Source: Escherichia phage O18-011. From it: a stretch of DNA of 64,000 bases. The position numbers and the translations under genes are program-made. This document shows, piece by piece, positions 1 through 64,000 of the stretch (positions within the stretch are counted from its first letter, which is position 1; each line of letters begins with the position of its first letter). A model generated the notes under the pieces. It saw nothing but the letters and a program-made list of their open reading frames with translations. It ran no database searches and was not told the origin of the DNA. The DNA is taken from the sequence record NC_070985.1. One strand, 5' to 3'.

Positions 1-475
1 TCATCCTTCGGTCGGCATGGGTAATTCTCTTGGGTTACTTCCGGGAGGAATGCGTGAGAAGTTTGAACCTTACCTGATGCCTATCATTGATGTTATTACT
101 CAGCGATATGGTAAAGGGTTCTATGAATGCCAGCTCGGTAACAGTAACATTGAGTTCGTACCTCTGGAATATCTCCGTGGTCGTTCTTTCAATGATGCTA
201 TTGTTATTGTTGATGAGTTCCAGAACACCACTAAAGATGAAGCCTTCTCAATCATGACTCGATTGGGAGAAACCTCTCAGCTGTTCTGCATGGGTGATAC
301 TAACCAGCATGATATGCGTGGTCGTGAGAGTGGTCTTACTTGGGCTACCAACTTTATTGATGAACACGATCTGTATGAGTTCGCTGAGATTGTAGACGGT
401 GAATCAGATGATATTGTTCGTTCTGGTTTCTGTAAAGCCATTGTTAAAGCTATGGAAAAGGAACAAGATAAATGA
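1..475 (+). CDS. phoH: PhoH-like ATPase, C-terminal part (5' end lies outside window)
   Basis: ORF open to window edge; RGRSFNDAIVIVDEFQNTT...GDTNQHD resembles Walker-B/C-terminal region of PhoH-family proteins (from memory). Confidence 0.65.
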   Translation, partial: HPSVGMGNSLGLLPGGMREKFEPYLMPIIDVITQRYGKGFYECQLGNSNIEFVPLEYLRGRSFNDAIVIVDEFQNTTKDEAFSIMTRLGETSQLFCMGDTNQHDMRGRESGLTWATNFIDEHDLYEFAEIVDGESDDIVRSGFCKAIVKAMEKEQDK

Positions 476-657
476 TAGTAGCTCTAGTTATTCGAGATTG
501 TGGTGATGGTTCAGCAACCATCGACTTCTACAAAAATATCGAACGAGCATATTTTGAGTGTGAAGAGTTCAATGAAGACACCTGCATGAATGATGGAGAA
601 CCTACTATCATTGATGTTCCTGATGATTTTTTACCACCGGGAGGGTGGAGTGAATAA
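472..657 (+). CDS. hypothetical small acidic protein
   Basis: ORF track; ATGA start/stop overlap with upstream gene suggests translational coupling. Confidence 0.4.
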   Translation: MIVALVIRDCGDGSATIDFYKNIERAYFECEEFNEDTCMNDGEPTIIDVPDDFLPPGGWSE

Positions 658-670
658 CACTCAAGAGTTA

Positions 671-838
671 ATGATAGAAGAGATTAAAGCTCAGATAGTT
701 GATAAACTCTCTATCAGGGTTGATTCTAAAGACACCAAATGCTCTGGTATATTGAAGATAGAACTTCTTTACAATGGAGAAGTTATTTCCTTTGATGAGG
801 TATATGCCTCTGATATTAAATACTTAGCAGAGTTTTAA
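671..838 (+). CDS. hypothetical small protein
   Basis: In-frame ATG at 671 inside track ORF 590-838, chosen to avoid overlap with previous gene; weak RBS. Confidence 0.3.
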   Translation: MIEEIKAQIVDKLSIRVDSKDTKCSGILKIELLYNGEVISFDEVYASDIKYLAEF

Positions 839-892
839 TAGCATCCATAATGTATACTCCTTAGTGTACACTGATATATTAAGGAGTTCTAA

Positions 893-1210
893 ATGGCAGA
901 TCATGTAGGAAAGAGAGATTATGCACAAGAAAGACGTACCGCAATTGCCCGTGGTGAAACAGGCGTTGGGAGCAAGAGCGGAGATGCTCAGCGCCACCGT
1001 GCACGTCGCATCGTTGAAAAGCGCGATGGAAAAGCTGCTGTCAGAGGTAAAGATGTTGGACACAAACGAGCTGTCAAGTCTGGAGGCTCTAATGCGTCAA
1101 GCAACTTACGTGTTGAATCAGTCAGCTCAAACCGTTCAAACGGCGGCAAAGGTGGTGATCGAGCTGGAAAAGCGGCTGGAGCACGCAAAGGAGCTTTAAG
1201 CTCATCGTAA
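893..1210 (+). CDS. small highly basic Arg/Lys/Gly/Ser-rich protein
   Basis: Strong SD (TAAGGAG) 8 nt upstream of ATG; A/T-rich third codon positions like neighbouring genes; followed by terminator. Confidence 0.5.
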   Translation: MADHVGKRDYAQERRTAIARGETGVGSKSGDAQRHRARRIVEKRDGKAAVRGKDVGHKRAVKSGGSNASSNLRVESVSSNRSNGGKGGDRAGKAAGARKGALSSS

Positions 1211-1213
1211 TAT

Positions 1214-1246
1214 AAGGCTACCCAAATGGGTGGCCTTTTCTTTTAT
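1214..1246 (+). terminator. rho-independent terminator
   Basis: AAGGCTACCC-aaat-GGGTGGCCTT hairpin followed by TTCTTTTAT. Confidence 0.6.
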
Positions 1247-1278
1247 ATAAACCAAATTAAACTTCTTAGGTAATAAAT

Positions 1279-1530
1279 ATGTCTATTGTAAAATCTGTAA
1301 ATATCATTGATGTAATGTCTAACAATCGTATGGTTAAATGGAAATTCACCAATAATCATGGCATTGCTAATATCATTGCAAACCAGATTGGTCATAACCC
1401 AAAAACAGCTCGTACTAACGTAATCCTCCGTGGGGCTGATGGTAAATTCATTTCCTACAAGAATAAAGGTGTAGAGAAAGAATTCCGTGTTGCAGTAGAA
1501 AACCTCATCCCATTCCCTAAAGGAGTTTAA
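1279..1530 (+). CDS. hypothetical protein, tandem paralog A (ends PFPKGV)
   Basis: ORF track; shares KTART.V.LR..GKFISY...PFPKG with next gene. Confidence 0.55.
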   Translation: MSIVKSVNIIDVMSNNRMVKWKFTNNHGIANIIANQIGHNPKTARTNVILRGADGKFISYKNKGVEKEFRVAVENLIPFPKGV

Positions 1531-1531
1531 T

Positions 1532-1816
1532 ATGAATAAGTTAGCTATGGTTCAGATTCGAGACACATACCCCAACCGCCCAGAGCAGAAACCACGTACT
1601 TGGTCTTATCTACTGGCTGAGAGTAAGACTATCAACAAATATTTTGTAGAGATTGGTTGTATCCCAACCAGTATTACTTTACTTCCTCATAAAACAGCTA
1701 GAACTCATGTAATGTTACGTGATAGCAAAGGTAAATTTATCTCTTATCGTGATGCTCGAATCAATAGTGAAATTAAGTCTGCTATGGAATCTTTAATGCC
1801 ATTCCCAAAAGGTTAA
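1532..1816 (+). CDS. hypothetical protein, tandem paralog B (ends PFPKG)
   Basis: ORF track; SD AAAGGAG upstream; paralogous to 1279-1530. Confidence 0.55.
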   Translation: MNKLAMVQIRDTYPNRPEQKPRTWSYLLAESKTINKYFVEIGCIPTSITLLPHKTARTHVMLRDSKGKFISYRDARINSEIKSAMESLMPFPKG

Positions 1817-1819
1817 ATA

Positions 1820-1978
1820 ATGAAAGAATATGTTTACGTAGGACAGCGCTGGTTCGGTGATGAATGGGAAGGTGGATACAGCGTTGTGAAAGCTTTTAAG
1901 TCTGAAGAAGATGCTAAGGCATGGGTCTGGAAAGATAATGTTGGCGAGAGAACTTACGTTAGAGTAGAGGTGGAGTAG
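1820..1978 (+). CDS. hypothetical small protein (52 aa)
   Basis: ATG at 1820 to TAG at 1976-1978, fills gap between flanking genes; below 60 aa track cutoff. Confidence 0.35.
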   Translation: MKEYVYVGQRWFGDEWEGGYSVVKAFKSEEDAKAWVWKDNVGERTYVRVEVE

Positions 1979-1979
1979 A

Positions 1980-2402
1980 ATGCCATTACCAGCTAGACAC
2001 CAAAACCGTTTCTTAGTTCTCAAGTGGGATGATATCGAAATGAATCTCACTGAACATGAACTGGATTTGTTCCATGAGCTTTTGTCAGAGATTCGCTCTG
2101 GTATTCCTGAACGTCAGTATGTAGTTATCAGCGATAAACACCATCAAGAGTTTGAAGAAGCTTGGGGTATGAAGTTAGCTTACATCCAGAGAGCTATCAG
2201 AGAAAGAGAAGAGGTTGCTAACCAAAGAGTTGTGGCTCATCTAGTACGAGAGCAACCTCGTGAAGCTAGGGCTAACCATGCACCACCTCCACCTACTCCT
2301 CGGATAGTTGTTAACGGGGCGGTTAGGGCTTACAGTTATGAAGCTACCGTGTTAGATGTGATAGAAGATAACCAAGCATTTACAGATTTACTTTACCAAT
2401 AA
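1980..2402 (+). CDS. hypothetical protein
   Basis: ORF track; starts 1 nt after upstream stop. Confidence 0.5.
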   Translation: MPLPARHQNRFLVLKWDDIEMNLTEHELDLFHELLSEIRSGIPERQYVVISDKHHQEFEEAWGMKLAYIQRAIREREEVANQRVVAHLVREQPREARANHAPPPPTPRIVVNGAVRAYSYEATVLDVIEDNQAFTDLLYQ

Positions 2403-2418
2403 TTTAAAGGAGCATAAA

Positions 2419-4221
2419 ATGAGCAACCCGGACGCTCTCCCATTTTTGACAGAGATGACTGTCGCTGATATAATCTCTAAGCAAGCAAAGCACGGAGTGA
2501 GTTTCAACCGAAGAAATGCTCGGTGGTATGTTCACCTCCTTAAAGAGATTATTGTTAATATTGACAAAGAACTGATTCCTCTCTTACCTAAGATGAGATT
2601 AGATGGCTCTACTTATATGAAGCCATTTAAGAAGTCTGGAGCTTTACAGAAGTGGCCTCAAACATATTGTGATAGGGTTGGACTTAAGAGAGAAGACATT
2701 GGTGGAGCATTCACCTGTGTAGAGTACGTAGACTTTGACCCATCGAAAGATGCCCGAGTTAAAGAAGCCCTTATGGATGAGGGTTTTCTTCCTCCAGAGT
2801 TTAACATATCAAAGAAACCTTGGAATACTTTTGAAATCAAGAAAGATATGCGAAAGTACGGAACATACCAAGCATGGTATTCAGCTTGGATGCGAGGTAA
2901 TGCTAAACAGAAGCAGACAGCCGAGATGGTTGACGCTGATATTAGAAAGTTCTTAGAGAAGCATTTTCGGTTTAAAACTAAGAACTACATGAAGGCTTAT
3001 GTATTTGGTTTAGGTTTAAATCCTAACCGACGTAGACCTATCACTTTTGATGAGATTAAGATAGCACTAGCTACCTCAAACAAGTGGCCTACAGCTCCTA
3101 CAAACCTCGAGGAGACTCTTGAAGAAGGGTTAGGGGGTGAGCTAGGGAGTGTCGGAAGTTTGCTTAAGAGACGCGTTGTAGCGGCTCACAGGCTAGGTCT
3201 TATCAGTGGACTCATAGCAAAGGAACGCGAAGATGGTAAACTTTCGGCAGAAGCTAACAGCTGCGCTACGCCGACTTTTCGATTCAAACATCGTATCGTG
3301 GTTAATATTCCCTCCCGTGGTTTGTTTGGTCATGAGTGTCGCAGTTTGTTTGAATCTGACTATAACTCAGATAGTGATCACTCTCGTCCTTTCATTATTA
3401 CTAACGTTGTTCCTGATGGTTGTTATATACGAAAAGGTACTAACGTAATTTACGAGAAAGGTAAGCCGGGGAAGAAAGACAAACCTGTAGGTGCTTACAA
3501 ATATTACATACCCGCTGGTAAAGAGGTATTCTTAGGGTATGATGGTTCTGGATTAGAATTGCGTATGCTCGCACACTACCTCATTAAAGAGTGTAGGGAT
3601 ATGCTTGCTGAAGCAATTGAAGAGAACAATCCAGCTAAGAAAGCTCTGGCAGAACGTGGTTTAGCTTCTGCTATTATGTATCGTGATATTCTCCTTGAAG
3701 GTGATATCCACTCCCACAACCAGAAACTTGCTGGTCTTCCTACTCGTGACAACGCTAAGACGTTAAACAACATGCGAGCACGTTTCTTGGCAGAGAACCC
3801 ATGTATTGCAATCCTCATTGATCGTATGACAGAGAAAGCTGCTCAAGGATACTTGATTGGTGTTGATGGTCGTAAGATTACAATGAGACGAGATTCCACT
3901 GGTAAGGTTATGGTTCATAAAGCACTTAACACTCTCCTGCAATGTGCTGGTGCTGTTGTTATGAAATATGCTATGATGTTCCTTAACAAGTGGATTGAGA
4001 AGGATGGGGTTCGTTGTGCTAAGGTAATTGATATGCATAAACTTCATTGTGCATGTAAAAGTTGGATGGATGAGGGCCAGTTCTCAGTTAATCGTAACGA
4101 TGTACAGAAACTCAAAGAGCACACCGAGCTTTGTGTTAAGAAGGCTGGTGAGTATTTGAACATGGAATGTCCTCTGGCATCTGATTGTCAGATTGGACTT
4201 AACTGGATGCATACACACTAA
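2419..4221 (+). CDS. family-A (T7 gp5-like) DNA polymerase, polymerase domain only
   Basis: Strong SD AAAGGAG; motif A GYDGSGLELRMLAHY; PTRDNAKT and GVDGRK...ALNTLLQCAGA and C-terminal NWMHTH align to T7 DNA polymerase as I recall it; no 3'-5' exonuclease motifs seen. Confidence 0.75.
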   Translation: MSNPDALPFLTEMTVADIISKQAKHGVSFNRRNARWYVHLLKEIIVNIDKELIPLLPKMRLDGSTYMKPFKKSGALQKWPQTYCDRVGLKREDIGGAFTCVEYVDFDPSKDARVKEALMDEGFLPPEFNISKKPWNTFEIKKDMRKYGTYQAWYSAWMRGNAKQKQTAEMVDADIRKFLEKHFRFKTKNYMKAYVFGLGLNPNRRRPITFDEIKIALATSNKWPTAPTNLEETLEEGLGGELGSVGSLLKRRVVAAHRLGLISGLIAKEREDGKLSAEANSCATPTFRFKHRIVVNIPSRGLFGHECRSLFESDYNSDSDHSRPFIITNVVPDGCYIRKGTNVIYEKGKPGKKDKPVGAYKYYIPAGKEVFLGYDGSGLELRMLAHYLIKECRDMLAEAIEENNPAKKALAERGLASAIMYRDILLEGDIHSHNQKLAGLPTRDNAKTLNNMRARFLAENPCIAILIDRMTEKAAQGYLIGVDGRKITMRRDSTGKVMVHKALNTLLQCAGAVVMKYAMMFLNKWIEKDGVRCAKVIDMHKLHCACKSWMDEGQFSVNRNDVQKLKEHTELCVKKAGEYLNMECPLASDCQIGLNWMHTH

Positions 4222-4226
4222 GGTGA

Positions 4227-4595
4227 GTGATGAAAGAAACCAATATCATCTACAGAACATTGAGATGTTTAGCTAAAGAGAGGGGGATGGAGGATTTCCT
4301 CCTCCAATATTATGAAATAGCTAAGACTGGAATTTATCCAAAATGGTTTAGTGAAGATCACGGATTATGCTTCAACTTCCGCTGTTATAAGAGATATCAC
4401 TATTTCACAAAGCATTTAGATATTGACGACATGAAGAATATGTTTAATCGAGAAGAATTCTTGAACCCAGCATATCCCTTCGGATGTGATCAATATTTTA
4501 GAGATAGAGACAACGGGGCACATCATAAGAATCCAAAACGACGGGCTTGGATTAAAAATACACTGAAAACTCTATATAGTATTGAGGTTGAGTGA
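4227..4595 (+). CDS. hypothetical protein
   Basis: ORF track; SD AGGTGA upstream; start may be ATG at 4230. Confidence 0.45.
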   Translation: MMKETNIIYRTLRCLAKERGMEDFLLQYYEIAKTGIYPKWFSEDHGLCFNFRCYKRYHYFTKHLDIDDMKNMFNREEFLNPAYPFGCDQYFRDRDNGAHHKNPKRRAWIKNTLKTLYSIEVE

Positions 4596-4786
4596 TGGGT
4601 ATTAAAGGCTATTATGAATCTTGGGCCGTCTTCAGCGGTGGCTCCACTCTCGTAGCATTAAATGGTCAACTGTGTATCTTTGAGACAGAGAACTTAGCAA
4701 TAACCAAAGCAGCAGAGTTAGTTCGAAAGTTTCCAAACAAGACATTCACAGTTAAAAGGATAGAAGTACCTGCATTGGTAGAGTGA
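4595..4786 (+). CDS. hypothetical small protein
   Basis: ATG at 4595 overlapping upstream TGA (ATGA-type coupling). Confidence 0.4.
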   Translation: MGIKGYYESWAVFSGGSTLVALNGQLCIFETENLAITKAAELVRKFPNKTFTVKRIEVPALVE

Positions 4787-4841
4787 ATAAATAAGACGAA
4801 TGAACTATTCTTATTGATTGGTTCGTAACAAGGAGATTGAA

Positions 4842-4970
4842 GTGGAAGAGATGCCATCGGATTGGTGTTATCGTCAGAGCGCCATCTGTAACGAACAAGG
4901 ACGTCCTGATGAAGCTGAGTTTTATTTAGAACTTGCTGAACTGTGGAAAGAGCGAGAGGAGAAAGAATGA
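4842..4970 (+). CDS. hypothetical small protein (about 40 aa)
   Basis: SD AAGGAG at 4830-4835, GTG 4842 or ATG 4851 start; stop overlaps next start. Confidence 0.3.
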   Translation: MEEMPSDWCYRQSAICNEQGRPDEAEFYLELAELWKEREEKE

Positions 4971-5137
4971 TGGAAGGTATCTACCGTAAGCCGCCTCCGA
5001 AATACAACATCCTTTATACTGATGCAACTGGTGAGTTTAGAAGTGTGTTAGTTTACACGGATGAAGAACGAAACCAAATGGTTGCTGCTATTGAAGCCAA
5101 TGGCGGTACAATCATGCGAATTTATAACATAACATAA
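4967..5137 (+). CDS. hypothetical small protein
   Basis: ATG 4967 after GAGGAG; in frame with track ORF 4943-5137. Confidence 0.35.
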   Translation: MMEGIYRKPPPKYNILYTDATGEFRSVLVYTDEERNQMVAAIEANGGTIMRIYNIT

Positions 5138-5146
5138 GGAATATCA

Positions 5147-5323
5147 ATGACTGCTTCTGAATTAAAAGAAACCCTGTCCACCGAAGAAGGTAAAGCTTTC
5201 TTCCTAACTCAAGTACACTCTATGGGTAAAGATGCCCTTCGCCAAGCAGTTGTTGAGCTTACTGGTGTAGTGATTGACTTGAGTATTGAAAATGAAACAC
5301 TTGAAGCTAAAGTGAATAGTTAA
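5147..5323 (+). CDS. hypothetical small acidic protein (58 aa)
   Basis: SD TAAGGA 6 nt upstream of ATG 5147; followed by terminator. Confidence 0.45.
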   Translation: MTASELKETLSTEEGKAFFLTQVHSMGKDALRQAVVELTGVVIDLSIENETLEAKVNS

Positions 5324-5328
5324 ATAAG

Positions 5329-5356
5329 AAGCTGCCTTAGGGCGGCTTTTCTTGTC
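5329..5356 (+). terminator. rho-independent terminator
   Basis: AAGCTGCC-ttag-GGCGGCTT hairpin then TTCTTGTC. Confidence 0.55.
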
Positions 5357-5370
5357 TAAAGGATTTAGAA

Positions 5371-5508
5371 ATGTTAGAATCTGAATGTGATAAATGTGGT
5401 TCGGTGTCTAAAAGGATAGACACACAATGGTCAGAGATCTTCGAAACACCTGTCCATTTATATAAATGTCCTATTTGTGGTCATGAACACGAGGAGCTAG
5501 GTGAATGA
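5371..5508 (+). CDS. small zinc-ribbon-like protein (45 aa)
   Basis: ATG 5371; two Cys pairs CDKCG...CPICG; stop overlaps next start. Confidence 0.35.
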   Translation: MLESECDKCGSVSKRIDTQWSEIFETPVHLYKCPICGHEHEELGE

Positions 5509-5897
5509 ATATTGGTTTAGATTACGATGATACTTACACCTCAGATAAGAAGCTGTGGCGCTCTGTGGTGGCATTAATGCAAGCCAAAGGCTATGATGTA
5601 CGTTTTGTAACTTATCGCTTTGCAGAGCCTAATGGGTACGATAATCACGACATTAAGATTGATGCAGAGTGTTTGCAGATTCCTATCATCTTTTGCAATG
5701 GTGTTCAGAAAGATGACGTATGTCGCCAGTTAGGTTTCTTTGTAGATATCTGGATTGACGACTTCCCTGTTGGAATCCCTAAGAAAGACCACCTAGATGG
5801 GATGCTGAAGGGTGTAAGACTTAATGACCTTAGGGCAGCACCTCCTGTAGAAATAGCCGCTCCTGTGTACTCTGAAGAGCCTCTGGTAATTCGATGA
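5505..5897 (+). CDS. possible HAD-superfamily phosphatase/nucleotidase
   Basis: N-terminal LDYDDT fits HAD motif I (DxDxT); later VDIWIDDF fits motif IV; assignment by eye only. Confidence 0.4.
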   Translation: MNIGLDYDDTYTSDKKLWRSVVALMQAKGYDVRFVTYRFAEPNGYDNHDIKIDAECLQIPIIFCNGVQKDDVCRQLGFFVDIWIDDFPVGIPKKDHLDGMLKGVRLNDLRAAPPVEIAAPVYSEEPLVIR

Positions 5898-6073
5898 AGA
5901 AGATAATCCTTTGGACTTTAGGTATAGCCCTATTCCTGTATCTAATAGATATCGGAGGGGATGCCAGTAGAGAAGACTGTGAAGTACGAATGTCTCAAGA
6001 ATTTAAGTCAGAGACTAAGTGGGTTAACGGTCGATGCTATGTAAGAGATTGGGGAAGGGCAACGTCTCGATGA
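5894..6073 (+). CDS. small membrane protein (59 aa)
   Basis: ATG 5894 overlapping upstream stop; N-terminal hydrophobic helix IILWTLGIALFLYLI. Confidence 0.35.
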   Translation: MKKIILWTLGIALFLYLIDIGGDASREDCEVRMSQEFKSETKWVNGRCYVRDWGRATSR

Positions 6074-6252
6074 AATACTACTTAATTGAGTATAAAAGTA
6101 AATCTTGGACGGATGCATATAACGTAGTAGCCTCTTGTAAAAAAGAGGTAGTTGATGGCGAAAACCCAATAGAAGCAACACAGAAATTACAGCAATCTTG
6201 CAAAGATGCAGGATGTAGCTATGAATTAGTTGATGTTAAGGAAATTAAATGA
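6070..6252 (+). CDS. hypothetical small protein
   Basis: ATG 6070 overlapping upstream TGA; in frame with track ORF 6034-6252. Confidence 0.4.
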   Translation: MKYYLIEYKSKSWTDAYNVVASCKKEVVDGENPIEATQKLQQSCKDAGCSYELVDVKEIK

Positions 6253-6392
6253 TTTGGATTCACACATATAAGATTGGAAAGAAAGAGATCACCGTTGTAC
6301 ACACCTCTGAAGAAAGTGCTAATGCTTCTAAAGAAGTTTTGAAAGGTGAAGTTAAAACATATGTTGAAGTAAAAGCTAAATCTTGGTCATAA
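6249..6392 (+). CDS. hypothetical small protein (47 aa)
   Basis: ATG 6249 overlapping upstream stop; below track cutoff. Confidence 0.3.
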   Translation: MIWIHTYKIGKKEITVVHTSEESANASKEVLKGEVKTYVEVKAKSWS

Positions 6393-6407
6393 TTAATAGG
6401 GGTAAAA

Positions 6408-6623
6408 ATGGAATACATTGATAAATACTCAAGCGAAGATTCAAAAGACGCTGATGTTTTATTCATATTGAAAACTAGCTGTCTAGAACACGGACAGCTT
6501 ATTAACTTTATGGAATTGGCAAAACTTAAAGAAGAGATTGATCAACTATACAGTGATGAGCAATCCAGATTACTTTCTCTATCTCTTCTTGGAGACCTTA
6601 CTTGTGATGGGTGTACTATCTAA
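6408..6623 (+). CDS. hypothetical small acidic protein
   Basis: ORF track; purine-rich RBS. Confidence 0.4.
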   Translation: MEYIDKYSSEDSKDADVLFILKTSCLEHGQLINFMELAKLKEEIDQLYSDEQSRLLSLSLLGDLTCDGCTI

Positions 6624-6783
6624 CTCTGAAGAAAAGAAGATCTCATTATTTAAAGAACCTGTAGTCTATAAAGACTCTATCAGAGATCAATATAATGAGA
6701 TGTTAAAGAAACAAGCTGATTCCAATCTTCTTTATCAGCGAATAGTAGAAAAATCTAACTTTAAAGGTTTACTTGAATGGTAA
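6607..6783 (+). CDS. hypothetical small protein
   Basis: In-frame ATG 6607 within track ORF 6538-6783; overlaps previous gene. Confidence 0.25.
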   Translation: MGVLSNSEEKKISLFKEPVVYKDSIRDQYNEMLKKQADSNLLYQRIVEKSNFKGLLEW

Positions 6784-7199
6784 CTTATATTCTATACTTT
6801 TTAGCTTTCTTAGGAATAATCTTTTTGTCTATTCTTATTGAATCTGGTTTAAGTGTATTAATTAACTATTTAGGTAGTAAGTAATTAATATTCTTTTAAA
6901 TAGAGAATCAAAGTCCCTAGGAGTCCCTACAACCTAAATCAAGGATTCCTTAATTCTCTATTTTTATCTCGCAGGTGGCTCCTGCCCTTCGGTACTTGCA
7001 AGGGATTCTGTGAATTGCCCAATATACAAGCCTGCAATAACTTTATCAGCTATACAATATATACATTACTAGTGTGTTATATCTACTACCAAAGATACTT
7101 ATATTATATAGTACTCTTATCGGTATAAGCGTAATGTATACTATACATAACCGCTCAAAGAGAGCAACAATCTTTCAAATTAAATAAGGAAATTAAAAT

Positions 7200-7946
7200 A
7201 TGTCTATGATTCCAACTATCGCAACTTCTTCCCGTAAATCCAACTACGACATCATCCCTGATGGTGAATATGAAGCACGTATCGTTCGTGTAGTAGGTTT
7301 GGGTGTTCACAATCGTGACCCTTGGATTGACCCGAAGACCAAAGCAGTAACTCCTAAGAATCCAGCTTTCCGTATGGATTTGGCTTTCGAGCTGATTGGT
7401 GTTGATGCTACTGGTAAAGATTCCGATGGTAAGGCATTAGAACCACGCCCTGCTTGCCAGTTCAAGAGCTATGATGTAAACCCACGAGCTAAGAACTCTG
7501 GTATCCTTGATCTCTGCAAGATGATTGACCCAAGCATTCAAGCACTGAAAGGTGATCTGTCTTGGTTTAAGGATGTGCTGTTAGGTCAGCCTGTTAACAT
7601 TCTGGTTAACTCTTACACTAATAAAGCTGGTGAAGTTAAAAACTCCATCAAAACCATTTCTCCAATCCCAACCAAATATCGTGCAGCAGTTGGTGAAGCT
7701 CGCAGTCCTCTGGTATTCTTCGAACCGTATGCTGAAACCGACGAGAACGTAGCATCCTATCAACTGATGTTCCCGTTCCAGCGCAACCTGCTTACTCAAG
7801 CTAATGACGCTAAGAACATGCCTCTGGCTGGTCGTGAAATTACTCGTGCTTCTGAGACAGAACAGAAAGAAGCTACTCCTTCAATCCCTACGATTGATCA
7901 AGAGCCTGCTTCTACTTACGAAGACGATAACGATAGCCCATTCTAA
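7200..7946 (+). CDS. single-stranded DNA-binding protein-like (T7 gp2.5-like acidic C-terminal tail)
   Basis: Strong SD TAAGGA; codon usage typical of highly expressed genes; C-terminus ...YEDDNDSPF resembles SSB acidic tails ending in Phe; followed by strong terminator. Confidence 0.5.
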   Translation: MSMIPTIATSSRKSNYDIIPDGEYEARIVRVVGLGVHNRDPWIDPKTKAVTPKNPAFRMDLAFELIGVDATGKDSDGKALEPRPACQFKSYDVNPRAKNSGILDLCKMIDPSIQALKGDLSWFKDVLLGQPVNILVNSYTNKAGEVKNSIKTISPIPTKYRAAVGEARSPLVFFEPYAETDENVASYQLMFPFQRNLLTQANDAKNMPLAGREITRASETEQKEATPSIPTIDQEPASTYEDDNDSPF

Positions 7947-7968
7947 GTAACTCTCCTTGTTATAGCTT

Positions 7969-7992
7969 AGCCACCTTCGGGTGGCTTTTTTC
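7969..7992 (+). terminator. rho-independent terminator
   Basis: AGCCACC-ttcg-GGTGGCT hairpin followed by TTTTTT. Confidence 0.65.
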
Positions 7993-8239
7993 GTTGGAGA
8001 CAACATGCAAAACACGTTAAGTGATAACTTAGGGTTTATCATTTTCTCAGCTCTTGTGTTCTTTGGTGGTATGAAGTTTAACGAGTACCAAACAGATAGC
8101 AGTAATCTAGACAAAGAGAAGCATCAGCAAGAGTTGGAGATTGAAAGAAGTAGGGCAGCTGATGAAGTTGCCCAGAGAGTTCTTACCGGTTTATCTAGCT
8201 GGAAGAAGAACACGGAAACCGTTTATAAAGAGATGCATT

Positions 8240-9410
<1,171 letters not shown>

Positions 9411-9411
9411 T

Positions 9412-10230
9412 ATGGAAGATGTTAAGCTTCCTGAAGTAGCAATTGTGGACGCGGATGTTCTTCGTTATGAAGTGGGTGCTCTTACTCAGGAGCATCCCTT
9501 TCTTGACACAGGACGTGTTCCAGTTGATTATAATTTCATGATTGAACGACTTCAGTACAAGATAGATACTATCATTGCTCGCTCAGGTTGCAGTAAGGTT
9601 GTGTTCTACTTCAGCGAAGGCGGTAACTTCCGTTTCGATGTTGCTAAGCAGCAAGACTACAAAGCAAATAGACCTCCCGGAGAAAGACCTTTTCACTGGC
9701 AAAATGTCGGTGATTATATTAAAGGTAAATATGAATACATAGATGTATTTGGGAGAGAGGCTGATGATGCACTAGCTGAGAGGCAACGTAGAGATAAGAA
9801 CACTATTATCTGTACTAGAGACAAAGATTTGTTGATAACTCCCGGATGGCATTATCGTTGGGCTTGTGGAGAAAGACAGAAAGAAGTTCCTCCTCACTAT
9901 GTATCTGATTTAGTTTCATGGCAAAACTTCTTCTATCAGATGTTGATTGGAGATGGTACAGATAATATCCCCGGATGTGGAGAACGTAAAGAAGTTATGT
10001 GGGGCGGTAAGCTCCAGCTTCGACGTCAAGGAATAGGAAAGAAAGCAGCAGCTAAGTTATTGGCTGGTGCTACAGACAAGTGGACCATGTATCATATAGT
10101 ACGAATGGAATATTATAAGAAGTTCGATACTGAAGATGAAGAGAAGATGCTTGAGAATGCTCGTCTGCTCTTTGTTGGTCAAACTCCAGAAGACCTGTTC
10201 GACTGGACATGGTTAAACAAATCTTGGTAA
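9412..10230 (+). CDS. 5'-3' exonuclease (FEN / T7 gp6 / T4 RNase H family)
   Basis: ATG 9412 after GGGAGAG; motifs YKANR, EADD, DKDL and GDGTDNIPGCGERK...GIGKKAAAKLL (H3TH region). Confidence 0.7.
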   Translation: MEDVKLPEVAIVDADVLRYEVGALTQEHPFLDTGRVPVDYNFMIERLQYKIDTIIARSGCSKVVFYFSEGGNFRFDVAKQQDYKANRPPGERPFHWQNVGDYIKGKYEYIDVFGREADDALAERQRRDKNTIICTRDKDLLITPGWHYRWACGERQKEVPPHYVSDLVSWQNFFYQMLIGDGTDNIPGCGERKEVMWGGKLQLRRQGIGKKAAAKLLAGATDKWTMYHIVRMEYYKKFDTEDEEKMLENARLLFVGQTPEDLFDWTWLNKSW

Positions 10231-10243
10231 TAAGGATATTATA

Positions 10244-10435
10244 ATGGGTAAATTTGATTATCGTTCATATGATGAAAACTCCTCCAATCGCGAATCTCGA
10301 AAAGAGCAGCGTATTAAATATAGTCATGAATTAGGCAATCGCTATATTAAAGAAAAGCGTGAAAAAGTATCACATCGAGTGGATAAGCGTGTATGGGAAG
10401 AAGACGATATGAGTATAGGTTATGGCGAAGGCTGA
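10244..10435 (+). CDS. hypothetical small basic protein
   Basis: ORF track; SD TAAGGA upstream. Confidence 0.4.
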   Translation: MGKFDYRSYDENSSNRESRKEQRIKYSHELGNRYIKEKREKVSHRVDKRVWEEDDMSIGYGEG

Positions 10436-10823
10436 GAAGACTCGCTGTAGTGGAATGTGGACTGAAGCTCGTTATAACTCTTTCATCAAGTCAGGGATTC
10501 GTTCTCTGACTAGAAAGTGGAAGCCCATGTTCGATGCATTAGCAGACGCCAAGACAGAGCAGAAGATTAACCCAAAGACAGGAAGACTGGCAATGCACTT
10601 TAAGTGTGCCATGTGTGGTTCTGACCACCCTGTAAAGGATATGGCTATTGACCACATAGAGCCTATAGTTCCTCTTGACCATGAAGCAACTTGGGATGAA
10701 ATCATCTCTCGTGCCCTGTGTGAGAAAGAGGGTTTTCAGGTTCTATGTAAAGACCCTTGTCATAAACTAAAAACAAAGATGGAAAATGATGCAAGAAAAC
10801 AATTCAAAAAAGGAAATGAATGA
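10422..10823 (+). CDS. HNH endonuclease (terminase-associated type)
   Basis: CAMCGSDHPVKDMAIDHIEPIV...CKDPCHKLKT (Cys pairs flanking H-N-H core); lies next to, and convergent with, large terminase. Confidence 0.6.
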   Translation: MAKAEKTRCSGMWTEARYNSFIKSGIRSLTRKWKPMFDALADAKTEQKINPKTGRLAMHFKCAMCGSDHPVKDMAIDHIEPIVPLDHEATWDEIISRALCEKEGFQVLCKDPCHKLKTKMENDARKQFKKGNE

Positions 10824-10849
10824 TGATCAAAAATCTACGCAACAAGTGC

Positions 10850-12391
10850 TTAGTAGCTCTGATTCCATCTGCTTACGTTTGCCTCATATAAAGAAGCACT
10901 TCCGTAGCTAACATCATGCTTAGAGCGACCACGATGTGTAACAGAGCACGCTGAATAGCGCATTGCATCCATTAAGTCATCATGTTCTTTAATAATCTTA
11001 CCAACCTTACGGTGATATCTAGCTTTCTCTTCGAATAGCTTAGCGTTAGCGGCTGTGTTAAAGACTTTAAAGCGTCCACTCATCATTCTTTCTCGGATAT
11101 CTGTGATTCCCGGTTCTACAAAGAAGTTCTTTTTACCATCCATTCCAATTTTGTTGTAGAAGGTCTCACTCTGTACGTTAACTCCTGCATTCTTATAGAA
11201 TTGAGCAACAGATGAACCACTACCTTTCTCAGTATTGTCCGCATCATGCGGTAGGATGACAGGAATCCACTGACCACGACCATTAATAGCTGGAGCATGA
11301 TACACTGGAGTAAAGCCACCTTCTTTATATGAGTCGTAAACATAGATAGTATCCGTGTTTGCATCGTAAGCTGTCCAAACAGCAGCAGTTGGGTGATCGA
11401 TACCAATATCAATTGCACAGACACGTTTCCACGTATCAGGAATTTCGAATGGTTCACATTTAATTGTGTCATCCGATACATCATAAATCAAACCACTTCC
11501 TAACAATGGCATACCTTTTGAACGCATCTCTAACTGCCACGCTGGAATACCTTCAGTCATATCTTTTATATCTTGGTCAGTGATGTGTCCACCTAGGTCT
11601 GCATGAGCATCCCACCAAGAAGCATTCTGGAAATATAGAGAACCTGTGCTCTCATCCCCTTCACCTTTCATAAATTTATCTACCAGTTCAGTTAAACCGT
11701 TCTCTGGTGTAGCTGTAATTGTAACTAGACCTTTAGTTGTGAGTGTACGTGTGACGCACTGTGCGAATATAGCCATAGACTCGTATGGATCTTCTTCGTC
11801 TAACCAAATGTAGTCAACTGTTGCACCCATCAATGTGTGTTCACCCTGTTGGGTTGAACGGAATTCTAATGTACTTAAACCGTCAAACTCTCCTCTTTCA
11901 TTTTGATGTTTGATTTGTACGATTTGAAGTTTGTTACCATCTCGTTCTATCGTATCAATGACGATAGCATCACGAGGAATGACACCTGTCCCTAATAAAT
12001 TTGTATCCTTTCCGATAGGTGTACCAAACAATTCCTTTTGCAATACTTTCCTTGTGGAATCCCCTGTAATACCAACTGCCCATGCTAAGATAGGTCTTTT
12101 AAATTTGTATCCTGTCCACCAAGTTGGGTAGCGACCTGTGACATGACAAGCAAACTCGTATGCCTCGCTATAAGATTTACCAACACGGTTCGCTGCACAC
12201 AAGAATCTAAAGCGATGCTTCAATCCTGCTGCATAAAATTTCTTTTGGAAGTCATACGCCTTGAAAGACAAAATCTTATTATACTTCCTCCATTGGTCAC
12301 GCTCTTTCAACATATTCAACAGTGCTTTCTTTTCCTCTACACTAAGATTGTTACCAGTTAGAGCTTCATAAATTTGTTTATCTAATGACAT
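10850..12391 (-). CDS. terminase large subunit
   Basis: 513 aa; Walker A-like AANRVGKS, Walker B-like YIWLDEED, C-terminal nuclease-like region; end of virion gene block. Confidence 0.75.
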   Translation of the reverse strand: MSLDKQIYEALTGNNLSVEEKKALLNMLKERDQWRKYNKILSFKAYDFQKKFYAAGLKHRFRFLCAANRVGKSYSEAYEFACHVTGRYPTWWTGYKFKRPILAWAVGITGDSTRKVLQKELFGTPIGKDTNLLGTGVIPRDAIVIDTIERDGNKLQIVQIKHQNERGEFDGLSTLEFRSTQQGEHTLMGATVDYIWLDEEDPYESMAIFAQCVTRTLTTKGLVTITATPENGLTELVDKFMKGEGDESTGSLYFQNASWWDAHADLGGHITDQDIKDMTEGIPAWQLEMRSKGMPLLGSGLIYDVSDDTIKCEPFEIPDTWKRVCAIDIGIDHPTAAVWTAYDANTDTIYVYDSYKEGGFTPVYHAPAINGRGQWIPVILPHDADNTEKGSGSSVAQFYKNAGVNVQSETFYNKIGMDGKKNFFVEPGITDIRERMMSGRFKVFNTAANAKLFEEKARYHRKVGKIIKEHDDLMDAMRYSACSVTHRGRSKHDVSYGSASLYEANVSRWNQSY

Positions 12392-12593
12392 TTCGCTTTC
12401 GCTATCGAAATTGGAGAGGCGAGGTTGCTGACCGGTCCGTTATTCCACTCCGAACCTCCGTTGCTAGCTCCCGTTTTCATAACGGTGGCAAACCTTGTTG
12501 GATTATGACAGCAATTGATGTAGAGAAAAATGAGATTCGCGAGTTCAAGCTCTCAGACATTATTCAGTATTACGATTTAATCTAGAAACAAAT

Positions 12594-12626
12594 AAAGCCC
12601 CCTTTCTTTCGATTGGGGGCTTTTCT
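12594..12626. terminator. hairpin terminator, T-runs on both sides
   Basis: AAAGCCCCC-loop-GGGGGCTTT flanked by T-rich tracts on both strands; downstream of the 1473 aa gene. Confidence 0.5.
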
Positions 12627-12630
12627 TTTA

Positions 12631-15600
12631 TCACTCCTTAGGTCGAACTCTTACACGGAGTCTCGATTGACGCTTACTGCGTTCAAGCTTCTCTGACAAT
12701 GAGCCACGTTTAATCTTCGGCTTCCCTTCGTCATTAAACTTCTCCAAGAACTGCAAGTACTCAGTACGATTCGTTGTCTTGTAAGAAGGAATCTTAATAT
12801 CAGGGTTCTCTTCAATTACACGTCTCATCTTCGCTACATCATCCCTACCAAGCAACTTACTCTTAGCTTGTTCAGCTGTAGAACCAAAGATCTTCTCCAG
12901 TGCTCTGGATTTGTTACCACCTGCGGAAGAAGCACCAAGTTTAGCAATAGCAGAATAATCATCAGCACTAAACCAAGCTACCGGATTATCACCATACTTC
13001 TTCTTGTTTTCAGCAGCAGTCTGCAATGCACGTACAAAGCGACGGTTGTTACCAGCCTTATCTGCACCATGAACCCTGTCTAAAACTTCAGCCACACTAG
13101 CCAACTCATCCAAGCTCTTCCCATTCAAGAAAGCTTTCTCTGCTTTATCAGCAAAGGCTTCTTCCTGCTGTTTAATGCTTTCCAAGATATCAGAATTTGC
13201 TTGAGATTTTTCATCGTCAGGCAGAGCAGAACGAATCTTCTCCATCTCCATCTCTTCCTCTTGCAGTTTCTTAATATCAGAGTCAACCTTCTGAGCCTCT
13301 TCAACAGCCTTCCTAGTATCCGCATCCAAGTTATCAAGCTTACCTTCAGTATCTCCAGTAATCTTAACAATCTCTTTCTCGATAGGAGTCATTGATTCAT
13401 ACTTCTTAGCAAACTTCTCAACATCAGCCTCGATACGAGAGCGAGCATTCTGATGTTCAGTTGGAGTCATAGGCTTATCAAGAAGTGCATAACGGTTATC
13501 CATGTAGGAACCAGCAAATGCTTCAGCATCCTCTTTAGATATGCCTTTATCTTCCAAAGTATGCATCAGGCGACGATGAATGTCATCACGTTGACGTTGT
13601 ACTGCCATAAGATCATTCTCACGCTTCTGAGCCGCTTTAAGCTCTTCACTGCGCTTAACTCTTTTGTCTATATCAAACTTACGGTCCATCTCTTCCGCTT
13701 GCTCATACATCTTATTCCACTTAGCCTGACGAGCATCTTCCTCTGCATCAGTTAAACGACGCTGACGGTCAAGGTAATCTGACTCGGCGTTATGGATACG
13801 TTCAATGTAACTACGGAACTTCTCTGGAGGTACTGGAGAGTTCTTGTCGTGGTGAGCAGCCAACTGTTTCAATGTACGAGATTCCTGAGCCTCACGAACA
13901 GGTTTAGGTAAACCTTCCATCATCTTCTCAATCTCACTCTTCTGAGCTGCAATAGCCTCTAGAGTTTTACGTTCATTTTCAACAGCAGCTTTAGCATCTG
14001 AACGAGCCTGTGCCTTATTTCTCAGAGTAGCAAGACGTTCTTCACGAGCCTGCAAGTGTTTAGCAGCAGCTTCGTATTGAGAGTTCTTGTTAGCTTTGTT
14101 GAAGGCATTCACTTCTCTGTTATAGGTGTTAATGAACCCATCCCAAATATCCTTCATCTGACCAACTTCCAAAGCCTCTTCCCTACCAGCTTTCTCTGAA
14201 GATTTAAACTTCCCATCTACAAAGTCATTCATCAGCCTACGCATAGCATCTTTCTGAGCAGGACGTAAAGGTTCAGAATCAATCAAGGTGTCAATCTCAG
14301 ACTGAAGTTCTTTCTTCTGGTCAACCAGTTTAGGAGCATCCTTCTTATCGAAAGCTTTGTTTTCTTCCAGAGCTTCTTGATATAACCTATCAAACTCAGC
14401 CTCGCGTTGCTTCTGATATAACCTTTCAGCACGACGTTTCAGACTATCCAAGTTAGTAACGTTCCCACCTAAACCCTTCTCTTCAGAACGTAATGCCTTA
14501 GTAGCAATGTCTTCTGGCAGACCGCGTTCCTTAACCCATTCAGCAAAGTTAGTTCGTACAGTGTTGTTCTTAGCAGTAGCAATACCTTGCTGAGAAGCTA
14601 ACTGATTACGAGCCATCTCTTCATGACGTTCAGTGTTGATAGCATTATCTTCCTGACGAATACGACGCATCAATTCCTTAGGATCACCCTTGTAAGCCAA
14701 GAAGTTTTCAGCAGTAGCTTTAGCCTTAGCAGCCTTAGAGTACAGAGAGCGAGCAAAACGTTCTGCACGATCTTTAGTAGCCTGACGAGCAGCACTAGAC
14801 ATAGCAGCTAAACGTTCTACACCACTTGCCGGTTTAACGTCCTGTACAGCTTCCTTAGGAGCTTTAGGAGCACGGGCAGGTAATGGCTCAGCTTTGACTG
14901 TTGGTTCCTCTACGGTTGGTTCTGGAGCCTGTGCGGCCTCTTCTTGAGCACGTTGCTGTTCCATTGCACGACGTTCCTCTAAAGGATTACGAGCAGGGAG
15001 TGGTTCAGCCTGTGGAGCCTGTTCAACCGGAGCTTCTTGAGCTGCCAACGCCTCTTCTTCAGCACGACGCTGTTCAGCCTGACGGATAGCACGTCTTTGC
15101 GCAACCAAATCACGAGCTGTAAGAGGAGATTCTTGAGGAGCAGAAGAAGGAAGATTTTCTTCCGTCACAGTACTAGAAGAAGGCTCCCGAACCGGTTCGG
15201 TTTCCACGTCATTTTGCGTCTTAAATTTAATGTCATCAACAACTGGTTCTTCTTCCATCTTAGCACGAGCTTCATCAGCAGTAGACTTAGCACGAGCAAC
15301 TTCCAAATCACCACGAGCGAGAGATCGGATAGCTTCACTGTTGGCTTCTTGTTGCTTAACACGTTGAGAGCGAGCACGCTGGGAGGAGAAGCGATTTATA
15401 GCATACTTAGCAGCACCAAGTGTATTCATAACCAGACTAGGAGAAGAAGCCTCACGGAAGCCATCATCAGTCAGGGAAGTCCAACCACGATCTTGGTTGC
15501 TCATGAACTTAGCTGTGTTGTTCAGAGTGTAAGCGTCTTGGATAGGATTAAAACCTTCAGGCATACCTTTCAGTTTCTTCAACCCACCAATAGCTTTCTT

Positions 15601-17052
15601 CATCTCTGGAGAAACATTATCAGCCATCTTCTGTAACTCAGCAGCTTTCTCTACAAAGTTATTAAAGTCTTCACCATCACGAGCTTTGAATCTATTTGCC
15701 TCGTTGTAGAAAGTCTTATAAGCATCAATGAAATCACGATCAGCTTGTGTGCGATTCTTAACGTCAAGTGGACTACCGGTGAAGTGTCCAGATGCTCTAA
15801 GAGAAGTTAATTCACGGTCTAGGTTATCTAGAACATCTGTAAGAGCTTTCGTGTTATCCTTGGTGTAGTCAGCCATTGCATCTTTCATAGCAACAGCTTG
15901 CTTCTGGTTGTGCTCGTTATCAGCGAAAGCTTTGCCGCGAACTTTAGCAGGAGAAGCCAAAGGATTGAGGCCCGGAATGTTAGAATGCTCTTTCTGAGCA
16001 GAAGCAGCTTTCTCAGCACGAGCTTGGTCTGTATTAAGAATACGCTGAGCAGCAGGAGAATCTACAGCAACAGCATCAGTAATACGGAATCCATTCTCAT
16101 CCAGAAGATTAAGAGCGGAAGCAGCGTTAGCAGTTTCAGCTTTAGAATAGGCTTCTTTCAGTTCATCAATATTCTTAGCACTACGAATCAGTTCATCGTC
16201 AGCAGCAATGTCAGTCTTTGCATACTCTGGAGTATTCTTGAAGACAGCAGAATCTGGACGGCTAATCAAACCATGAACACCACCAACTGCACCACCGAAT
16301 GCAGCACCCATAGCACCTTCTTCGATAACACCTTCTAATGTCTTAGCTAGATTATTATCATCACCATATTTGTTCTGAGCTTCAGCAGCACCTACAAGAG
16401 CACCACCTTTAGCACCAGCCACTGCGTTACTAGCAACGTTCTGACCGATACGACCAAGTGTGGATTCAGCTGTACCAACAGCACCCGGAAGGATTCTCTG
16501 AGCTGCATAGTTAGCACCACCAACTAAAGCTGCATCCAGAACAGACTTATCTTCCCCCTCTTCAGGGGTTTGGTCTGCGTATGCACGACCTGTCTCACGA
16601 CCAGCAATAATAGCAGCGGCAGCCAACGGGTTAGCAACGGTCATGCCAATATCACCAACAACGCCAGCATATTGACCAGCAGTTTTACCAATCCCATCCT
16701 CAATCTTATCCATACGTTCTTTCAGAAGGTTCTGAGAGTTCTCTTGGATACGCTTACCATAACTAGTTTGTGATCCAGCTAGATTCTCACCAATCTCAAC
16801 TAAACCACCAATACCTTTAGCAGCACTAGCTGCAATATTTGCACCACCAGATTGAAGAGCATTTGACACACCTTGAGCAAACTCACCTATAACACCACGT
16901 TCTTCTTGTTGTGGTTGTGCTACTGGCTGTTCCTCAGGAATAGAGCCACCTGCTGCCTTATATTGTTCTCTCATTTGAGCTTGTTGCTCCGGAGAGGCAT
17001 TCAGATACGCAGGAGCTTTGGAAGCTTCTTCCCACGGTTTAATGTTAGCCAT
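12631..17052 (-). CDS. large virion protein (coiled-coil, Ala/Glu/Lys/Gln-rich; possible internal/ejection protein)
   Basis: Start moved to ATG 17052 with SD AAGGAG 6 nt upstream (track start 17097); composition and size typical of podophage internal virion proteins; no polymerase motifs seen. Confidence 0.5.
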   Translation of the reverse strand: MANIKPWEEASKAPAYLNASPEQQAQMREQYKAAGGSIPEEQPVAQPQQEERGVIGEFAQGVSNALQSGGANIAASAAKGIGGLVEIGENLAGSQTSYGKRIQENSQNLLKERMDKIEDGIGKTAGQYAGVVGDIGMTVANPLAAAAIIAGRETGRAYADQTPEEGEDKSVLDAALVGGANYAAQRILPGAVGTAESTLGRIGQNVASNAVAGAKGGALVGAAEAQNKYGDDNNLAKTLEGVIEEGAMGAAFGGAVGGVHGLISRPDSAVFKNTPEYAKTDIAADDELIRSAKNIDELKEAYSKAETANAASALNLLDENGFRITDAVAVDSPAAQRILNTDQARAEKAASAQKEHSNIPGLNPLASPAKVRGKAFADNEHNQKQAVAMKDAMADYTKDNTKALTDVLDNLDRELTSLRASGHFTGSPLDVKNRTQADRDFIDAYKTFYNEANRFKARDGEDFNNFVEKAAELQKMADNVSPEMKKAIGGLKKLKGMPEGFNPIQDAYTLNNTAKFMSNQDRGWTSLTDDGFREASSPSLVMNTLGAAKYAINRFSSQRARSQRVKQQEANSEAIRSLARGDLEVARAKSTADEARAKMEEEPVVDDIKFKTQNDVETEPVREPSSSTVTEENLPSSAPQESPLTARDLVAQRRAIRQAEQRRAEEEALAAQEAPVEQAPQAEPLPARNPLEERRAMEQQRAQEEAAQAPEPTVEEPTVKAEPLPARAPKAPKEAVQDVKPASGVERLAAMSSAARQATKDRAERFARSLYSKAAKAKATAENFLAYKGDPKELMRRIRQEDNAINTERHEEMARNQLASQQGIATAKNNTVRTNFAEWVKERGLPEDIATKALRSEEKGLGGNVTNLDSLKRRAERLYQKQREAEFDRLYQEALEENKAFDKKDAPKLVDQKKELQSEIDTLIDSEPLRPAQKDAMRRLMNDFVDGKFKSSEKAGREEALEVGQMKDIWDGFINTYNREVNAFNKANKNSQYEAAAKHLQAREERLATLRNKAQARSDAKAAVENERKTLEAIAAQKSEIEKMMEGLPKPVREAQESRTLKQLAAHHDKNSPVPPEKFRSYIERIHNAESDYLDRQRRLTDAEEDARQAKWNKMYEQAEEMDRKFDIDKRVKRSEELKAAQKRENDLMAVQRQRDDIHRRLMHTLEDKGISKEDAEAFAGSYMDNRYALLDKPMTPTEHQNARSRIEADVEKFAKKYESMTPIEKEIVKITGDTEGKLDNLDADTRKAVEEAQKVDSDIKKLQEEEMEMEKIRSALPDDEKSQANSDILESIKQQEEAFADKAEKAFLNGKSLDELASVAEVLDRVHGADKAGNNRRFVRALQTAAENKKKYGDNPVAWFSADDYSAIAKLGASSAGGNKSRALEKIFGSTAEQAKSKLLGRDDVAKMRRVIEENPDIKIPSYKTTNRTEYLQFLEKFNDEGKPKIKRGSLSEKLERSKRQSRLRVRVRPKE

Positions 17053-17119
17053 AACGTCTCCTTTTATAAATAAAAATGTCCTACCCCCTATATACATTAT
17101 AGAAGGCAGGACTTAGGTC

Positions 17120-18775
17120 TTACTCAGTGAACCAGCTATTGTCTTCAACAGCTGATAAAGCACCATTTAGTTTAGGATTGGTTGCTGCACCACCAACTGC
17201 TTCTTCTGCTTCTTCAGAGAAAGCACCGAGAGGATCATAGAATCCACCAGAAGGAATTGCACGGTTAACTAATGCAGTAGCCCTCTTCTTATCCATACCA
17301 GAACCAATATAGGCGTTGATAGTATCTCTCTTAGCATCAGCAACACCTTTCATAGCAGAGGTGTGACCAACGTTAGCCTGTTTACGAGCATAAGCAAGAG
17401 CAGCATCAGTAGGACGCCATCCCGACTTCAGAGCGAACTTGTTACCCACACGGATAAAAATTGATGGGTCTTCTGCAAAATGTCCCAAGTCTTCTTCAGT
17501 AAGAGAACGAGTAGAACCAATTTCAGCCCTTGCGGAGTTCATGATAGCCTGCATGTAAGCAGAACGTGCCGTCTGGTAGTCCTTGTCCTTAACAGCCTTA
17601 TCAGCCAAGTCCAAGTCTTTGTTAGATTGGTTAAACAGACCACCTTTCTCTGCCCACTGCTTAGCAATTGTACCTTCAGCTGTATTCTGAGCGTTACGAA
17701 TTTCTTTCGTGGGGAAGTTAAAACTCTGAGCAACTTGTTCAGCACGCTCAGCCTTAACTTTATCGCGATAACCAATCAACTCTTTCTGACGTTCAAAGTT
17801 CATGTCAGTCCTCTTTTCAGCAGCACGACGAGTTTCCTCAGCACGCTCACGCATAGACTGCTCTTGAATCTGTTGACGTCTATCCCATTCAGCATTCTGA
17901 CGTTCTTCACGAGCAGCATACAGAGCTTCCTGTTGAAGAGGGTCTTTAGCTTTCATCTTCAGAAGAGAAGGATCACCCTGAGCAATGGCAGCTGCAATTG
18001 AGTCTTGAGAGAAACCTTGTTCAATCAGAGCATCACGGTTAGCTTCCAGTTGCTTTTTAGTCTCATCTTGATTAGCCATCCCCTGACCAATCTGGAATGC
18101 TTCGATAGGAGATTTACCTGACATGATAGAAAGACCAACACCCATCAAACCTGTGTAGAAACTGGAATTCTGATAGAAAGGTTCTTTCTGTAGTTTATTC
18201 CAAGCTTCTGAAGGGTCTTTAGCTTTAGCAACTTGCATGATATCATTATTAACACGTTCCTGATCTTTAGCACGAGTGGCAGCAGCCATCCCATCACCAG
18301 CGTCCTGACCTTGAGCAAGAGTGTTAACAACACCTTGTGCCTGCTCCACTTGAGAAGGAGTAAACTCCATAGGGCCAGCTTCTAGCGGCTTAGTAGGAGG
18401 TGTTACCGGAAGAGGATCGCTAGGCATAAGTCCAGCATCTTGTAAACCTTGATCAGTGGATAAATTAGGATTAGCTGCTACAGGGGTTGGTTCTCCAATA
18501 TCGATACCCTGAAGGCTTGTTGGAGTTCCTCGATTCTGTTGTTCCATAAGACGTTGCTGGAATCCCGGATTCACCATAGCATTCTGATCTTCTTCTGCCT
18601 GAGAGACAAGACCTGCGAGAGATGAAGGTACAGCAGGACGTTGGTACATAGAAACATCTGCTGTCTGAGTAGGTCTAGCCATATAAGGAGAGGCCGAAGC
18701 CGCTCCCGGATTAACACCATAGAAAGTATTTCTCGGGTCACGACTTCTGACCTGAGCGTAAGTTGTCTGTTGCAT
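17120..18775 (-). CDS. virion protein, function unknown
   Basis: ORF track; position within virion block. Confidence 0.5.
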   Translation of the reverse strand: MQQTTYAQVRSRDPRNTFYGVNPGAASASPYMARPTQTADVSMYQRPAVPSSLAGLVSQAEEDQNAMVNPGFQQRLMEQQNRGTPTSLQGIDIGEPTPVAANPNLSTDQGLQDAGLMPSDPLPVTPPTKPLEAGPMEFTPSQVEQAQGVVNTLAQGQDAGDGMAAATRAKDQERVNNDIMQVAKAKDPSEAWNKLQKEPFYQNSSFYTGLMGVGLSIMSGKSPIEAFQIGQGMANQDETKKQLEANRDALIEQGFSQDSIAAAIAQGDPSLLKMKAKDPLQQEALYAAREERQNAEWDRRQQIQEQSMRERAEETRRAAEKRTDMNFERQKELIGYRDKVKAERAEQVAQSFNFPTKEIRNAQNTAEGTIAKQWAEKGGLFNQSNKDLDLADKAVKDKDYQTARSAYMQAIMNSARAEIGSTRSLTEEDLGHFAEDPSIFIRVGNKFALKSGWRPTDAALAYARKQANVGHTSAMKGVADAKRDTINAYIGSGMDKKRATALVNRAIPSGGFYDPLGAFSEEAEEAVGGAATNPKLNGALSAVEDNSWFTE

Positions 18776-18788
18776 ATTTGTCTCCTAA

Positions 18789-19757
18789 TTAAGTACTAGC
18801 CAACCCACCGATTACACCCCCAGCTAATGCACCCCAAGGTCCAAAGGAAGAGCCTGCTGCTGCACCACTCATACCCCCGCCTAAGAAGCCACCCCTACCT
18901 CCAGATGTTTTAGTAGTTGTAGTTTGTCCGAGAGCACCGTTAAGTACACCTGCTGCACCGAGTTGGTTGTTGATATCCTGCCACCCCCAATTAGCTGCAT
19001 TCTGAGCATTCTGATAGGCATTATCATATTCATTCTGTTGTTGCTGTTGTTGCTGCAACCCTGCATTCCATTGGTTTAGTATTTGCTGTTGAGACAAATT
19101 AGCACCTTGCTGACCTAAGTTAGAAAGGTTAGAACCAATAGTAGAAAGACCTGAGAGAGCAGCTGCCTGATTCTGTCTGTTACCAGAGAGGATGCTTTCA
19201 GCTTGACTAATAGCTGAGTTATAGGCGCTATTGGTAATATCTGTTGCTTGTCCTTGCATCTGATTCAGAGCATCGCCTTGAGCAAAAGACTTAGCCATAC
19301 GAGCACCTGAACCCTGCTGACCAGCATACTGTTGAGCTAGCTGAGGAAGAGCATTACGTGCTAGGTTCTGTTGAACTTGTTCGTTATTAGCTGTAATAGC
19401 TGCTTGCACAGCATCATCATCATACAGTTGACCAGCAAGAGCACCAATCTGCTCCCCAGTAATCCCACCTTGTCCAGAGAGGCTCTGGTAGCCTTTATAG
19501 GCATTATCCAGATAACCCAACCCTTGACCTGCTGCATCCATATATTGCTGTGAGAGAGTCCCTAGAGCGCCAGATTGTGCCAAGTTGTTAAGAGCTTCTG
19601 TCTGGTTGTTATTAAACCCTACATTGTCACGATAAACATAATCCCCTGAACTAGTATTACCAATCTGTTGATTAAGCTGGTCAATATACTGTTGAATGTA
19701 TTCAGGGCGAATCATTTGGGAAGTAGTTTTACTACCCCCGCCTCCGAAAAGTCCCAT
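18789..19757 (-). CDS. Gln/Asn/Gly-rich virion protein, paralog 1
   Basis: Starts MGLFGGGGSKTT; Q/N-rich body; Gly-rich hydrophobic C-terminus; similar to next gene. Confidence 0.5.
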   Translation of the reverse strand: MGLFGGGGSKTTSQMIRPEYIQQYIDQLNQQIGNTSSGDYVYRDNVGFNNNQTEALNNLAQSGALGTLSQQYMDAAGQGLGYLDNAYKGYQSLSGQGGITGEQIGALAGQLYDDDAVQAAITANNEQVQQNLARNALPQLAQQYAGQQGSGARMAKSFAQGDALNQMQGQATDITNSAYNSAISQAESILSGNRQNQAAALSGLSTIGSNLSNLGQQGANLSQQQILNQWNAGLQQQQQQQNEYDNAYQNAQNAANWGWQDINNQLGAAGVLNGALGQTTTTKTSGGRGGFLGGGMSGAAAGSSFGPWGALAGGVIGGLAST

Positions 19758-19769
19758 ATCAAATCTCCT

Positions 19770-20822
19770 TTAGTTTGCTCCAAATGCCCCTAAGACACCA
19801 CCTAAGATATTACTACCTGCTGTGGATAACCAGTTAGACTGACCTTTCTGTTGAGAAAGATTAGAACCTCCAATCATAGGACCAGCCATTCCAGATTGTC
19901 CACCTGAGTTGTTATAGGAACTCCAAGCATTCTGAGTCTGTTGGTTAGGAGAGAAAGCTCCCATACGACCTGCAATACCCAAACCAGTGATACCAGCACC
20001 TAGGAGCTGTTGTCCAGTATTAATCCCCGGAGCAGCATTCTTAATAGTGTATCCAGCCATCGGGCTTACACTGTTTAGTACATTAAGCTGATTGTTAAGC
20101 TGATTCCATCCATACTGCTGAGAGCCGATAGCATTCTGCCAATTAATATCAGCCTGAGCTTGGGCTTGTTGCTGTTGCAGATTACCAGCCATGAGCTGAT
20201 TCTGGATAGCCTGTTGAGTTGCCTGAACACCTTGAGCACCTAGGTTGAGGTTCTGTCCAGCTAGACCGGATTGAGCACCAAGTAACCCTCTCTGGAAGTT
20301 CTGATCTTGTTGCAGAGCACTTACACCCATATTCTTGCCACTGATAGTACGAGACAGGTTCGTATTAGCACCATTCAAAGCAGCCCCTTGAGCCGCAGCC
20401 CTACGGAGAGAACCAGAGTCAGAGCCATTGCCAAGAGAGACATTAGAAGCTGCTTTGCTAGTAGCTTGTGCAAGAGCTGAGTTGTTTAGTCCTTTACTAA
20501 AGTTGTTAACCCCTTCAGCCGTAACTCCACCTCCATTAACAATATTCTGATACTGTTGAGCAAGAGAGTTCAGTTGGTCTAAACCTTGCTGTGTACGAGG
20601 TGTGTACATATCAGCCAATTGTTTTTGAGTTGTAGAAGCTGCTAAGTTATTCAGAGCACCTTGTTGGTTGCCATTAAACCCAGCCAGCTGTTGGGAAATA
20701 AATCCCTGATCGTTGTTCTGCATATTCTGAGCATTAGCAACAATCTGCTTCAGCAGGGCATCAACCTGAGAGGAAGGAGCCACTGTGGTTTTGCTAGAAG
20801 CTGATTTTCCAAATAAAGACAT
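19770..20822 (-). CDS. Gln/Asn/Gly-rich virion protein, paralog 2
   Basis: Starts MSLFGKSASSKTT; same compositional architecture as 18789-19757. Confidence 0.5.
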   Translation of the reverse strand: MSLFGKSASSKTTVAPSSQVDALLKQIVANAQNMQNNDQGFISQQLAGFNGNQQGALNNLAASTTQKQLADMYTPRTQQGLDQLNSLAQQYQNIVNGGGVTAEGVNNFSKGLNNSALAQATSKAASNVSLGNGSDSGSLRRAAAQGAALNGANTNLSRTISGKNMGVSALQQDQNFQRGLLGAQSGLAGQNLNLGAQGVQATQQAIQNQLMAGNLQQQQAQAQADINWQNAIGSQQYGWNQLNNQLNVLNSVSPMAGYTIKNAAPGINTGQQLLGAGITGLGIAGRMGAFSPNQQTQNAWSSYNNSGGQSGMAGPMIGGSNLSQQKGQSNWLSTAGSNILGGVLGAFGAN

Positions 20823-20841
20823 AAGTCCTCCTTAACGATTA

Positions 20842-21624
20842 TTACTTAACACCAATGCTAGCCAAACGTCTGAGCACTGCTTGTGTTTGTGGACTATACT
20901 GAGAACCTGCTGCATGAGGTGTACTCACTCTCTGAACTGTTTGAGAAGTAGGAGGTTTACCAGCAAGCATAGCAGCTACTCCTAATACTGCATTACCAAA
21001 GTTCTGTTGAGGCTTCTGGTCTTCACCTTCCTGTACTCCATCAGAGTAAAACTCTACCGGATTACCACCTAAAGCACCTGTCTTAGAAGCAGCAATCTCT
21101 GCCTGAGTGGGAGCCTGTGCAGCCTTCTCTTTGTCTAACAAGTCAGGATTAAACTGATTGACTGGTTGAACAGCTTGCAAAGCTCCAATTGGGTTAGCAA
21201 TCTGAGAAGCTGCATCACCATAGAAAGGGAGAAAATGTTTGTTATTCATTGAGTCAAGAGCCTGAGGAGTAAACCCTTTCTTACCAGCAAACATCTGCCT
21301 AGCACCTCCTGTCCCTTCTGAATAACCAACCATTGCCTTCTTAACATCACCATTGAAAGCTTTCAGGTTGTCTCTGATATAACGAGCACCCATGTCAATA
21401 TTCTTTGCTGGGTCCAGTCTGTCTTCAAGTTTGTATCCATAATCTCTAGCCAATCCTTTACTGATCTGCATTAAACCTACAGGACCAGTTCCAGAGGCTA
21501 CTTTAGGACGTCCACTAGACTCTCTTTGGATGACAGCATGAATCAAAGCAGCTGGTATTCCATACTTCTTTGAAGCCTGTTGCACCATTGGGTCTAATTC
21601 TTCAATACCCATTTTAATTGCCAT
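20842..21624 (-). CDS. lytic transglycosylase (SLT domain), probably virion-associated
   Basis: AVIQRESSGRPKVASGTGPVGLMQISKGLARDYG matches SLT catalytic region (E-S ... GLMQ). Confidence 0.7.
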   Translation of the reverse strand: MAIKMGIEELDPMVQQASKKYGIPAALIHAVIQRESSGRPKVASGTGPVGLMQISKGLARDYGYKLEDRLDPAKNIDMGARYIRDNLKAFNGDVKKAMVGYSEGTGGARQMFAGKKGFTPQALDSMNNKHFLPFYGDAASQIANPIGALQAVQPVNQFNPDLLDKEKAAQAPTQAEIAASKTGALGGNPVEFYSDGVQEGEDQKPQQNFGNAVLGVAAMLAGKPPTSQTVQRVSTPHAAGSQYSPQTQAVLRRLASIGVK

Positions 21625-21636
21625 AATATCTCCTTG

Positions 21637-22668
21637 TTATAGTCCAGCAAAAACCTTAGCTGCGTTTATTACAGGAACTGATAAGTTAACAACAGTGTCA
21701 GCCCCTAGATCGTAATTTTGATTCCACTGAAATAAGTACCTTCCATAACCAGTTCCTATACTAGAGCCACTCATTGTGTGAGATCTCATTTGCTGATATC
21801 TCCATCCACTACCTCGGCCTTTTATTGCACCTATTCCAGAAGTAAGAGGTATCATAGGATATGACATTCCAGTGTTACCACCTCCTGAGCCTATAAAAGT
21901 ATCCACAGTAAAAGGTGTTCTGTTAGTAGAAAATACACATTGAGTGGTTCCCGGAGAGTAGATATTTAAACCTCCATTATGTTCCGGAACACCTGCCCCG
22001 TTGCAGAATACTGCAATTCTAGCAAACACAGAACCACCCTCATTAGTGTTGCCGTTTACGTAAGGTCTGTTCTGGTAGACACGAATAACTCTGTCATCAG
22101 AGGTATAAGACAGTCCGAGTCCTCCATCAGACCAATTAGCAAATACAACAGCATTGGTCATATTGAACCCACCGATATTTGGTATCTGAAGGGCATTGTT
22201 TATGACCCCCTGCCAAGCCCAAATGCATTGACCAACAACCCCGGCATCTGATATGGAAAAGTAGTCTGCTGTATTTGAGAAAGTTATCCCATAGTTTCTA
22301 TCAGCTCTAGGCCAAATCTGGTAGACGTTGAATCCACAGTCAAATAAAGGATTGCCGCCGGGATTCTGGTTCAGAGTCACCCTAAAAGATGAGGTATTTT
22401 CTACATAGATGTTATTTACACAATAAACATCAGGGACTAAGTTAGGAGGGACTTCCCATTGCCAGCATAGAGAACCAGTGGGAACAATAACTATCTGACC
22501 ACTACCATCCCATCCACTAATAGGGAAAGATCTCCCGGCTCCATTGAAGTTAAAACTCCCTCTTATGCTATTCTTGAACTGAGGGAAAGTACTTCCGCTA
22601 TCAATAAACAAGGGAGCGGGGGTTGCTGGCCCCGGCCCTACTGGTTGTGTCCATATTCCATATGCCAT
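21637..22668 (-). CDS. virion/tail protein, function unknown
   Basis: ORF track; beta-rich Gly/Asn-rich sequence. Confidence 0.5.
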   Translation of the reverse strand: MAYGIWTQPVGPGPATPAPLFIDSGSTFPQFKNSIRGSFNFNGAGRSFPISGWDGSGQIVIVPTGSLCWQWEVPPNLVPDVYCVNNIYVENTSSFRVTLNQNPGGNPLFDCGFNVYQIWPRADRNYGITFSNTADYFSISDAGVVGQCIWAWQGVINNALQIPNIGGFNMTNAVVFANWSDGGLGLSYTSDDRVIRVYQNRPYVNGNTNEGGSVFARIAVFCNGAGVPEHNGGLNIYSPGTTQCVFSTNRTPFTVDTFIGSGGGNTGMSYPMIPLTSGIGAIKGRGSGWRYQQMRSHTMSGSSIGTGYGRYLFQWNQNYDLGADTVVNLSVPVINAAKVFAGL

Positions 22669-22669
22669 A

Positions 22670-23638
22670 TTACCAACTCCCTATTCTAATTCTTAGAGCA
22701 CCACTTCCATCGTAGAAGTCTATTCTGTTTCCATTCATCCATAATTGTGCCCCACCTGTACCACCCATAACAAAATCACCACCAACAGTAAGTCTCCAGT
22801 TAGAACCCCACATAGAACCAGCAGTGATTTTATCAGCGGACAAGTTCTGAATCTGAGCATTCGAAATGGATACGTTATCAATCTGTGCCCATTGGATTCT
22901 AGCATTAGCAATCTGAGCAGTTGTGATATTAACATTCTTTATGTCAGCGAATTCCATCATAGCTCTGCCATTCTCAAACACAAAAGGAGTGTTACCAGAG
23001 CTACCATCACCAACAATAAACTTATTGGCTGTTACTTGGAATTGACTGTTTGTTCCGTTGTTAGTTAATTTGACTCCAGCGTATTTTCCATTTACTGTAG
23101 AGTTAATGCCCCACGTAGCTTCGTACTCGGTGAGCTTCATATACTGAGAGACACTTCCTGTTCCATTCGTCAGGTCGGATTGAATAATAGCAATCTCTTG
23201 ACCTTGATCATTAACAATCCCTTCTACCGTTTGAATCTTAGTTGTGTTACCTTCAATACTTGTTTTAAAGCCAGATACAGTGCTTTCTAATTTTACAGGA
23301 GGTTGAACAGATTTATCCCAAATATCTTCAGTGGAGAGGTTTCCCATCTGTGTTTGAATGTCTGCAATAGCTGTTTCTATCTCTGTAGTAATTCTATTCT
23401 CAAGCTCATCAAATTGTAGATTCATCGCATGAAGAGCTTTGATACGAACATCAATCTCTTCGTGAATTTCATCTATAGCTTGGAACATTTGGTTAGTAGC
23501 TGTGCTGACTTTCTGTAGTTCATCATAAACGGCTACGTTATAAGTTTCTGTGTCCTGTACATTATTGAGAAACCCAACGTTGTACGGGAGTGTGGTGTTA
23601 TTGCGACCAGTGTTCTTACGAAAACCACCTGCACCCAT
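22670..23638 (-). CDS. tail-fibre-like protein
   Basis: Start moved to ATG 23638 (GGAGGA RBS) so the gene does not overlap the upstream terminator hairpin; coiled-coil N-part, repetitive beta-rich C-part. Confidence 0.5.
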   Translation of the reverse strand: MGAGGFRKNTGRNNTTLPYNVGFLNNVQDTETYNVAVYDELQKVSTATNQMFQAIDEIHEEIDVRIKALHAMNLQFDELENRITTEIETAIADIQTQMGNLSTEDIWDKSVQPPVKLESTVSGFKTSIEGNTTKIQTVEGIVNDQGQEIAIIQSDLTNGTGSVSQYMKLTEYEATWGINSTVNGKYAGVKLTNNGTNSQFQVTANKFIVGDGSSGNTPFVFENGRAMMEFADIKNVNITTAQIANARIQWAQIDNVSISNAQIQNLSADKITAGSMWGSNWRLTVGGDFVMGGTGGAQLWMNGNRIDFYDGSGALRIRIGSW

Positions 23639-23648
23639 AAGTTCCTCC

Positions 23649-23677
23649 AAAAATAATAAAAGGGGCACGAAGCCCCT
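23649..23677 (-). terminator. rho-independent terminator (- strand)
   Basis: On - strand: GGGGC-ttcgt-GCCCC followed by TTTTATTATTTT. Confidence 0.5.
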
Positions 23678-23682
23678 TGTTG

Positions 23683-26600
23683 TTATCTCCGCCCGCCAAC
23701 AGCAAACTCTATCGTTAATCCATTGATAGCAGCATTACTGTTAACATCATTATCTATAACATTATAGAAAAGGTATGGATGGTTCAGTCTCACCGAGACA
23801 TGCCTGTCAACACCAATTGTATAAGTCTTAGATGTGTGTGGGTGTCCATATTCATTTGAGAATTGACTACCCCCAGCTTCAAAGGTATACGTACCGGAAC
23901 CTGTCGTCTGAGGTCTGAACCTGTTGATATGTTTCTGATTCCATTCGTTAGTGATGTTATCAAAATCAATACCAGTTCTTTCTAATCTCATCTCCAGTGG
24001 TTTTTCTATAACCTTATCATTAAGCCTATCATAGAAATAATCCAAAGCACCAACATCCACTTGATAGAAACCTCGTAAGAACGAACCTACTATCGTAACC
24101 CTCTGCCTGAAGTTTGTTGCATCTTTTCTCCAAACGAGTTCTTTAATAGATGGGTCATCCCAAGTGATTTCTTGGAAGTCAGACCAGATTGGACCTCTCT
24201 CTAAAACAGGAGGGTCAACCAGACCAATACACTGAGCATATGGGATAGTACGGAAAGACCAAGTATCAAACTCATAATTCCATACAGCAGCTTTAGTACA
24301 AGCGAAGCTTTCTTTCGGCTCTCCCGGACCTACATAGAGAACCCAAACTTCTTTCTTATCCTGATGCAAGTGTACTCGAGTTGCTAGAGGATTAACCAGA
24401 CACACCTCATTAATCAGCATGTTCTTAACACGGTTAGATGCAATTGACTTCTTGGTTGCACCATTGTGTAAGATTACATCGTTCTGAGTAACTACGAAGT
24501 GGCTACCTTCTACTTCAACCACACACTCAGGAGCAAGGATACCAGAGTCGTTAAAGAGTTTCTTGAACATCAGAGGTTGGTATGTGTTATTAGTAGGAGA
24601 ACCAATATACGTTTCAAACTCTGTATAAACGAACAAGTAATCTTTAAGAGGTAGGATATCAATCAAGCTACCATTAGAATCCGCTAAGTCAATGTAACCA
24701 GCATATCCATTTTCTAAAGCCTGAGTCTGTCCTACGATGTTAGAAGCCAAGTCCGAAGACACAACTCGATCATAGGCAAAGTCATCCCACAGTGTAGGAG
24801 CTTTGTTCTCATTGGCAAAGTTAGACCAACGAAGACGAAGTGGGTAGTTAGTGGTAACACCAGATGCATTAGACTCCCTCATATTCAGAGCAAACAATCT
24901 GTTGTTGAAAGATCTTACTCTCTCACACTTCCAGTTGAATTTCTTAACCGAAGGGTTTCCATCGTTATCCACTACTGTCTGTTCACCCCATCCCGGAAGA
25001 TCTACAAAGTATTCTGATTCGAATTCTTTTACCTGAGGAGTTTCATAGTGAGTTGTAGCAACTGCACAGTTAGAGATAACAGCGTGATACCAAGGATAGT
25101 CATCAAAAGCATCGTAATCCTTCTGAGTCATCTGGCTGACAGTACATGTTACGTTAATCTCTCCTTTACGAAGAGCAACCAGTTTGATAGATTTACCAGT
25201 AACTGAAGTTGTAGAAACATAACCTGTCTTATCAACAGACCACTGATAGGAGTACTCACCTTCTGGAGAAGCTGTAGCTGTGATAACAATCTCTTCACCA
25301 ACATCGAGAGAAGCGCTGACAACATCTAAGGTTACGGATGACAAAGTGGTTGCTAGTAAAGAAGCTCTTGCAAAACCTTCAATATCGTTTACGTTAGAAT
25401 AGTCGTAGAAGCTGTTACCTTCGTACATACCAGATGTGTCAATACCAGACGTAGGCTCAGCAAAATAAACCGTCTCTTCACTTTCAGGTGGAGTTACTAC
25501 TTCTTCCTCTTGTGATTCAATTGGTTCTGATGCAGGTGCAGCAAATGCCATAGCACTTGTTCTCATCGCCCTTCCAGCTAAGTCTACTCGTACAGTACAG
25601 ACAGCGACTCTGTTACCTTCTTGAGTGGTAGCCGTAATCTCAGTAAAGCCAGCGAGTAAAGCATTAACCGTACCTTGTGTGCTGGTCCCTGATACTGTTG
25701 CAATATTTGGATTAGAAGAAGTCCAAGTAATGTTTTGATTAGGGGCATTAGCAGGAGAAAGAGTAGCAGTTAAGATGTACTGAGAACCTCTACTAACTAT
25801 CACATCTGACTGACTTAAAGTGATACTATCAATCTGAGGGATGGAAACAACCTCACAAGAAGTAGTTTTCGTTCCGTTATCAGCAGTGATTGTTACATTG
25901 CCCTCGCCATTAGCAGTAATAACAGCAGTTAGGGAATTAGCATTAGGGGTTACAGATACAATAGAAGCATTGCTGCTGGACCAAGTTACAGGGGTTTTAC
26001 CAGTAACAGCTGTAAGAGTGGTAGTCCCTCCTTTACGAATAGTAACCGTATCTTGACTCAAGAAGATTCCCGAATCTCCATCTATAATGTTAACAGCAAT
26101 CTGAGCCACTACAGAGTCATCAGCAGTAGATATGGTTACTACAAGATTACCCTCTCTCTCAAAAGATGTTAGAGTAGCAAGTTTAGAATCACTAGGGTCT
26201 ACTGTAATACTTCCATAAGATGAATTACTAACCTCCCAAACAAGATCGGTATTGTTAGCATCAGCAGGAAGAAGAGAAACTTCTAGATTCTTAGTCTGAT
26301 TGAAGTTCATTGAAATAGTTGATTCTTTTGGAACAATCTGAGAAACAACTGGATAAATCTTAATTGAGGCAGAAGCCTTTTTAGTGACTGTAGCAACCTT
26401 ACGGCTAATGTCAGTCAAGCTTTCATCTGTCAGTTTATATAACTTCTTATCCGTACCTACAACAAGAAAGCTATTACCTGCGCTATAATAATCGAAAGGC
26501 ATAGACACGAAAGACAGAGGGGTTAAATCCTTATCTTCATCTACATAAGAAAGAGGGGCATTGCCCCCCGTCTTAAATACTCTCTGCTCAACAAATCGAG

Positions 26601-26700
26601 CATTTATAGCATTAGTGAAAGCATTAGGAGCTAAGTCTGTCGGAGCCTGATCAGCGATAACGCCTACAGCACCTAATGACTTTATTGGATACAGCGCCAT
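23683..26700 (-). CDS. large tail protein with Ig-like (Big_2-type) repeats; possible nozzle/tail tubular B analogue
   Basis: 1005 aa; Thr/Ser-rich Ig-like repeats in the centre; position after lysozyme and 267 aa protein; assignment by architecture only. Confidence 0.45.
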   Translation of the reverse strand: MALYPIKSLGAVGVIADQAPTDLAPNAFTNAINARFVEQRVFKTGGNAPLSYVDEDKDLTPLSFVSMPFDYYSAGNSFLVVGTDKKLYKLTDESLTDISRKVATVTKKASASIKIYPVVSQIVPKESTISMNFNQTKNLEVSLLPADANNTDLVWEVSNSSYGSITVDPSDSKLATLTSFEREGNLVVTISTADDSVVAQIAVNIIDGDSGIFLSQDTVTIRKGGTTTLTAVTGKTPVTWSSSNASIVSVTPNANSLTAVITANGEGNVTITADNGTKTTSCEVVSIPQIDSITLSQSDVIVSRGSQYILTATLSPANAPNQNITWTSSNPNIATVSGTSTQGTVNALLAGFTEITATTQEGNRVAVCTVRVDLAGRAMRTSAMAFAAPASEPIESQEEEVVTPPESEETVYFAEPTSGIDTSGMYEGNSFYDYSNVNDIEGFARASLLATTLSSVTLDVVSASLDVGEEIVITATASPEGEYSYQWSVDKTGYVSTTSVTGKSIKLVALRKGEINVTCTVSQMTQKDYDAFDDYPWYHAVISNCAVATTHYETPQVKEFESEYFVDLPGWGEQTVVDNDGNPSVKKFNWKCERVRSFNNRLFALNMRESNASGVTTNYPLRLRWSNFANENKAPTLWDDFAYDRVVSSDLASNIVGQTQALENGYAGYIDLADSNGSLIDILPLKDYLFVYTEFETYIGSPTNNTYQPLMFKKLFNDSGILAPECVVEVEGSHFVVTQNDVILHNGATKKSIASNRVKNMLINEVCLVNPLATRVHLHQDKKEVWVLYVGPGEPKESFACTKAAVWNYEFDTWSFRTIPYAQCIGLVDPPVLERGPIWSDFQEITWDDPSIKELVWRKDATNFRQRVTIVGSFLRGFYQVDVGALDYFYDRLNDKVIEKPLEMRLERTGIDFDNITNEWNQKHINRFRPQTTGSGTYTFEAGGSQFSNEYGHPHTSKTYTIGVDRHVSVRLNHPYLFYNVIDNDVNSNAAINGLTIEFAVGGRR

Positions 26701-26709
26701 AATTCCTCC

Positions 26710-27513
26710 TTAGCTAATACGTCTCCAAATGTGAGCCGCTCTGAATGGTGGCAAAGTATTAATAGGTTGACGAGAAATATCATCACGACCAAGACTCACA
26801 CTACCAGAGATTGTATGAGTGTGTGTATCATTCTCAGTTCTCTGACTATAACCACCACCCGGACTGTACCAGTTAGGTGAGCTGTTGTGACCACTAGCAT
26901 CCCCACGACCAAATACCATGTTGTGGTTGTGAGTGTTACTGGATAGAGAGAAGCTGGAGCCATTAACTGTCATCAAAGGTACGTTCTCTGTACGAATGGT
27001 ATTGAAGACACGACCACCTGTACCACCTGCTTGGAACTCGACTCTCTGAGCATTAGGAACAGAGCCATCAGGGTTTACAACACCAGTACCCATAATGACA
27101 CCAGTAACTTTAGCCCAAGAACCAAACCCTAGGGAGATTGAGTCACCGGGGTTAATATCTTCTTCAGTGATGTAGTAAGAACCAATTCGATAGAGCTTAT
27201 TCTCCATCCAGTTTTTCATGAACGCTTCCATCTGGCCTTTAGTAACAACGTCCTTGTCACCAGTCCCCGGAGTGACGTTCTTAATCATTAGACCACCAAC
27301 ATCCATTGCATCACCAGTAAACTTAAGTTTCTCTGACATAATCTTAAAAGTGTCAGAATCAATATCAACTGGTTCTGTGACATTGGGGAATGTGTTCTGT
27401 AGTGTTTGTTTAATGAGGCGGATTTGAGCCGCCCCTTCGTAGATGTAATCCCTATCTCTAGGATAGAGAGGGTTTAAGTCGGTAACAACTACCGCATTAG
27501 TTTCGATAGCCAT
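26710..27513 (-). CDS. tail protein, function unknown
   Basis: ORF track; Gly/Ser/His-rich C-terminal region. Confidence 0.45.
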   Translation of the reverse strand: MAIETNAVVVTDLNPLYPRDRDYIYEGAAQIRLIKQTLQNTFPNVTEPVDIDSDTFKIMSEKLKFTGDAMDVGGLMIKNVTPGTGDKDVVTKGQMEAFMKNWMENKLYRIGSYYITEEDINPGDSISLGFGSWAKVTGVIMGTGVVNPDGSVPNAQRVEFQAGGTGGRVFNTIRTENVPLMTVNGSSFSLSSNTHNHNMVFGRGDASGHNSSPNWYSPGGGYSQRTENDTHTHTISGSVSLGRDDISRQPINTLPPFRAAHIWRRIS

Positions 27514-27525
27514 AAGGCACCTCCA

Positions 27526-28017
27526 TTAGTATTTACCTTCAGTGTAAAGATCAGCTTCTGCAACCCTTCTGTTATGAAGACCCTGATTTCTCTGCTTTTC
27601 TCCCCTGACTGTTATTTTATCCCAACGAAGAAATTCGGAATAAACATCCCCTTTCACTTCTCCATTGATAACCTTCCTTAACTTAGATGTCCTCAAAGCC
27701 CCACTGCCAACATTGAAGTTGAAAGAAGTGAGTGCATCAAACTCATGAACTAGTAAAGGAACCTTTATGTTCTTCTGAGTAGCACGAACAGAGTCTTGTG
27801 TGTCTCTATCTAGCAGAGCTAGACAATCCTCTATAGAATATGTTAATCCTTGCCTAACCGGATAACCATTCATATCGCGCGTAGCCCCTACACATATCGT
27901 CCAGATACCTGCGGAATCTTTATAAGCCTTGGTTCTCATACCCTCATGCTTCATGATGAATTCCATTCCAGCTGGGCTTAAGTTTAGTTGTACAGGTGGC
28001 AATGCGGCGTTATCCAT
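27526..28017 (-). CDS. lysozyme (GH24, T4-lysozyme-like muramidase)
   Basis: IMKHEGMRTKAYKDSAGIWTICVGAT: Glu-9 aa-Asp-6 aa-Thr spacing matches the T4 lysozyme catalytic triad. Confidence 0.75.
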   Translation of the reverse strand: MDNAALPPVQLNLSPAGMEFIMKHEGMRTKAYKDSAGIWTICVGATRDMNGYPVRQGLTYSIEDCLALLDRDTQDSVRATQKNIKVPLLVHEFDALTSFNFNVGSGALRTSKLRKVINGEVKGDVYSEFLRWDKITVRGEKQRNQGLHNRRVAEADLYTEGKY

Positions 28018-28045
28018 TTCTAACCTCCTTTGTGGTCCCTTTAAA

Positions 28046-28264
28046 TTAAGGTAGTATCTTTCTCAGAGCGTTAGATTCAGCATCAGGGCAAATAACAACT
28101 AGATTATTTTGGATGGTTCGCTGCTTACATTGAGAACTAAGTTTCTCTACTGGAGCAGGTGCTGTAACTAATGGATGAACTGCGCTTACAGGGACTGCGG
28201 TTGATACCACAACACCTGCACCTAAACAGATTAAACCGTATGCAGCTTGTTTCATCATTTTCAT
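28046..28264 (-). CDS. small secreted or membrane protein
   Basis: N-terminal hydrophobic segment AAYGLICLGAGVVVSTAVPVSA; no lipobox; directly upstream of lysozyme. Confidence 0.45.
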   Translation of the reverse strand: MKMMKQAAYGLICLGAGVVVSTAVPVSAVHPLVTAPAPVEKLSSQCKQRTIQNNLVVICPDAESNALRKILP

Positions 28265-28333
28265 TTACGTATCTCCTATATATTAACCTCTTGGGATATA
28301 TTAGTTTCATTACCTATTAGCTCTAGTTACTAC

Positions 28334-28350
28334 TAAAGCCCCCGAAGGGG
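28334..28350 (-). terminator. UUCG-loop hairpin downstream of tail spike gene
   Basis: - strand GCCCC-TTCG-GGGGC then TTTA; same 16-mer also at 30577-30592. Confidence 0.35.
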
Positions 28351-28357
28351 CAGTAGT

Positions 28358-30565
28358 TTATTTACTTGCCTTTAGATCGGCAATCTCAGCTTTCAACGCA
28401 TCAATTTCAGCGATGAGTTTCTGCACAACGTGCATGGTATCCAGAAGCATTGGCGTGGTGTCCAGTTCCTTCTGCTCAACCATAGGATCGCCGATATTTT
28501 TACCCGGATACATTCTGGTTTTCACATACAGGCTATCTACCGTCTCAGCTTGTTGTGCGATGAGGCCACGGCGCTGACGCTCTTGTTCATCGTTGTTGTA
28601 GATGAACGTTACGAACTGCAAAGCCTTCAGATTCTGCCATGCTTTGTCGACAGTTGTTGGCGTAATATCATGCTTAACACGCGAGTCGGATACACCGTTG
28701 CGCGTGTATGTAAACTCTCCTTGTTCTGTAGACCCCCAGAATTGACCGTCCACACCAAACATGTATCTACACCAAGAGCTATCAGAGCCGATTGATATTA
28801 CCGCCGAACCGAAATTGTACGAACTCTCGGGCCAGATGTATTGGTGAAAACCAACTTTCGTCGGGTAGGCGTCAGGACGTACAGCACCAATAGAAAATCC
28901 TAGTACTAAAGTATCTGAAGCGGTTGATTCCAGCACCCTGTCAACCCCACCCGATGTTAAGTCGGTGTGTGATGCGGTTGAAACGTTATCCCAACTTGAG
29001 GTGGTAGTGTACATGTTAACTCGGTTTGAACTTCCAGTTTTCCTGAAGTCCACTGTACCATCTTCATAGAATTTATAGGCGTGTTTGCCTGCCCCTTCTG
29101 CCTCAATAACAGCCGCGCCAGGAGAACCCCAGACAGTGTCCGAGTATAGACGAGCAAACCGCTTACCTTCCTGGTTAGAATACTCAGATATCACCTCACC
29201 ACCACGAACAGTGGTACCGGACGAAGGAGCGGTCGCGTCTGCGTTCTTAACACTCCACGACGTGTTGGCCGCCACGAAACCACCAGAAGCACGGATTACC
29301 CAGACGCCATAAAAAGAATTAGGTCGTATCTCTGACACACTCTGTCGACCGTACACAGGACTGCTTTTACTTGCTGAAAAGTCTGTGCCGAATGACTGTT
29401 GACCGCTAGTGACAGAACCAATATTAATCGCTGAATCAGTGACTGACCCGCCTGCAAAGAAGGCTCCGCTACGGTTTTGCACTAAGGAGTATACGCCACC
29501 GTTGTAGACGAAGCTACTCGTGGTGAAGCCACCTTTTATATCTGGTGCTGCTGACTCTTCAACGCGACCATTATGCGACGAATCACCTCCGTCACCACGA
29601 CCGAAAAGTGCAGGCACGCTACCAGACTGCACACCGTTACGGTCAGGTACGCGGAAGGTTGTCGTCCCGTTACCAAGCGAGTATTTACCGCGTTTTGCTG
29701 GGTCCGCCAGCCAGTCTGTATCACTGATAGGTGACAGCATTTGCGCATAAGCCCAAAGTTCAGGCCAGTCTGCGCGATTAAGCAATTGCCCGTCTGACAC
29801 TACCTCATATGGCTGAATGTATGCACGGCTATCGCGTAAGTGGAAATCACCAATACCAAAGTTAGAAATACCACTCATGGTAGGACCACCAGAGCCACCT
29901 CCACTGTTACGAAGCTGTCTCATAGTCACAGCGTCATAGTCACCCACACCGTCTGCGATTGTTACAGGCTGTTGGAAAGTTACCTTCTGAGTAAACTGTT
30001 TGATATCAGAGTTAATTCCTGTACGGTTCACACCAATAGTACGACCTTTAGAGTCCTTAACATAAGAGCCAATGGCTGCAAATGGTAAATCTTCAATCTC
30101 AGGACGGAAACGTTTAGAGTAAACTGGATATTTAGTTTCTACACCAGAGTCGTTCTTATCAACAACCACAACACGACCAGCAGAGTGAATCTCTACTCCT
30201 TGAACAGAAGACTCGTAACTTCCAAGTTTAATAGAGTTCTCTGTAGTGACCTTAATCATATCCACAGATTCCACACCATTAGCTCCAGCAGAACGGAAAG
30301 GGATATTATTATCTACGAAAGGGTCAGCTTTAAACAAAGCACCTTCCATGATAGGTTGAATAGAATCTAAAACATAAGTCTTAGAAGCACCTTCAGTTTT
30401 TGTTTGATAGGTATCTTCCGCATCTGTCTTCTGTAGGTATTTACCAGTAAGATCAACTGCACCAGCAACTCCATCTACAGTGGAGACACCAACAACCGCA
30501 GCATCTCTGGTTACTACTACATGAGGCATCATTATGCCAGATTTGGGCATTAACTCTCTAGCCAT
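28358..30565 (-). CDS. tail spike / L-shaped fibre with C-terminal intramolecular chaperone (S74-type) domain
   Basis: 735 aa; C-terminus ...DSRVKHDITP...LYVKTRMYP...LLDTMHVVQKLIAEIDALKAEIADLKASK resembles autoproteolytic chaperone domains of endosialidase-type tail spikes. Confidence 0.65.
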   Translation of the reverse strand: MARELMPKSGIMMPHVVVTRDAAVVGVSTVDGVAGAVDLTGKYLQKTDAEDTYQTKTEGASKTYVLDSIQPIMEGALFKADPFVDNNIPFRSAGANGVESVDMIKVTTENSIKLGSYESSVQGVEIHSAGRVVVVDKNDSGVETKYPVYSKRFRPEIEDLPFAAIGSYVKDSKGRTIGVNRTGINSDIKQFTQKVTFQQPVTIADGVGDYDAVTMRQLRNSGGGSGGPTMSGISNFGIGDFHLRDSRAYIQPYEVVSDGQLLNRADWPELWAYAQMLSPISDTDWLADPAKRGKYSLGNGTTTFRVPDRNGVQSGSVPALFGRGDGGDSSHNGRVEESAAPDIKGGFTTSSFVYNGGVYSLVQNRSGAFFAGGSVTDSAINIGSVTSGQQSFGTDFSASKSSPVYGRQSVSEIRPNSFYGVWVIRASGGFVAANTSWSVKNADATAPSSGTTVRGGEVISEYSNQEGKRFARLYSDTVWGSPGAAVIEAEGAGKHAYKFYEDGTVDFRKTGSSNRVNMYTTTSSWDNVSTASHTDLTSGGVDRVLESTASDTLVLGFSIGAVRPDAYPTKVGFHQYIWPESSYNFGSAVISIGSDSSWCRYMFGVDGQFWGSTEQGEFTYTRNGVSDSRVKHDITPTTVDKAWQNLKALQFVTFIYNNDEQERQRRGLIAQQAETVDSLYVKTRMYPGKNIGDPMVEQKELDTTPMLLDTMHVVQKLIAEIDALKAEIADLKASK

Positions 30566-30576
30566 TTAAATCTCCT

Positions 30577-30593
30577 TAAAGCCCCCGAAGGGA
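30577..30593 (-). other. UUCG-loop hairpin in 5' leader of tail spike gene
   Basis: Same 16-mer TAAAGCCCCCGAAGGG (+ strand) as at 28334-28349; sits just upstream of the tail spike RBS. Confidence 0.35.
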
Positions 30594-30671
30594 GCATTGT
30601 TAAATTACTTAGAAGGCATTTCAACACGAACTGATATGAAAGCATCATCAGGGATATCAATTAGGCCCCCG

Positions 30672-30788
30672 TCAAAAACCTTCCAACTCATTTCTAGCAA
30701 AAGCTGGGATAGTCTCTAAGGGTTTGAACAGGTCCGAAGACCTGTTTTCTTCCTGTACGACAACCTCTTCTTCGAAGTCAAACCTCAT
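30672..30788 (-). CDS. hypothetical small acidic protein (38 aa)
   Basis: ATG overlapping upstream TGA (TGATG); RBS AGGAG 5 nt upstream; below track cutoff. Confidence 0.3.
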   Translation of the reverse strand: MRFDFEEEVVVQEENRSSDLFKPLETIPAFARNELEGF

Positions 30789-30991
30789 CAATCTCCTGAT
30801 TGCGGAGGTGGCCCCTTAACATACCCACCTGTCTCTGGGTCGTAGAAATCACCCAACCAGAAGCCACCCTCTGCTGGAAGCACTAGGTAATCCAAAAATA
30901 TTGTAGGCAATATGTTGTCAGTATCCCACCGCACAACGTTATCAATGCGAAGGGTTTCCTGATTGATAAAAAAAGCATCTATAATCGTCAT
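30788..30991 (-). CDS. hypothetical small protein (possible fibre assembly factor)
   Basis: ORF track; RBS AGGAGCC; directly after tail fibre gene. Confidence 0.35.
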   Translation of the reverse strand: MTIIDAFFINQETLRIDNVVRWDTDNILPTIFLDYLVLPAEGGFWLGDFYDPETGGYVKGPPPQSGD

Positions 30992-30999
30992 AAAGGCTC

Positions 31000-33321
31000 C
31001 TATGATAATTCAATAATAAGTACGCACCCACCAGCACCGTTACCTCCCGGCTGCTGAGTAACACCAGTGGAACACGCGGTACCACCACCACCACTACCAA
31101 AACCAGAACCATCCACTCCGGGAACCGCGTTGGCTGAGCGTCCACCGCCACCTAGAGAGCTACTCGCACCATGACCGGCTGACGTGGTGGTAGCATTAAA
31201 TACGGCAGCGGCTGTACCAAAGCTGGGTCCAGTGCGAAATAACGCAGCCTGAGTATAGTCATCAGACTGGCTTGTAGGGCCAATGTTGGAAATGCTGGAG
31301 GAAGTAAGACGATTACCCCCAGCCCCGCCAACTACCGAGCAGATGGAACCGAGGGAAGTATCCCCTCCATTACCACCGGGCTGACCCGCTACCCCTAGTC
31401 CACCAGAACCCACAAGGCAACTGTAGGAGGCCGCTAAGGTAGGCAGATATAATAAAGCGGCACTACCAGAGTTACCCCCGCTACCAGCGCTGGCGTTACT
31501 GGCAGGTGGAGTTGTTGAACCACCACCTGCCCCACCACCAGCTTGCAGAAAAACAAACGCAGACTTTGCTGTAGCAGAGGGTGTCCATGTACCAGAAGCT
31601 ATCAGACGCTTAACATCTACTACACGACCAAATATGTTTAATGCAGTAAATAGTTCCGCTAAAGATGTAACACCAGTTCCACCACTAGCAACAGCCAATG
31701 GAGTGCTCAGTGTCTGTACACCGGACCAAGTATTGTCTGCATTAAGGAGCGGTACGGCATCTCCTGATACCCCAGTGTCTTTTAGTGCTGCAGACCCTAG
31801 ACCGAAGTTAGAACGAGCACCATCAGCATCTTTAGCTCCAGTACCTCCTTGAGAGATGGATAATGGTGTTGTGAGTCCAGATAAAGATGTGATGTCAGAA
31901 TTCGCACCAGAAGAGGCAGCGCCTAAGATAGATCTGGAGAGGTGTACGTTCCCTGTAATCTCATCAGGTGCTTGGTTATTTACCGTGACAACATAAGGTT
32001 TCTGGGCTTGTACAGACCCTTTATACTGAGTATCCTTATCAGAATCTGGTGCTCTTATTGCCTCCCCTCCAGTCCAATCTGGGAGTCGAATGTTAATGAA
32101 GTTAGTAGAATCTGCATCAGTAACTCCATCTGCCAATTTACCCCAAGAGAAGTATTGTCTAGCACCAGCCTGCCATTCTGTTTCAGAGACCACAGGAAGC
32201 TGACCACTGATGAGAGATGGGCCTAAATCAAGAGCAGACTCCTTTGATACCAAACGACCATCAGCAGGAAGAACTCCTGGATAGGAGATATTCTTAGTTG
32301 GGTCATAAGGGAACATCACCATCTCACCAAGATATAGAGAAGGGTTTCCTGTTGGAATGGTAATGTCAATGTTACCACTAGAGTCTGGAGAACGAGAGTT
32401 AACGGTAAGGATTCTACCTTCAGTTTTAACAGGAGTTAGTGTTTTGTTAGCAGCAACAGTATAGAATTCATACTTAGTAGCTTCCCAAACTAAGACTTTC
32501 TCTCCAACTTGACGATATTGAGCATCAGCATCAGCTTCTGCTTTTGATTGATATGTCTTGGTAGTTTTGTCAAACTTATCATCAATCTCTTGACGACTAT
32601 ACTGAGCAACGTTCAGAACATTCCCTAAATCAACTGTATCCTTGTTGATTGTTAAGGCAACTTCTCCATCAAGAACTGGACCGCCGTTAACAGAGATAGA
32701 ACGAACAGATGGAATTAAATTAGCAATATTCTCTAGAGTGGTTTTGTGGACGGTATTGTCATCTTTGTCAACATAGAAACCTAAATCTTCTAACTCTGGA
32801 ACACCGGTAGGTGCTGTGTCCAAATCCTTAACAGTACCATCCTTTCCGGGATCACCTTCTGGAATACCTAAAGAGATTACACCAGTGGTCGGATTAAAAG
32901 AACCAGTAGCCGGAGTTCCCGGAGGAAGTGTAGTTACATCAACGGACATTCCTAACAGAATATCAAGCTGATTCTGAACTTCAATAAGTTTCTGATTAAT
33001 GATAGCAACAGCATTGTTAGCATCAGAGACCGCTGCGTTAGTTTGAGCAATTAGAGTCATCAAACGAGCATCTTGATCTATAAAATCCTTCTTAAGATCT
33101 TCAATATCCTGCTTCATTAGAATACCCTGTTGGTATAGGCGTTCTACTTCAGCGACCAGATCATCGATTGTACCAAACTTAGACTCAGCCAGTAATGCCC
33201 AATATTTAGCATCAGATGCATATTCTGCTGCTTGCTTGTAAGCTCCTATAGAGCCTTCAGTAGCACCAAACTGCCCAACGTTATTCACTGCATCCGGTGC
33301 TTGGTTATTATAAACGATCAT
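31000..33321 (-). CDS. tail fibre protein
   Basis: 773 aa; coiled-coil N-part; C-terminal Gly-rich repeats (GGGAGGGSTT...GSGGNSG...GGAGGN). Confidence 0.6.
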   Translation of the reverse strand: MIVYNNQAPDAVNNVGQFGATEGSIGAYKQAAEYASDAKYWALLAESKFGTIDDLVAEVERLYQQGILMKQDIEDLKKDFIDQDARLMTLIAQTNAAVSDANNAVAIINQKLIEVQNQLDILLGMSVDVTTLPPGTPATGSFNPTTGVISLGIPEGDPGKDGTVKDLDTAPTGVPELEDLGFYVDKDDNTVHKTTLENIANLIPSVRSISVNGGPVLDGEVALTINKDTVDLGNVLNVAQYSRQEIDDKFDKTTKTYQSKAEADADAQYRQVGEKVLVWEATKYEFYTVAANKTLTPVKTEGRILTVNSRSPDSSGNIDITIPTGNPSLYLGEMVMFPYDPTKNISYPGVLPADGRLVSKESALDLGPSLISGQLPVVSETEWQAGARQYFSWGKLADGVTDADSTNFINIRLPDWTGGEAIRAPDSDKDTQYKGSVQAQKPYVVTVNNQAPDEITGNVHLSRSILGAASSGANSDITSLSGLTTPLSISQGGTGAKDADGARSNFGLGSAALKDTGVSGDAVPLLNADNTWSGVQTLSTPLAVASGGTGVTSLAELFTALNIFGRVVDVKRLIASGTWTPSATAKSAFVFLQAGGGAGGGSTTPPASNASAGSGGNSGSAALLYLPTLAASYSCLVGSGGLGVAGQPGGNGGDTSLGSICSVVGGAGGNRLTSSSISNIGPTSQSDDYTQAALFRTGPSFGTAAAVFNATTTSAGHGASSSLGGGGRSANAVPGVDGSGFGSGGGGTACSTGVTQQPGGNGAGGCVLIIELS

Positions 33322-33330
33322 ATTATCTCC

Positions 33331-34083
33331 TTATACACGAGAAGTACGAATACCATAAATGTCAGGCAAGCTGCTCTGAAGTCGAGTCATGTTATTCGGA
33401 ATTGCGATAGGTGAACCTGAGTACTCTTGTTTCTTATTCTGCTCTACCATTTCATCAAGGATAGCTTTTCCTAATGCAGACCATTTCTGAACTCCATTAT
33501 CATCTTGAACAAACAAGCAAGCATGACGTAGAGTGAAATACAGAAGAAGTTCTGGTGCAATAGTAAGGATAGCACTGGTATCTGTATCTTCATGGAATTC
33601 CGGTGGATCTGCATAATAGCTAAGAATTACTGAGTTTTCTGCTGGAATCAAAGGACTTCCATCATCAGGATAAACAGGAGTATCTGCTTCAATACTAGGG
33701 TAGAAAATGAAACGACTACCGAAACGAGCAAAGTTAACAGGTTGGTTGTTCCAATGAGATGGATTGATTGTTCCATGCTGTCTACGATAGCTAATCTCTT
33801 CAGGAGATGTTACTTGGAAGATTGTACCGTCTTTGGCTCTCATCATCCATTGAGCTTCTAAGTAATCAGGAGGAATATAAGCTACTCCATCTTTAATATC
33901 TAAATACACTTCTTTTTCCAGAGGAGGGATACGTAAGTTACGATAAATCTCTTTCTCTGCAAAGTTAATAAAGTTTGGAATTTGATTAACAAATTCGTCA
34001 TCGTCTCGATCGGCCCACAAGGCAACAGCTTTCTTAAGCCAGCCATACGTGTTAATCGGGTTTTGCACTTCAGGCATCGCCAT
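33331..34083 (-). CDS. virion protein (possible adaptor)
   Basis: ORF track; position between capsid block and fibres. Confidence 0.45.
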   Translation of the reverse strand: MAMPEVQNPINTYGWLKKAVALWADRDDDEFVNQIPNFINFAEKEIYRNLRIPPLEKEVYLDIKDGVAYIPPDYLEAQWMMRAKDGTIFQVTSPEEISYRRQHGTINPSHWNNQPVNFARFGSRFIFYPSIEADTPVYPDDGSPLIPAENSVILSYYADPPEFHEDTDTSAILTIAPELLLYFTLRHACLFVQDDNGVQKWSALGKAILDEMVEQNKKQEYSGSPIAIPNNMTRLQSSLPDIYGIRTSRV

Positions 34084-34149
34084 AGGTTGTCCTCCTTGTT
34101 ATATGTAGACAAAGAATATACATTACACACTGGCTTGTATAGGTCTTAA

Positions 34150-34178
34150 AACGAAAAACCCCGCCCGAAGGCAGGGTC
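34150..34178 (-). terminator. rho-independent terminator after capsid genes
   Basis: - strand ACCCTGCC-ttcg-GGCGGGGT followed by TTTTTCGTT. Confidence 0.5.
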
Positions 34179-34184
34179 TAATTT

Positions 34185-34697
34185 TTAAGCAGGTGTTACA
34201 CCAGTAAAAGTGCATGTTGCATTGATAGACGGAGTGGCTGTCAAACTAGCTTGAACAGTAACTTCGCCACTTGCAGCAGCATCTAAGGTTAACGCACCAG
34301 CGGCGCTTACTGTACCAGCTTCTTCAGGAGTTACAACAAACGTGTAATCCGCAGCAGCAGAATTAGTTACAGTAAACATGGTAGTGAAATTAGTGGAAGA
34401 ACCACCAGTTTTACCCGTAATTGGACCTCTAGCTACAATAGTAGGAGTAGGATCAACAATTTCAGAAATGGTTGCTGTACCAGAAACACCTTCCAAAGTT
34501 GCAGTAATGGATACATCAGTGGATTGAGACGCACTCGGAGCAGTGTACAAACCCGACTGAGTGATAGAACCACCTCCTGTCACTGACCAAGTAAAGCCAG
34601 TTGTTTCGGTAGAACCATCACTTTTCTCCGCGCTTGCAGTGAACTGCCGAGTAGCCCCTGTCTCTAGACTTGCTAAAGACGCAGGGCTAACAGTCAT
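34185..34697 (-). CDS. Ig-like (Big_2-type) domain ORF, probably expressed as a -1 frameshift extension of the capsid protein
   Basis: No SD of its own; its frame is open upstream through slippery site G_GGA_AAG (34721-34727) near the end of the capsid gene. Confidence 0.5.
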   Translation of the reverse strand: MTVSPASLASLETGATRQFTASAEKSDGSTETTGFTWSVTGGGSITQSGLYTAPSASQSTDVSITATLEGVSGTATISEIVDPTPTIVARGPITGKTGGSSTNFTTMFTVTNSAAADYTFVVTPEEAGTVSAAGALTLDAAASGEVTVQASLTATPSINATCTFTGVTPA

Positions 34698-34708
34698 ACT
34701 GTCTACTG

Positions 34709-35767
34709 TTACGCCGCCACCTTTCCCGCAGCAGTGAACAGAACGCCGGAAGCATACGGGTTGCGGTGACGCAGACCAACTTCCATTTCAATCATCCATT
34801 TTTCGTAAGAACCATCTTTCGCCAGTTCAGTACGTTTCGGAGCACGCAGAACCATCTGAGTCCAGTCAGCGCTACGGAAGAAGTAAACTGCATCGGTAGG
34901 CATCCAACGGTTAACGATGATTTTGTAGCTCTGGCCCAGCGGGTCAGTGATGCTGTTAACTTCGTAGATGAACTGCTTGGTGTTCTCAAAGATACGCTTA
35001 CGTGAACCCTGAGTATTTTCTTGCAGACCAGCGAAGATCTTAGCATGAGCCGGGTTAATCATGATGATATCTGCTTCAGAACCAGCGGTGTACAGTTGCA
35101 GAGTCATATCAAAGATATCTGCTTCATCAAAGCCGATGTTAGTAGTCGGGTTAGAAGCGTTCTGTGCAACCTTAACAGTTACTGCACCAGTATCCGGGTC
35201 AGCAGGACCATTCTTGGTCTTGTCAACAACAGCACCAGCCAGACCACCGTGAGCACACAGGAACTGGAATGCACCAGTCTTACGAGCTGCATGGGTGTCG
35301 TTCAGACCGACAGTTGCAGGATCAGTTGCAGAGTTAGTCAGGTATTGGTCAGCCAGAACGTCGGTACGAGCCTGACCGGACAGAAGGATTTTCTCGAGGT
35401 CACGCTTGATCTCTTTACCTTTCTTCTCCAGCTGGTACATCAGTTCACGACCACGACCATAGTTAGCGGTGGTGTTAGCGGTATCAGAAACTTTAACAAC
35501 CTTACGCAGAATCTGAGTAACGTTGGATTTGATTACGGTAGGTTGCATTTCACCATCAACCGCACGAGAACCTTCAACGTGTGCGTTATTAGCGTCAACG
35601 CTTGCCAATGCATCGGTCTGCCAGCTAAAGATAGTCTGGTTGATAGACTCTTTACCGGTCATAGATACGAACGGAGTATCCTGAGGGGACAGAACAGAAA
35701 TCCAGTTAGCAAAAGAAAGTTTTTTACCATTCTGGTCATACGATACAAATAAAGTTGGATTAGCCAT
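34709..35767 (-). CDS. major capsid protein
   Basis: 352 aa; downstream of portal and scaffold; slippery site near 3' end; terminator downstream. Confidence 0.65.
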   Translation of the reverse strand: MANPTLFVSYDQNGKKLSFANWISVLSPQDTPFVSMTGKESINQTIFSWQTDALASVDANNAHVEGSRAVDGEMQPTVIKSNVTQILRKVVKVSDTANTTANYGRGRELMYQLEKKGKEIKRDLEKILLSGQARTDVLADQYLTNSATDPATVGLNDTHAARKTGAFQFLCAHGGLAGAVVDKTKNGPADPDTGAVTVKVAQNASNPTTNIGFDEADIFDMTLQLYTAGSEADIIMINPAHAKIFAGLQENTQGSRKRIFENTKQFIYEVNSITDPLGQSYKIIVNRWMPTDAVYFFRSADWTQMVLRAPKRTELAKDGSYEKWMIEMEVGLRHRNPYASGVLFTAAGKVAA

Positions 35768-35808
35768 GTTATGTTAGCTCCTATACTATTAAATAATTAA
35801 TTTGTCGA

Positions 35809-36885
35809 TTAATCTACGAGGAATTTGAATGCGTCTTCGTGACTAACGCGACCCTCTGCGAATGCCTTGGCAACCTTAGCGTTGTCTGGCTTATTGGAAG
35901 TGCGAGACTTTGCAGCATCAGACTTCACAACCTTGCGTGGAGCACCGGGACGTTTAATCTTAGCCATCACCTGTTGCTTACCTTTATCAAATTGGTATGC
36001 TTTATGGAGAGCTAGGAAAATAGACGGACGGTTTTCCTTCAATACTTCTTCTTCAGTAGCACCTAAGTCAATTGCGTATTGCATTAAGTTTTGATATAAG
36101 TTTTCATCCCAATTTGGAATCTCACGTTTCAGAATATTAACACATTCAACGCTCTTGGCTTGGAAAGCTTCCTGCTCTTTAGCTGCTGCTTCCTGCTTAA
36201 TACGGACCTGAGCCTGTTCAAGCTGGTTACGACGAGCTGTGTATTTCTCTAGGAAACGTTTGTTTTCAACATATGCTTGAGGATCTTCTACTGCAAGCTT
36301 GTCCCAATCAAATCCGTTGTAATCTTCAATTACTCGGTCTGCTTCTAAAGACGCTAGTTCTAATACATCCTTCAAACCTACTACACGTTCCTCAAATGCT
36401 TCCATATGACGCTGAAGAGTTGATTCTCGTTCTGTCATATCAGCACCAGTAAGATAGCCATTGGAGAGTTCTTCAATAGTCATCTCACGTCCATCAGGAA
36501 GGGTGATAACGGTTTCGTAGTCTACATCAAAGACTTCACCTTCACCGTCAGCAGAATCATCTTCATACCCTGCATCGCTTGAATTTTCTTCCTCTAGCTC
36601 TTCTGCTTCAGAGGATTCATCTTCATCTTCTTCGACTTCGCCTTCCTCATCATGATCTTCCCAACCATCTTCATCTTCGAACTTCAGCTCATCGCTTTCA
36701 CCGAGAAGGTCGGTATCAAAGTCGAATTCGTCACCGGTTTGTTCCGGGAACTCATCGTCAATGTCCACTTCTGGTTCTTGTTCAGATTCTAATCGACCAA
36801 GCTCTTCTTTAAAAGAACCTTTCAGGTCATCCAGTTGGAGGAAAGATTTAAAATCGTTCGGGTCAATATAATTATCTTGTGGCAT
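35809..36885 (-). CDS. scaffolding protein
   Basis: Very acidic Glu/Asp-rich N-half, helical C-half; between portal and capsid. Confidence 0.55.
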   Translation of the reverse strand: MPQDNYIDPNDFKSFLQLDDLKGSFKEELGRLESEQEPEVDIDDEFPEQTGDEFDFDTDLLGESDELKFEDEDGWEDHDEEGEVEEDEDESSEAEELEEENSSDAGYEDDSADGEGEVFDVDYETVITLPDGREMTIEELSNGYLTGADMTERESTLQRHMEAFEERVVGLKDVLELASLEADRVIEDYNGFDWDKLAVEDPQAYVENKRFLEKYTARRNQLEQAQVRIKQEAAAKEQEAFQAKSVECVNILKREIPNWDENLYQNLMQYAIDLGATEEEVLKENRPSIFLALHKAYQFDKGKQQVMAKIKRPGAPRKVVKSDAAKSRTSNKPDNAKVAKAFAEGRVSHEDAFKFLVD

Positions 36886-37121
36886 TATGAAACATCTCCT
36901 GCACTATTGATAGCAGCTTTTATGACCTCTTTTAAGCTACCAACCATTTTATACTTTTGATAACAATCTTCGCGTTTCTTATTCTCATGAGGTTCAGTTT
37001 GAACTATCTCTGTCATGAGTCTTTCTTTCAATGCCTCTAATGCTGCGTCAAGACTGCCGTTAAGATTGAGAGCCGCCAAAGCGGCGGCGTGCTCTTTATT
37101 GAATTGATGCCTAATGTTCAT
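36885..37121 (-). CDS. hypothetical small protein
   Basis: ORF track; between portal and scaffold. Confidence 0.4.
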   Translation of the reverse strand: MNIRHQFNKEHAAALAALNLNGSLDAALEALKERLMTEIVQTEPHENKKREDCYQKYKMVGSLKEVIKAAINSAGDVS

Positions 37122-37130
37122 TCGACGTCC

Positions 37131-39374
37131 TTACTTTTTACTTCCAAGACGTTTGCCTGGAATCCGTGAATCTTTGAGAGAAGTCTGTTGTTCTTTCTTA
37201 GTTACATTAGCTTCTTTCTTCTGGAGTTCCAAAGTTTTATCTTGAACACGGGATTGCTGAATAATCTTCTCTTGGTCTACCTGATGTTCCATAACCATCT
37301 GCAATTCTTTCAGTACAGACTCATACTGACGGACCTGCTGTTGCATAAGAGCTAGCTTGTGCTTAGCTTGTTCCAGAGTTGCATTGTTATCTTCTTTACG
37401 GTTTTCCAGAGTCATAGCATCTGCTGCATTTTCTTGCTTGAACTGCAACTCTTCCTGACGCAGACTTAATTCATCCGCAGCTTTCTGCTGTTCGAATGTA
37501 GTACGTTCACGTTGGTCGAATGCATCAGCAATCATCTTCTGAGAAGAAGCCTGTACGTTCTCAACCTGTGCTTTAGTCATCTCAAGCTGGAGGATTTCCA
37601 TCGGAGAAGGCTGCGGAGGCTGATACTGTTCCAGAGGCAGAAGGTATTTATGAGTGTCCTTAATACCCATCAACTCAAAGATCTGTGCAGTCATGTAACG
37701 GTCTTGCTCCAAACCAAAGAGAGGTGCTAACTGTGCATCTGCTGCAATCAGCTGTTTCAAGCTAATCAGTTTCTGCGCACGTTCTGCTTTCTCATTAGGG
37801 GAGATAGCTACAACAACTTGAAGATTGTGACGAGATGGTAATTGTTTCGGATTAACCTGAATCATACCACGAGGGGTTTGTACCTCAATAGGAACTTCAC
37901 CATTTTCTCTGATAAGGTTGTAAATACCACGCATCAATTCAACCATACCGTTGTGAGCAATGTTACGACATACCATACGGAGACGATTCTGTGCAGCATT
38001 CATCATCAAGCCTACGGTTGCATAAGCGTTATCATTCTTAAACACATCAGGGTTGATACCCATGCCAAGTTTAGTTACACCAGTACGTGTCTCTTTAAGC
38101 TCTTCAGACATGCCTAGGAGGCCATCAATACCTTGAGGTAGGTTATGGTATGGGAACAGGTCAATAGCGTCCTGACGTTCCATTTCAACCACTCCACCGG
38201 GACGGTTATCAAGCAGAGAGCGACGATCGTATGCACCAACAAGAGCTTTGTATCGACCATAGTTAGCATTGTTGACGTTATCAATATAACCACGAACTAA
38301 CGCGGTACGTAAATCCTGAATATCTTTCGTAATGTCATAGACTGATTGACCATAGAAGGAACCCGGAATCGGATACGGGCAGAAGGTTACAAACGGAATG
38401 TGAGTTACTTCTTCAGTGTGAAGGATATGCTCACCAGCTTGAATAACCTGATAGAGTTTAGACTCTTTATTCTTATCTAGAACACCAGTACGAATGTAGT
38501 GCTCATAAACCCAAACCATAGAAGCGATATCTTCAGTATCTGTACCAATGTCAGCATCAATATCCTGACGCCAGTCAGTACGAGACCAAGCAACTGTAGA
38601 TTGAGTAGTATCCATCGTGTCTGTCCAGTCGTTGAATGCTTCAATCTCATCTTTAGGGAAGCCCATAGCAACCAGATCTTCTTTAGAGCGACGTACACGA
38701 TGACAGAAGTATTGTGCATCTGCAAAAGAGGTAGCATGTTCATCAACAAAGATTTGCTCTGAAGGAACATATTCAACTTTCACACGTTTAACAGTTTGTT
38801 CATAAGTAACTCTAACATCTACTGTACCATCTTCATTTTCTTCAGTGAAGATTTCCAGATTCTTGAGTCCACCAGCTTCTAATCCCTGAACATATGCAGC
38901 CAATGCTTCCGGTGGTACACCTTCAGCTTCTTCAGTTTGAGTAGAAGTTTGTTCATCCCAATAATACTTGATAAAAGAGTTACGAGTAACCAGACATTCT
39001 TGTGCAGCAGAAGAGATAATATTGTATCCCGGATTGTCACGCAGAAGAATTTGGTTAACTAATTTAGTTGCTACATCAGCAGCATCAGAATCCTGTTGGT
39101 TATCAGCTACGAAAGTAACCGCTTCATCACCAGAACAGAATACGTTAATAATATCTTGCAATGTACCGTTAACAGATTCCCAAACAGTACGATCTACCCA
39201 ACTAGAGCTGCCAGCAGTTACTGGTGCAGGTAAGTTACCATAGAAATATTCCCAAGCTTCACGAGCATAGCCCTTAACAGCCATGTCAACGTAACCTTGA
39301 GCGTAATTAAAACGACGTTGAAGGTCAACACGTAACTCGTCCAACACCTCTTCACTATATTTTTGCTTAGCCAT
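37131..39374 (-). CDS. portal protein
   Basis: 747 aa; directly upstream of scaffold and capsid; C-terminal coiled-coil tail; assignment by size and synteny. Confidence 0.6.
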   Translation of the reverse strand: MAKQKYSEEVLDELRVDLQRRFNYAQGYVDMAVKGYAREAWEYFYGNLPAPVTAGSSSWVDRTVWESVNGTLQDIINVFCSGDEAVTFVADNQQDSDAADVATKLVNQILLRDNPGYNIISSAAQECLVTRNSFIKYYWDEQTSTQTEEAEGVPPEALAAYVQGLEAGGLKNLEIFTEENEDGTVDVRVTYEQTVKRVKVEYVPSEQIFVDEHATSFADAQYFCHRVRRSKEDLVAMGFPKDEIEAFNDWTDTMDTTQSTVAWSRTDWRQDIDADIGTDTEDIASMVWVYEHYIRTGVLDKNKESKLYQVIQAGEHILHTEEVTHIPFVTFCPYPIPGSFYGQSVYDITKDIQDLRTALVRGYIDNVNNANYGRYKALVGAYDRRSLLDNRPGGVVEMERQDAIDLFPYHNLPQGIDGLLGMSEELKETRTGVTKLGMGINPDVFKNDNAYATVGLMMNAAQNRLRMVCRNIAHNGMVELMRGIYNLIRENGEVPIEVQTPRGMIQVNPKQLPSRHNLQVVVAISPNEKAERAQKLISLKQLIAADAQLAPLFGLEQDRYMTAQIFELMGIKDTHKYLLPLEQYQPPQPSPMEILQLEMTKAQVENVQASSQKMIADAFDQRERTTFEQQKAADELSLRQEELQFKQENAADAMTLENRKEDNNATLEQAKHKLALMQQQVRQYESVLKELQMVMEHQVDQEKIIQQSRVQDKTLELQKKEANVTKKEQQTSLKDSRIPGKRLGSKK

Positions 39375-39398
39375 CTATTCTCTCCCTCGGTTGATAGC

Positions 39399-39430
39399 TT
39401 AAATAAAAGAAGGGAGGACAAACCTCCCCT
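39399..39430 (-). terminator. hairpin terminator just upstream of portal RBS (- strand)
   Basis: - strand GGGGAGG-tttgt-CCTCCC followed by TTCTTTTATTT. Confidence 0.45.
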
Positions 39431-39848
39431 TACTACTTCCTCCAGTTTAAGATAGGAAGGACGCCCGTTTAAGCAGCTCTCCTAAATTTAATGAGAATGA
39501 ACTGTAGCGCCTAAACACTCCCTTCATTGTTTCCTTTCGGATCTAGCAGCATCGGCGATTTTCTGCTGTCTATCAAATTTCCAATTGTTCAGGAACAGAA
39601 ATGCTCCTACTGATGAACATCGGATGGTTTCTCTGTTATAGAAAAGGGAAAGTCCCTTCGTCAAAGAACCTCCCCTCTTCACTTACAAGGGTACACTGCA
39701 AAAGAACATCGTGGCAATAAAACTATAACAACCCTTAGATTGCTAATCAGATGATCTTCGACAGCTCCCTGTTTCCTTTAATTAACTCTTGAATAAATGA
39801 AATCTCCTCTATCACTTCTAAGGTTTGTTAGTTTAACGAGAGGATTCC

Positions 39849-40322
39849 TTAAACCTGCTCATCTTGACTATTCGTTTCATCTTCTTCAGAGTTGTCTTCT
39901 TCTGGAGGCATAACGTCGATACCAAGTGCTCCAGTCAAGAAGTCCTTGATTTGTGCATTCAATGATTCTTCGTTGATTACATTCTCTTCCTCAATCTTAA
40001 CTTCAACAGAGGCCGCCTTAGGATATACCAGATCTGCAACTTTTGATGCAGCCTTGAATCTAAGATCAGGTGGAATATTAGGATCTTCGTAAATTTGAAT
40101 TAACACTTCATCAGGAGACAAATGACTTGCAGCAACACGGTCCAACATTAATTGTGTCAGTTTACCTCTACTACCTCTGGGTCGTCCGAATTTATTTCCC
40201 TTTTGAAACTTCCCATTGCTTGGGTTCATACCACGGCTTTCAAGCTCTTCCGTTACTCCGGGTAATCTTCCTGTAATCTCAGCTACCTGTGCAGGCGTGA
40301 GTTCTCCGTTTTCTCCAAACAT
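39849..40322 (-). CDS. possible terminase small subunit / DNA-binding protein
   Basis: KFQKGNKFGRPRGSRGK resembles the GNPxGRPKG motif I associate with phage small terminases; acidic C-terminus. Confidence 0.4.
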   Translation of the reverse strand: MFGENGELTPAQVAEITGRLPGVTEELESRGMNPSNGKFQKGNKFGRPRGSRGKLTQLMLDRVAASHLSPDEVLIQIYEDPNIPPDLRFKAASKVADLVYPKAASVEVKIEEENVINEESLNAQIKDFLTGALGIDVMPPEEDNSEEDETNSQDEQV

Positions 40323-40355
40323 TTTATACTCCTTCTACATTATCAACAACACAAA

Positions 40356-40375
40356 AAGCCTCCCAAGGGAGGCAA
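40356..40375 (-). terminator. rho-independent terminator (- strand)
   Basis: - strand GCCTCC-cttg-GGAGGC followed by TTTTTGT. Confidence 0.5.
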
Positions 40376-40378
40376 ACA

Positions 40379-41011
40379 TTACTTACAATCACCAACGGAC
40401 AGGTTGAACATCTTACTCAGAGCAAACGTCTCACCTTCCCACGGAAGTTCTACACCCTTCTCTTCCTCTAAAACAATAGAGCCGTCGACCAAAAATTTTT
40501 CGTAGTCTCGCAGTGCGTCGTCTACTAACTCACTCTTGTGAATCCACGTAATTGTTTCTGTGCCATCTTCTTCAATTCGAACATCACGATGCCATTCATC
40601 TTTGGAGGTAATGTAGTCATGGAGCATTTCATATTCAGCTTCTTCAATCATCTCAATCATTGCACGAGCATAGTCAGGGAGGTGATCATGTTTAGTAGAT
40701 TCGTATTCAACTACTTCCAGAGTAGATGGAGTTTTACGCTTAACCCCTTCAAGCACTTTCACACGATCTTTATAATAGTTCGAGTATTTATCACTAACGG
40801 TGTCAATCAGCATGGGACGATATCGTTCTACTAAACTCATCATATCTTTCTTCTCCGTAACAGTTGGTTTAAGAATACTTCCACTATATAAATCTTGTAC
40901 AGCTAGCCCCGAAACATTTCCCATGGTTTCTAAATGCTGTAAGCTACAACCAGAGCGACATAGCTGTGAATTATACTCGTTAAGGTCCATCGCTTTGATT
41001 AAATTATTCAT
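40379..41011 (-). CDS. hypothetical protein
   Basis: ORF track. Confidence 0.5.
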   Translation of the reverse strand: MNNLIKAMDLNEYNSQLCRSGCSLQHLETMGNVSGLAVQDLYSGSILKPTVTEKKDMMSLVERYRPMLIDTVSDKYSNYYKDRVKVLEGVKRKTPSTLEVVEYESTKHDHLPDYARAMIEMIEEAEYEMLHDYITSKDEWHRDVRIEEDGTETITWIHKSELVDDALRDYEKFLVDGSIVLEEEKGVELPWEGETFALSKMFNLSVGDCK

Positions 41012-41258
41012 CTGTCTCTCCCTTATTGTAATCTTTATATGTTTCTACTTTGTAAGTGCGGAATGCTCTGAAGAAGAGCCAACCTAAGCTACTCACATCA
41101 ATTGTAATATCGAAATCTGTTTCATCATCTAAGTCAACAAGACGTCCTAGGCATGTAGCTTCCATCCCTTCTTCAGAGTCACTATTGATTGCGAAAGCGT
41201 ATGTCTCCGTTCTGAACCGAGGCACCATCTCTGATAAAAAGTCTAGTATTAAATTCAT
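41004..41258 (-). CDS. hypothetical small acidic protein
   Basis: ORF track; SD AAAGGAG upstream. Confidence 0.45.
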   Translation of the reverse strand: MNLILDFLSEMVPRFRTETYAFAINSDSEEGMEATCLGRLVDLDDETDFDITIDVSSLGWLFFRAFRTYKVETYKDYNKGETDE

Positions 41259-41365
41259 AATTCATCTCCTTTCTTTATTCCCAACAAGTCAGCGGCTATG
41301 CAACCAAACACAGCAACAATAGGAACAGTGGCAAAAAGAATTAAACCAAGTAGGAACCATCCCAT
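41255..41365 (-). CDS. small single-TM membrane peptide (36 aa)
   Basis: ATG 41365; stop overlaps next start (ATGA); hydrophobic core FLLGLILFATVPIVAVFGCIAA. Confidence 0.3.
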   Translation of the reverse strand: MGWFLLGLILFATVPIVAVFGCIAADLLGIKKGDEL

Positions 41366-41412
41366 ACTTTTGTCCTCTGAGTAAAAATATAAAGGGCTAG
41401 GCATATTTACCC

Positions 41413-41518
41413 CGTAAAGGCCACGTCATCTTTGATGACTACCCTCATACCAACAACCCGTGATCGCTGATGTAAAGGGGACTTCATGTTAAGGCACTGT
41501 CATAAAGGCCATGTCACA
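41413..41518. repeat. three copies of a ~16-mer (TAAAGGCCACGTCAT-like)
   Basis: gTAAAGGCCACGTCAt at 41413, gTAAAGGGGACTTCAt at 41471, aTAAAGGCCATGTCAc at 41503; upstream of the - strand late block. Confidence 0.5.
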
Positions 41519-42010
41519 TTAAGTCCTGTCCACCCACGTACTGAATCTCAACTTACCACATTCCCTACACCTCCATGTTGATAGGTAGAGACCGTGTATT
41601 CTTTCATCCCCGTAAGCTTTACGAAGAAGATAGTAATTGTGCTTACACTTCATCCGTCTAAATACTTTAATCAGATTCATTCTCTACCTCTCTTCTAATA
41701 CTTATTAATTTTATAACTGTTCTAGCAGCATCCATTCTTTGCCAATCAGATAGGGATGTATCATTCATTCTGTCTGAGTGTTCAACTATAAATTTATTCA
41801 ATTCATCAATAACTTTCTGAGTCATATTCAACCTTATATATAAGAGTTTAAAATACAGATTTATAAAAAATAAAGATGTATATATCTGTTTAAAATTCTG
41901 ATTTGACCGAGTGGGGCTAGGCGCTCTGCGGCGAATTGTTAAAAAGGGGGAGTCCTCATTTAAAAAAGGGGTATTGGCAATGCCTTTACATCCCTATCAA
42001 CGTTTCAGCG

Positions 42011-42457
42011 TTTCCCCGTGCTTACTCCCCGTTATTCTTTCCCCGTATATGTCATCTATTACATTACCTACCCGTTAAATTAGTACCCCTTTACTGAATG
42101 GATGAAAGGCTAGCACTGATAGCAAACTAGTTAAGGCTTGATTATAACCATGACAATAATACCGTATTGTTACCATTCAGCTCCCCATAGTTTGAATGTA
42201 AATAGTTTCAATGGTAATGATTATGAGTGCAATAATGATGTATGTATTAATTAAGTGGATGATTGTGTTTCTTTTATTACTTTCTTTTTCAGCGTGCATG
42301 AGCGTAGCGAATGGTCTTTTCTTTTATGAGTTTACATTAATAGTTAACTAATTATTTAAGTGGTATATTATTACCGCACTATCTGGCATGTTTCCCCGTG
42401 GTCTGTTCTGCGGTTGTTGTATGCCCCGTCCTATATAGTAGAAATAGTTTACCCGTG
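42011..42457. repeat. dispersed TTTCCCCGTG-like repeats in non-coding region
   Basis: TTTCCCCGTG at 42011 and 42391, TTTCCCCGTA at 42038, TTTACCCGTG at 42448, plus shorter CCCCGT copies. Confidence 0.5.
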
Positions 42458-42525
42458 GTCGCTTGTCTTCTTTGTTAAGTAGTAGTAAATTGAAGCCTAT
42501 TGATTGAGTGATTGGAGTGATAAAA

Positions 42526-42699
42526 ATGATTATCCTAGTAATGATGGCAATGGCTGTAGTCTTTCCTTTACTTGTTCTAATCGTTTGTGAAGTAGTTGAG
42601 TCGTTCACGGATAGCAAGTTAAGCCCAAGAAACAAACCGAGTAAGTTTACTGGCGCTAAATTTAGTAGCAAGAAAGTTAGAAAGATGGTTGCAATGTAA
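42526..42699 (+). CDS. small membrane protein (57 aa)
   Basis: ATG 42526 after GGAGTGA; hydrophobic N-part, basic C-tail; shares 15-mer GTGATAAAAATGATT at its start with 43529 ORF. Confidence 0.35.
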   Translation: MIILVMMAMAVVFPLLVLIVCEVVESFTDSKLSPRNKPSKFTGAKFSSKKVRKMVAM

Positions 42700-42752
42700 G
42701 AAAGCGTGTCCTATTATATCCCTATCTATTACATATCAATGAGGCTTCACAA

Positions 42753-43244
42753 ATGACTAAACCGATGCAGATGATTAATCTGGCAAGTTATGCGCTAGTC
42801 GCCGCGATCGGTGTTAGTGCGCTGGTCACATCTCTTTCTGATAAGGCTATCGCTGGCCCTACTTCTGCAACTAATGCCGCTGATGTTTTCGCTAGTTCCA
42901 TCAATAAAGGTTGGATGATTTGCAACGGTGCGGATAGTGATGGAAGTGCTATTGTGTTAAAAGTGAAATTTAGTAACGTTACCAGTGAAGGCGTTCTCTT
43001 TCAATCTAAGACGTTGGATAATCAGCCTAACAGTGATCTAGTTCTCAAGCGTACTGATAATGATTCTGATATGGTGACGTATGGCACTGTAAAACGTTAC
43101 GAAGACGTTAAAGCTGTAACCAATCTAGTGAGTTATGGCCCGGTTAAAAAGTCGATGATCGCCACCACGGTTTACAATAATGCTGATAATGCTGTTTATA
43201 CCGTTTACATTAATTTAGCCAACTGCATCAAGGCCAGCAAATAA
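42753..43244 (+). CDS. secreted/periplasmic protein, function unknown
   Basis: Signal-peptide-like N-terminus MINLASYALVAAIGVSALVTSLSDKAIA; G/C-richer codons than neighbours. Confidence 0.5.
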   Translation: MTKPMQMINLASYALVAAIGVSALVTSLSDKAIAGPTSATNAADVFASSINKGWMICNGADSDGSAIVLKVKFSNVTSEGVLFQSKTLDNQPNSDLVLKRTDNDSDMVTYGTVKRYEDVKAVTNLVSYGPVKKSMIATTVYNNADNAVYTVYINLANCIKASK

Positions 43245-43271
43245 GTAACCAATTTTCAGGAGTAACAAAAA

Positions 43272-43523
43272 ATGAGTAACAAAGTGATCAAATTATCCAG
43301 CGGTGTTTCTTGTTTTGTTTGTGATACTTTTATCGCGTTCGGCTTAAAAGAAGGTGACGTGATACTTCCTACAGTTGCCTTTTGTTCCATGAGTTTTAGC
43401 GAGGCCAAAAGATGGCTCCAATTGGTGCGCATTGATATTAACCGCGATGACTTTCGTTCAATTTATGTTGACGGTGATTTGTCACTTGCTGGTCTTCTGG
43501 ATTGTGATTTGCCAAAATGGTGA
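43272..43523 (+). CDS. hypothetical protein
   Basis: ORF track; SD AGGAG upstream. Confidence 0.5.
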   Translation: MSNKVIKLSSGVSCFVCDTFIAFGLKEGDVILPTVAFCSMSFSEAKRWLQLVRIDINRDDFRSIYVDGDLSLAGLLDCDLPKW

Positions 43524-43528
43524 TAAAA

Positions 43529-43615
43529 ATGATTCATGATTATTTTTTGCGTTGTTTGTTCGTTGTTACAGTGGCGTTATTCGTCGCTGATATGCTTTAT
43601 TCTTATATCATCTGA
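43529..43615 (+). CDS. small hydrophobic peptide (28 aa)
   Basis: ATG 43529 in the same 15-mer context as 42526; single hydrophobic helix. Confidence 0.25.
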   Translation: MIHDYFLRCLFVVTVALFVADMLYSYII

Positions 43616-43645
43616 CTAGAAGCGTAATGATTTAAAACCTTCCTG

Positions 43646-43675
43646 AAAGCCTCGCCATGAGGCTTTTTTCTTTTC
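43646..43675 (+). terminator. rho-independent terminator
   Basis: AAGCCTC-gccat-GAGGCTT followed by TTTTCTTTTC. Confidence 0.6.
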
Positions 43676-43831
43676 TAAGGTGATTGTATGCCTTACTCCC
43701 TTTTAGCTCGCTGTAGTGCGTTTTAGGCCGCCTATTGTTGCATTATAAGCCGTTTCCTATGGTGTAACGCGTTCGCCCGCTCTTTTATCTTCCCCATAGT
43801 GAAAAAGTTTAAAATATTTTGCTTTACCCTA

Positions 43832-43859
43832 TTGCACCTCATGAAAGTTAGCGTATACT
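43832..43859 (+). promoter_or_regulatory. candidate early promoter P0 (sigma70-like)
   Basis: TTGCAC-16 nt-TATACT with A/T-rich upstream tract; weaker match than P1 and P3. Confidence 0.35.
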
Positions 43860-43907
43860 GATTTTCATCGGGTACGATGTAAAACATACAAGGGCAAGAA
43901 ATTGCCC

Positions 43908-43920
43908 CGCTCTTTAAAAA
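43908..43920 (+). promoter_or_regulatory. boxA-like element 1
   Basis: CGCTCTTTAAAAA; compare lambda nut/rrn boxA consensus CGCTCTT(T)A. Confidence 0.5.
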
Positions 43921-43957
43921 TCAGGCTAGAAAGTGAAAAAAATACTTGAAAAAGTAT

Positions 43958-43985
43958 TTGACAACTGAAAAGCCTAACCTATAAT
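43958..43985 (+). promoter_or_regulatory. early promoter P1 (sigma70 consensus)
   Basis: TTGACA-16 nt-TATAAT, A-rich UP-like tract upstream. Confidence 0.6.
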
Positions 43986-44020
43986 GAGTGTACAAGGTCA
44001 GCGATGACCTAAAAAAATCC

Positions 44021-44033
44021 CGCTCTTTAAAAA
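44021..44033 (+). promoter_or_regulatory. boxA-like element 2
   Basis: CGCTCTTTAAAAA, preceded by hairpin AGGTCA-gcga-TGACCT (43995-44010). Confidence 0.5.
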
Positions 44034-44106
44034 CTTATCGTCTTGCCCTTTCGCATAGAATCAAGCGAGATAAGGGAAGAGAATAAAAGAAGACGATAAA
44101 AAGAGT

Positions 44107-44134
44107 TTGACAAGCTAACACGACGTGTTAAGCT
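44107..44134 (+). promoter_or_regulatory. candidate early promoter P2
   Basis: Perfect -35 TTGACA with A-rich upstream tract; -10 region weak (TAAGCT). Confidence 0.35.
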
Positions 44135-44148
44135 GTAAATGCAGTAAC

Positions 44149-44161
44149 CGCTCTTTAACAA
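44149..44161 (+). promoter_or_regulatory. boxA-like element 3
   Basis: CGCTCTTTAACAA, identical to the E. coli rrn boxA core as I recall it. Confidence 0.55.
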
Positions 44162-44263
44162 TATGAATCATGAGTTAAGCCTTATCGCTTAATCTTCAAT
44201 CAAATAAAGCTGGTTGATATATCCTCCCAATAGCGGGAACGATGAAAAAGATTAAAAAAGTGA

Positions 44264-44292
44264 TTGACGGCGGAAGCAAAATGATTCATAAT
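44264..44292 (+). promoter_or_regulatory. early promoter P3 (sigma70-like)
   Basis: TTGACG-17 nt-CATAAT; downstream ATAATGAGYGTAC shared with P1. Confidence 0.55.
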
Positions 44293-44385
44293 GAGCGTAC
44301 TCACTAAGCAGATCACCGCTTCAGTGAAAAAGCGAAACAACGGCTAACAGTTGCGTAGTGTGAGAAAGCACACTGACAGATTTAC

Positions 44386-44398
44386 CGCTCTTTAATAA
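44386..44398 (+). promoter_or_regulatory. boxA-like element 4
   Basis: CGCTCTTTAATAA, preceded by hairpin GTGTG-agaaag-CACAC. Confidence 0.5.
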
Positions 44399-45222
44399 TT
44401 TAAACATTCCTCTATATCGGTTAAATATGTTTGATGATAATAACCATCGGAAAACATACCAGATAAAACGGCGTAAAACTCCCTAAAACATCAGGGTAAA
44501 CAGTTTTTACAATCCCTTAACTGGAAAAGTCGCCACTGATAAGCGGATTCATTGAGTACACGCAACGGTTTAAGCTAATCGCCCACGGTTAAGGGTAGCG
44601 GCGGCCATCGCTAACAAGGTGCTACAGTGAAAGAAGCTAATCAGGGCAGACAAGTCCGACAAATTAACGCCCAATTGAGGGCGGTGGGGAATGGTTAAAA
44701 GGTGGCAAATTGCTATTTAACAATAAGGTTTAGTGTGAACGTTTACGATGCGAACGGCTTGAGATTCGTCTTACGATGAAAGCACATAGTCGGTTTATGT
44801 AGTAAACTTGCCGAAAGATATAAAACGCCGGAATATTAGGCGGTTAGTGACTTTTTCGCAATAGTATCCCGTAGTGGGCGATGACTAGCGACAAAGAGCT
44901 AATACAAAAGGATAGGCGGGAGCGAAAGCAAAGTAGACGATATTGCCAACGGTTACGATAAAAGTAACTAATTAGAGTTGGACGCACTGCCTTATTGTGA
45001 TGATTGATCATCGCTACGCAATCCGGCTTTATTTATAGCGGAAAATTAAAGCGTACCAGATGAAACATCACGGATAAGGGGGCGGCAAGGTTAACTCCTG
45101 ATAAGACCGCCCCACTTACCTATAAGCGTTTACAGTGAGCGTTTATAGTTAAGTCAATAGTGACTTAAAAGGCTCATAGCGAGCGGGGGCAATAGTGCCC
45201 TTACAATTGAAAGGTGAATATC

Positions 45223-46122
45223 ATGGCTAAAATTTTCAATCTGGTAAAAGAATCTGGCTTTAACGCACTTGCTAACAACATTCGTAGTAATAACGCGGCG
45301 ATTAAACAAGACGTTTCTAATTTTCTGTTAGGGCACTTGCAGCACTTCCGCAGTAACGGTAAAAAGCTGGACGTATTGCAGTCGGCAGTTGATTTTCTGT
45401 TAACCGAACGTTTCCGCGATATGGACGTGATCGCCACTGCAATTACTTTCTTAACTCCCATCAAGTTTAACACCGATGCGGCAAACGGTCGTAAAAAGTG
45501 GATTAATCTGGAAGGTGAAGCGAAAGCGAAAGAAGACGCGAAAGAAGCGCAAATTAAGGCCAAAATGGAACAAAACCGCGCTCGCTGGTCAAACGCTTTC
45601 GAAAACTTTGCTTTAGGTCGTGAAATTGAAGTCGATAATCCTAACTTTTACAAGGGTTGCAATGACAACGTGGCGGCACATCTGCAAATCCCGGCGAAAA
45701 ACAAGGAAGATTTTAACCAAGATATTTACGCTTTAGTTGAACGCTTGAATGCAATCCGTATTGAAGCCAAATTGCTGGCTGATGAGCGCAACGGCGCTAC
45801 CAGTGACAATACCATCGCTTTGAGTGAAGAAGTGGGCAAGGTTAAGAAGTCCTTTGATTCACTCATCAAGAAAGTCACGGCTTCAACGGTAGCGATCTCT
45901 GACGATTATCTGATGAACGCATCAAGCAAGGAGCTGGAATCACTCGATTCATACGCTGATGAAATGGAAAAGACTATTGCAGCTATGCAGGAGAAGTTAG
46001 AAAGTCTGCGCGGTCGTATCTCTTCAACGGTTGCTACCCGTACCGAACAAGCGGCGAAAGAAGAAGAGGAAGAAGTATTGCGCAAGGCAGCTGAAATTAT
46101 GGCGGCACGTCAGGCAGCATAA
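45223..46122 (+). CDS. first early protein, function unknown
   Basis: ATG 45223 after AAAGGTG; Lys/Glu-rich helical protein; followed by strong terminator. Confidence 0.6.
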   Translation: MAKIFNLVKESGFNALANNIRSNNAAIKQDVSNFLLGHLQHFRSNGKKLDVLQSAVDFLLTERFRDMDVIATAITFLTPIKFNTDAANGRKKWINLEGEAKAKEDAKEAQIKAKMEQNRARWSNAFENFALGREIEVDNPNFYKGCNDNVAAHLQIPAKNKEDFNQDIYALVERLNAIRIEAKLLADERNGATSDNTIALSEEVGKVKKSFDSLIKKVTASTVAISDDYLMNASSKELESLDSYADEMEKTIAAMQEKLESLRGRISSTVATRTEQAAKEEEEEVLRKAAEIMAARQAA

Positions 46123-46145
46123 GTAAGACAATTCTAATAAACATG

Positions 46146-46181
46146 AGGCGCTATCTTAACGGGTAGCGCCTTTTCTTTTAT
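46146..46181 (+). terminator. rho-independent terminator
   Basis: AGGCGCTA-loop-TAGCGCCT followed by TTTCTTTTAT. Confidence 0.65.
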
Positions 46182-46233
46182 CAGTGCATTGATTCAGTGC
46201 ATTAATCAAAGAATATAATCAAAGGTGACGATC

Positions 46234-46452
46234 ATGTTAATTACGCATACCACGATTTATCGGAATCTTGTCAACGGTCAACATTACCGACTATCTAAAA
46301 AGTATGGCGTTGAATGTAAATGTGCTATTACCGGTGAATGGTATCCGTCGCCAATGAAGATTGAAACGTTGGAACGTGATGCTGTTAGTTACACTATCAC
46401 GCAAGAAACAACGTTAGGCCGTATCTTGAGAAAGATGGGATTAAGAAAATGA
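46234..46452 (+). CDS. hypothetical small protein
   Basis: ATG 46234, 8 nt after AAAGG; track ORF 46225. Confidence 0.45.
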   Translation: MLITHTTIYRNLVNGQHYRLSKKYGVECKCAITGEWYPSPMKIETLERDAVSYTITQETTLGRILRKMGLRK

Positions 46453-46673
46453 TATTCAGTAGTAATTTTGGTAAGTGTCCTATTTGTGAGAAACATCGCA
46501 GCACGGGAAACCATCGCAAATGTAGTAAGATATTACAGCGACGCCGTGATCACAAGCATTGGGATACTGTACACACTAACCAGCGAAAAGAAGAAGTTAA
46601 AGCAATGGCTGTTAAAGCATCTTTTGCTCAATCCACTCGTATTGAACATCTTCAAAGGTATCAATCACTATGA
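46449..46673 (+). CDS. small basic zinc-ribbon-like protein
   Basis: ORF track; CPIC motif; start overlaps upstream stop. Confidence 0.4.
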   Translation: MIFSSNFGKCPICEKHRSTGNHRKCSKILQRRRDHKHWDTVHTNQRKEEVKAMAVKASFAQSTRIEHLQRYQSL

Positions 46674-46879
46674 TCACTAACATTTCAGAATTTAAGAAAG
46701 CTCCTTCCAGACTGTTAGGCCGTCGTGTTGTATATCTTTACAGCAATAAAGGTAAATGCACAACCGGAAGGATTACAACGGTGAGTAGTGCCAATAAGAA
46801 ACTACTAAAACTATGCGTAACTATGGATGACGGCACAATCCTACTACGCAGTTGGAAGTCTTTTAGTTTACTTGATTGA
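46670..46879 (+). CDS. hypothetical small protein
   Basis: ORF track; SD AAGGTA; start overlaps upstream stop. Confidence 0.45.
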   Translation: MITNISEFKKAPSRLLGRRVVYLYSNKGKCTTGRITTVSSANKKLLKLCVTMDDGTILLRSWKSFSLLD

Positions 46880-46949
46880 ATTGTTTGTTCAAGCCTATCC
46901 CTATGATGGGCTTGCCCGATATAATTTATCATTAAAAAGGAATAAGATT

Positions 46950-47393
46950 ATGGCTAAATCTAAAATCAGCATGAAGGGCGGGCGTTGTTTTTCTATCTCT
47001 GAACTGGAGAAAGAGAAGCCAAAGGCAACCAATCACGTCAGTAAGCGTAGTTTAAAACGTCGTGCTGCAAGGGCTGAAGCTGAATCTCATGTTCCTTCTA
47101 GTGTGGCAAAACGTGTAGGCCATCGTGTCCATCGTGCTGATGCGTTATTGTTAGCCGATCATAAACGTTCTTTGTTAAAGAGCGGGGGAGCTAAAACAGA
47201 AGAGGAGAAGAAGTTAGAAATCTTCTGTAATGGTCGCACCCGTGGTAAACAGAAGTTTAAGGGTAGCACGAAAGACCCGCAAGCTTTCCCTAAGACTAGC
47301 CAGTGTGCGCCTGATGTTTTCTACGCAGACAGTAAACATAAATGGGACGTTGAGAAATACATTGACCCCATCAAAGAGGCAAGGGTTAAGTAG
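46950..47393 (+). CDS. basic protein, function unknown
   Basis: ATG 46950 after AAAAAGGAATAAG; Lys/Arg-rich. Confidence 0.5.
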   Translation: MAKSKISMKGGRCFSISELEKEKPKATNHVSKRSLKRRAARAEAESHVPSSVAKRVGHRVHRADALLLADHKRSLLKSGGAKTEEEKKLEIFCNGRTRGKQKFKGSTKDPQAFPKTSQCAPDVFYADSKHKWDVEKYIDPIKEARVK

Positions 47394-47474
47394 TAGGACT
47401 ATAGCCCCCTCTTTTAGTACTATGACGCTCTTTCTGTAGCGTCGTGCCCCCCTCCCCATTTGAAGCTTCCGCAT

Positions 47475-47498
47475 AGCCGCCTTTGAGCGGCTTTTTGC
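47475..47498 (+). terminator. rho-independent terminator
   Basis: AGCCGC-ctttga-GCGGCT followed by TTTTGCG. Confidence 0.5.
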
Positions 47499-47559
47499 GT
47501 TGCTGTAAGTGCATTTGCGAGTGTATTTATAGCAACGGTCATGTGTTGCTTTCAGGTTT

Positions 47560-47587
47560 GCCCCGGCTACGGCTGGGGCTTTTTTAT
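47560..47587 (+). terminator. rho-independent terminator (second of tandem pair)
   Basis: GCCCCGGC-tacg-GCTGGGGC followed by TTTTTTATG. Confidence 0.6.
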
Positions 47588-47634
47588 GCCCGTAAAACAG
47601 GGGGTAGTAAGTTCTGATAACAACGGCCCAGCTA

Positions 47635-48024
47635 ATGTTGACATTGACTATTTATTATGAGGCAGGGAACCAGCCAACCGCATGTAAAGCTATGGTTGCG
47701 GATACCGTAATAAACAGAATGGCCCAACGAAAACTGACCGCTGAACAGGTGATAAGACAAAATAACCAGTTTGAGTGGATTCCGGTACTATTAAAACAGG
47801 AGAAACCTTATAAACGTTATGTAAAGCTGATTCGTGATAAAAATCCGATGACTAAGCAAGCCATTGGAGAAAGCGAGCGACTTGCTAAACGTGCCCTTAA
47901 TAAGAATTATGTTCCGCTGTATAGTGGGACTTACTTTCAGAGTAAGAGCGAAGGGGTGCCAAAATGGTATGCCAATCCTATGTATTGTGGTGATTTAGTG
48001 TTCGATAATAGCTCTAGGGAATAA
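47635..48024 (+). CDS. SleB-like cell-wall hydrolase domain protein
   Basis: IYYEAGNQP...MVADTVINRMA resembles the SleB-family motif (IYGEARGE...VAQVVLNRV); no clear SD, start uncertain. Confidence 0.45.
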   Translation: MLTLTIYYEAGNQPTACKAMVADTVINRMAQRKLTAEQVIRQNNQFEWIPVLLKQEKPYKRYVKLIRDKNPMTKQAIGESERLAKRALNKNYVPLYSGTYFQSKSEGVPKWYANPMYCGDLVFDNSSRE

Positions 48025-48223
48025 TCACTAGTGCCAGATTTGACAAACTAAATTCCTTTATAAACCAACCACTTAGTAAATTTATTGAAAAAGATGGTAG
48101 TATTCTGGGACTATGGGTAATGCTCTGTATATAGACCCTTTGAAAATTTCTTAGAAAATAAGTTTACTAAATATAACTTACTTAAATAATATTACTTTTA
48201 ATCTCTGATAAAGGGTAAATAAT

Positions 48224-48520
48224 ATGACTTTAGAAGTATATAAATTCCTTTTTGTAAGCTGTTTAACTATCAGCGTTATAGGATTTATTGTTCTCAGAAA
48301 CAAAGCAGCAAGCTGGGAGAGAATGTATAAGTCCCTAGTCCGAGTAGATGAGATGTATAATGAGAAAGTTAAAGAAACTCTTAACGATCTTATTATGCAA
48401 GTAGAGGACAGAAACAAGCGTCTTCAGAGTCTCAACCATGAAGTATTGCGCCTTGCTCGTGCTAATGAAGACTTGCGAGTAGCCATTGCTAAACAGCAGG
48501 AGATTAACAATGATAATTGA
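48224..48520 (+). CDS. membrane-anchored coiled-coil protein
   Basis: N-terminal TM helix FLFVSCLTISVIGFIVL followed by heptad-like charged region. Confidence 0.45.
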   Translation: MTLEVYKFLFVSCLTISVIGFIVLRNKAASWERMYKSLVRVDEMYNEKVKETLNDLIMQVEDRNKRLQSLNHEVLRLARANEDLRVAIAKQQEINNDN

Positions 48521-48746
48521 TATGAACAACGCCCCAAAGGTTTTAACTCTTGGGGATTTAGAATCAGGTGATGTATTCCAGTTCCCTCTGGATGGGGAGA
48601 ATTATTATATGTTATCTAGTCAGAAGTTTGGGACAACAGACAAGAGAAGTTATATCAATCTTTCCTGTGGTGTTATTGCAATGGATGAAGGTAATACAGT
48701 CATCAAGAAGATCAACAATGCTCGGCTTACCAATAAGGTGGATTAA
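48510..48746 (+). CDS. small protein family member 1 (GDVF / YYM / NL.TG family)
   Basis: ATG 48510 after AGGAG; motifs GDVFQF, YYML, INLSCG. Confidence 0.5.
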   Translation: MIIDMNNAPKVLTLGDLESGDVFQFPLDGENYYMLSSQKFGTTDKRSYINLSCGVIAMDEGNTVIKKINNARLTNKVD

Positions 48747-48965
48747 ATGGAAATTAAAGTAGTTGACTATCCTAAATATGCAAATGCAGAAGATATTAAG
48801 GGTGGTGATGTTTTCTCTTATGATAAACGTTTCTGGCTGATGCTAGAAGATAAAACCCCTGACGGTTTACGTAAGGCTGCCAATCTGGGCACTGGTTATG
48901 TTGAAGTCTTCGGCCTATCAACCACTGTTATGCCACGTCCTGATCTGTGTTTGACTCAAAAGTAA
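48747..48965 (+). CDS. small protein family member 2
   Basis: SD AAGGTGG; motifs GDVFSY, FWLML, ANLGTG. Confidence 0.55.
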   Translation: MEIKVVDYPKYANAEDIKGGDVFSYDKRFWLMLEDKTPDGLRKAANLGTGYVEVFGLSTTVMPRPDLCLTQK

Positions 48966-49264
48966 CACCGACTTATAGCCCTTGTATTTATCAGAGGGCT
49001 ATGTGAGGGTGTTCCTCATTAACTTATTAAATCAGGCATATGCCACACCGCTAGGGAGAGCTTGCTCGAACATCCGGTGTTAGACTAAAACCTGTTAATT
49101 TTCGAAAGGCTTTCCGATATGTAGGGGTACGTATTGGTTTGGGATTCAGGAGACTTCCTAGGGGTAGGGAGTCTTCACCAGTTTGTAGAGTAGGTGGCTC
49201 TATTGTAAGAGTCATCCGCTATATCAACTGGCAATAATGCCTCCACTAACAAAGAGAGATAGGT

Positions 49265-57556: not shown

Positions 57557-58355
57557 GCGCGCTTTCCTTATTGGCTCTGACCCTGAAATGTTCGTTCGTA
57601 CCAGCAATGGTATTATCACCTCTGTAGCTGGTTTGTTAGGTTGTTCTAAGGACGATAAGATCGCTCTGGCTAAGGATGTTCGTCTTCAAGAGGACAACGT
57701 ACTGGCTGAGTTTGATATTGACCCACAGAGCGGCTTTGAAGCGTTTAACGATAACATGCAACGTGGTATTGATCTCACCAACAATGTTCTGAACAAACTG
57801 GACATGGAAACAGCTCCGGGTATTAGCTCTCACATCTTCACCGAAGAAGAGATGAAGACTTTCAATGAATCAGCGTTCATCTTCGGATGTACTCCTGATT
57901 TCAACGCTTTCACTGGTCAGAAGAACCCATCCCCGACTTCTCAGAATAAGGGACTTCGTACTGCCGGTGGTCACGTACATCTTGGCGTAGTTGGTGCTTT
58001 GGATATCACTTTGCAAACTCAGATGATGCTGGGTGTGCTGTGTGACTACTTCCTGTCCCTCCCAGCAGTTATTATGGATAAAGATACTCGCCGTAAAGAA
58101 CTCTACGGTAAAGCGTCTGCAATCCGTTATAAAGACTATGGTATCGAATACCGTTCACTGTCTAACTTCTGGATTAGCGATCGTGAAAACCGTAAGTTTG
58201 TTTACGATCAGGTTGACAAAGTTGTTCAGCAGTGTGATATGTCCACTCTGATGGCATTGCACTCTCGCCTTCCGATTGAGAAGCTTCATGAAATCATTAA
58301 CGGCAACAACGTTAAAGAAGCGGACCAGCAGATCAAACTCCTTCAGGTAGCATAA
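57549..58355 (+). CDS. possible second carboxylate-amine ligase
   Basis: GSDPEMFV near N-terminus and GGHVHLGV later; tentative similarity to glutamine-synthetase-fold amidoligases, by eye. Confidence 0.35.
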   Translation: MTKRAFLIGSDPEMFVRTSNGIITSVAGLLGCSKDDKIALAKDVRLQEDNVLAEFDIDPQSGFEAFNDNMQRGIDLTNNVLNKLDMETAPGISSHIFTEEEMKTFNESAFIFGCTPDFNAFTGQKNPSPTSQNKGLRTAGGHVHLGVVGALDITLQTQMMLGVLCDYFLSLPAVIMDKDTRRKELYGKASAIRYKDYGIEYRSLSNFWISDRENRKFVYDQVDKVVQQCDMSTLMALHSRLPIEKLHEIINGNNVKEADQQIKLLQVA

Positions 58356-58364
58356 GAGGTTATC

Positions 58365-58982
58365 ATGAGCTTAGTAGCTGATTTTTCTCATTACTATAAT
58401 GGTACATGGATTGCTAAACGAGCAGGCAATATCAACCTTCCGTGTTTTGTGATTGGTGTTGAGCAGAGCGGTAACTTCCGCAGTGATGACTTCTCTCACG
58501 AAGCAGAACAGGCTCTGTATTTTGTTGTAGAGCAGTGGTACAAGAATGAGCAAGGGCACCTTCGAAACACTACGATGAATATTCCAGTGTTCGACCCAAC
58601 CTTGATTCTTGAATCGCCTGATGTTGGTTATCTGTTCCATAACGGTAACACTGTAAGCTGGACTCATATTAACCCTGTTCGTCAGAGAGCGAAGGGTTTG
58701 ATGGGTAACAAGATTCGAAATGCTCCGGGTGTTGGTCGTGCTATCTCCGGGGAGATGGTTTACAGCCTGTTCAATCCTGAATTCGATGGATTGGTTACTC
58801 GTTATATTTACATCAACCCTACGGATGGTAAGGTGCATTATAAAGGTGCACTGGTAGGACAAGTAGATCTGGAAGCGCCTCGTGACTCTTACGGTCAGCA
58901 ACCGATGCGACTTCTGGAACACTTTCATCACATTTCTGAAAACCTTAGCAATTACAATATTACGTTGGTGGATTCGTTATGA
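58365..58982 (+). CDS. hypothetical protein in amidoligase operon
   Basis: ORF track; ATGA overlap with next gene. Confidence 0.5.
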   Translation: MSLVADFSHYYNGTWIAKRAGNINLPCFVIGVEQSGNFRSDDFSHEAEQALYFVVEQWYKNEQGHLRNTTMNIPVFDPTLILESPDVGYLFHNGNTVSWTHINPVRQRAKGLMGNKIRNAPGVGRAISGEMVYSLFNPEFDGLVTRYIYINPTDGKVHYKGALVGQVDLEAPRDSYGQQPMRLLEHFHHISENLSNYNITLVDSL

Positions 58983-60082
58983 CAACTGTAGCGCAAACTT
59001 TTGGATATCGAGAAGGTCGTTTAACTGAGGCGCATAGTTCAATTGCACTTCAGTGCGGTGTCGGTATTGAACTTGAACTCGAAGGTTCCGATCATATCGA
59101 AGCAGATATGTGGGATTGTACAGAGGATGGTTCCCTGCGTAATGGTTGTGAAATGGTATGTTCACGGCCTTACAACGGACAGGAGTTGTTAGACGCTATC
59201 AACAACCTGAGTGAAGCAGTAGCTGAATCGCACGCCGAGGGGACTTGGCGTTGCTCTACTCACGTTCATATGGATATGAGGGATGCTGATAGTAATATCC
59301 TCAAGAAAACCATTCTCGCTTGGACCTTCTATGAAAAGATGTTGTTCAAGTGTTCAGGCTACCATCGTTACCGTAGCAACTTCTGCCCTGCTTTTGCAGT
59401 GGTACAAGCACAGGTAATGAATGCCTCTGACGCATTTAACTACGACGATGAAGAGTTCTTCAACCGTCTGGTTCGTTCATGGGATAAATATACATCTCTG
59501 AACCTTCTGCCACTTGCCCAATACGGTTCGATTGAATTCCGTATCAGTGAGCCTAAGTGGAAACGTGGTCAACTTCTCAATCTGGTTAACCGCTTCTTGA
59601 TGTTGAAGAAGCTGGCTTTAGATAACTCAGAGATGAGCAATGATCAGTTTATTGAGCATTTAAATACTGTACGATTTGCCCCAATGCTTCCTTACCTTCC
59701 TCTGGATTACAATCTGGACGAATCGGATTTGCATTCAGGGTATTGTATGGCCCGTGATGTTTTGTATTGTCGTTCTCATGGAGTAGAGCAGTCTGGTCGT
59801 ATTCGCTTACGTCGAACCAACTCCAACGGAGATGTTCTTGTTGACTTACGTTATATGTCAGACTTCTACGGATTCCTTGGGTATGTCCGAGGGAACGCTA
59901 ACAACTTGTACCAAGAGATTCTGGTTATGCTTCGTACAACTGACCTATCTACTGTACGATCTGCACCAGAGCAACGTATCCGTGCTATTTTTGACTTGCT
60001 ACGTGAGTCAGGCCACAGTGATAGCAATATCACAGGGTACATTCCAGATCATCTGGAAAATCAGTTAGAGCAAGCGCTGTAA
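58979..60082 (+). CDS. amidoligase (glutamine-synthetase-like carboxylate-amine ligase)
   Basis: GVGIELELEG ... EDGSLRNGCEMVCSRPY ... WRCSTHVHMDM matches the E.E / DGS..G.E..S.P / HVH pattern of this family as I recall it. Confidence 0.55.
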   Translation: MTTVAQTFGYREGRLTEAHSSIALQCGVGIELELEGSDHIEADMWDCTEDGSLRNGCEMVCSRPYNGQELLDAINNLSEAVAESHAEGTWRCSTHVHMDMRDADSNILKKTILAWTFYEKMLFKCSGYHRYRSNFCPAFAVVQAQVMNASDAFNYDDEEFFNRLVRSWDKYTSLNLLPLAQYGSIEFRISEPKWKRGQLLNLVNRFLMLKKLALDNSEMSNDQFIEHLNTVRFAPMLPYLPLDYNLDESDLHSGYCMARDVLYCRSHGVEQSGRIRLRRTNSNGDVLVDLRYMSDFYGFLGYVRGNANNLYQEILVMLRTTDLSTVRSAPEQRIRAIFDLLRESGHSDSNITGYIPDHLENQLEQAL

Positions 60083-60128
60083 TCGATGGGTGCCTCTGAT
60101 AAAGGGGCACAATTTAAAGGTTAATTAG

Positions 60129-60158
60129 ATGAAAGGGTTTACCCTTCAGGTGGATTAG
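60129..60158 (+). CDS. 9-codon leader mini-ORF (MKGFTLQVD) ending 3 nt before the amidotransferase Cys codon
   Basis: ATG with AAAGG 8 nt upstream; TAG at 60156-60158; same frame as downstream gene. Confidence 0.35.
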   Translation: MKGFTLQVD

Positions 60159-60161
60159 AAA

Positions 60162-62192
60162 ATTTGTGGCATCGTATTAGCTGGCGGTAATCTGTCAAGC
60201 ACTGATTTAGACGTATTTAACCAACTCTTTTATGCTGGAATGTTCCGAGGACAACATTCCTCCGGTATCTTCGGTCAGCGTAAAAGCACTAAGGAAGTCT
60301 TCACTTATAAAGAGGCACTTCCTTCTTTCGCATTCATCCTTCAAGATGAGTACAAGAAGCACACCACTGGTGAAACAGCTTACACTGTAGCGCCTTCATG
60401 GATTGTTGGTCACAGCCGTCATGCAACGAAAGGTGCAGTTAACGCCAAGAACGCCCATCCTTTCCAACATGGTAACATCACGCTGGTTCATAACGGAACC
60501 TTGATGGACCAAGACCTGTTACCTGACAGTAAAAACTTCGAGGTAGACAGTGAGAACATCTGCCACTCTATTAATACTATTGGTGCAGCAGAGACTATTC
60601 AAAAGCTGGATGGTGCTTTCACCTTAATCTGGCATGATGCTTCTGATAACCGCCTTCATATCATCCGTAACGAAGAGCGTCCTTTCCATCTCGCACGTTG
60701 TAACAGAGATTGGTTTGGTGCTTCTGAAGAAGATATGTTGATGTGGATTCTGAAGCGTTCTAAGTCTCACAAAAACCGAATTGATGAGCACTTTGAATGT
60801 AAAGTTGGTACAGAATATATCTTTGATATGTCAAACAACAGCATGACTCTAGTTGAAGAGGTCGCCCACGAGCTTCCGGTTTTTACGGTAATCAATCGTT
60901 GGGGCAATTACTACTCGAACAACTACAGCCAAAGCAGCTATCAAAGTTCCTCAAAAAGCAGTACAAGCAATCCTTACGACACGAAGCCGGGAGTGACAGC
61001 GGCAGACGTTCGTCGAAGAAACGCAGTGGTAAGTCAAAACAAAATCGCAAGCGATCGAAACATTGATATTCGCCGCGATATGACTGTGGAAATCACACCA
61101 CATGAGTTTATTCCTTATGCAACTGCTGGTGCTGTTCCTTCTCGTGGTAAGATGATTGGTTATATCTACGATGAGAAGTCTCAAGAGTATATCGAAGGTG
61201 ATGTTCATAACGTAGACATTAAGGCTTATCAGGATGCCCTGAAAGACCCTAAAATAGTTTACCGTGGGACAGTATCCTGCATCTCCGAAGTTAATGCTAT
61301 GGTTCGTTTAGTGATCACAGCAGGTCGTTTTGTTGACCCATCTCTGGAGAAAAAGGAGCCTGAGTCTACTACTGCTGACTTTGATGATGATATCCCTTTT
61401 GACATGAATGATAGTTTCGTCAATAAGAATGGCGTTACTATCACTCGTAAATTCTGGGAAGCACACTCTCATGGTGATTGCGGTGGTTGTGACAAACACA
61501 TTGACTGGAAGTATGCACCTAAAGCAGTCTTCGCATATCAATGCTACTGGCACCCTGAATGTCTGGAAGGTTTGACTAAACCTAAAGATGAAGAAGAGGA
61601 GGAAACTCCTATTGGTGTTTGTGAAATCTGTGGTGAAGTTAAAACAGAGAATGAGTTCGATGAAGAACTCAGTCGTCTTCGTGGTGAAGATATCTGTAAA
61701 GTCTGCGCTGTAGATGTAAAGAAGAAGGTATCTAATGCTACGATCAAAGATGGTTATGTCTGGATTAAAGCAACAGATACAACAAACGCCCGTCGTCCTA
61801 AATTTTCTTTACGGGTAACTGAAGATATGATCGGTCGTATGACTGTATTACCTTCCTCAGCGAAACAGACAGGCATCACTCTGGAGGATGTTGTTGATGC
61901 TTATGTTGAGAAACGTAGCAACAGTATTTTTGCAATCTCAACTAAGCCAAAAAAGGAGGAACCTGCTGAGAAAGCAGGTGTGTTTCCTGAATCACGAACA
62001 GCTCTCCGCAAAACTGTTGTCAGCTTCGACGGAAACCGAAGCACTGACTTCACCAAAGCAATGTGGTCAACCCTCGGATACTGCTCAGAGTGTTTTAAGC
62101 AGATTCCGTGGCGCGATGCTGAAAGTTGTACGCTTGGTTCTATGAATCAAGTTTATTGTAATTCTCCTAAATGTTCATTGAATAGAGGTTAA
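60162..62192 (+). CDS. class-II (Ntn-type) glutamine amidotransferase domain with Cys-rich C-terminal extension; probable ATT start
   Basis: Upstream of track ATG 60240 the frame encodes CGIVLAGG...LFYAGMFRGQHSSGIF, matching the PurF/GlmS N-terminus (Cys1, RGQ); then SRHATKG, NAHPF, HNG; C-terminal ~430 aa has several CxxC pairs. Confidence 0.55.
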   Translation: MCGIVLAGGNLSSTDLDVFNQLFYAGMFRGQHSSGIFGQRKSTKEVFTYKEALPSFAFILQDEYKKHTTGETAYTVAPSWIVGHSRHATKGAVNAKNAHPFQHGNITLVHNGTLMDQDLLPDSKNFEVDSENICHSINTIGAAETIQKLDGAFTLIWHDASDNRLHIIRNEERPFHLARCNRDWFGASEEDMLMWILKRSKSHKNRIDEHFECKVGTEYIFDMSNNSMTLVEEVAHELPVFTVINRWGNYYSNNYSQSSYQSSSKSSTSNPYDTKPGVTAADVRRRNAVVSQNKIASDRNIDIRRDMTVEITPHEFIPYATAGAVPSRGKMIGYIYDEKSQEYIEGDVHNVDIKAYQDALKDPKIVYRGTVSCISEVNAMVRLVITAGRFVDPSLEKKEPESTTADFDDDIPFDMNDSFVNKNGVTITRKFWEAHSHGDCGGCDKHIDWKYAPKAVFAYQCYWHPECLEGLTKPKDEEEEETPIGVCEICGEVKTENEFDEELSRLRGEDICKVCAVDVKKKVSNATIKDGYVWIKATDTTNARRPKFSLRVTEDMIGRMTVLPSSAKQTGITLEDVVDAYVEKRSNSIFAISTKPKKEEPAEKAGVFPESRTALRKTVVSFDGNRSTDFTKAMWSTLGYCSECFKQIPWRDAESCTLGSMNQVYCNSPKCSLNRG

Positions 62193-62196
62193 GTTT

Positions 62197-62430
62197 ATGG
62201 AAATCAGAAAAATGATGTTGGATAACGTTGTAACTACTCGACGTATCCCGATGACGAGCACAGGATGTGATAACCTTCGTGCAATCCAGAAGTGGATGCA
62301 AGCTGGTATTGGTCAAGTACTTGAAACACAGGTTGAGGTTCCTTTCCCAACGGTAATCAATAATGTACTTGCTGATTATGTAAAAATCAAAGGCATTAAG
62401 GTAGAACCTCATGTCAAATCTGGTTCCTAA
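62197..62430 (+). CDS. hypothetical small protein between amidotransferase and ATP-grasp
   Basis: ORF track; starts 4 nt after upstream stop. Confidence 0.45.
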   Translation: MEIRKMMLDNVVTTRRIPMTSTGCDNLRAIQKWMQAGIGQVLETQVEVPFPTVINNVLADYVKIKGIKVEPHVKSGS

Positions 62431-62635
62431 GAAACCAAAGATCACTCTCCTACAGTATTACATAGGAGTTCATATCGAATTAGTAACGGAGCAGCGAAAG
62501 CTGTATCCGTTCGCTTTCGGTCTGATTGATGCACCATCCGATGAAGTAGAGAACGATGCGTTCAATGACTACTTCGAAATTGAAGCTCAGATTCAAAAAA
62601 CTCGTAACGAAATTCTTAAACTTAAAGGTATCTAA
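62411..62635 (+). CDS. hypothetical small acidic protein
   Basis: ORF track; overlaps previous gene by 20 nt. Confidence 0.4.
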   Translation: MSNLVPKKPKITLLQYYIGVHIELVTEQRKLYPFAFGLIDAPSDEVENDAFNDYFEIEAQIQKTRNEILKLKGI

Positions 62636-62637
62636 CA

Positions 62638-63834
62638 ATGACTACTCGTATCCGTGTTCTTCCTTATGGCCCTTCTGATTCAGTTCGTGAACTTACTTCT
62701 GCAATTAACACTAAGATTCAGGAACTCCGCTTAAATGCTAACGTAATGTCTCTGGTATCAGAGGGTTCTCGTTATCGTTCTCGGGTTGGTGATATTGTTG
62801 TCAACTACGGAAACCGTCGATACAATGATGCTTTCTTCGGTGGTGCAACTGTGTTGAACTCTGTGATTGCCTTGAACCGAGCGGCTAATAAGGTTACAGC
62901 ATTTCAAACTTTGGAAGCTGCTGGGGTATCTACTGTAGAGTATACTGTAAGTCAGAGTGTGGCTTCAGATTGGAACCAGGATGATATCATTTATGAGCGT
63001 GGAATCCTAAATGGGCACTCCGGTGAAGGTATTACTGTTCGTCTTCCAGCGGAAGGTATTTCCCGTGCCCCACTGTATACGAAAGGTATTTCAGGCCCAC
63101 GTCGTGAATGGCGTGTTCATGTGTTTGAGGGTGTTATCACTTACGTTCAGAAGAAAATTCGTCGTAACGGTTATCGTGAACTGGAAAGCTATCGTGAAGA
63201 TATTCGTAACCATCATACTGGTTGGGTTTATTCTAACTCCTTCACTGAAGCCCCTCCTGATCAAGTTCTGATTCAAGCTCACAAAGCTGTATCCGCTCTG
63301 GGTTTGAACTTCGGTGCTGTTGACCTGATTAGCAAAGGTACTAACGCTTGGGTTCTGGAAGTCAATACAGCTCCGGGACTGACTGGAACAACTCTGGAAA
63401 CCTATACTCACAATATTGTTGAGTTTGTTAAGAGCTTCTCTGGTGTTGATCCTGACTACCGCGTTGCTTACGAACTGCCTGTTGAAGAAGTGGAAGAAGA
63501 ATTTGCTGAATCGGCAGATGACGAAAACTTTGCATTGGCAGCTGAGCCAGTTGCTGAAGAGTCTTCGGAACCTGTTCCTGAAACAATGCAAGTTGAAGAA
63601 CAAGGGTTAGAGATCAACCCGGTAACCCGTCGTAATCTGCGTCGTGGTTATTATATCGCTAACATCAAGCATCCTGAAAACGGCTCGACTGTAGCAAGTA
63701 ACGTAATTGTTTTCTTCTGTGGTCGTAACTTCTACCGCTCTGGATGGAACGCACCAATTAGCGATCGTCAGCTTGGTCGTGTGTTGCAGATTAATAGTAT
63801 TACCCTGAATGATGGTACTGTTGTAAACTACTAA
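62638..63834 (+). CDS. ATP-grasp ligase (RimK-like) with acidic linker and C-terminal extra domain
   Basis: KAVSALGLNFGAVDLISKGTNAWVLEVNTAPGL matches the ATP-grasp C-terminal motif; REWRVHVF upstream. Confidence 0.6.
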   Translation: MTTRIRVLPYGPSDSVRELTSAINTKIQELRLNANVMSLVSEGSRYRSRVGDIVVNYGNRRYNDAFFGGATVLNSVIALNRAANKVTAFQTLEAAGVSTVEYTVSQSVASDWNQDDIIYERGILNGHSGEGITVRLPAEGISRAPLYTKGISGPRREWRVHVFEGVITYVQKKIRRNGYRELESYREDIRNHHTGWVYSNSFTEAPPDQVLIQAHKAVSALGLNFGAVDLISKGTNAWVLEVNTAPGLTGTTLETYTHNIVEFVKSFSGVDPDYRVAYELPVEEVEEEFAESADDENFALAAEPVAEESSEPVPETMQVEEQGLEINPVTRRNLRRGYYIANIKHPENGSTVASNVIVFFCGRNFYRSGWNAPISDRQLGRVLQINSITLNDGTVVNY

Positions 63835-63840
63835 GGATAT

Positions 63841-64000
63841 ATGGATATGTTTTCATTGGAAGATCTAGTACAAAATGGAATGATGGAACAAAAAGAGCCT
63901 CTTATCGTAGGCTCTCGTAAAGAGTTGCGTAAATTGTGTGAGGAGTGGGGTATTACTAATCAGCGAATGATTGGTAATCAGTTCTCCGCAATTGTAACTT
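63841..64000 (+). CDS. hypothetical protein, 5' part (runs off window end)
   Basis: ATG 63841 after TAAGGA; open to window edge. Confidence 0.4.
   Translation, partial: MDMFSLEDLVQNGMMEQKEPLIVGSRKELRKLCEEWGITNQRMIGNQFSAIVT

Follow-up and report, generated by a model that had tools for sequence, protein, structure and literature searches.

In Escherichia coli, the rRNA (rrn) operons carry boxB, boxA and boxC elements and are transcribed by an elongation complex (rrnTAC) with NusA, NusB, NusE, NusG, SuhB and S4. The order in these operons is a hairpin and then boxA (PMC8632103), and the complex with SuhB shows less Rho-dependent and intrinsic termination in vitro (PMC6614801). Protection from Rho by boxA is documented for long untranslated RNAs, namely rRNA and CRISPR arrays (PMC7665894), and in Salmonella and many other bacteria the boxA of the CRISPR array counters Rho (Stringer et al. 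2020, PMC7665894). The effect of boxA may also be negative, as at suhB and hisG (PMC12360218). The lambdoid phages lambda, P22 and phi21 carry nut sites, in which boxA and then boxB act together with N. To our knowledge, phage use of boxA and Nus factors has textbook status only in the N-encoding temperate lambdoid phages. The put RNA of phage HK022 is a phage-encoded early-transcript element for processive antitermination that requires no phage protein; its two stem-loops act directly on RNA polymerase and involve neither Nus factors nor boxA.

We analysed a 64,000-nt stretch of DNA (the window) from Escherichia phage O18-011 (NC_070985.1), a phiEco32-like (Kuravirus) phage. Phages of this type have their own sigma factor (gp36) and an RNA polymerase inhibitor (gp79), and their transcription is well studied. 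A full-text search of literature other than the primary phiEco32 papers (Savalia 2008; Pavlova 2012) for boxA or non-coding RNA in phiEco32, Kuravirus or Gordonclarkvirinae, and for boxA in lytic phages, returned no earlier report. The window contains four copies of a boxA motif that are probably functional RNA elements of the rrn type, which would recruit host Nus factors independently of N and make transcription Rho-resistant and processive.

The locus shares with the E. coli rrn operons the 12-nt boxA, a hairpin 5' of it, strong tandem promoters with A-rich tracts 5' of the -35 element, a long structured untranslated RNA 3' of the signal and, apparently, no need for a phage-specific protein. 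Unlike rrn, in which one boxA follows tandem promoters, the signal here belongs to a virulent phage and is present in two to five copies, one per promoter, and the RNA behind it, which has no relation to rRNA, continues into protein-coding genes. A phage-borne boxA, the inferred use of host Nus factors and a place at the start of early transcription, 5' of terminators, are shared with the lambdoid nut sites, but the present phage is strictly lytic and podovirus-like. The boxA of CRISPR arrays is likewise N-independent and stands at the start of a long transcript that is not translated; however, it is a single copy at a host chromosomal locus in front of a repeat-spacer array, whereas one large folded RNA follows here. 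We know of no sequence or structural similarity between the cluster and HK022 put.

Copies of the host boxA in the window and in related phages

The first-pass annotation had listed CGCTCTTTAA at 43908, 44021, 44149 and 44386. All four copies are present, exact and on the + strand, and each contains an exact sense-strand copy of CC-GCTCTTTAA-N-AA, listed as boxA 1 to 4 in Table 1. The four fit the published gamma-proteobacterial consensus GYTCTTTAANA (PMC5725501) without a mismatch. The window has seven matches to this consensus against 0.56 expected (seven or more in 0 of 100 shuffles), and four of the seven lie on one strand within 490 nt; the three outside the cluster are chance matches. 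A boxA-like match on the - strand at 47173 was rejected as a coding coincidence within a + strand gene (SLLKSGG), where phiEco32 has Q and the motif is broken. Two matches to GTTCTTTAATA (10984 and 24138) were also rejected, as they lie antisense within long - strand ORFs. A degenerate fifth copy, probably a decayed boxA, is found in 172-1, EcoN5 and ECBP2 as well, as GCTCTTTTA(T/C)CT.

Table 1. Features of the boxA cluster and the adjoining early region (positions in the window)
Feature	Position	Strand	Remarks
Degenerate boxA-like copy, CGCTCTTTTATCT (CCGCTCTTTTATC)	43778..43790	+	mismatches at consensus positions 8, 11 and 12
Putative sigma70 promoter, unit 1, TTGCAC-16-TATACT	43832..43859	+	-35 weak
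Hairpin, unit 1, GGGCAA-GAAA-TTGCCC	43892..43907	+	z -2.3; ends 1 nt before boxA 1, a position like that of rrn boxB
boxA 1, GCTCTTTAAAAA	43909..43920	+	identical to E. coli rrnH 16S-23S spacer boxA
Predicted sigma70 promoter, unit 2, TTGACA-16-TATAAT	43958..43985	+	12/12 consensus; A-rich tract 5' of -35
Hairpin, unit 2, GGTCA-GCGA-TGACC (GNRA loop)	43996..44009	+	z -3.0; 12 nt 5' of boxA 2
boxA 2, GCTCTTTAAAAA	44022..44033	+	covarying long stem (TTATCGTCTT...AAGACGATAA) directly 3'
Putative promoter, unit 3, TTGACA-16-TAAGCT	44107..44134	+	-35 consensus, -10 weak
boxA 3, GCTCTTTAACAA	44150..44161	+	identical to E. coli rrnH leader boxA
Predicted sigma70 promoter, unit 4, TTGACG-17-CATAAT	44264..44292	+	10/12 consensus; A-rich tract 5' of -35
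Hairpin, unit 4, AGTGTG-AGAAAG-CACACT	44357..44374	+	12 nt 5' of boxA 4; conserved purine-rich loop
boxA 4, GCTCTTTAATAA	44387..44398	+	final copy; at 5' edge of structured RNA
~830-nt untranslated structured conserved RNA (leader or ncRNA)	44399..45222	+	covariation; no Rfam family
First early ORF, phi32_124 (gp124) homologue, 299 aa	45223..46122	+	always 3' of boxA cluster and RNA
Strong intrinsic terminator after gp124 homologue	46145..46182	+	first of five in early region

Over 12 nt, every copy in the window is identical to either the leader boxA (GCTCTTTAACAA) or the spacer boxA (GCTCTTTAAAAA) of MG1655 rrnH, so that both natural E. coli variants (leader ...AACAA, spacer ...AAAAA) occur in the cluster. 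In unit 1 the identity with the rrnH spacer extends to 14 nt, including the following TC, and in a unit of phage SU7 identity with rrn boxA reaches 18 nt (GCTCTTTAACAATTTATC). BLAST searches with the cluster and the leader detected nothing similar in 5,426 E. coli genomes, and there is thus no evidence for recent capture from the host. The boxAs are predicted to be no more single-stranded than the average of the transcript (mean unpaired probability 0.44-0.60 against 0.43-0.48), which was counted against the proposed function, although such values from equilibrium folding say little on co-transcriptional binding. Two pairings predicted by RNAalifold, one between boxA CUUU and AAAG near the ribosome-binding site and one between transcript-start GAGC and boxA GCUC, lacked covariation and were set aside.

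Across 25 related phages, 95 boxA copies lie 5' of the gene for the gp124 homologue, all of them on the sense strand and all within the consensus, although their flanks are otherwise unrelated; the boxA identity proposed in the first-pass annotation is thus strongly supported. Eighteen close relatives contribute 75 of these copies. At the positions not forced by the search, C2 and A12 are invariant (75/75 each) and T13 is found in 66/75, and free variation is confined to a single position, at which the two boxAs of the host also differ from each other. Phages have exchanged the modules 5' and 3' of boxA, yet the 12-mer is exact throughout. Seven distant relatives, whose neighbouring protein is 47-70% identical, have 20 matches; all 20 fall within the gene-free gap in sense orientation, and 62.7 kb contain no further match. 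Each of these boxAs is 42-82 nt 3' of the best sigma70-like match, mostly with a TTGACA -35 element, and most are preceded by a hairpin; some of these phages keep just two copies. The right-end 10 kb of Salmonella phage 7-11 contains no boxA.

A repeated and exactly conserved motif near promoters could also be an operator, or another site at which a phage or host DNA-binding protein regulates the early promoters. However, the 12-mer is not palindromic and keeps to one strand in 95 of 95 copies, its position is more constant relative to the RNA hairpin than to the predicted -10 element (14 to ~100 nt away), and it equals a known host RNA signal including the one tolerated variable position. We regard a DNA-level site as very unlikely. 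The visible shuffling of the modules around boxA would fit a non-functional by-product, in which the copies are remnants of duplicated units or short homologies acting as recombination junctions between promoter modules. This explanation is extremely improbable, as the four copies of one genome have unrelated flanks, and the exact 12-mer is kept where the flanks cannot be aligned and the neighbouring protein is 47-50% identical, which requires purifying selection.

Promoters and hairpins of the four units

All boxA copies are on the same strand as the downstream genes and 3' of predicted sigma70 promoters, whose ends are 15-94 nt away. With one boxA behind each of the four clustered putative early promoters, each transcript would contain at least one boxA, whichever promoter started it. 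The earlier proposal of a sigma70-like promoter before every copy applies best to units 2 and 4, for which the two promoters that it named are true consensus matches; those of the other two units are weaker. The unit 2 promoter is kept in relatives as TTGACA-16/17-(T/C)ATAAT, and that of unit 4 is TTGACA or TTGACG-17-CATAAT in 18 of 18 close relatives. ECBP2 has TTGCAA-16-TATACT at the place of the unit 1 promoter, and in the SU7 clade the unit 3 module is replaced by one with the promoter TTGACA-16-TAGAAT.

Hairpins had been noted before two of the copies. They exist, but a hairpin is found 5' of all four (folding z -2.3, -3.0, -1.2 and -1.8 for units 1 to 4), at a distance of 1-12 nt for three copies and ~20 nt for boxA 3. 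Covariation backs the hairpins of units 2 and 4. The unit 2 stem is ATTCA..TGAAT in phiEco32, LAMP and L054 and AGTCA..TGACT in others, with a GCGA or GTGA loop across relatives; the unit 4 stem has three covarying pairs, one of which shows four pair types. Most distant relatives keep the position of the unit 4 hairpin and its loop (AGAAAG or GUAGAAAG) on unrelated stems. In unit 1 the hairpin of relatives, GGCAAG-GAAA-CTTGCC, has one base pair moved. Among the 95 copies most have a hairpin 5', and no conserved hairpin follows 3'; nor is a hairpin or loop in fixed register 3' of boxA common to units or phages.

We also considered lambda-type nut sites, at which a phage N-like protein would bind the hairpin as boxB and, with boxA and Nus factors, read through intrinsic terminators. 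GNRA-type loops (GAAA, GCGA) occur in the hairpins adjoining boxA, five intrinsic terminators lie downstream, and two small, very basic early proteins have weak arginine-rich patches (74 aa, 46449-46673, RKCSKILQRRRDHKH; 147 aa, 46950-47393, SKRSLKRRAARAEAE). However, hairpins 5' of boxA are the reverse of the lambda order, and their sequences and loops are not constant among the four units or from phage to phage, which leaves no single boxB for one protein to recognise. The boxA here has the full rrn consensus, whereas the weaker boxA of lambda, the deviant CGCTCTTA, depends on N. The sequences 3' of boxA are of four unrelated module types. No early ORF among the seven to eight searched around the cluster matches an antiterminator family in Pfam, PHROG or NCBIfam, an absence that is not absolute because N proteins are diverse. 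A lambda-type mechanism is unlikely, and the position of the hairpin 5' of boxA with no conserved hairpin 3' argues for the rrn type. Of the original label 'rrn/lambda-nut-type' the first half therefore stands and the second does not. The annotation itself had confirmed no N-like protein or boxB. The four downstream module types also share no GU-rich motif that could be a boxC. This difference from rrn, together with the weak consensus of promoters 1 and 3, was counted against the rrn-type reading. BoxC is an accessory element that is dispensable for Nus recruitment.

The structured RNA and the early region

Behind the boxAs lies a structured RNA of ~830 nt, a context absent from the first-pass annotation. 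The 824 nt 3' of boxA 4 have no + strand ORF longer than 32 aa and differ by 1-nt indels among relatives. In the alignment of close relatives the proportion of paired cells is 98.9% (34-47% in shifted controls), and compensatory changes are seen at 73 pairs. Distant relatives retain the structure in leaders of 870-936 nt. Conserved loops include CAAGGUUAACUCCUGAUAAGA at ~45086-45106. Large structured RNAs of this kind are rare, and this one is deeply conserved in ~100 sequenced coliphages, in a region routinely annotated as empty. It appears to be previously undescribed. Long RNAs without translation, such as rRNA and CRISPR arrays, are where boxA is known to matter.

A scan of the window with the Rfam 15 covariance models gave nothing at the gathering score except a tRNA, and at E values up to 10 the ~830-nt RNA had noise matches only, none of them to GOLLD or ROOL. 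Those RNAs (PMC12286853) are comparable to the RNA downstream of the boxAs, as intricate noncoding phage RNAs of ~0.6-0.9 kb, but the present RNA differs in host range (coliphages), is continuous with an mRNA and has boxA in front. A pattern scan with AGGTTAAYTYCTGATAAG for distant homologues returned six new IMG/VR contigs, which share nothing else with the RNA and were dismissed as chance. The leader contains 24% G and 19% C, with C exceeding G only in the first ~150 nt, and is heavily paired; Rho may therefore act on it poorly even if boxA were absent.

The RNA runs into the first gene of the early region, which encodes the gp124 homologue. Searches of Pfam, PHROGs, NCBIfam and PDB sequences returned no match for this protein, and a Foldseek search of its AlphaFold model (pLDDT 78.5) against the PDB found nothing (best E = 0.57). 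A resemblance between gp124 and the L040 protein (E = 0.14) is not established. The cluster had been placed at the head of the early region; it does not open the + strand genes, however, as two small ORFs (42753-43523) and a terminator (43645) are found upstream. The early region is at least 19 kb long and includes five + strand intrinsic terminators, listed earlier at 46146, 47475, 47560, 49610 and 53007 and found by us at 46145, 47475, 47560, 49608 and 53009. Between 45 and 64 kb we found no strong sigma70 promoter or gp36-type promoter on the + strand.

Proposed role of host Nus factors

These features suggest Nus binding, Rho protection, terminator read-through and RNA chaperoning. The transcribed boxA would be bound by host NusB-NusE(S10), which, together with NusA, NusG, SuhB and possibly S4, would nucleate the modified elongation complex of the E. 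coli rRNA operons; no phage N-like protein would be required. RNA polymerase would thereby become Rho-resistant over the ~830-nt untranslated RNA; probably it would also gain speed and, in part, resist the five intrinsic terminators in the early operon. In addition, the complex may act as a chaperone for the large RNA as it folds. The argument from processivity has merit, given 19 kb with five terminators in which no strong internal promoter was found.

The transcript from the first promoter has four to five consensus boxAs where one should suffice per elongation complex, and the promoters are strong and clustered. Such a multi-copy boxA RNA could act mainly as a sponge, titrating NusB, NusE and SuhB from host rrn operons and so aiding host shut-off, with the modification of the phage's own transcription secondary. 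However, one boxA per promoter is more simply explained as a need of every transcript, some distant relatives have just two copies left, and the constant place right before a long untranslated RNA points to a role in cis. We give titration as the main function little credence.

If boxA does act in cis as proposed, a virulent phage family appears to use the rRNA-specific elongation machinery of its host through exact copies of the host signal alone. The predicted dependency on nusB, nusE and suhB would be relevant to phage therapy candidates, since many Kuraviruses are under development against APEC and UPEC. Such use of the host machinery would also explain how long early transcripts started by sigma70 escape Rho and terminators, a question that the phage 7-11 paper leaves open ("remains to be defined"; PMC8948821).

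More tentatively, the unit may be an rRNA-operon mimic, in which strong rrn-like promoters, a boxB-like hairpin and boxA serve a new class of multi-domain phage RNA of 830-940 nt. The host complex dedicated to rRNA transcription and chaperoning would make and fold such an RNA, whose own function would go beyond that of a leader, and N-independent use of boxA would extend to other phages. Candidate functions include formation of a ribonucleoprotein with gp124, the protein always encoded next to it, host takeover and replication priming, and with E. coli as host the ~830-nt RNA is in a tractable system. Other viral contigs with paired boxAs had no homology to the RNA profile in nhmmer searches. 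A separate 180-kb phage contig carries a boxA pair inside a 24-gene tRNA array, another untranslated transcript, and this pair and those of the unrelated viral contigs hint at N-independent use of boxA in other phages.

boxA copies and their identity with host rrn boxA

At 43000-46000 the window matches approximately 96 phiEco32-like podophages (Kuravirus and Suseptimavirus, Gordonclarkvirinae) at 80-92% identity, with Escherichia phages 172-1 and NJ01 as the top matches. In phiEco32 (EU330206) the counterpart of the boxA region lies on the minus strand at ~73.5-74.6 kb, within ~1.95 kb between genes 125 and 124 where no CDS is annotated, and a comparable gene-free gap was present in SU7 and every other relative examined. 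In this family, host sigma70 RNA polymerase transcribes the early genes, and middle and late genes depend on gp36, a phage-encoded sigma factor with tAATGTAtA in its promoters (PMC8948821). The gp36-dependent motif TAATGTATA has five exact matches in the window (0.57 expected).

The four boxA copies reported in the first-pass annotation were confirmed and share the form CC-GCTCTTTAA-(A/A/C/T)-AA. The gamma-proteobacterial consensus GYTCTTTAANA (Baniulyte et al. 2017, PMC5725501) has seven matches in the window versus 0.56 expected, a number reached in 0/100 shuffles. We regard matches at 10984 and 24138, antisense to long minus-strand ORFs, as chance, and minus-strand GCTCTTTAACAA (47172-47183), inside the plus-strand phi32_120 homologue, as a coding coincidence: it encodes SLLKSGG, and a Lys to Gln codon change in phiEco32 disrupts the motif. 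Because these three outside matches are chance, sense-strand boxA is confined to the cluster. Both promoters named previously (units 2 and 4) are genuine consensus matches, and weaker putative promoters lie in units 1 and 3. Hairpins, previously noted before two copies, are indeed present but number four (folding z-scores for units 1-4: -2.3, -3.0, -1.2 and -1.8). A degenerate fifth copy, CGCTCTTTTATCT, common to 172-1, EcoN5 and ECBP2, is probably a decayed unit.

We compared the copies with the actual MG1655 rrnH leader (caaCTGCTCTTTAACAATTTATCAGAC) and 16S-23S spacer (ttttGCTCTTTAAAAATCTGGATC). Over 12 nt, the unit 3 boxA is identical to that of the leader, and the boxAs of units 1 and 2 to that of the spacer, with identity extending to 14 nt in unit 1; one SU7 unit shares 18 nt with the rrn leader (GCTCTTTAACAATTTATC). 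The phage copies thus have the optimal rrn form, not lambda's deviant CGCTCTTA.

Table. Coordinates of features in the window and in related or unrelated contigs
Feature	Position	Strand	Detail
Degenerate boxA-like copy	43778-43790	+	upstream of cluster
Weaker putative promoter, unit 1	43832-43859		TTGCAC-16-TATACT
boxA G, units 1-4	43909, 44022, 44150, 44387
Promoter, unit 2	43958-43985		TTGACA-16-TATAAT, 12/12 consensus
Stem after boxA 2	44034-44106	+	TTATCGTCTT...AAGACGATAA
Weaker putative promoter, unit 3	44107-44134		TTGACA-16-TAAGCT
Promoter, unit 4	44264-44292		TTGACG-17-CATAAT
Hairpin, unit 4	44357-44374
Structured RNA	44399-45222	+
boxA-like site in RNA	44712-44724	+	GCTATTTAACAAT
gp124 homologue	45223-46122	+	299 aa
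Intrinsic terminators	46145, 47475, 47560, 49608, 53009	+	after gp124 homologue
Basic protein 1	46449-46673	+	RKCSKILQRRRDHKH; CxxC...H...C
Basic protein 2	46950-47393	+	SKRSLKRRAARAEAE
tRNA-Arg(TCT) gene	51182-51257	+	inside early region
gp36-type motif	848, 7060, 7132, 17091, 34117		exact matches
Gene-free gaps (~3 kb), distant relatives	L046 1454-4501; L047 1482-4501; L049 1434-4501; L053 1396-4501
boxA pair, L036	10327-10462		IMGVR_UViG_3300048694_001005, 180-kb phage contig
boxA pair, L040	1286-1417		same phage as L042; hairpin before first boxA
boxA pair, L043	978-1102		GC-rich contig

Conservation and rrn-type organization

Among 18 close relatives we counted 75 boxA copies, with three to five in each genome; every one is in sense orientation and falls within the gap. 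At positions left free by the search pattern, C2 and A12 each occurred in 75/75 copies and T13 in 66/75, mostly with the CC prefix. Only one position varies freely (A 42, C 21, T 11, G 1); the host's two boxAs differ at this same position, and the published consensus gives it as N. Modules flanking boxA are swapped or replaced between phages while the 12-mer remains exact; unit 3 keeps it behind at least five unrelated upstream sequences.

Our strongest test used seven loci, obtained through a protein search and contig look-ups, that encode distant homologues of the protein downstream (47-70% identity). In all seven, a gap free of genes precedes this gene, ~3 kb where both flanks were recovered, with two to three exact boxAs each; 20/20 matches were on the sense strand in the gap, and none occurred elsewhere in 62.7 kb. 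These copies lie 42-82 nt downstream of the best sigma70-like match, mostly with a TTGACA -35 element, and most are preceded by a hairpin. No alignment of their flanks with those in the window was possible. For exact sense-strand boxAs to persist between unalignable flanks, the motif itself must be under purifying selection. The copies could alternatively be non-functional recombination junctions between swapped modules, or a DNA-level operator, but both fit the strand restriction, the identity with a host RNA signal, the variable promoter distance and the deep conservation less well than does an rrn-type boxA that recruits host Nus factors. In the four loci listed in the Table, ~1.6 kb 5' of the first boxA is also unannotated.

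The units had been described as rrn/lambda-nut-type, of which the rrn part stands. Lambda nut sites have boxA followed by boxB, whereas rrn leaders have a hairpin before boxA and can largely do without boxB (PMC8632103). The phage hairpins lie ahead of boxA. In that of unit 4, three pairs covary, one of them through four pair types, and the AGAAAG loop is conserved; most distant relatives have unrelated stems there but keep the position and the purine-rich loop. The unit 2 hairpin, GGTCA-GCGA-TGACC, covaries to ATTCA...TGAAT in phiEco32 and LAMP with the GNRA loop kept. Downstream of boxA we found four unrelated module types with no hairpin or loop in common, and no boxC-like element was seen at the phage boxAs. 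ORFs flanking the cluster had no antiterminator family match (Pfam, PHROGs, NCBIfam); neither an N-like protein nor boxB could be confirmed previously. The only candidates for an N-like or nucleic-acid-binding role, both weak, are two small, very basic early proteins (pI ~10) with arginine-rich patches and no family match. A lambda-type system dependent on such a factor fits less well than N-independent Nus recruitment, being poorer on the same four observations.

A long stem starts immediately 3' of boxA 2, and comparison between phages shows a compensatory change in it from G-C to A-T. Next comes AAAAAGAG, which could pair with CUCUUU of boxA 2 and is also the A-rich tract of the unit 3 promoter; constraints on the RNA and on the promoter may thus coincide at this point.

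A large structured RNA downstream of the last boxA

The first-pass account of the early region missed a structured RNA of ~830 nt. The 824 nt between the last boxA and the ATG of the first ORF, the gp124 homologue, contain no plus-strand ORF exceeding 32 aa. The RNA is full length in 96/96 related phage records and spans 870-936 nt in distant relatives. Scattered 1-nt indels in the alignment are incompatible with coding.

From 18 sequences RNAalifold predicted 224 pairs, and compensatory double changes occur in 73 of these. Standard pairs formed in 98.9% of cells, versus 34-47% when partners were slid by 1-3 columns and 91.7% in shuffles. Pairs changed on both sides numbered 73 (8-11 slid, 41.6 ± 3.6 shuffled), and the corresponding cells 305 (13-25 slid, 84.8 shuffled); 0/500 shuffles reached any observed value. 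Because the structure was derived from the alignment on which it was tested, we also mapped it on the seven distant sequences, none of which had been used to derive it. These kept 67.7% of pairs versus 38-44% in shifted registers, with some helices kept almost perfectly despite complete sequence turnover; an intermediate clade kept 75-81%. Helix 45120-45129/45139-45148 has 68 canonical versus 2 non-canonical cells and double changes in 9/10 pairs.

The RNA matched no Rfam family, whether at the gathering threshold or with E allowed up to 10; it had no similarity in 5,426 E. coli genomes and no relatives in IMG/VR outside the phiEco32-like lineage. Our literature search, whose coverage excluded the two primary phiEco32 papers, found no report of a structured RNA in such phages. 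This RNA, headed by boxA, looks like a new class. Within it, GCTATTTAACAAT is one base off boxA (C4 to A); distant relatives, too, keep it as TATTTAAYAAT, and the structural model has it base-paired. The gene for gp124 always adjoins the RNA, and the protein has no recognisable family or fold (AlphaFold pLDDT 78.5; best Foldseek match to PDB, E = 0.57).

Early transcripts and a proposed role for boxA

The early-region terminators noted previously were borne out, with five good intrinsic ones following the gp124 homologue. Downstream of this gene we found no strong sigma70 promoter (best 10/12, with fewer matches than in shuffles), nor any exact gp36-type promoter on the plus strand at 43-64 kb, so cluster transcripts seem to have to span at least 19 kb. 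Authors working on the related phage 7-11 write that how long early transcripts there achieve antitermination "remains to be defined" (PMC8948821).

With a boxA behind each promoter, every transcript would carry one, and NusB-NusE bound there would join NusA, NusG and SuhB in nucleating an elongation complex of the rrn type. Such complexes are Rho-resistant and elongate fast. With SuhB, they also lower intrinsic termination in vitro (PMC6614801), and they act as RNA chaperones (PMC8632103); untranslated CRISPR transcripts are shielded from Rho by boxA (PMC7665894). We infer that on the phage transcripts the complex would shield the 830-nt untranslated RNA, assist its folding and increase processivity across the early operon. 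Predicted boxA accessibility equals background and is uninformative on mechanism. The leader's intrinsic Rho sensitivity is uncertain because it is G-rich and paired, with C exceeding G only in the first ~150 nt. A Nus-factor sponge contributing to host shut-off accounts less well for strand restriction, identity with the host RNA signal, variable promoter spacing and deep conservation than does antitermination in cis.

The boxA contexts named in a 2025 review on Rho termination are rrn, lambda N, hisG and suhB (PMC12360218), to which CRISPR arrays add another (PMC7665894). We found no report of an N-independent rrn-type boxA in a virulent phage in literature that did not include the two primary phiEco32 papers. 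Scanning IMG/VR for two boxAs 100-130 nt apart returned unrelated viral contigs with paired sense-strand rrn-type boxAs; the remaining matches were low-complexity or coding coincidences. One pair (L036) lies inside a 24-gene same-strand tRNA array, and another (L040/L042) is followed by ~800 nt without an ORF and then AGGTGAATAACATG. Such contigs hint that phages may use N-independent boxA ahead of untranslated transcripts more widely. A further pair occurs on the GC-rich contig L043.

What the first reader, a model, noticed from the sequence alone, without database searches (positions are those of the whole stretch)
44399..45222. About 820 nt ORF-free, repeat- and hairpin-rich leader between the last boxA and the first early gene
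No ORF with a plausible RBS, only tiny ORFs. It contains a GGGGCGG-21 nt-CCGCCCC inverted repeat and several short direct repeats such as GCGTTTA and CGTTTACGATGCGAACGG. It lies downstream of the promoters and boxA, so it is transcribed first after injection. Candidate structured non-coding RNA, or a DNA-level site involved in genome entry.
Basis: seen in the sequence. Interest (0 to 1): 0.4.

Follow-up and report, generated by a model that had tools for sequence, protein, structure and literature searches.

The report
Giant structured RNA in coliphage leader
The gene-free 820 bases at the head of this phiEco32-like phage's main early operon encode a large, intricately folded RNA absent from Rfam and the papers searched, which is made with the same signals E. 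coli uses for ribosomal RNA; its function is unknown.

Summary
Window 44399-45222 has no conserved ORF and lies directly after the last of five consensus boxA copies. It ends at the Shine-Dalgarno sequence of a 299-aa gene.

The window is a Kuravirus (phiEco32-like) coliphage. The stretch is present at full length in all 96 related phage records and is as conserved as the neighbouring coding sequence.

It is a structured RNA read from the + strand:
- Close relatives give 225 consensus pairs, 99% paired. 75 pairs show compensatory changes, against 6-11 in slid controls.
- G.U makes up 10% of paired cells, A.C 0.26%.
- A 9-bp kissing interaction joins two domains.

Uncultured relatives, whose downstream protein is only 37-70% identical, keep the same layout: tandem boxA copies, then 870-936 ORF-free bases, then the homologous gene. 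They also keep most helices and the kissing pair.

No Rfam family matches, and the papers searched call the region only a "spacer" with promoters.

Best reading: a new large ornate RNA expressed through an rRNA-operon-style cassette. It probably acts as a folded RNA or RNA-protein particle early in infection. That function is inferred. A cis-regulatory leader is the main rival. The DNA-site reading is not supported.

The parts
43645..43667 (+). Intrinsic terminator closing the upstream short early operon; upstream boundary of the unit
   Evidence: 10-bp stem plus T-run. The equivalent site is annotated as a terminator in SU10, SU7 and 4E8.
43778..44395 (+). Expression cassette: tandem sigma70-type promoters, each followed by a hairpin and a boxA copy (boxA at 43778, 43908, 44021, 44149, 44386)
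   Evidence: 5 + strand matches to CGCTCTTTWA against 0.26 expected in the window. Promoters at 43958-43985 (12/12 consensus) and 44264-44292 (10/12) come. TTGCAC-16-TATACT at 43832-43859 and TTGACA at 44107-44112 were read by eye. The SU10 paper reports three sigma70 promoters in this 'spacer' (PMC4281155). The number of modules varies between relatives.
44386..44398 (+). Last boxA (CGCTCTTTAATAA here; YGCTCTTTAACAAT in relatives); marks the 5' edge of the structured RNA in every clade
   Evidence: Invariant in 32 close sequences. It lies 870-936 nt upstream of the ATG in all distant relatives.
44380..45222 (+). The structured RNA as a whole (about 830 nt from boxA to the start codon)
   Evidence: 225 consensus pairs in 35 helices, 99.0% of cells paired, 75 pairs with compensatory changes. 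z = -6.9. No Rfam match at E<=10.
44399..44699 (+). Domain I: multi-helix domain closed by 44399-44411/44687-44699. Its long arm (44529-44559/44619-44651) carries the 5' kissing loop.
   Evidence: Helices 2-13. The closing helices are kept in distant clades (0.76-0.92 paired). The interior aligns poorly in distant clades.
44700..44718 (+). Small hairpin followed by the near-invariant linker GCAAAUUGCUAUUUAACAAUAAGGUUU
   Evidence: Helix 14. The linker has a 26-nt stretch identical in 25 sequences apart from one C/U position.
44720..44998 (+). Domain II: closed by 44720-44737/44983-44998, with inner helices 44740-46/44933-39, 44755-67/44778-92, 44807-12/44915-20, 44843-53/44894-903, 44857-65/44884-90, 44946-56/44964-81
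   Evidence: Helices 15-26. These are kept across clades with many compensatory changes.
44578..44586 (+). Kissing loop, 5' arm (AUCGCCCAC), in domain I
   Evidence: 9 bp with 44874-44882. 100% paired in 32 sequences with 2 compensatory pairs. Kept in all distant clades, with further compensatory or G.U changes.
44874..44882 (+). Kissing loop, 3' arm (GUGGGCGAU), in a hairpin loop of domain II
   Evidence: Same as the 5' arm.
44995..45073 (+). Domain III: long irregular stem (44997-45002/45066-71, 45004-19/45051-65, 45021-28/45037-43)
   Evidence: This stem emerges once distant sequences are added. In one search, helices 8 and 9 have 27 pairs, 19 of them with compensatory changes, 97% paired. 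The base of the stem was also supported in close relatives (helix 2).
45079..45113 (+).
   Evidence: helix 30 (5 of 7 pairs compensatory); helix 10 (5 of 5). The stem is expanded in the most distant clade.
45114..45201 (+). 3' hairpin array: 15-17 bp hairpin 45114-45131/45137-45154 (contains the GCGTTTA repeats), then 45172-75/45181-84 and 45186-90/45197-201
   Evidence: helix 12 (13 of 15 pairs compensatory); helices 32-35.
45210..45225 (+). Shine-Dalgarno (AAAGGUGA) and ATG of the co-transcribed gene. GGUGAAU can pair with AUUUACC (44380-44386), just 5' of the last boxA.
   Evidence: helix 1. The pairing is kept in all close sequences (GGUAAAU in TH34 and Bas88), but the only variation is a G.U-to-A.U change, so it carries no compensatory support. 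An alternative partner for boxA (GAGAGCGG near 45176-45186) exists, so this remains unresolved.
45223..46122 (+). 299-aa helical, coiled-coil protein of unknown function that always follows the RNA
   Evidence: Present in the same number of phage records (96) as the RNA. Its homologs down to 37% identity all have the boxA cassette and an ORF-free 870-936 nt upstream. Only 12 clusters match among 1.84 billion representatives. phrog_13018, unknown function. AF2 pLDDT 72, no PDB fold match.
46145..46172 (+). Strong intrinsic terminator after the 299-aa gene; downstream boundary of the unit
   Evidence: 12-bp stem plus T-run. No + strand terminator lies inside the RNA or between the RNA and the gene.

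Best explanation
The region encodes a large multi-domain structured RNA that I could not find in Rfam or in the papers searched. It is about 830 nt here and 870-936 nt in relatives.

Proposed sequence of events:
1. Host RNA polymerase starts at several strong tandem sigma70 promoters as soon as this DNA is in the cell.
2. Each transcript carries a consensus rrn-type boxA. I infer that it recruits NusB/NusE and the rest of the rRNA antitermination complex.
3. That complex would let the polymerase cross about 0.8-0.9 kb of untranslated RNA without Rho termination. It may also tether the 5' end to the polymerase and so help long-range folding, as it does for rRNA.
4. The RNA folds into three domains plus a 3' hairpin array, locked by a 9-bp kissing interaction between domains I and II.
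5. Transcription continues without a terminator into a 299-aa protein gene that always accompanies the RNA.

I commit to the view that the folded RNA itself is the functional product. It would be a stable RNA or RNA-protein particle, possibly with the 299-aa protein, acting on a host process during early takeover, rather than a switch for one gene.

What is shown: the sequence elements, the fold, its conservation, the strand, and the linkage to boxA and to the gene.
What is inferred: Nus-factor recruitment, any processing from the mRNA, the protein partner, and the biological target.
For: Identity and conservation:
- Window identity.
- The region is full length in all 96 related phage records.
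- Mean pairwise identity is 86.4%, against 83.3% for the adjacent CDS. Length is fixed at 813-824 nt.

Structure in close relatives:
- 225 pairs, 99.0% of cells paired.
- 75 pairs and 368 cells with compensatory changes, against 6-11 pairs and 14-30 cells in slid controls. 0 of 500 shuffles reached the observed value on four of the five measures (11/500 for further pair types).

Structure across clades (3' 500 nt, 17 sequences):
- 92.9% paired, 69 of 87 pairs compensatory.
- Covariation score 0.60 against 0.08-0.11 in controls.

Out-of-sample test: the structure derived from close relatives is 67% paired in 9 distant sequences, against 36-43% for slid controls.

Kissing helix: conserved with compensatory changes in every clade.

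Strand: G.U 10.2% against A.C 0.26% of paired cells. z = -6.9 for the + strand and -3.55 for the - strand.

Non-coding.

Cassette and linkage:
- Five boxA copies.
- The same cassette-RNA-gene order holds in relatives down to 37% protein identity.
- No internal terminator; terminators flank the unit.

Background from the literature:
- boxA rescues transcription through a long untranslated 5' region from Rho, and the Nus/SuhB complex promotes rRNA folding (PMC4807359, PMC10250234).
- Size and complexity match the known ornate RNAs, which act as particles (PMC12286853). No bacterial cis-leader I know of is comparable (own knowledge).
Against: - There is no expression, end-mapping or stability data. 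A discrete RNA species has not been shown.
- The RNA always abuts the Shine-Dalgarno sequence of the next gene with no terminator, which is what a cis-acting leader would look like.
- A possible helix between the boxA flank and the Shine-Dalgarno sequence hints at translational control.
- No target, ligand or protein partner is identified. The 299-aa protein has no recognisable RNA-binding fold.
- The interior of domain I could not be aligned convincingly in the most distant clades.
- Much of the close-relative covariation is inherited in blocks through recombination, so cell counts overstate the number of independent events.
Confidence: 0.55

Rival explanations
1. Cis-acting leader. The RNA stays attached to the early mRNA and controls it, by one of three routes: gating translation of the 299-aa gene through sequestration of its Shine-Dalgarno sequence, sensing a host signal, or protecting the polycistronic early mRNA from RNase E and Rho.
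For: - The RNA ends at the Shine-Dalgarno sequence in every clade, with no terminator.
- AUUUACC, next to boxA, can pair with GGUGAAU of the Shine-Dalgarno sequence in all close relatives.
- In phage TH34, one column (the G at 44997) changed together with both of its alternative partners, in helix 15 and in the domain III base. This hints at alternative conformations.
- The composition is G>C (24% vs 18.6%) and the RNA is highly paired, which disfavours Rho loading.
Against: - 830-936 nt with over 30 helices and a conserved kissing loop is several times larger than any bacterial cis-regulatory leader I know of (own knowledge).
- The closing helix carries no compensatory change, is only 51% paired in distant clades, and has a competing partner.
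- No ligand-type Rfam family matches.
Confidence: 0.25
2. Decoy for the host rRNA machinery. Very high transcription of RNAs carrying up to five boxA copies plus a pseudo-rRNA body soaks up NusB/NusE/SuhB or ribosome-assembly factors, shutting down host ribosome synthesis.
For: - Five consensus boxA copies lie in tandem, although one downstream of all promoters would suffice; L090 also has five.
- Over-expressing nut RNA is reported to titrate Nus factors and lower rRNA expression (PMC4807359, introduction).
- The cassette has rrn-like features: A-rich tracts upstream of near-consensus promoters.
Against: - Titration needs only boxA, so it does not explain an 830-nt fold conserved at single-pair resolution.
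- The number of boxA modules varies from 2 to 5 between relatives, as expected from simple promoter-module duplication.
Confidence: 0.08
3. Replication pre-primer or origin transcript. A structured RNA forms a persistent hybrid and primes DNA synthesis, as ColE1 RNA II or the T4 and T7 origin transcripts do.
For: - Strong promoters feed a long untranslated G-rich RNA; GC skew reaches +0.24 across 44600-44999.
- RNA II is likewise a long (about 550 nt), structure-dependent RNA (own knowledge).
Against: - No AT-rich unwinding element or repeated protein-binding sites follow the RNA. A translated gene starts immediately.
- boxA-type antitermination promotes read-through rather than stalling.
- The phage carries its own primase/helicase module, as its relatives do (own knowledge).
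Confidence: 0.05
4. DNA-level element (genome-entry, packaging or protein-binding site), or unrecognised small proteins.
For: - The region lies a few kb from the phiEco32 genome end (coordinates).
- Many automatic annotations-60 aa ORFs here.
Against: - Substitutions preserve base pairs on the + strand and tolerate G.U but not A.C. Duplex DNA sites do not evolve this way.
- The called ORFs differ between records, lie on both strands and are not conserved.
- Careful annotations leave the region empty.
Confidence: 0.03

Closest known systems
GOLLD, ROOL and OLE: large 'ornate' bacterial and phage-associated RNAs (Rfam families; cryo-EM structures in PMC12286853)
   Same: - Size class of 600-900 nt, with many helices and multi-helix junctions.
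- Highly conserved unpaired nucleotides and long-range tertiary pairing.
- GOLLD and ROOL are often carried by phages or prophages.
- Function unknown.
   Different: - No sequence or structure match to any of them (cmscan at E<=10).
- Found in virulent E. coli podophages rather than Firmicutes, rumen or lake organisms.
- Sits as the 5' part of the main early operon behind rrn-type boxA signals and is always followed by one particular protein gene.
- Oligomeric assembly is untested.
E. coli rRNA operon leader and rrn antitermination complex (boxB-boxA-boxC, leader-trailer helix; PMC4807359, PMC10250234)
   Same: - Tandem strong promoters.
- A hairpin followed by consensus boxA (GCUCUUUAACAA).
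- A long, highly structured untranslated product.
- Possible pairing between the boxA-proximal 5' flank and the 3' end of the structured body.
   Different: - The product is unrelated to rRNA.
- No boxC was identified.
- The putative closing helix is short (7-9 bp, against more than 17 bp required for 16S) and lacks compensatory support.
- boxA is repeated up to 5 times, and a protein gene follows in the same transcript.
Phage antitermination RNAs: lambda nut (boxA+boxB with N) and HK022 put
   Same: RNA elements in the first phage transcripts that make host RNA polymerase resistant to termination.
   Different: nut and put are 50-70 nt and are the whole device. Here boxA is the rrn consensus, which in the host works without N (own knowledge), and it precedes an 830-nt fold that antitermination alone does not require.
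T7 early region (promoters A1-A3, leader, RNase III site R0.3, then the anti-restriction gene 0.3)
   Same: - A podophage with a cluster of strong host-type promoters at the head of the early operon.
- A non-coding leader precedes the first gene.
- The first products serve host takeover or anti-defence (own knowledge).
   Different: The T7 leader after A3 is under 200 nt with a single processing hairpin. Nothing comparable in size or conservation is known there.
phi29 pRNA and ColE1 RNA II (structured RNAs of mobile elements with a dedicated job)
   Same: RNAs of mobile elements whose fold, including loop-loop kissing, is the functional entity.
   Different: pRNA (about 170 nt) is part of the late packaging motor. 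RNA II (about 550 nt) primes replication next to an origin. Neither context applies here.

Membership tests
Any Rfam 15 family (including GOLLD, ROOL, OLE, group I/II introns, RNase P, tmRNA, 6S, riboswitches) | Score at or above the family's covariance-model threshold | tested here: not met
   0 matches at E<=1 over 42000-47000. At E<=10 over 44300-45260 there were only 4 chance-level hits of 14-16 bits against gathering scores of 34-66.
Large ornate structured RNAs (descriptive class) | Over 500 nt, many helices supported by covariation, conserved unpaired nucleotides, long-range tertiary pairing | tested here: met
   About 830 nt, 35 helices, 75 compensatory pairs. Cross-clade, 69 of 87 pairs are compensatory. 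9-bp kissing helix. A near-invariant 26-nt stretch, partly unpaired.
Large ornate structured RNAs (descriptive class) | Homo-oligomeric particle or cage formation (as shown for GOLLD, ROOL and OLE) | not testable with these tools
   Needs native gels, SEC-MALS or cryo-EM of the transcript.
rrn-type (N-independent) antitermination leader | Consensus boxA GCUCUUUAACAA in the nascent RNA downstream of the promoter | tested here: met
   5 copies on the + strand here. YGCTCTTTAACAAT lies immediately 5' of the RNA in every relative.
rrn-type (N-independent) antitermination leader | boxB hairpin upstream of boxA, and boxC downstream | tested here: inconclusive
   Hairpins directly precede boxA at 43891-43908 and 43995-44010 (the first also appears). 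No boxC-like conserved element was identified.
rrn-type (N-independent) antitermination leader | NusB/NusE/SuhB-dependent read-through | not testable with these tools
   Needs nusB, suhB or boxA mutants, or ChIP.
rRNA-like leader-trailer architecture | Long helix between the 5' leader and 3' trailer enclosing the structured body, supported by covariation | tested here: inconclusive
   9 pairs (44380-90/45209-19), 96% paired in close relatives but with no compensatory change (helix 1). Only 51% paired in distant clades. An alternative boxA-GAGAGCGG pairing exists.
Cis-regulatory leader or riboswitch | Alternative structures that occlude or free the Shine-Dalgarno sequence or a terminator | tested here: inconclusive
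   Shine-Dalgarno pairing is possible. No terminator is present. There is one three-way covarying column, in phage TH34. No known aptamer matches.
Protein-coding gene or leader peptide | An ORF conserved in frame, start and stop across relatives | tested here: not met
DNA inverted-repeat site (cruciform or protein-binding palindrome) | Complementarity equally preserved on both strands (no G.T/A.C asymmetry) | tested here: not met
   737 G.U cells against 19 A.C cells in 7200 paired cells.

The most novel reading that the evidence does not exclude
This is a new class of giant ornate RNA, the first found in virulent coliphages that can be grown on E. coli K-12. It borrows the host's rRNA transcription-and-folding machine (tandem rrn-like promoters plus boxA) to be made and folded within the first minutes of infection.

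Alone or with its companion 299-aa protein, it would form a particle that disables a host system. Candidates are a nucleic-acid-targeting defence, which could explain the unexplained restriction resistance of Gordonclarkvirinae noted in PMC11990801, or ribosome and Nus-factor function.
Probability: 0.3. Interest if true: 0.92.

Novelty: categorically new. Interest (0 to 1): 0.82.

Why it matters
Only about a dozen bacterial RNAs of this size and complexity are known. Most have no known function, and almost none sit in organisms where genetics is easy. This one lies in phiEco32-like phages, whose transcription programme has been studied biochemically and whose BASEL members (Bas86-94) plate on E. 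coli K-12. Deletion, compensatory mutagenesis, pull-downs and cryo-EM are therefore all straightforward.

It also gives a natural case of the rRNA antitermination and RNA-chaperone machinery being used for a non-ribosomal RNA. That makes the proposed folding role of this machinery testable outside the ribosome.

If the RNA is an early anti-defence or takeover factor, it would be an RNA acting before any phage protein can be made. It could then bear on why these phages resist restriction systems.

On the practical side, dozens of GenBank records fill this region with spurious 30-60 aa 'hypothetical proteins' that should be replaced by an ncRNA feature.

On the novelty rating: 'categorically new' applies to the RNA family and its genomic arrangement. 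In the loose descriptive sense it joins the group of large ornate RNAs. boxA itself is a known element.

Tried and rejected
- Rfam at permissive thresholds: nothing.
- Similarity to E. coli chromosomes and plasmids: none. A 22-nt core motif in 185,579 reference genomes: none. The RNA is therefore not host-derived or prophage-borne.
- Metagenome motif scan: 8 true homologs. Three further hits (L035-L037) share only the AT-rich 22-mer and lie in unrelated contigs (L035 was read and looks bacterial), so they were rejected as chance.
- Degenerate domain III motif in IMG/VR: 37 hits, but only the 5 already-known Kuravirus contigs are real. The 32 others gave no nhmmer signal.
- Salmonella phage 7-11 (a phiEco32-like phage now placed in Grimontviridae): in the right-hand 45 kb examined there was no tandem boxA and no nhmmer hit, so the RNA is absent or unrecognisable there.
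- Direct repeats: only short two-copy families, not pursued.
- Small conserved ORFs or a leader peptide: none. An 'MKHHGK' ORF recurs in some clades but is 5 codons long here and variable elsewhere.
- 299-aa protein: only sub-threshold Pfam matches, a PHROG of unknown function, a moderate AF2 model, and no PDB fold match at E<=0.001. The afdb50 library was unavailable.
- Local hairpins predicted from close relatives at 44999-45012 and 45059-45069 were replaced by the long domain III stem once distant sequences were added.
- The local CCC/GGG hairpin at 44582-44595 and the inner part of helix 24 were replaced by the kissing helix.
- Structure-aware alignment (mafft-qinsi) was not installed, so the domain I interior in distant clades remains unresolved.
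- The two primary phiEco32 papers (PMC2587145, PMC3275717) are not in the library.
- No covariance model was built, because domain-sized models exceed the calibration limit.

Full report
WHAT THE WINDOW IS

The region and its flanks match 94-96 phage records, all E. coli or Shigella podophages of the subfamily Gordonclarkvirinae (Kuravirus, Suseptimavirus, Nieuwekanaalvirus; phiEco32, SU10, NJ01 and others). [quoted passage not shown]

CHECK OF THE OBSERVATION

Window 44399-45222 has no ORF of note on the + strand. In 25 relatives the longest stop-free stretches are mostly 24-45 codons and shift in frame and position. No small ATG ORF is shared between clades.

The GGGGCGG-21-CCGCCCC repeat is at 45079-85 / 45107-13. 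The listed direct repeats are short two-copy matches.

CGCTCTTTWA occurs five times on the + strand between 43778 and 44395, against 0.26 expected by chance in the whole window. Promoter-like sites precede them: 43958-85 matches the consensus 12/12 and 44264-92 matches 10/12. Two more were read by eye.

The + strand folds far better than shuffles (z = -6.9) and better than the - strand (z = -3.55).

CONSERVATION

The 824-nt stretch is present at full length, with 72-91% identity, in all 96 records found. In a 25-sequence alignment it is as conserved as the adjacent 299-aa gene: mean pairwise identity is 86.4% against 83.3%. Its length is held at 813-824 nt. Careful annotators leave it empty; automatic pipelines fill it with inconsistent 30-60 aa ORFs on either strand.

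IT IS A STRUCTURED RNA

RNAalifold on 25 sequences gives 225 pairs in 35 helices. Counting on that structure gives 99.0% of cells paired. 75 pairs and 368 cells have changes on both sides. When the 3' partners are slid by 1-3 columns these fall to 6-11 pairs and 14-30 cells. No shuffle of 500 reaches the observed value on four of the five measures; on the fifth (further pair types) 11 of 500 do.

G.U pairs make up 10.2% of paired cells and A.C 0.26%. The constraint therefore acts on the + strand as RNA, not on the complementary strand or on duplex DNA.

A scan for extra covarying helices found a 9-bp pairing between AUCGCCCAC (44578-86, domain I) and GUGGGCGAU (44874-82, a hairpin loop of domain II). 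It is paired in 32 of 32 sequences, with two compensatory positions.

MORE DISTANT RELATIVES

Homologs of the downstream protein at 37-70% identity exist only in uncultured assemblies. Every contig that could be read shows the same layout:
- 2-5 tandem copies of consensus boxA (YGCTCTTTAACAAT);
- then 870-936 nt without called genes;
- then the homologous gene.

nhmmer detects the RNA in these contigs, with E-values from 1e-98 down to about 3e-4 in the most distant one.

Three tests used these sequences:
- With nine of them added, the consensus has 175 pairs, 123 with compensatory changes.
- On the 3' 500 nt, 92.9% of cells pair and 69 of 87 pairs are compensatory. The covariation score is 0.60 against 0.08-0.11 for slid controls.
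- The structure derived only from close relatives holds in the nine distant sequences at 67% paired, against 36-43% for controls. Domains II and III and the 3' hairpins hold best. The interior of domain I is poorly aligned.

The kissing helix is kept in every clade, including L088 and L090, with further compensatory or wobble changes. The distant sequences also showed that 44995-45073 forms one long stem (domain III) rather than the small local hairpins first predicted.

CONTEXT

No + strand terminator lies inside the RNA or before the gene. Strong terminators lie at 43645-67 and 46145-72, so promoters, boxA copies, RNA and the 299-aa gene form one unit.

The protein family is tiny, with 12 clusters among 1.84 billion representatives. 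It has no Pfam match above threshold. It is predicted to be helical with a long C-terminal coiled coil and has no PDB fold match.

The RNA is absent from E. coli genomes, from reference bacterial genomes and from the right-hand 45 kb of Salmonella phage 7-11 examined.

MECHANISM

Shown:
- strong host-type promoters and consensus rrn boxA;
- the fold, the strand, and the linkage to the gene.

Inferred from established knowledge:
- boxA binds NusB/NusE and, with NusA, NusG and SuhB, makes RNA polymerase resistant to Rho.
- A 567-bp untranslated insert in a 5' UTR causes Rho termination that boxA relieves.
- The same complex loops the 5' end to the polymerase and promotes correct rRNA folding (PMC4807359; PMC10250234).

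An 830-nt untranslated RNA is just the kind of transcript that needs this. Its G>C composition and dense pairing also disfavour Rho.

I therefore read the cassette as an rRNA-operon-style device for making and folding a large RNA at the very start of infection, after which transcription continues into the early genes.

What the RNA does is not shown. Its size, number of helices, tertiary pairing and invariant unpaired stretches resemble the ornate RNAs that act as particles (PMC12286853), not any bacterial leader I know of. On that basis I favour a folded RNA or RNP product acting on the host.

The rivals, with my estimates:
- cis-regulatory leader, 0.25;
- Nus-factor or ribosome-machinery decoy, 0.08;
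- replication pre-primer, 0.05;
- DNA site or hidden peptides, 0.03.

COMPARISON WITH KNOWN SYSTEMS, AND NOVELTY

No Rfam 15 family matches, even at E<=10. Seven literature searches and the phage genome papers read gave no description of an RNA here. The two primary phiEco32 papers could not be read. A mention there, or in work outside the library, cannot be excluded.

[quoted passage not shown] It also notes that they resist restriction systems for unknown reasons. That is a possible, untested, link.

CAVEATS

- Relatives exchange segments of the RNA by recombination, so many compensatory 'cells' are inherited together.
- Alignments of the distant clades are based on sequence only.
- The 5'-3' closing helix is unresolved.
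- There are no expression data.

Noticed in passing
window 44380-45240 and homologs (alignment A2): The RNA is mosaic between lineages. Bas88, EK010 and the metagenome sequences L039 and L030 carry the 'NC-B-type' 3' third (about 45025-45222) joined to a 'main-type' 5' part. The downstream protein types do not track the RNA module types. Recombination evidently swaps whole sub-domains.
   Followed up: partly
L041 1005-3065, L042, L044, L046 and L088 (upstream of the last boxA): In the distant clades the gene-free zone is about 2.7-3 kb, and the genes beyond it point the other way. In L041, the 1.5 kb upstream of the first boxA has no ORF of 40 or more aa on either strand. It could hold the genome ends and terminal repeat, or further non-coding elements.
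   Followed up: partly
window 41900-42750: A second stretch of about 850 nt contains only small overlapping ORFs, upstream of the short early operon (42753-43523). By comparison with phiEco32 coordinates it lies about 2 kb inside the expected phiEco32 right end (about window 40450), so the window probably spans the junction of a circularly permuted assembly.
   Followed up: no
window 47175-47184 (- strand): A sixth exact CGCTCTTTAA lies on the opposite strand inside the ORF 46827-47393. It is isolated, with no promoter context examined.
   Followed up: no
window 43272-43523 and relatives (e.g. L002 1439-1702, L017 1011-1376): Small upstream ORFs of 83-121 aa are annotated in many GenBank records as 'polymerase', 'DNA polymerase B region' or 'terminase'. 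These are implausible for proteins of this size. The 83-aa ORF in the window (43272-43523) has no Pfam support and matches only a PHROG carrying the propagated label 'polymerase'. They look like annotation errors copied between records.
   Followed up: partly
window 45223-46122: In a few records the 299-aa gene is truncated while the RNA is intact where this was checked (myPSH1131 and IMEP8): myPSH1131 covers 49% and myPSH2311 54% of the gene, IMEP8 and PE006 90%. These are either sequencing or frameshift errors, or a hint that the protein is dispensable.
   Followed up: no
window 45088-45106: The nearly invariant hairpin loop GCAAGGUUAACUCCUGAUAAGAC contains CUCCU, the core of the 16S anti-Shine-Dalgarno sequence. 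Several NGAUAAG motifs recur next to G-rich helix strands (44461, 44535, 45071, 45099). Their significance was not established, and only some are conserved in distant clades.
   Followed up: partly
window 44385-44400 vs the E. coli rrn leader: In most relatives the last boxA with its 3' flank reads GCTCTTTAACAATTTA. From memory this is identical over 16 nt to the E. coli rrn leader boxA region. It could not be verified with the tools because the match is too short for the genome search.
   Followed up: no

Follow-up and report, generated by a model that had tools for sequence, protein, structure and literature searches.

A near-invariant leader and a predicted AUU start codon in a phage class-II glutamine amidotransferase gene

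Class-II (Ntn) glutamine amidotransferases such as GlmS, PurF, AsnB and EgtC carry the catalytic cysteine directly after the initiator, and a cysteine in second position permits removal of the methionine by methionine aminopeptidase. Some enzymes of the class carry propeptides, for example Bacillus subtilis PurF, whose propeptide of 11 residues is removed. With respect to the start codon, the closest described system is the Escherichia coli infC gene. Only two E. coli genes are known to begin with AUU, non-canonical triplets account for 0.004–0.024% of annotated starts (PMC5499595) and IF3 discriminates against AUU (PMC5499595, PMC2268962). At the thrS–infC junction, which reads UAA GGU AUU, initiation is split about equally between reinitiation and the de novo route, and a hairpin just 5' of a second-cistron Shine–Dalgarno sequence (SD) is not inhibitory (PMC3592434).

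We analysed a 64,000-nt stretch of DNA (the window) from Escherichia phage O18-011 (NC_070985.1), a Kuravirus (phiEco32-like) phage whose amidotransferase gene is the orthologue of phi32_83; all features described here lie on the + strand. Reading the frame directly, we found a 9-codon upstream ORF (uORF or mini-ORF; ATG AAA GGG TTT ACC CTT CAG GTG GAT TAG, MKGFTLQVD*; 60129..60158) in the amidotransferase frame, with its ATG at 60129–60131 and its TAG at 60156–60158, followed by AAA (60159–60161), ATT (60162–60164), TGT (60165–60167) and GGC ATC GTA. The amidotransferase frame contains no ATG, GTG or TTG between this TAG and codon 27, an ATG at 60240–60242 that lies 26 codons 3' of the ATT and at which the ORF listing begins a 650-aa ORF. 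A sequence-only reading of the region had described this same layout, which is borne out, and had offered initiation at the ATT or readthrough of the TAG to explain it, with an inactive enzyme starting at 60240 as the alternative. Counted from the ATT, the full coding sequence spans 60162..62192 (676 codons plus stop), and the TGT encodes the catalytic N-terminal cysteine, which is residue 2 of the primary product and residue 1 once the methionine is removed.

The arrangement closely resembles that of infC (UUGGAGGAAUAAGGU AUU in infC versus CAGGUGGAUUAGAAA AUU in O18-011). Both genes have an AUU initiator, an SD of the form GGNGG placed 8 nt from it (GGAGG-8 nt-AUU in infC) and an upstream stop codon, UAA or UAG, that ends exactly 3 nt 5' of the AUU. 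The differences are also clear: infC follows a full gene, thrS, whereas the O18-011 start follows a dedicated mini-ORF; a 5-bp hairpin adjoins the SD in O18-011, at a place where infC is only weakly structured (−3.2 kcal/mol); and the phage SD has a central mismatch. Since the phage product is not IF3, the autoregulatory loop of infC has no counterpart here.

Several observations strongly support the ATT as the start codon. It falls in the initiator-methionine column of an alignment of MCG(I/L)V orthologues, most of which begin with ATG-TGT or MCG (65 of 80 IMG/VR loci and 82 of 91 database proteins), and the residues C2-G3-I4-V5 that follow are invariant in the aligned orthologues (C2 in 7/7 and 44/44 sequences). 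Codons 2–26 are under strong purifying selection (pS 0.67–0.80, pN 0.087, dN/dS about 0.05), as expected of a translated stretch 5' of 60240, and the position of the ATG at 60240 is occupied by valine codons (GTG, GTA, GTC or GTT) in SR02, EP335, ECBP2 and SU7, marking it as an internal Met27 and not a start. An SD, AGGUGGA (60148..60154), lies upstream of the ATT with 8 nt (AUUAGAAA) from its GG to the AUU; its mismatched core is GGUGG in O18-011 and GGCGG in Aeromonas phage BUCT695, and the same position holds GGAGGA and UAAGGA in the related lineages L066 and L101, respectively. A phi32_83-type protein has been detected by mass spectrometry, at the protein level, in SU10 (PMC4281155). Because of the Met1 alignment, the SD, the selection on codons 2–26 and the valine at Met 60240, the sequence is best explained, by a wide margin, by initiation at the AUU; readthrough of the TAG, truncation of the enzyme and an artefact are all disfavoured. 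The first explanation offered by the sequence-only reading is thus strongly supported, and is further backed by independent lineages with ATT or ATC starts and no mini-ORF and by the phiEco32 reference annotation.

Judging from profiles, alignments and a structural model, the gene product is a class-II glutamine amidotransferase whose predicted fold and catalytic residues are intact. It matched Pfam GATase_6 (PF13522; 55.1 bits, cut-off 27) and GATase_7 (PF13537; 27.4 bits, cut-off 25), with PF13230 scoring 21.2, under its cut-off of 23. A single-query search against PDB sequences reached an E-value of about 0.02 at best, and the firm assignment comes from the fold search: the top Foldseek matches of the AlphaFold2 model (pLDDT 94.6; strand beta-1 at residues 3–8) were the GlmS glutaminase domain (1xff), GFAT, PurF (1ao0 and 1ecf), AsnS and EgtC, all with probability 1.0 and TM scores of 0.62–0.73. 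In a HMMER alignment to 1xff, H84-x-R86, T89, N97-A-H-P, H110-N111-G112 and D129 pair with GlmS motifs, and equivalents of the GlmS glutamine-binding and oxyanion residues that we sought (Arg73, Thr76, Asn98-Gly99 and Asp123) are present. Across 44 sequences R29, G30, H84, R86, T89, N111, G112 and D129 are invariant.

Like GlmS, PurF, AsnB and EgtC, the phage enzyme has the N-terminal cysteine directly after the initiator, a four-layer alpha-beta-beta-alpha fold and the RGxxSxG, HxR..T, NAHP, HNG and D motifs. Unlike them, it has no recognisable synthase or acceptor domain, its N-terminal class-II domain of about 240 aa being followed by a Cys-rich C-terminal region of about 430 aa, and it starts at a non-AUG codon within a phage peptide-ligase cluster. 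Neighbouring genes of the amidoligase and ATP-grasp types hint at a partner for the predicted glutaminase.

We propose that the AUU at 60162 would be decoded by initiator tRNA as fMet, and that deformylase and methionine aminopeptidase would then strip the methionine to expose the cysteine as nucleophile. The SD at 60148–60154 would recruit ribosomes to the AUU 8 nt downstream, and since the layout is that of the E. coli thrS–infC junction, initiation would probably be mixed, combining de novo 30S binding with reinitiation by ribosomes that terminate on the uORF. Reinitiation after the uORF is plausible by this analogy, and ribosomes passing through the uORF would be expected to melt the small hairpin and the outer stem, which together partly mask the SD. 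Because AUU is non-canonical, output is expected to be below that of an AUG and sensitive to IF3, in keeping with infC, for which IF3 discrimination and mixed initiation are described (PMC3592434, PMC5499595, PMC2268962); we infer both this sensitivity and the hairpin's role. Taken as a whole, this account, an AUU start of a class-II amidotransferase served by its own SD and likely fed by both routes of initiation, is in our view probably correct.

The start codon lies within a leader that is almost invariant. A 68-nt segment (60113–60180) was found in 97 phage records, of which 67 are identical and 28 differ only by a synonymous GGC>GGT change; these 95 are Gordonclarkvirinae, and the remaining two, both of Aeromonas phage BUCT695, are 91% identical. 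The uORF is 100% invariant in five Gordonclarkvirinae from three genera, third positions included, and reads MKGLTLQAD* in BUCT695, whereas only 46–65% of columns in the flanking coding sequence are invariant between genera. By itself, an ORF of 9 codons might be a product of chance, but its arrangement within this conserved leader is neither chance nor artefact. More distant orthologues have a plain ATG-TGT start and no mini-ORF. Scanning IMG/VR with GGATTAGAAAATTTGYGG recovered only known relatives, L066 and one chance match without an amidotransferase (L096), and no second copy of the leader occurs in the window, so there is no regulon. The leader is apparently newly noticed: outside the two phiEco32 JMB papers (PMC2587145, PMC3275717), we found no earlier description of it.

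Several elements are recognisable within the leader and just upstream. A hairpin AAGGG-UUUA-CCCUU (60133..60146) ends 1 nt 5' of the SD; its core has a predicted energy of −4.6 kcal/mol in RNAfold, and an extended form with U60130-A60148 and G60131-C60147 paired and A60132 bulged reaches −6.1 kcal/mol. The BUCT695 change in this hairpin lies in the loop (UUUA>UUAA). An alternative SD-sequestering hairpin (GGUUUACC/GGUGGAUU) in the minimum free energy (MFE) structure is not supported, as both BUCT695 substitutions break its pairing without compensation. Further upstream, just 3' of the amidoligase stop codon (TAA, 60080–60082), the MFE structure contains a terminator-like hairpin without a U-tract, GUGCCUCU-GAUAA-AGGGGCAC (60090..60110), whose stem is retained with other sequence in Suseptimavirus and Nieuwekanaalvirus (GCGCUCU.../...GGGCGC; GUGCCUC/GGGGCAC); the terminator scan made no call at this hairpin. 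Scans of the region directly upstream gave no phiEco32 gp36 promoter (tAATGTAtA), sigma-70 promoter or intrinsic terminator, and a permissive Rfam scan of 59900–60400 returned only sub-threshold matches (best 8.9–16.7 bits versus gathering scores of 37–70).

Non-AUG starts recur elsewhere in the enzyme family. ATT, ATC or TTG is used in 12 of 61 distinct start contexts (ATT or ATC in 9 of 61), and lineages L066, L068, L073, L099, L101 and L102 have ATT-TG(T/C) or ATC-TGC starts with no mini-ORF. In most non-AUG contexts an SD was detected, at an aligned spacing of about 7 nt, and these starts are accompanied by longer SDs and by a hairpin adjoining the SD, which differs in sequence in L066, L068, L073, L101 and L107. 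This phage enzyme family has apparently gained or lost non-AUG starts (ATT, ATC or TTG) at least about 9 times, which seems to have gone undescribed until now.

How much the uORF contributes is the point on which the best-surviving rival differs. It holds that initiation at the AUU is only direct, that the mini-ORF is not meaningfully translated and that the invariant leader does something else: it might stabilise the processed mRNA as a 5' structure, give the 30S subunit a standby or stacking platform, or be bound as an operator by an RNA-binding protein of phage or host origin. Structure prediction has the uORF AUG nearly always base-paired (unpaired probability 0.02), and the SD-like AAAGG that precedes it by 8 nt (60116..60120; predicted unpaired probability 0.72) is missing in BUCT695 (AAATG), so translation of the uORF may be inefficient and most initiation may be direct. 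The same rival draws support from the hairpin and strong SD found at mini-ORF-less non-AUG starts (L066, L068, L073 and L107) and the lack of wobble-position variation in the leader, which is unlike ordinary coding sequence. Against it, the mini-ORF ATG, together with the ATTTAAAGG located 8 nt before it, is the positional homologue of a real start site: lineage L104, whose protein is 69% identical, uses ATTTAAAGG-8 nt-ATG as its ordinary ATG TGT start. The stop-3 nt-AUU spacing is moreover that of infC, where coupling gives about half of the expression, and in other non-AUG lineages an upstream ORF stops no more than about 20 nt from the start codon or, in L099, overlaps it by 13 nt. We regard exclusively direct initiation as a possible reading, though an unlikely one.

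Much less probable than mixed initiation at the AUU is a start at the ATG at 60129 with readthrough of the TAG and autocatalytic removal of a 12-residue propeptide (MKGFTLQVDxKI), as in B. subtilis PurF. The 12-codon in-frame stretch before the cysteine recalls the PurF propeptide in length, and in L101 a stretch of the same length is open (MQGRTLKDCYTI-CG), a one-base difference giving TAT in place of the TAG, while in L098 a GTG three codons upstream could encode MTKI-CGIV; these two lineages are the only ones with a continuous ORF through to the cysteine, and by their sequences a short propeptide might occur somewhere in this enzyme family. In O18-011, however, the stretch is closed by the TAG and, unlike that of PurF, contains an SD aimed at the ATT, which is correctly spaced in the lineages with a homologous leader, L101 and L098 included. 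Natural UAG readthrough is low in E. coli, the window encodes no suppressor tRNA (its sole tRNA is Arg-TCT) and most orthologues have their Met1 at the position of the ATT. In L068 and L073, furthermore, the frame can be followed back from the ATT to the first stop codon without meeting a start codon. The readthrough option of the sequence-only reading is accordingly disfavoured.

The inactive or repurposed enzyme lacking its nucleophile, translated from 60240 or further 3', has on its side only the choices of gene callers, which place the start at the equivalent of 60240 in SR02 and at Met115 in the NJ01 RefSeq record, Paul, EK5 and EcM-vB1. Residue 27 is valine in relatives, codons 2–26 are conserved as protein, CGIV is invariant and the model needs residues 3–8 as its central beta-1 strand; we therefore reject this alternative as very improbable. 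A bypass of the T4 gene 60 type, from GAU at 60153, followed by UAG, to GAU at 60204, is hardly credible: the matched take-off and landing codons, the stop after take-off, the nearby hairpin and a gap of 48 nt, near the 50 nt of gene 60, are all present, but the skipped segment is not non-coding, since it encodes the invariant CGIVLAGG nucleophile strand under purifying selection, and the product would lack the catalytic cysteine. A sequencing or assembly artefact, whether a wrongly read ATG or a falsely inserted stretch, can be dismissed even though distant orthologues do have the ordinary ATG-TGT start without a mini-ORF that had been expected to point to one, because about 95 genomes that were sequenced independently share the ATT leader, and the 97 separately deposited phage records and IMG/VR contigs show it too.

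More speculatively, and in our estimate rather doubtfully, the leader could be a dedicated and portable 'weak-start cassette' (mini-ORF, hairpin adjoining a strong SD, stop and AUU) that is gated by the host, has evolved repeatedly and is perhaps mobile. Such a cassette would gate a potentially harmful glutaminase on the translation state of the host (the IF3/IF2 balance or ribosome traffic on the mini-ORF), and the switches in start codon would mean that equivalent cassettes evolved repeatedly. It may also move between phage families, a possibility suggested by the Kuravirus-type leader that BUCT695 carries on a GAP52-like protein. Variation in start codon across the enzyme family provides a ready-made set of comparisons for asking which features allow initiation at a weak codon and whether phages make use of IF3-sensitive initiation. 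The finding does not open a question of long standing, and its core, the ATT start, has been annotated since 2008.

Indeed, the ATT start itself is not new, being present in the 2008 reference annotation of phiEco32, where gene 83 (phi32_83, YP_001671828) is the only ATT start among 128 CDSs. Versions of the same gene that are about 98% identical include SU10_085, LAMP gp83 and Bas92_0065, and the phiEco32, SU10, LAMP and Bas phage records all begin the CDS at the ATT. The product name 'L-glutamine-D-fructose-6-phosphate aminotransferase' is unsupported, as only the glutaminase domain is common to GlmS. Overall, only about one-fifth of the sampled records have the correct ATT start; most public records of this widespread coliphage group shorten the gene by 10 to >114 codons and so drop the catalytic cysteine, and automated callers will go on spreading an 'inactive' enzyme.

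Rereading the window reproduced exactly the start region transcribed in the sequence-only reading, and its observation is real: a nine-codon mini-ORF, ATG (60129) AAA GGG TTT ACC CTT CAG GTG GAT TAG (60156-60158), is followed in the same frame by AAA ATT (60162) TGT (60165) GGC ATC GTA TTA GCT GGC GGT. No in-frame ATG, GTG or TTG lies between this ATT and ATG 60240, where an ORF listing with canonical starts begins a 650-aa ORF.

On alignment evidence, the predicted initiator codon is ATT 60162. This Ile codon falls in the Met1 column of the orthologues, with an ATG TGT GG start in Salmonella 7-11, Cronobacter GAP52, Aeromonas 4_4572 and Proteus Privateer, in 65 of 80 IMG/VR loci and in 82 of 91 database proteins (a set biased by the MCGIV word index). 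A Shine-Dalgarno sequence (SD), AGGUGGA, lies 8 nt 5' of AUU, and most non-AUG contexts have an SD detected at an aligned spacing of ~7 nt. An ATT TG(T/C) start recurs without a mini-ORF in distant lineages (comparison loci L066, L068, L073, L099 and L101), as does ATC TGC at the same start in L102. The first mechanism proposed earlier is thus the best supported: translation would start at AUU 60162, probably coupled to the mini-ORF.

Readthrough of the TAG followed by propeptide removal is disfavoured. No suppressor tRNA is encoded in the window, whose sole tRNA gene is a tRNA-Arg (anticodon TCT; 51182-51257) that is annotated likewise in phiEco32. In L068 and L073 there is no in-frame start codon from the nearest upstream in-frame stop to the ATT, which means that neither readthrough nor a start further upstream can be a general explanation. 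A sequencing or assembly artefact, suggested earlier in case orthologues had an ordinary ATG start and no mini-ORF, is also disfavoured; the leader (60113-60180) with its ATT recurs in 97 records, including those of Aeromonas phage BUCT695. Translational bypassing is likewise disfavoured. An inactive, nucleophile-less enzyme starting at 60240 is not credible because codons 2-26 have a dN/dS of ~0.05 (pS 0.67-0.80, pN 0.087; window versus Suseptimavirus or Nieuwekanaalvirus) and residue 27, ATG 60240 in the window, is Val in SR02, EP335, ECBP2 and SU7 (GTG, GTA, GTC or GTT). By these comparisons, translation begins upstream of 60240, and that ATG is an internal codon.

In Pfam, the protein translated from ATT scores 55 bits against GATase_6 (cut-off 27) and also matches GATase_7. 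Residues C2, G3, R29, G30, H84, R86, T89, N111, G112 and D129 are invariant across 7 phage orthologues and 44 database homologues and pair in alignment with the catalytic motifs of GlmS and PurF. In an AlphaFold2 model (pLDDT 94.6), strand beta-1 (residues 3-8) immediately follows the Cys, and Foldseek matched the GlmS glutaminase domain, GFAT, PurF, asparagine synthetase and EgtC at probability 1.0. The predicted gene product is an intact class-II (Ntn) amidotransferase requiring its N-terminal Cys. The C-terminal two-thirds (~430 aa, window 60890-62192) had no Pfam match; its invariant Cys pairs (C440/C443, C467, C512/C515; alignment A1) suggest zinc-ribbon-like modules in place of a canonical synthase domain, leaving the RefSeq name 'L-glutamine-D-fructose-6-phosphate aminotransferase' unsupported.

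The leader is identical in 67 phage records; another 28 differ from it by a single synonymous change, and the two BUCT695 records (Grimontviridae) match it at 91% identity. Between genera, the 33 nt from mini-ORF ATG to ATT do not vary at all (100% invariant, wobble positions included), versus 46-65% invariant columns in the flanking coding sequence, and the leader thus appears to behave as a constrained regulatory element, unlike ordinary coding sequence. It comprises an SD-like AAAGG (60116-60120) 8 nt before the mini-ORF ATG and a predicted hairpin, AAGGG-UUUA-CCCUU (60133-60146; -4.6 kcal/mol core, -6.1 extended), followed by 1 nt, the SD AGGUGGA, UAG, AAA and AUU. Folding predicts a base-paired mini-ORF AUG (unpaired probability 0.02), and the mini-ORF of BUCT695 lacks an SD. 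This invariant leader looks new and testable. Within AUUUGU there is necessarily an overlapping UUG (60164, +2 frame), the stronger start codon of the two, which could be a rival of AUU for the same SD; it opens an eight-codon ORF (LWHRISWR, then stop; 60164-60190), and the ATT-TGT lineages have a similar short ORF.

The E. coli thrS-infC junction (UUGGAGGAAUAAGGU AUU) shares the SD-to-AUU distance and the stop-3 nt-AUU order but has, by folding prediction, only weak structure at the hairpin position, unlike the SD-abutting hairpin of the window. In thrS-infC reporters, reinitiation and de novo initiation each supplied about half of expression, AUU was 6-8-fold weaker than AUG, and a hairpin directly 5' of the second-cistron SD was harmless (PMC3592434). 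IF3 discriminates against AUU and restrains reinitiation too (PMC5499595, PMC2268962).

The AUU start adds one more case to a known kind, infC-type initiation, and the reference annotation already has it: in phiEco32, phi32_83 (54493..56523, complement) begins exactly at ATT TGT GGC, the one ATT among 128 CDSs (112 ATG, 13 GTG, 2 TTG). An ATT start is also annotated in SU10, LAMP and Bas phages, and proteomics of SU10 detected 9 amidotransferase peptides (PMC4281155). Most other records annotate the gene too short, with a CDS covering the ATT in only about one-fifth of a spread sample (n = 40) and truncations of 10 to >114 codons that lose the catalytic Cys. Annotated starts lie at codon 11 or 12 in ECBP2 (JX415536), SU7 (MZ342906) and BUCT695 (OL799327), at the equivalent of 60240 in SR02 (OQ870566), at Met115 in NJ01 RefSeq (NC_018835), Paul (MN045231), EK5 (PQ805429) and EcM-vB1 (PV574017), and later still in EP335 (NC_070979). 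The EK5 record calls two spurious small ORFs within the skipped 5' region.

Comparison locus L104 (protein 69% identical) reads ATTTAAAGG-8 nt-ATG TGT. The mini-ORF ATG is therefore the positional homologue of an ordinary start, and the arrangement resembles an in-frame insertion of 33 nt separating ATG from TGT. Since TAGATGAAAGG is common to the window and GAP52, where AAAGGA is the SD, the 5' arm of the leader hairpin looks like a former SD. L101 has a leader of the same length whose reading frame stays open (MQGRTLKDCYT-I-CG), TAT taking the place of TAG. These putative origins leave unaltered the reading in which the leader's internal SD serves ATT. The BUCT695 protein is 34% identical to that of the window and groups with GAP52 (ATG start); its leader plus first eight codons (L006 1505-1575) are ~91% identical to 60113-60180, suggesting module transfer between phage families or extreme constraint.

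Across the family, Fitch parsimony on a rough NJ tree of 76 unique N-terminal domains placed ATG at the root and required at least nine ATG-to-non-ATG changes. Among 61 distinct start contexts (12 non-AUG, being ATT, ATC or TTG, and 49 ATG; lineages not fully independent), SD matches averaged 5.8 nt for non-AUG versus 4.7 nt for ATG (p about 1e-3), and median structure in a fixed -40 to -13 window was -5.5 versus -0.6 kcal/mol (p about 1e-4). An SD-abutting hairpin of at least 5 bp, a criterion set after seeing the data, occurred in 6/12 versus 0/49 (Fisher p about 2e-5), and all six stems differ (AAGGG/CCCUU, AGGGU/ACCCU, UCAAGCU/AGCUUGA, UAAAGC/GCUUUA, AGCGC/GCGCU and UAGAGG/CCUCUG). This recurrent combination of weak start codon, strong SD and abutting hairpin looks new and testable. 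Other weak starts in the Met1 column include TTG TGT in L107 (213), L056 and L069 (2501); L102 (ENA ERZ26051151 contig, about 266-270) has UAAGGAGGG, then 7 nt, then AUC, and L098 reads GTG ACT AAA ATT TGT, which could start at GTG (giving MTKI-Cys) or at ATT.

The window belongs to a Kuravirus, a phiEco32-like coliphage (Gordonclarkvirinae) ~98% identical to NJ01 and phiEco32. The amidotransferase gene is part of a cluster of peptide-ligase type (57549-63834) with a COOH-NH2 ligase (57549-58355), an unassigned 205-aa ORF (58365-58982), an Amidoligase_2 protein (58979-60082), an ATP-grasp/RimK-like protein (62638-63834) and two small ORFs listed between the latter two; a gamma-glutamyl cyclotransferase is annotated near the cluster in phiEco32. 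No gp36 or sigma-70 promoter match was found directly upstream of the amidotransferase. The phiEco32 gp36 element TAATGTATA matches exactly at 848, 7060(-), 7132, 17091(-) and 34117(-), probably marking known middle and late promoters; at one mismatch it occurs 17 times in the window, no more than in shuffles. Eight nucleotides past the amidoligase stop codon lies a terminator-like hairpin without a U-tract, GUGCCUCU-GAUAA-AGGGGCAC (60090-60110), whose stem is preserved in other genera despite changed sequence; 7-11 and Aeromonas 4_4572 have classical GC-hairpin and U-tract terminators at the same spot. Candidate roles for the hairpin in the window are attenuator, processing site or stabiliser.
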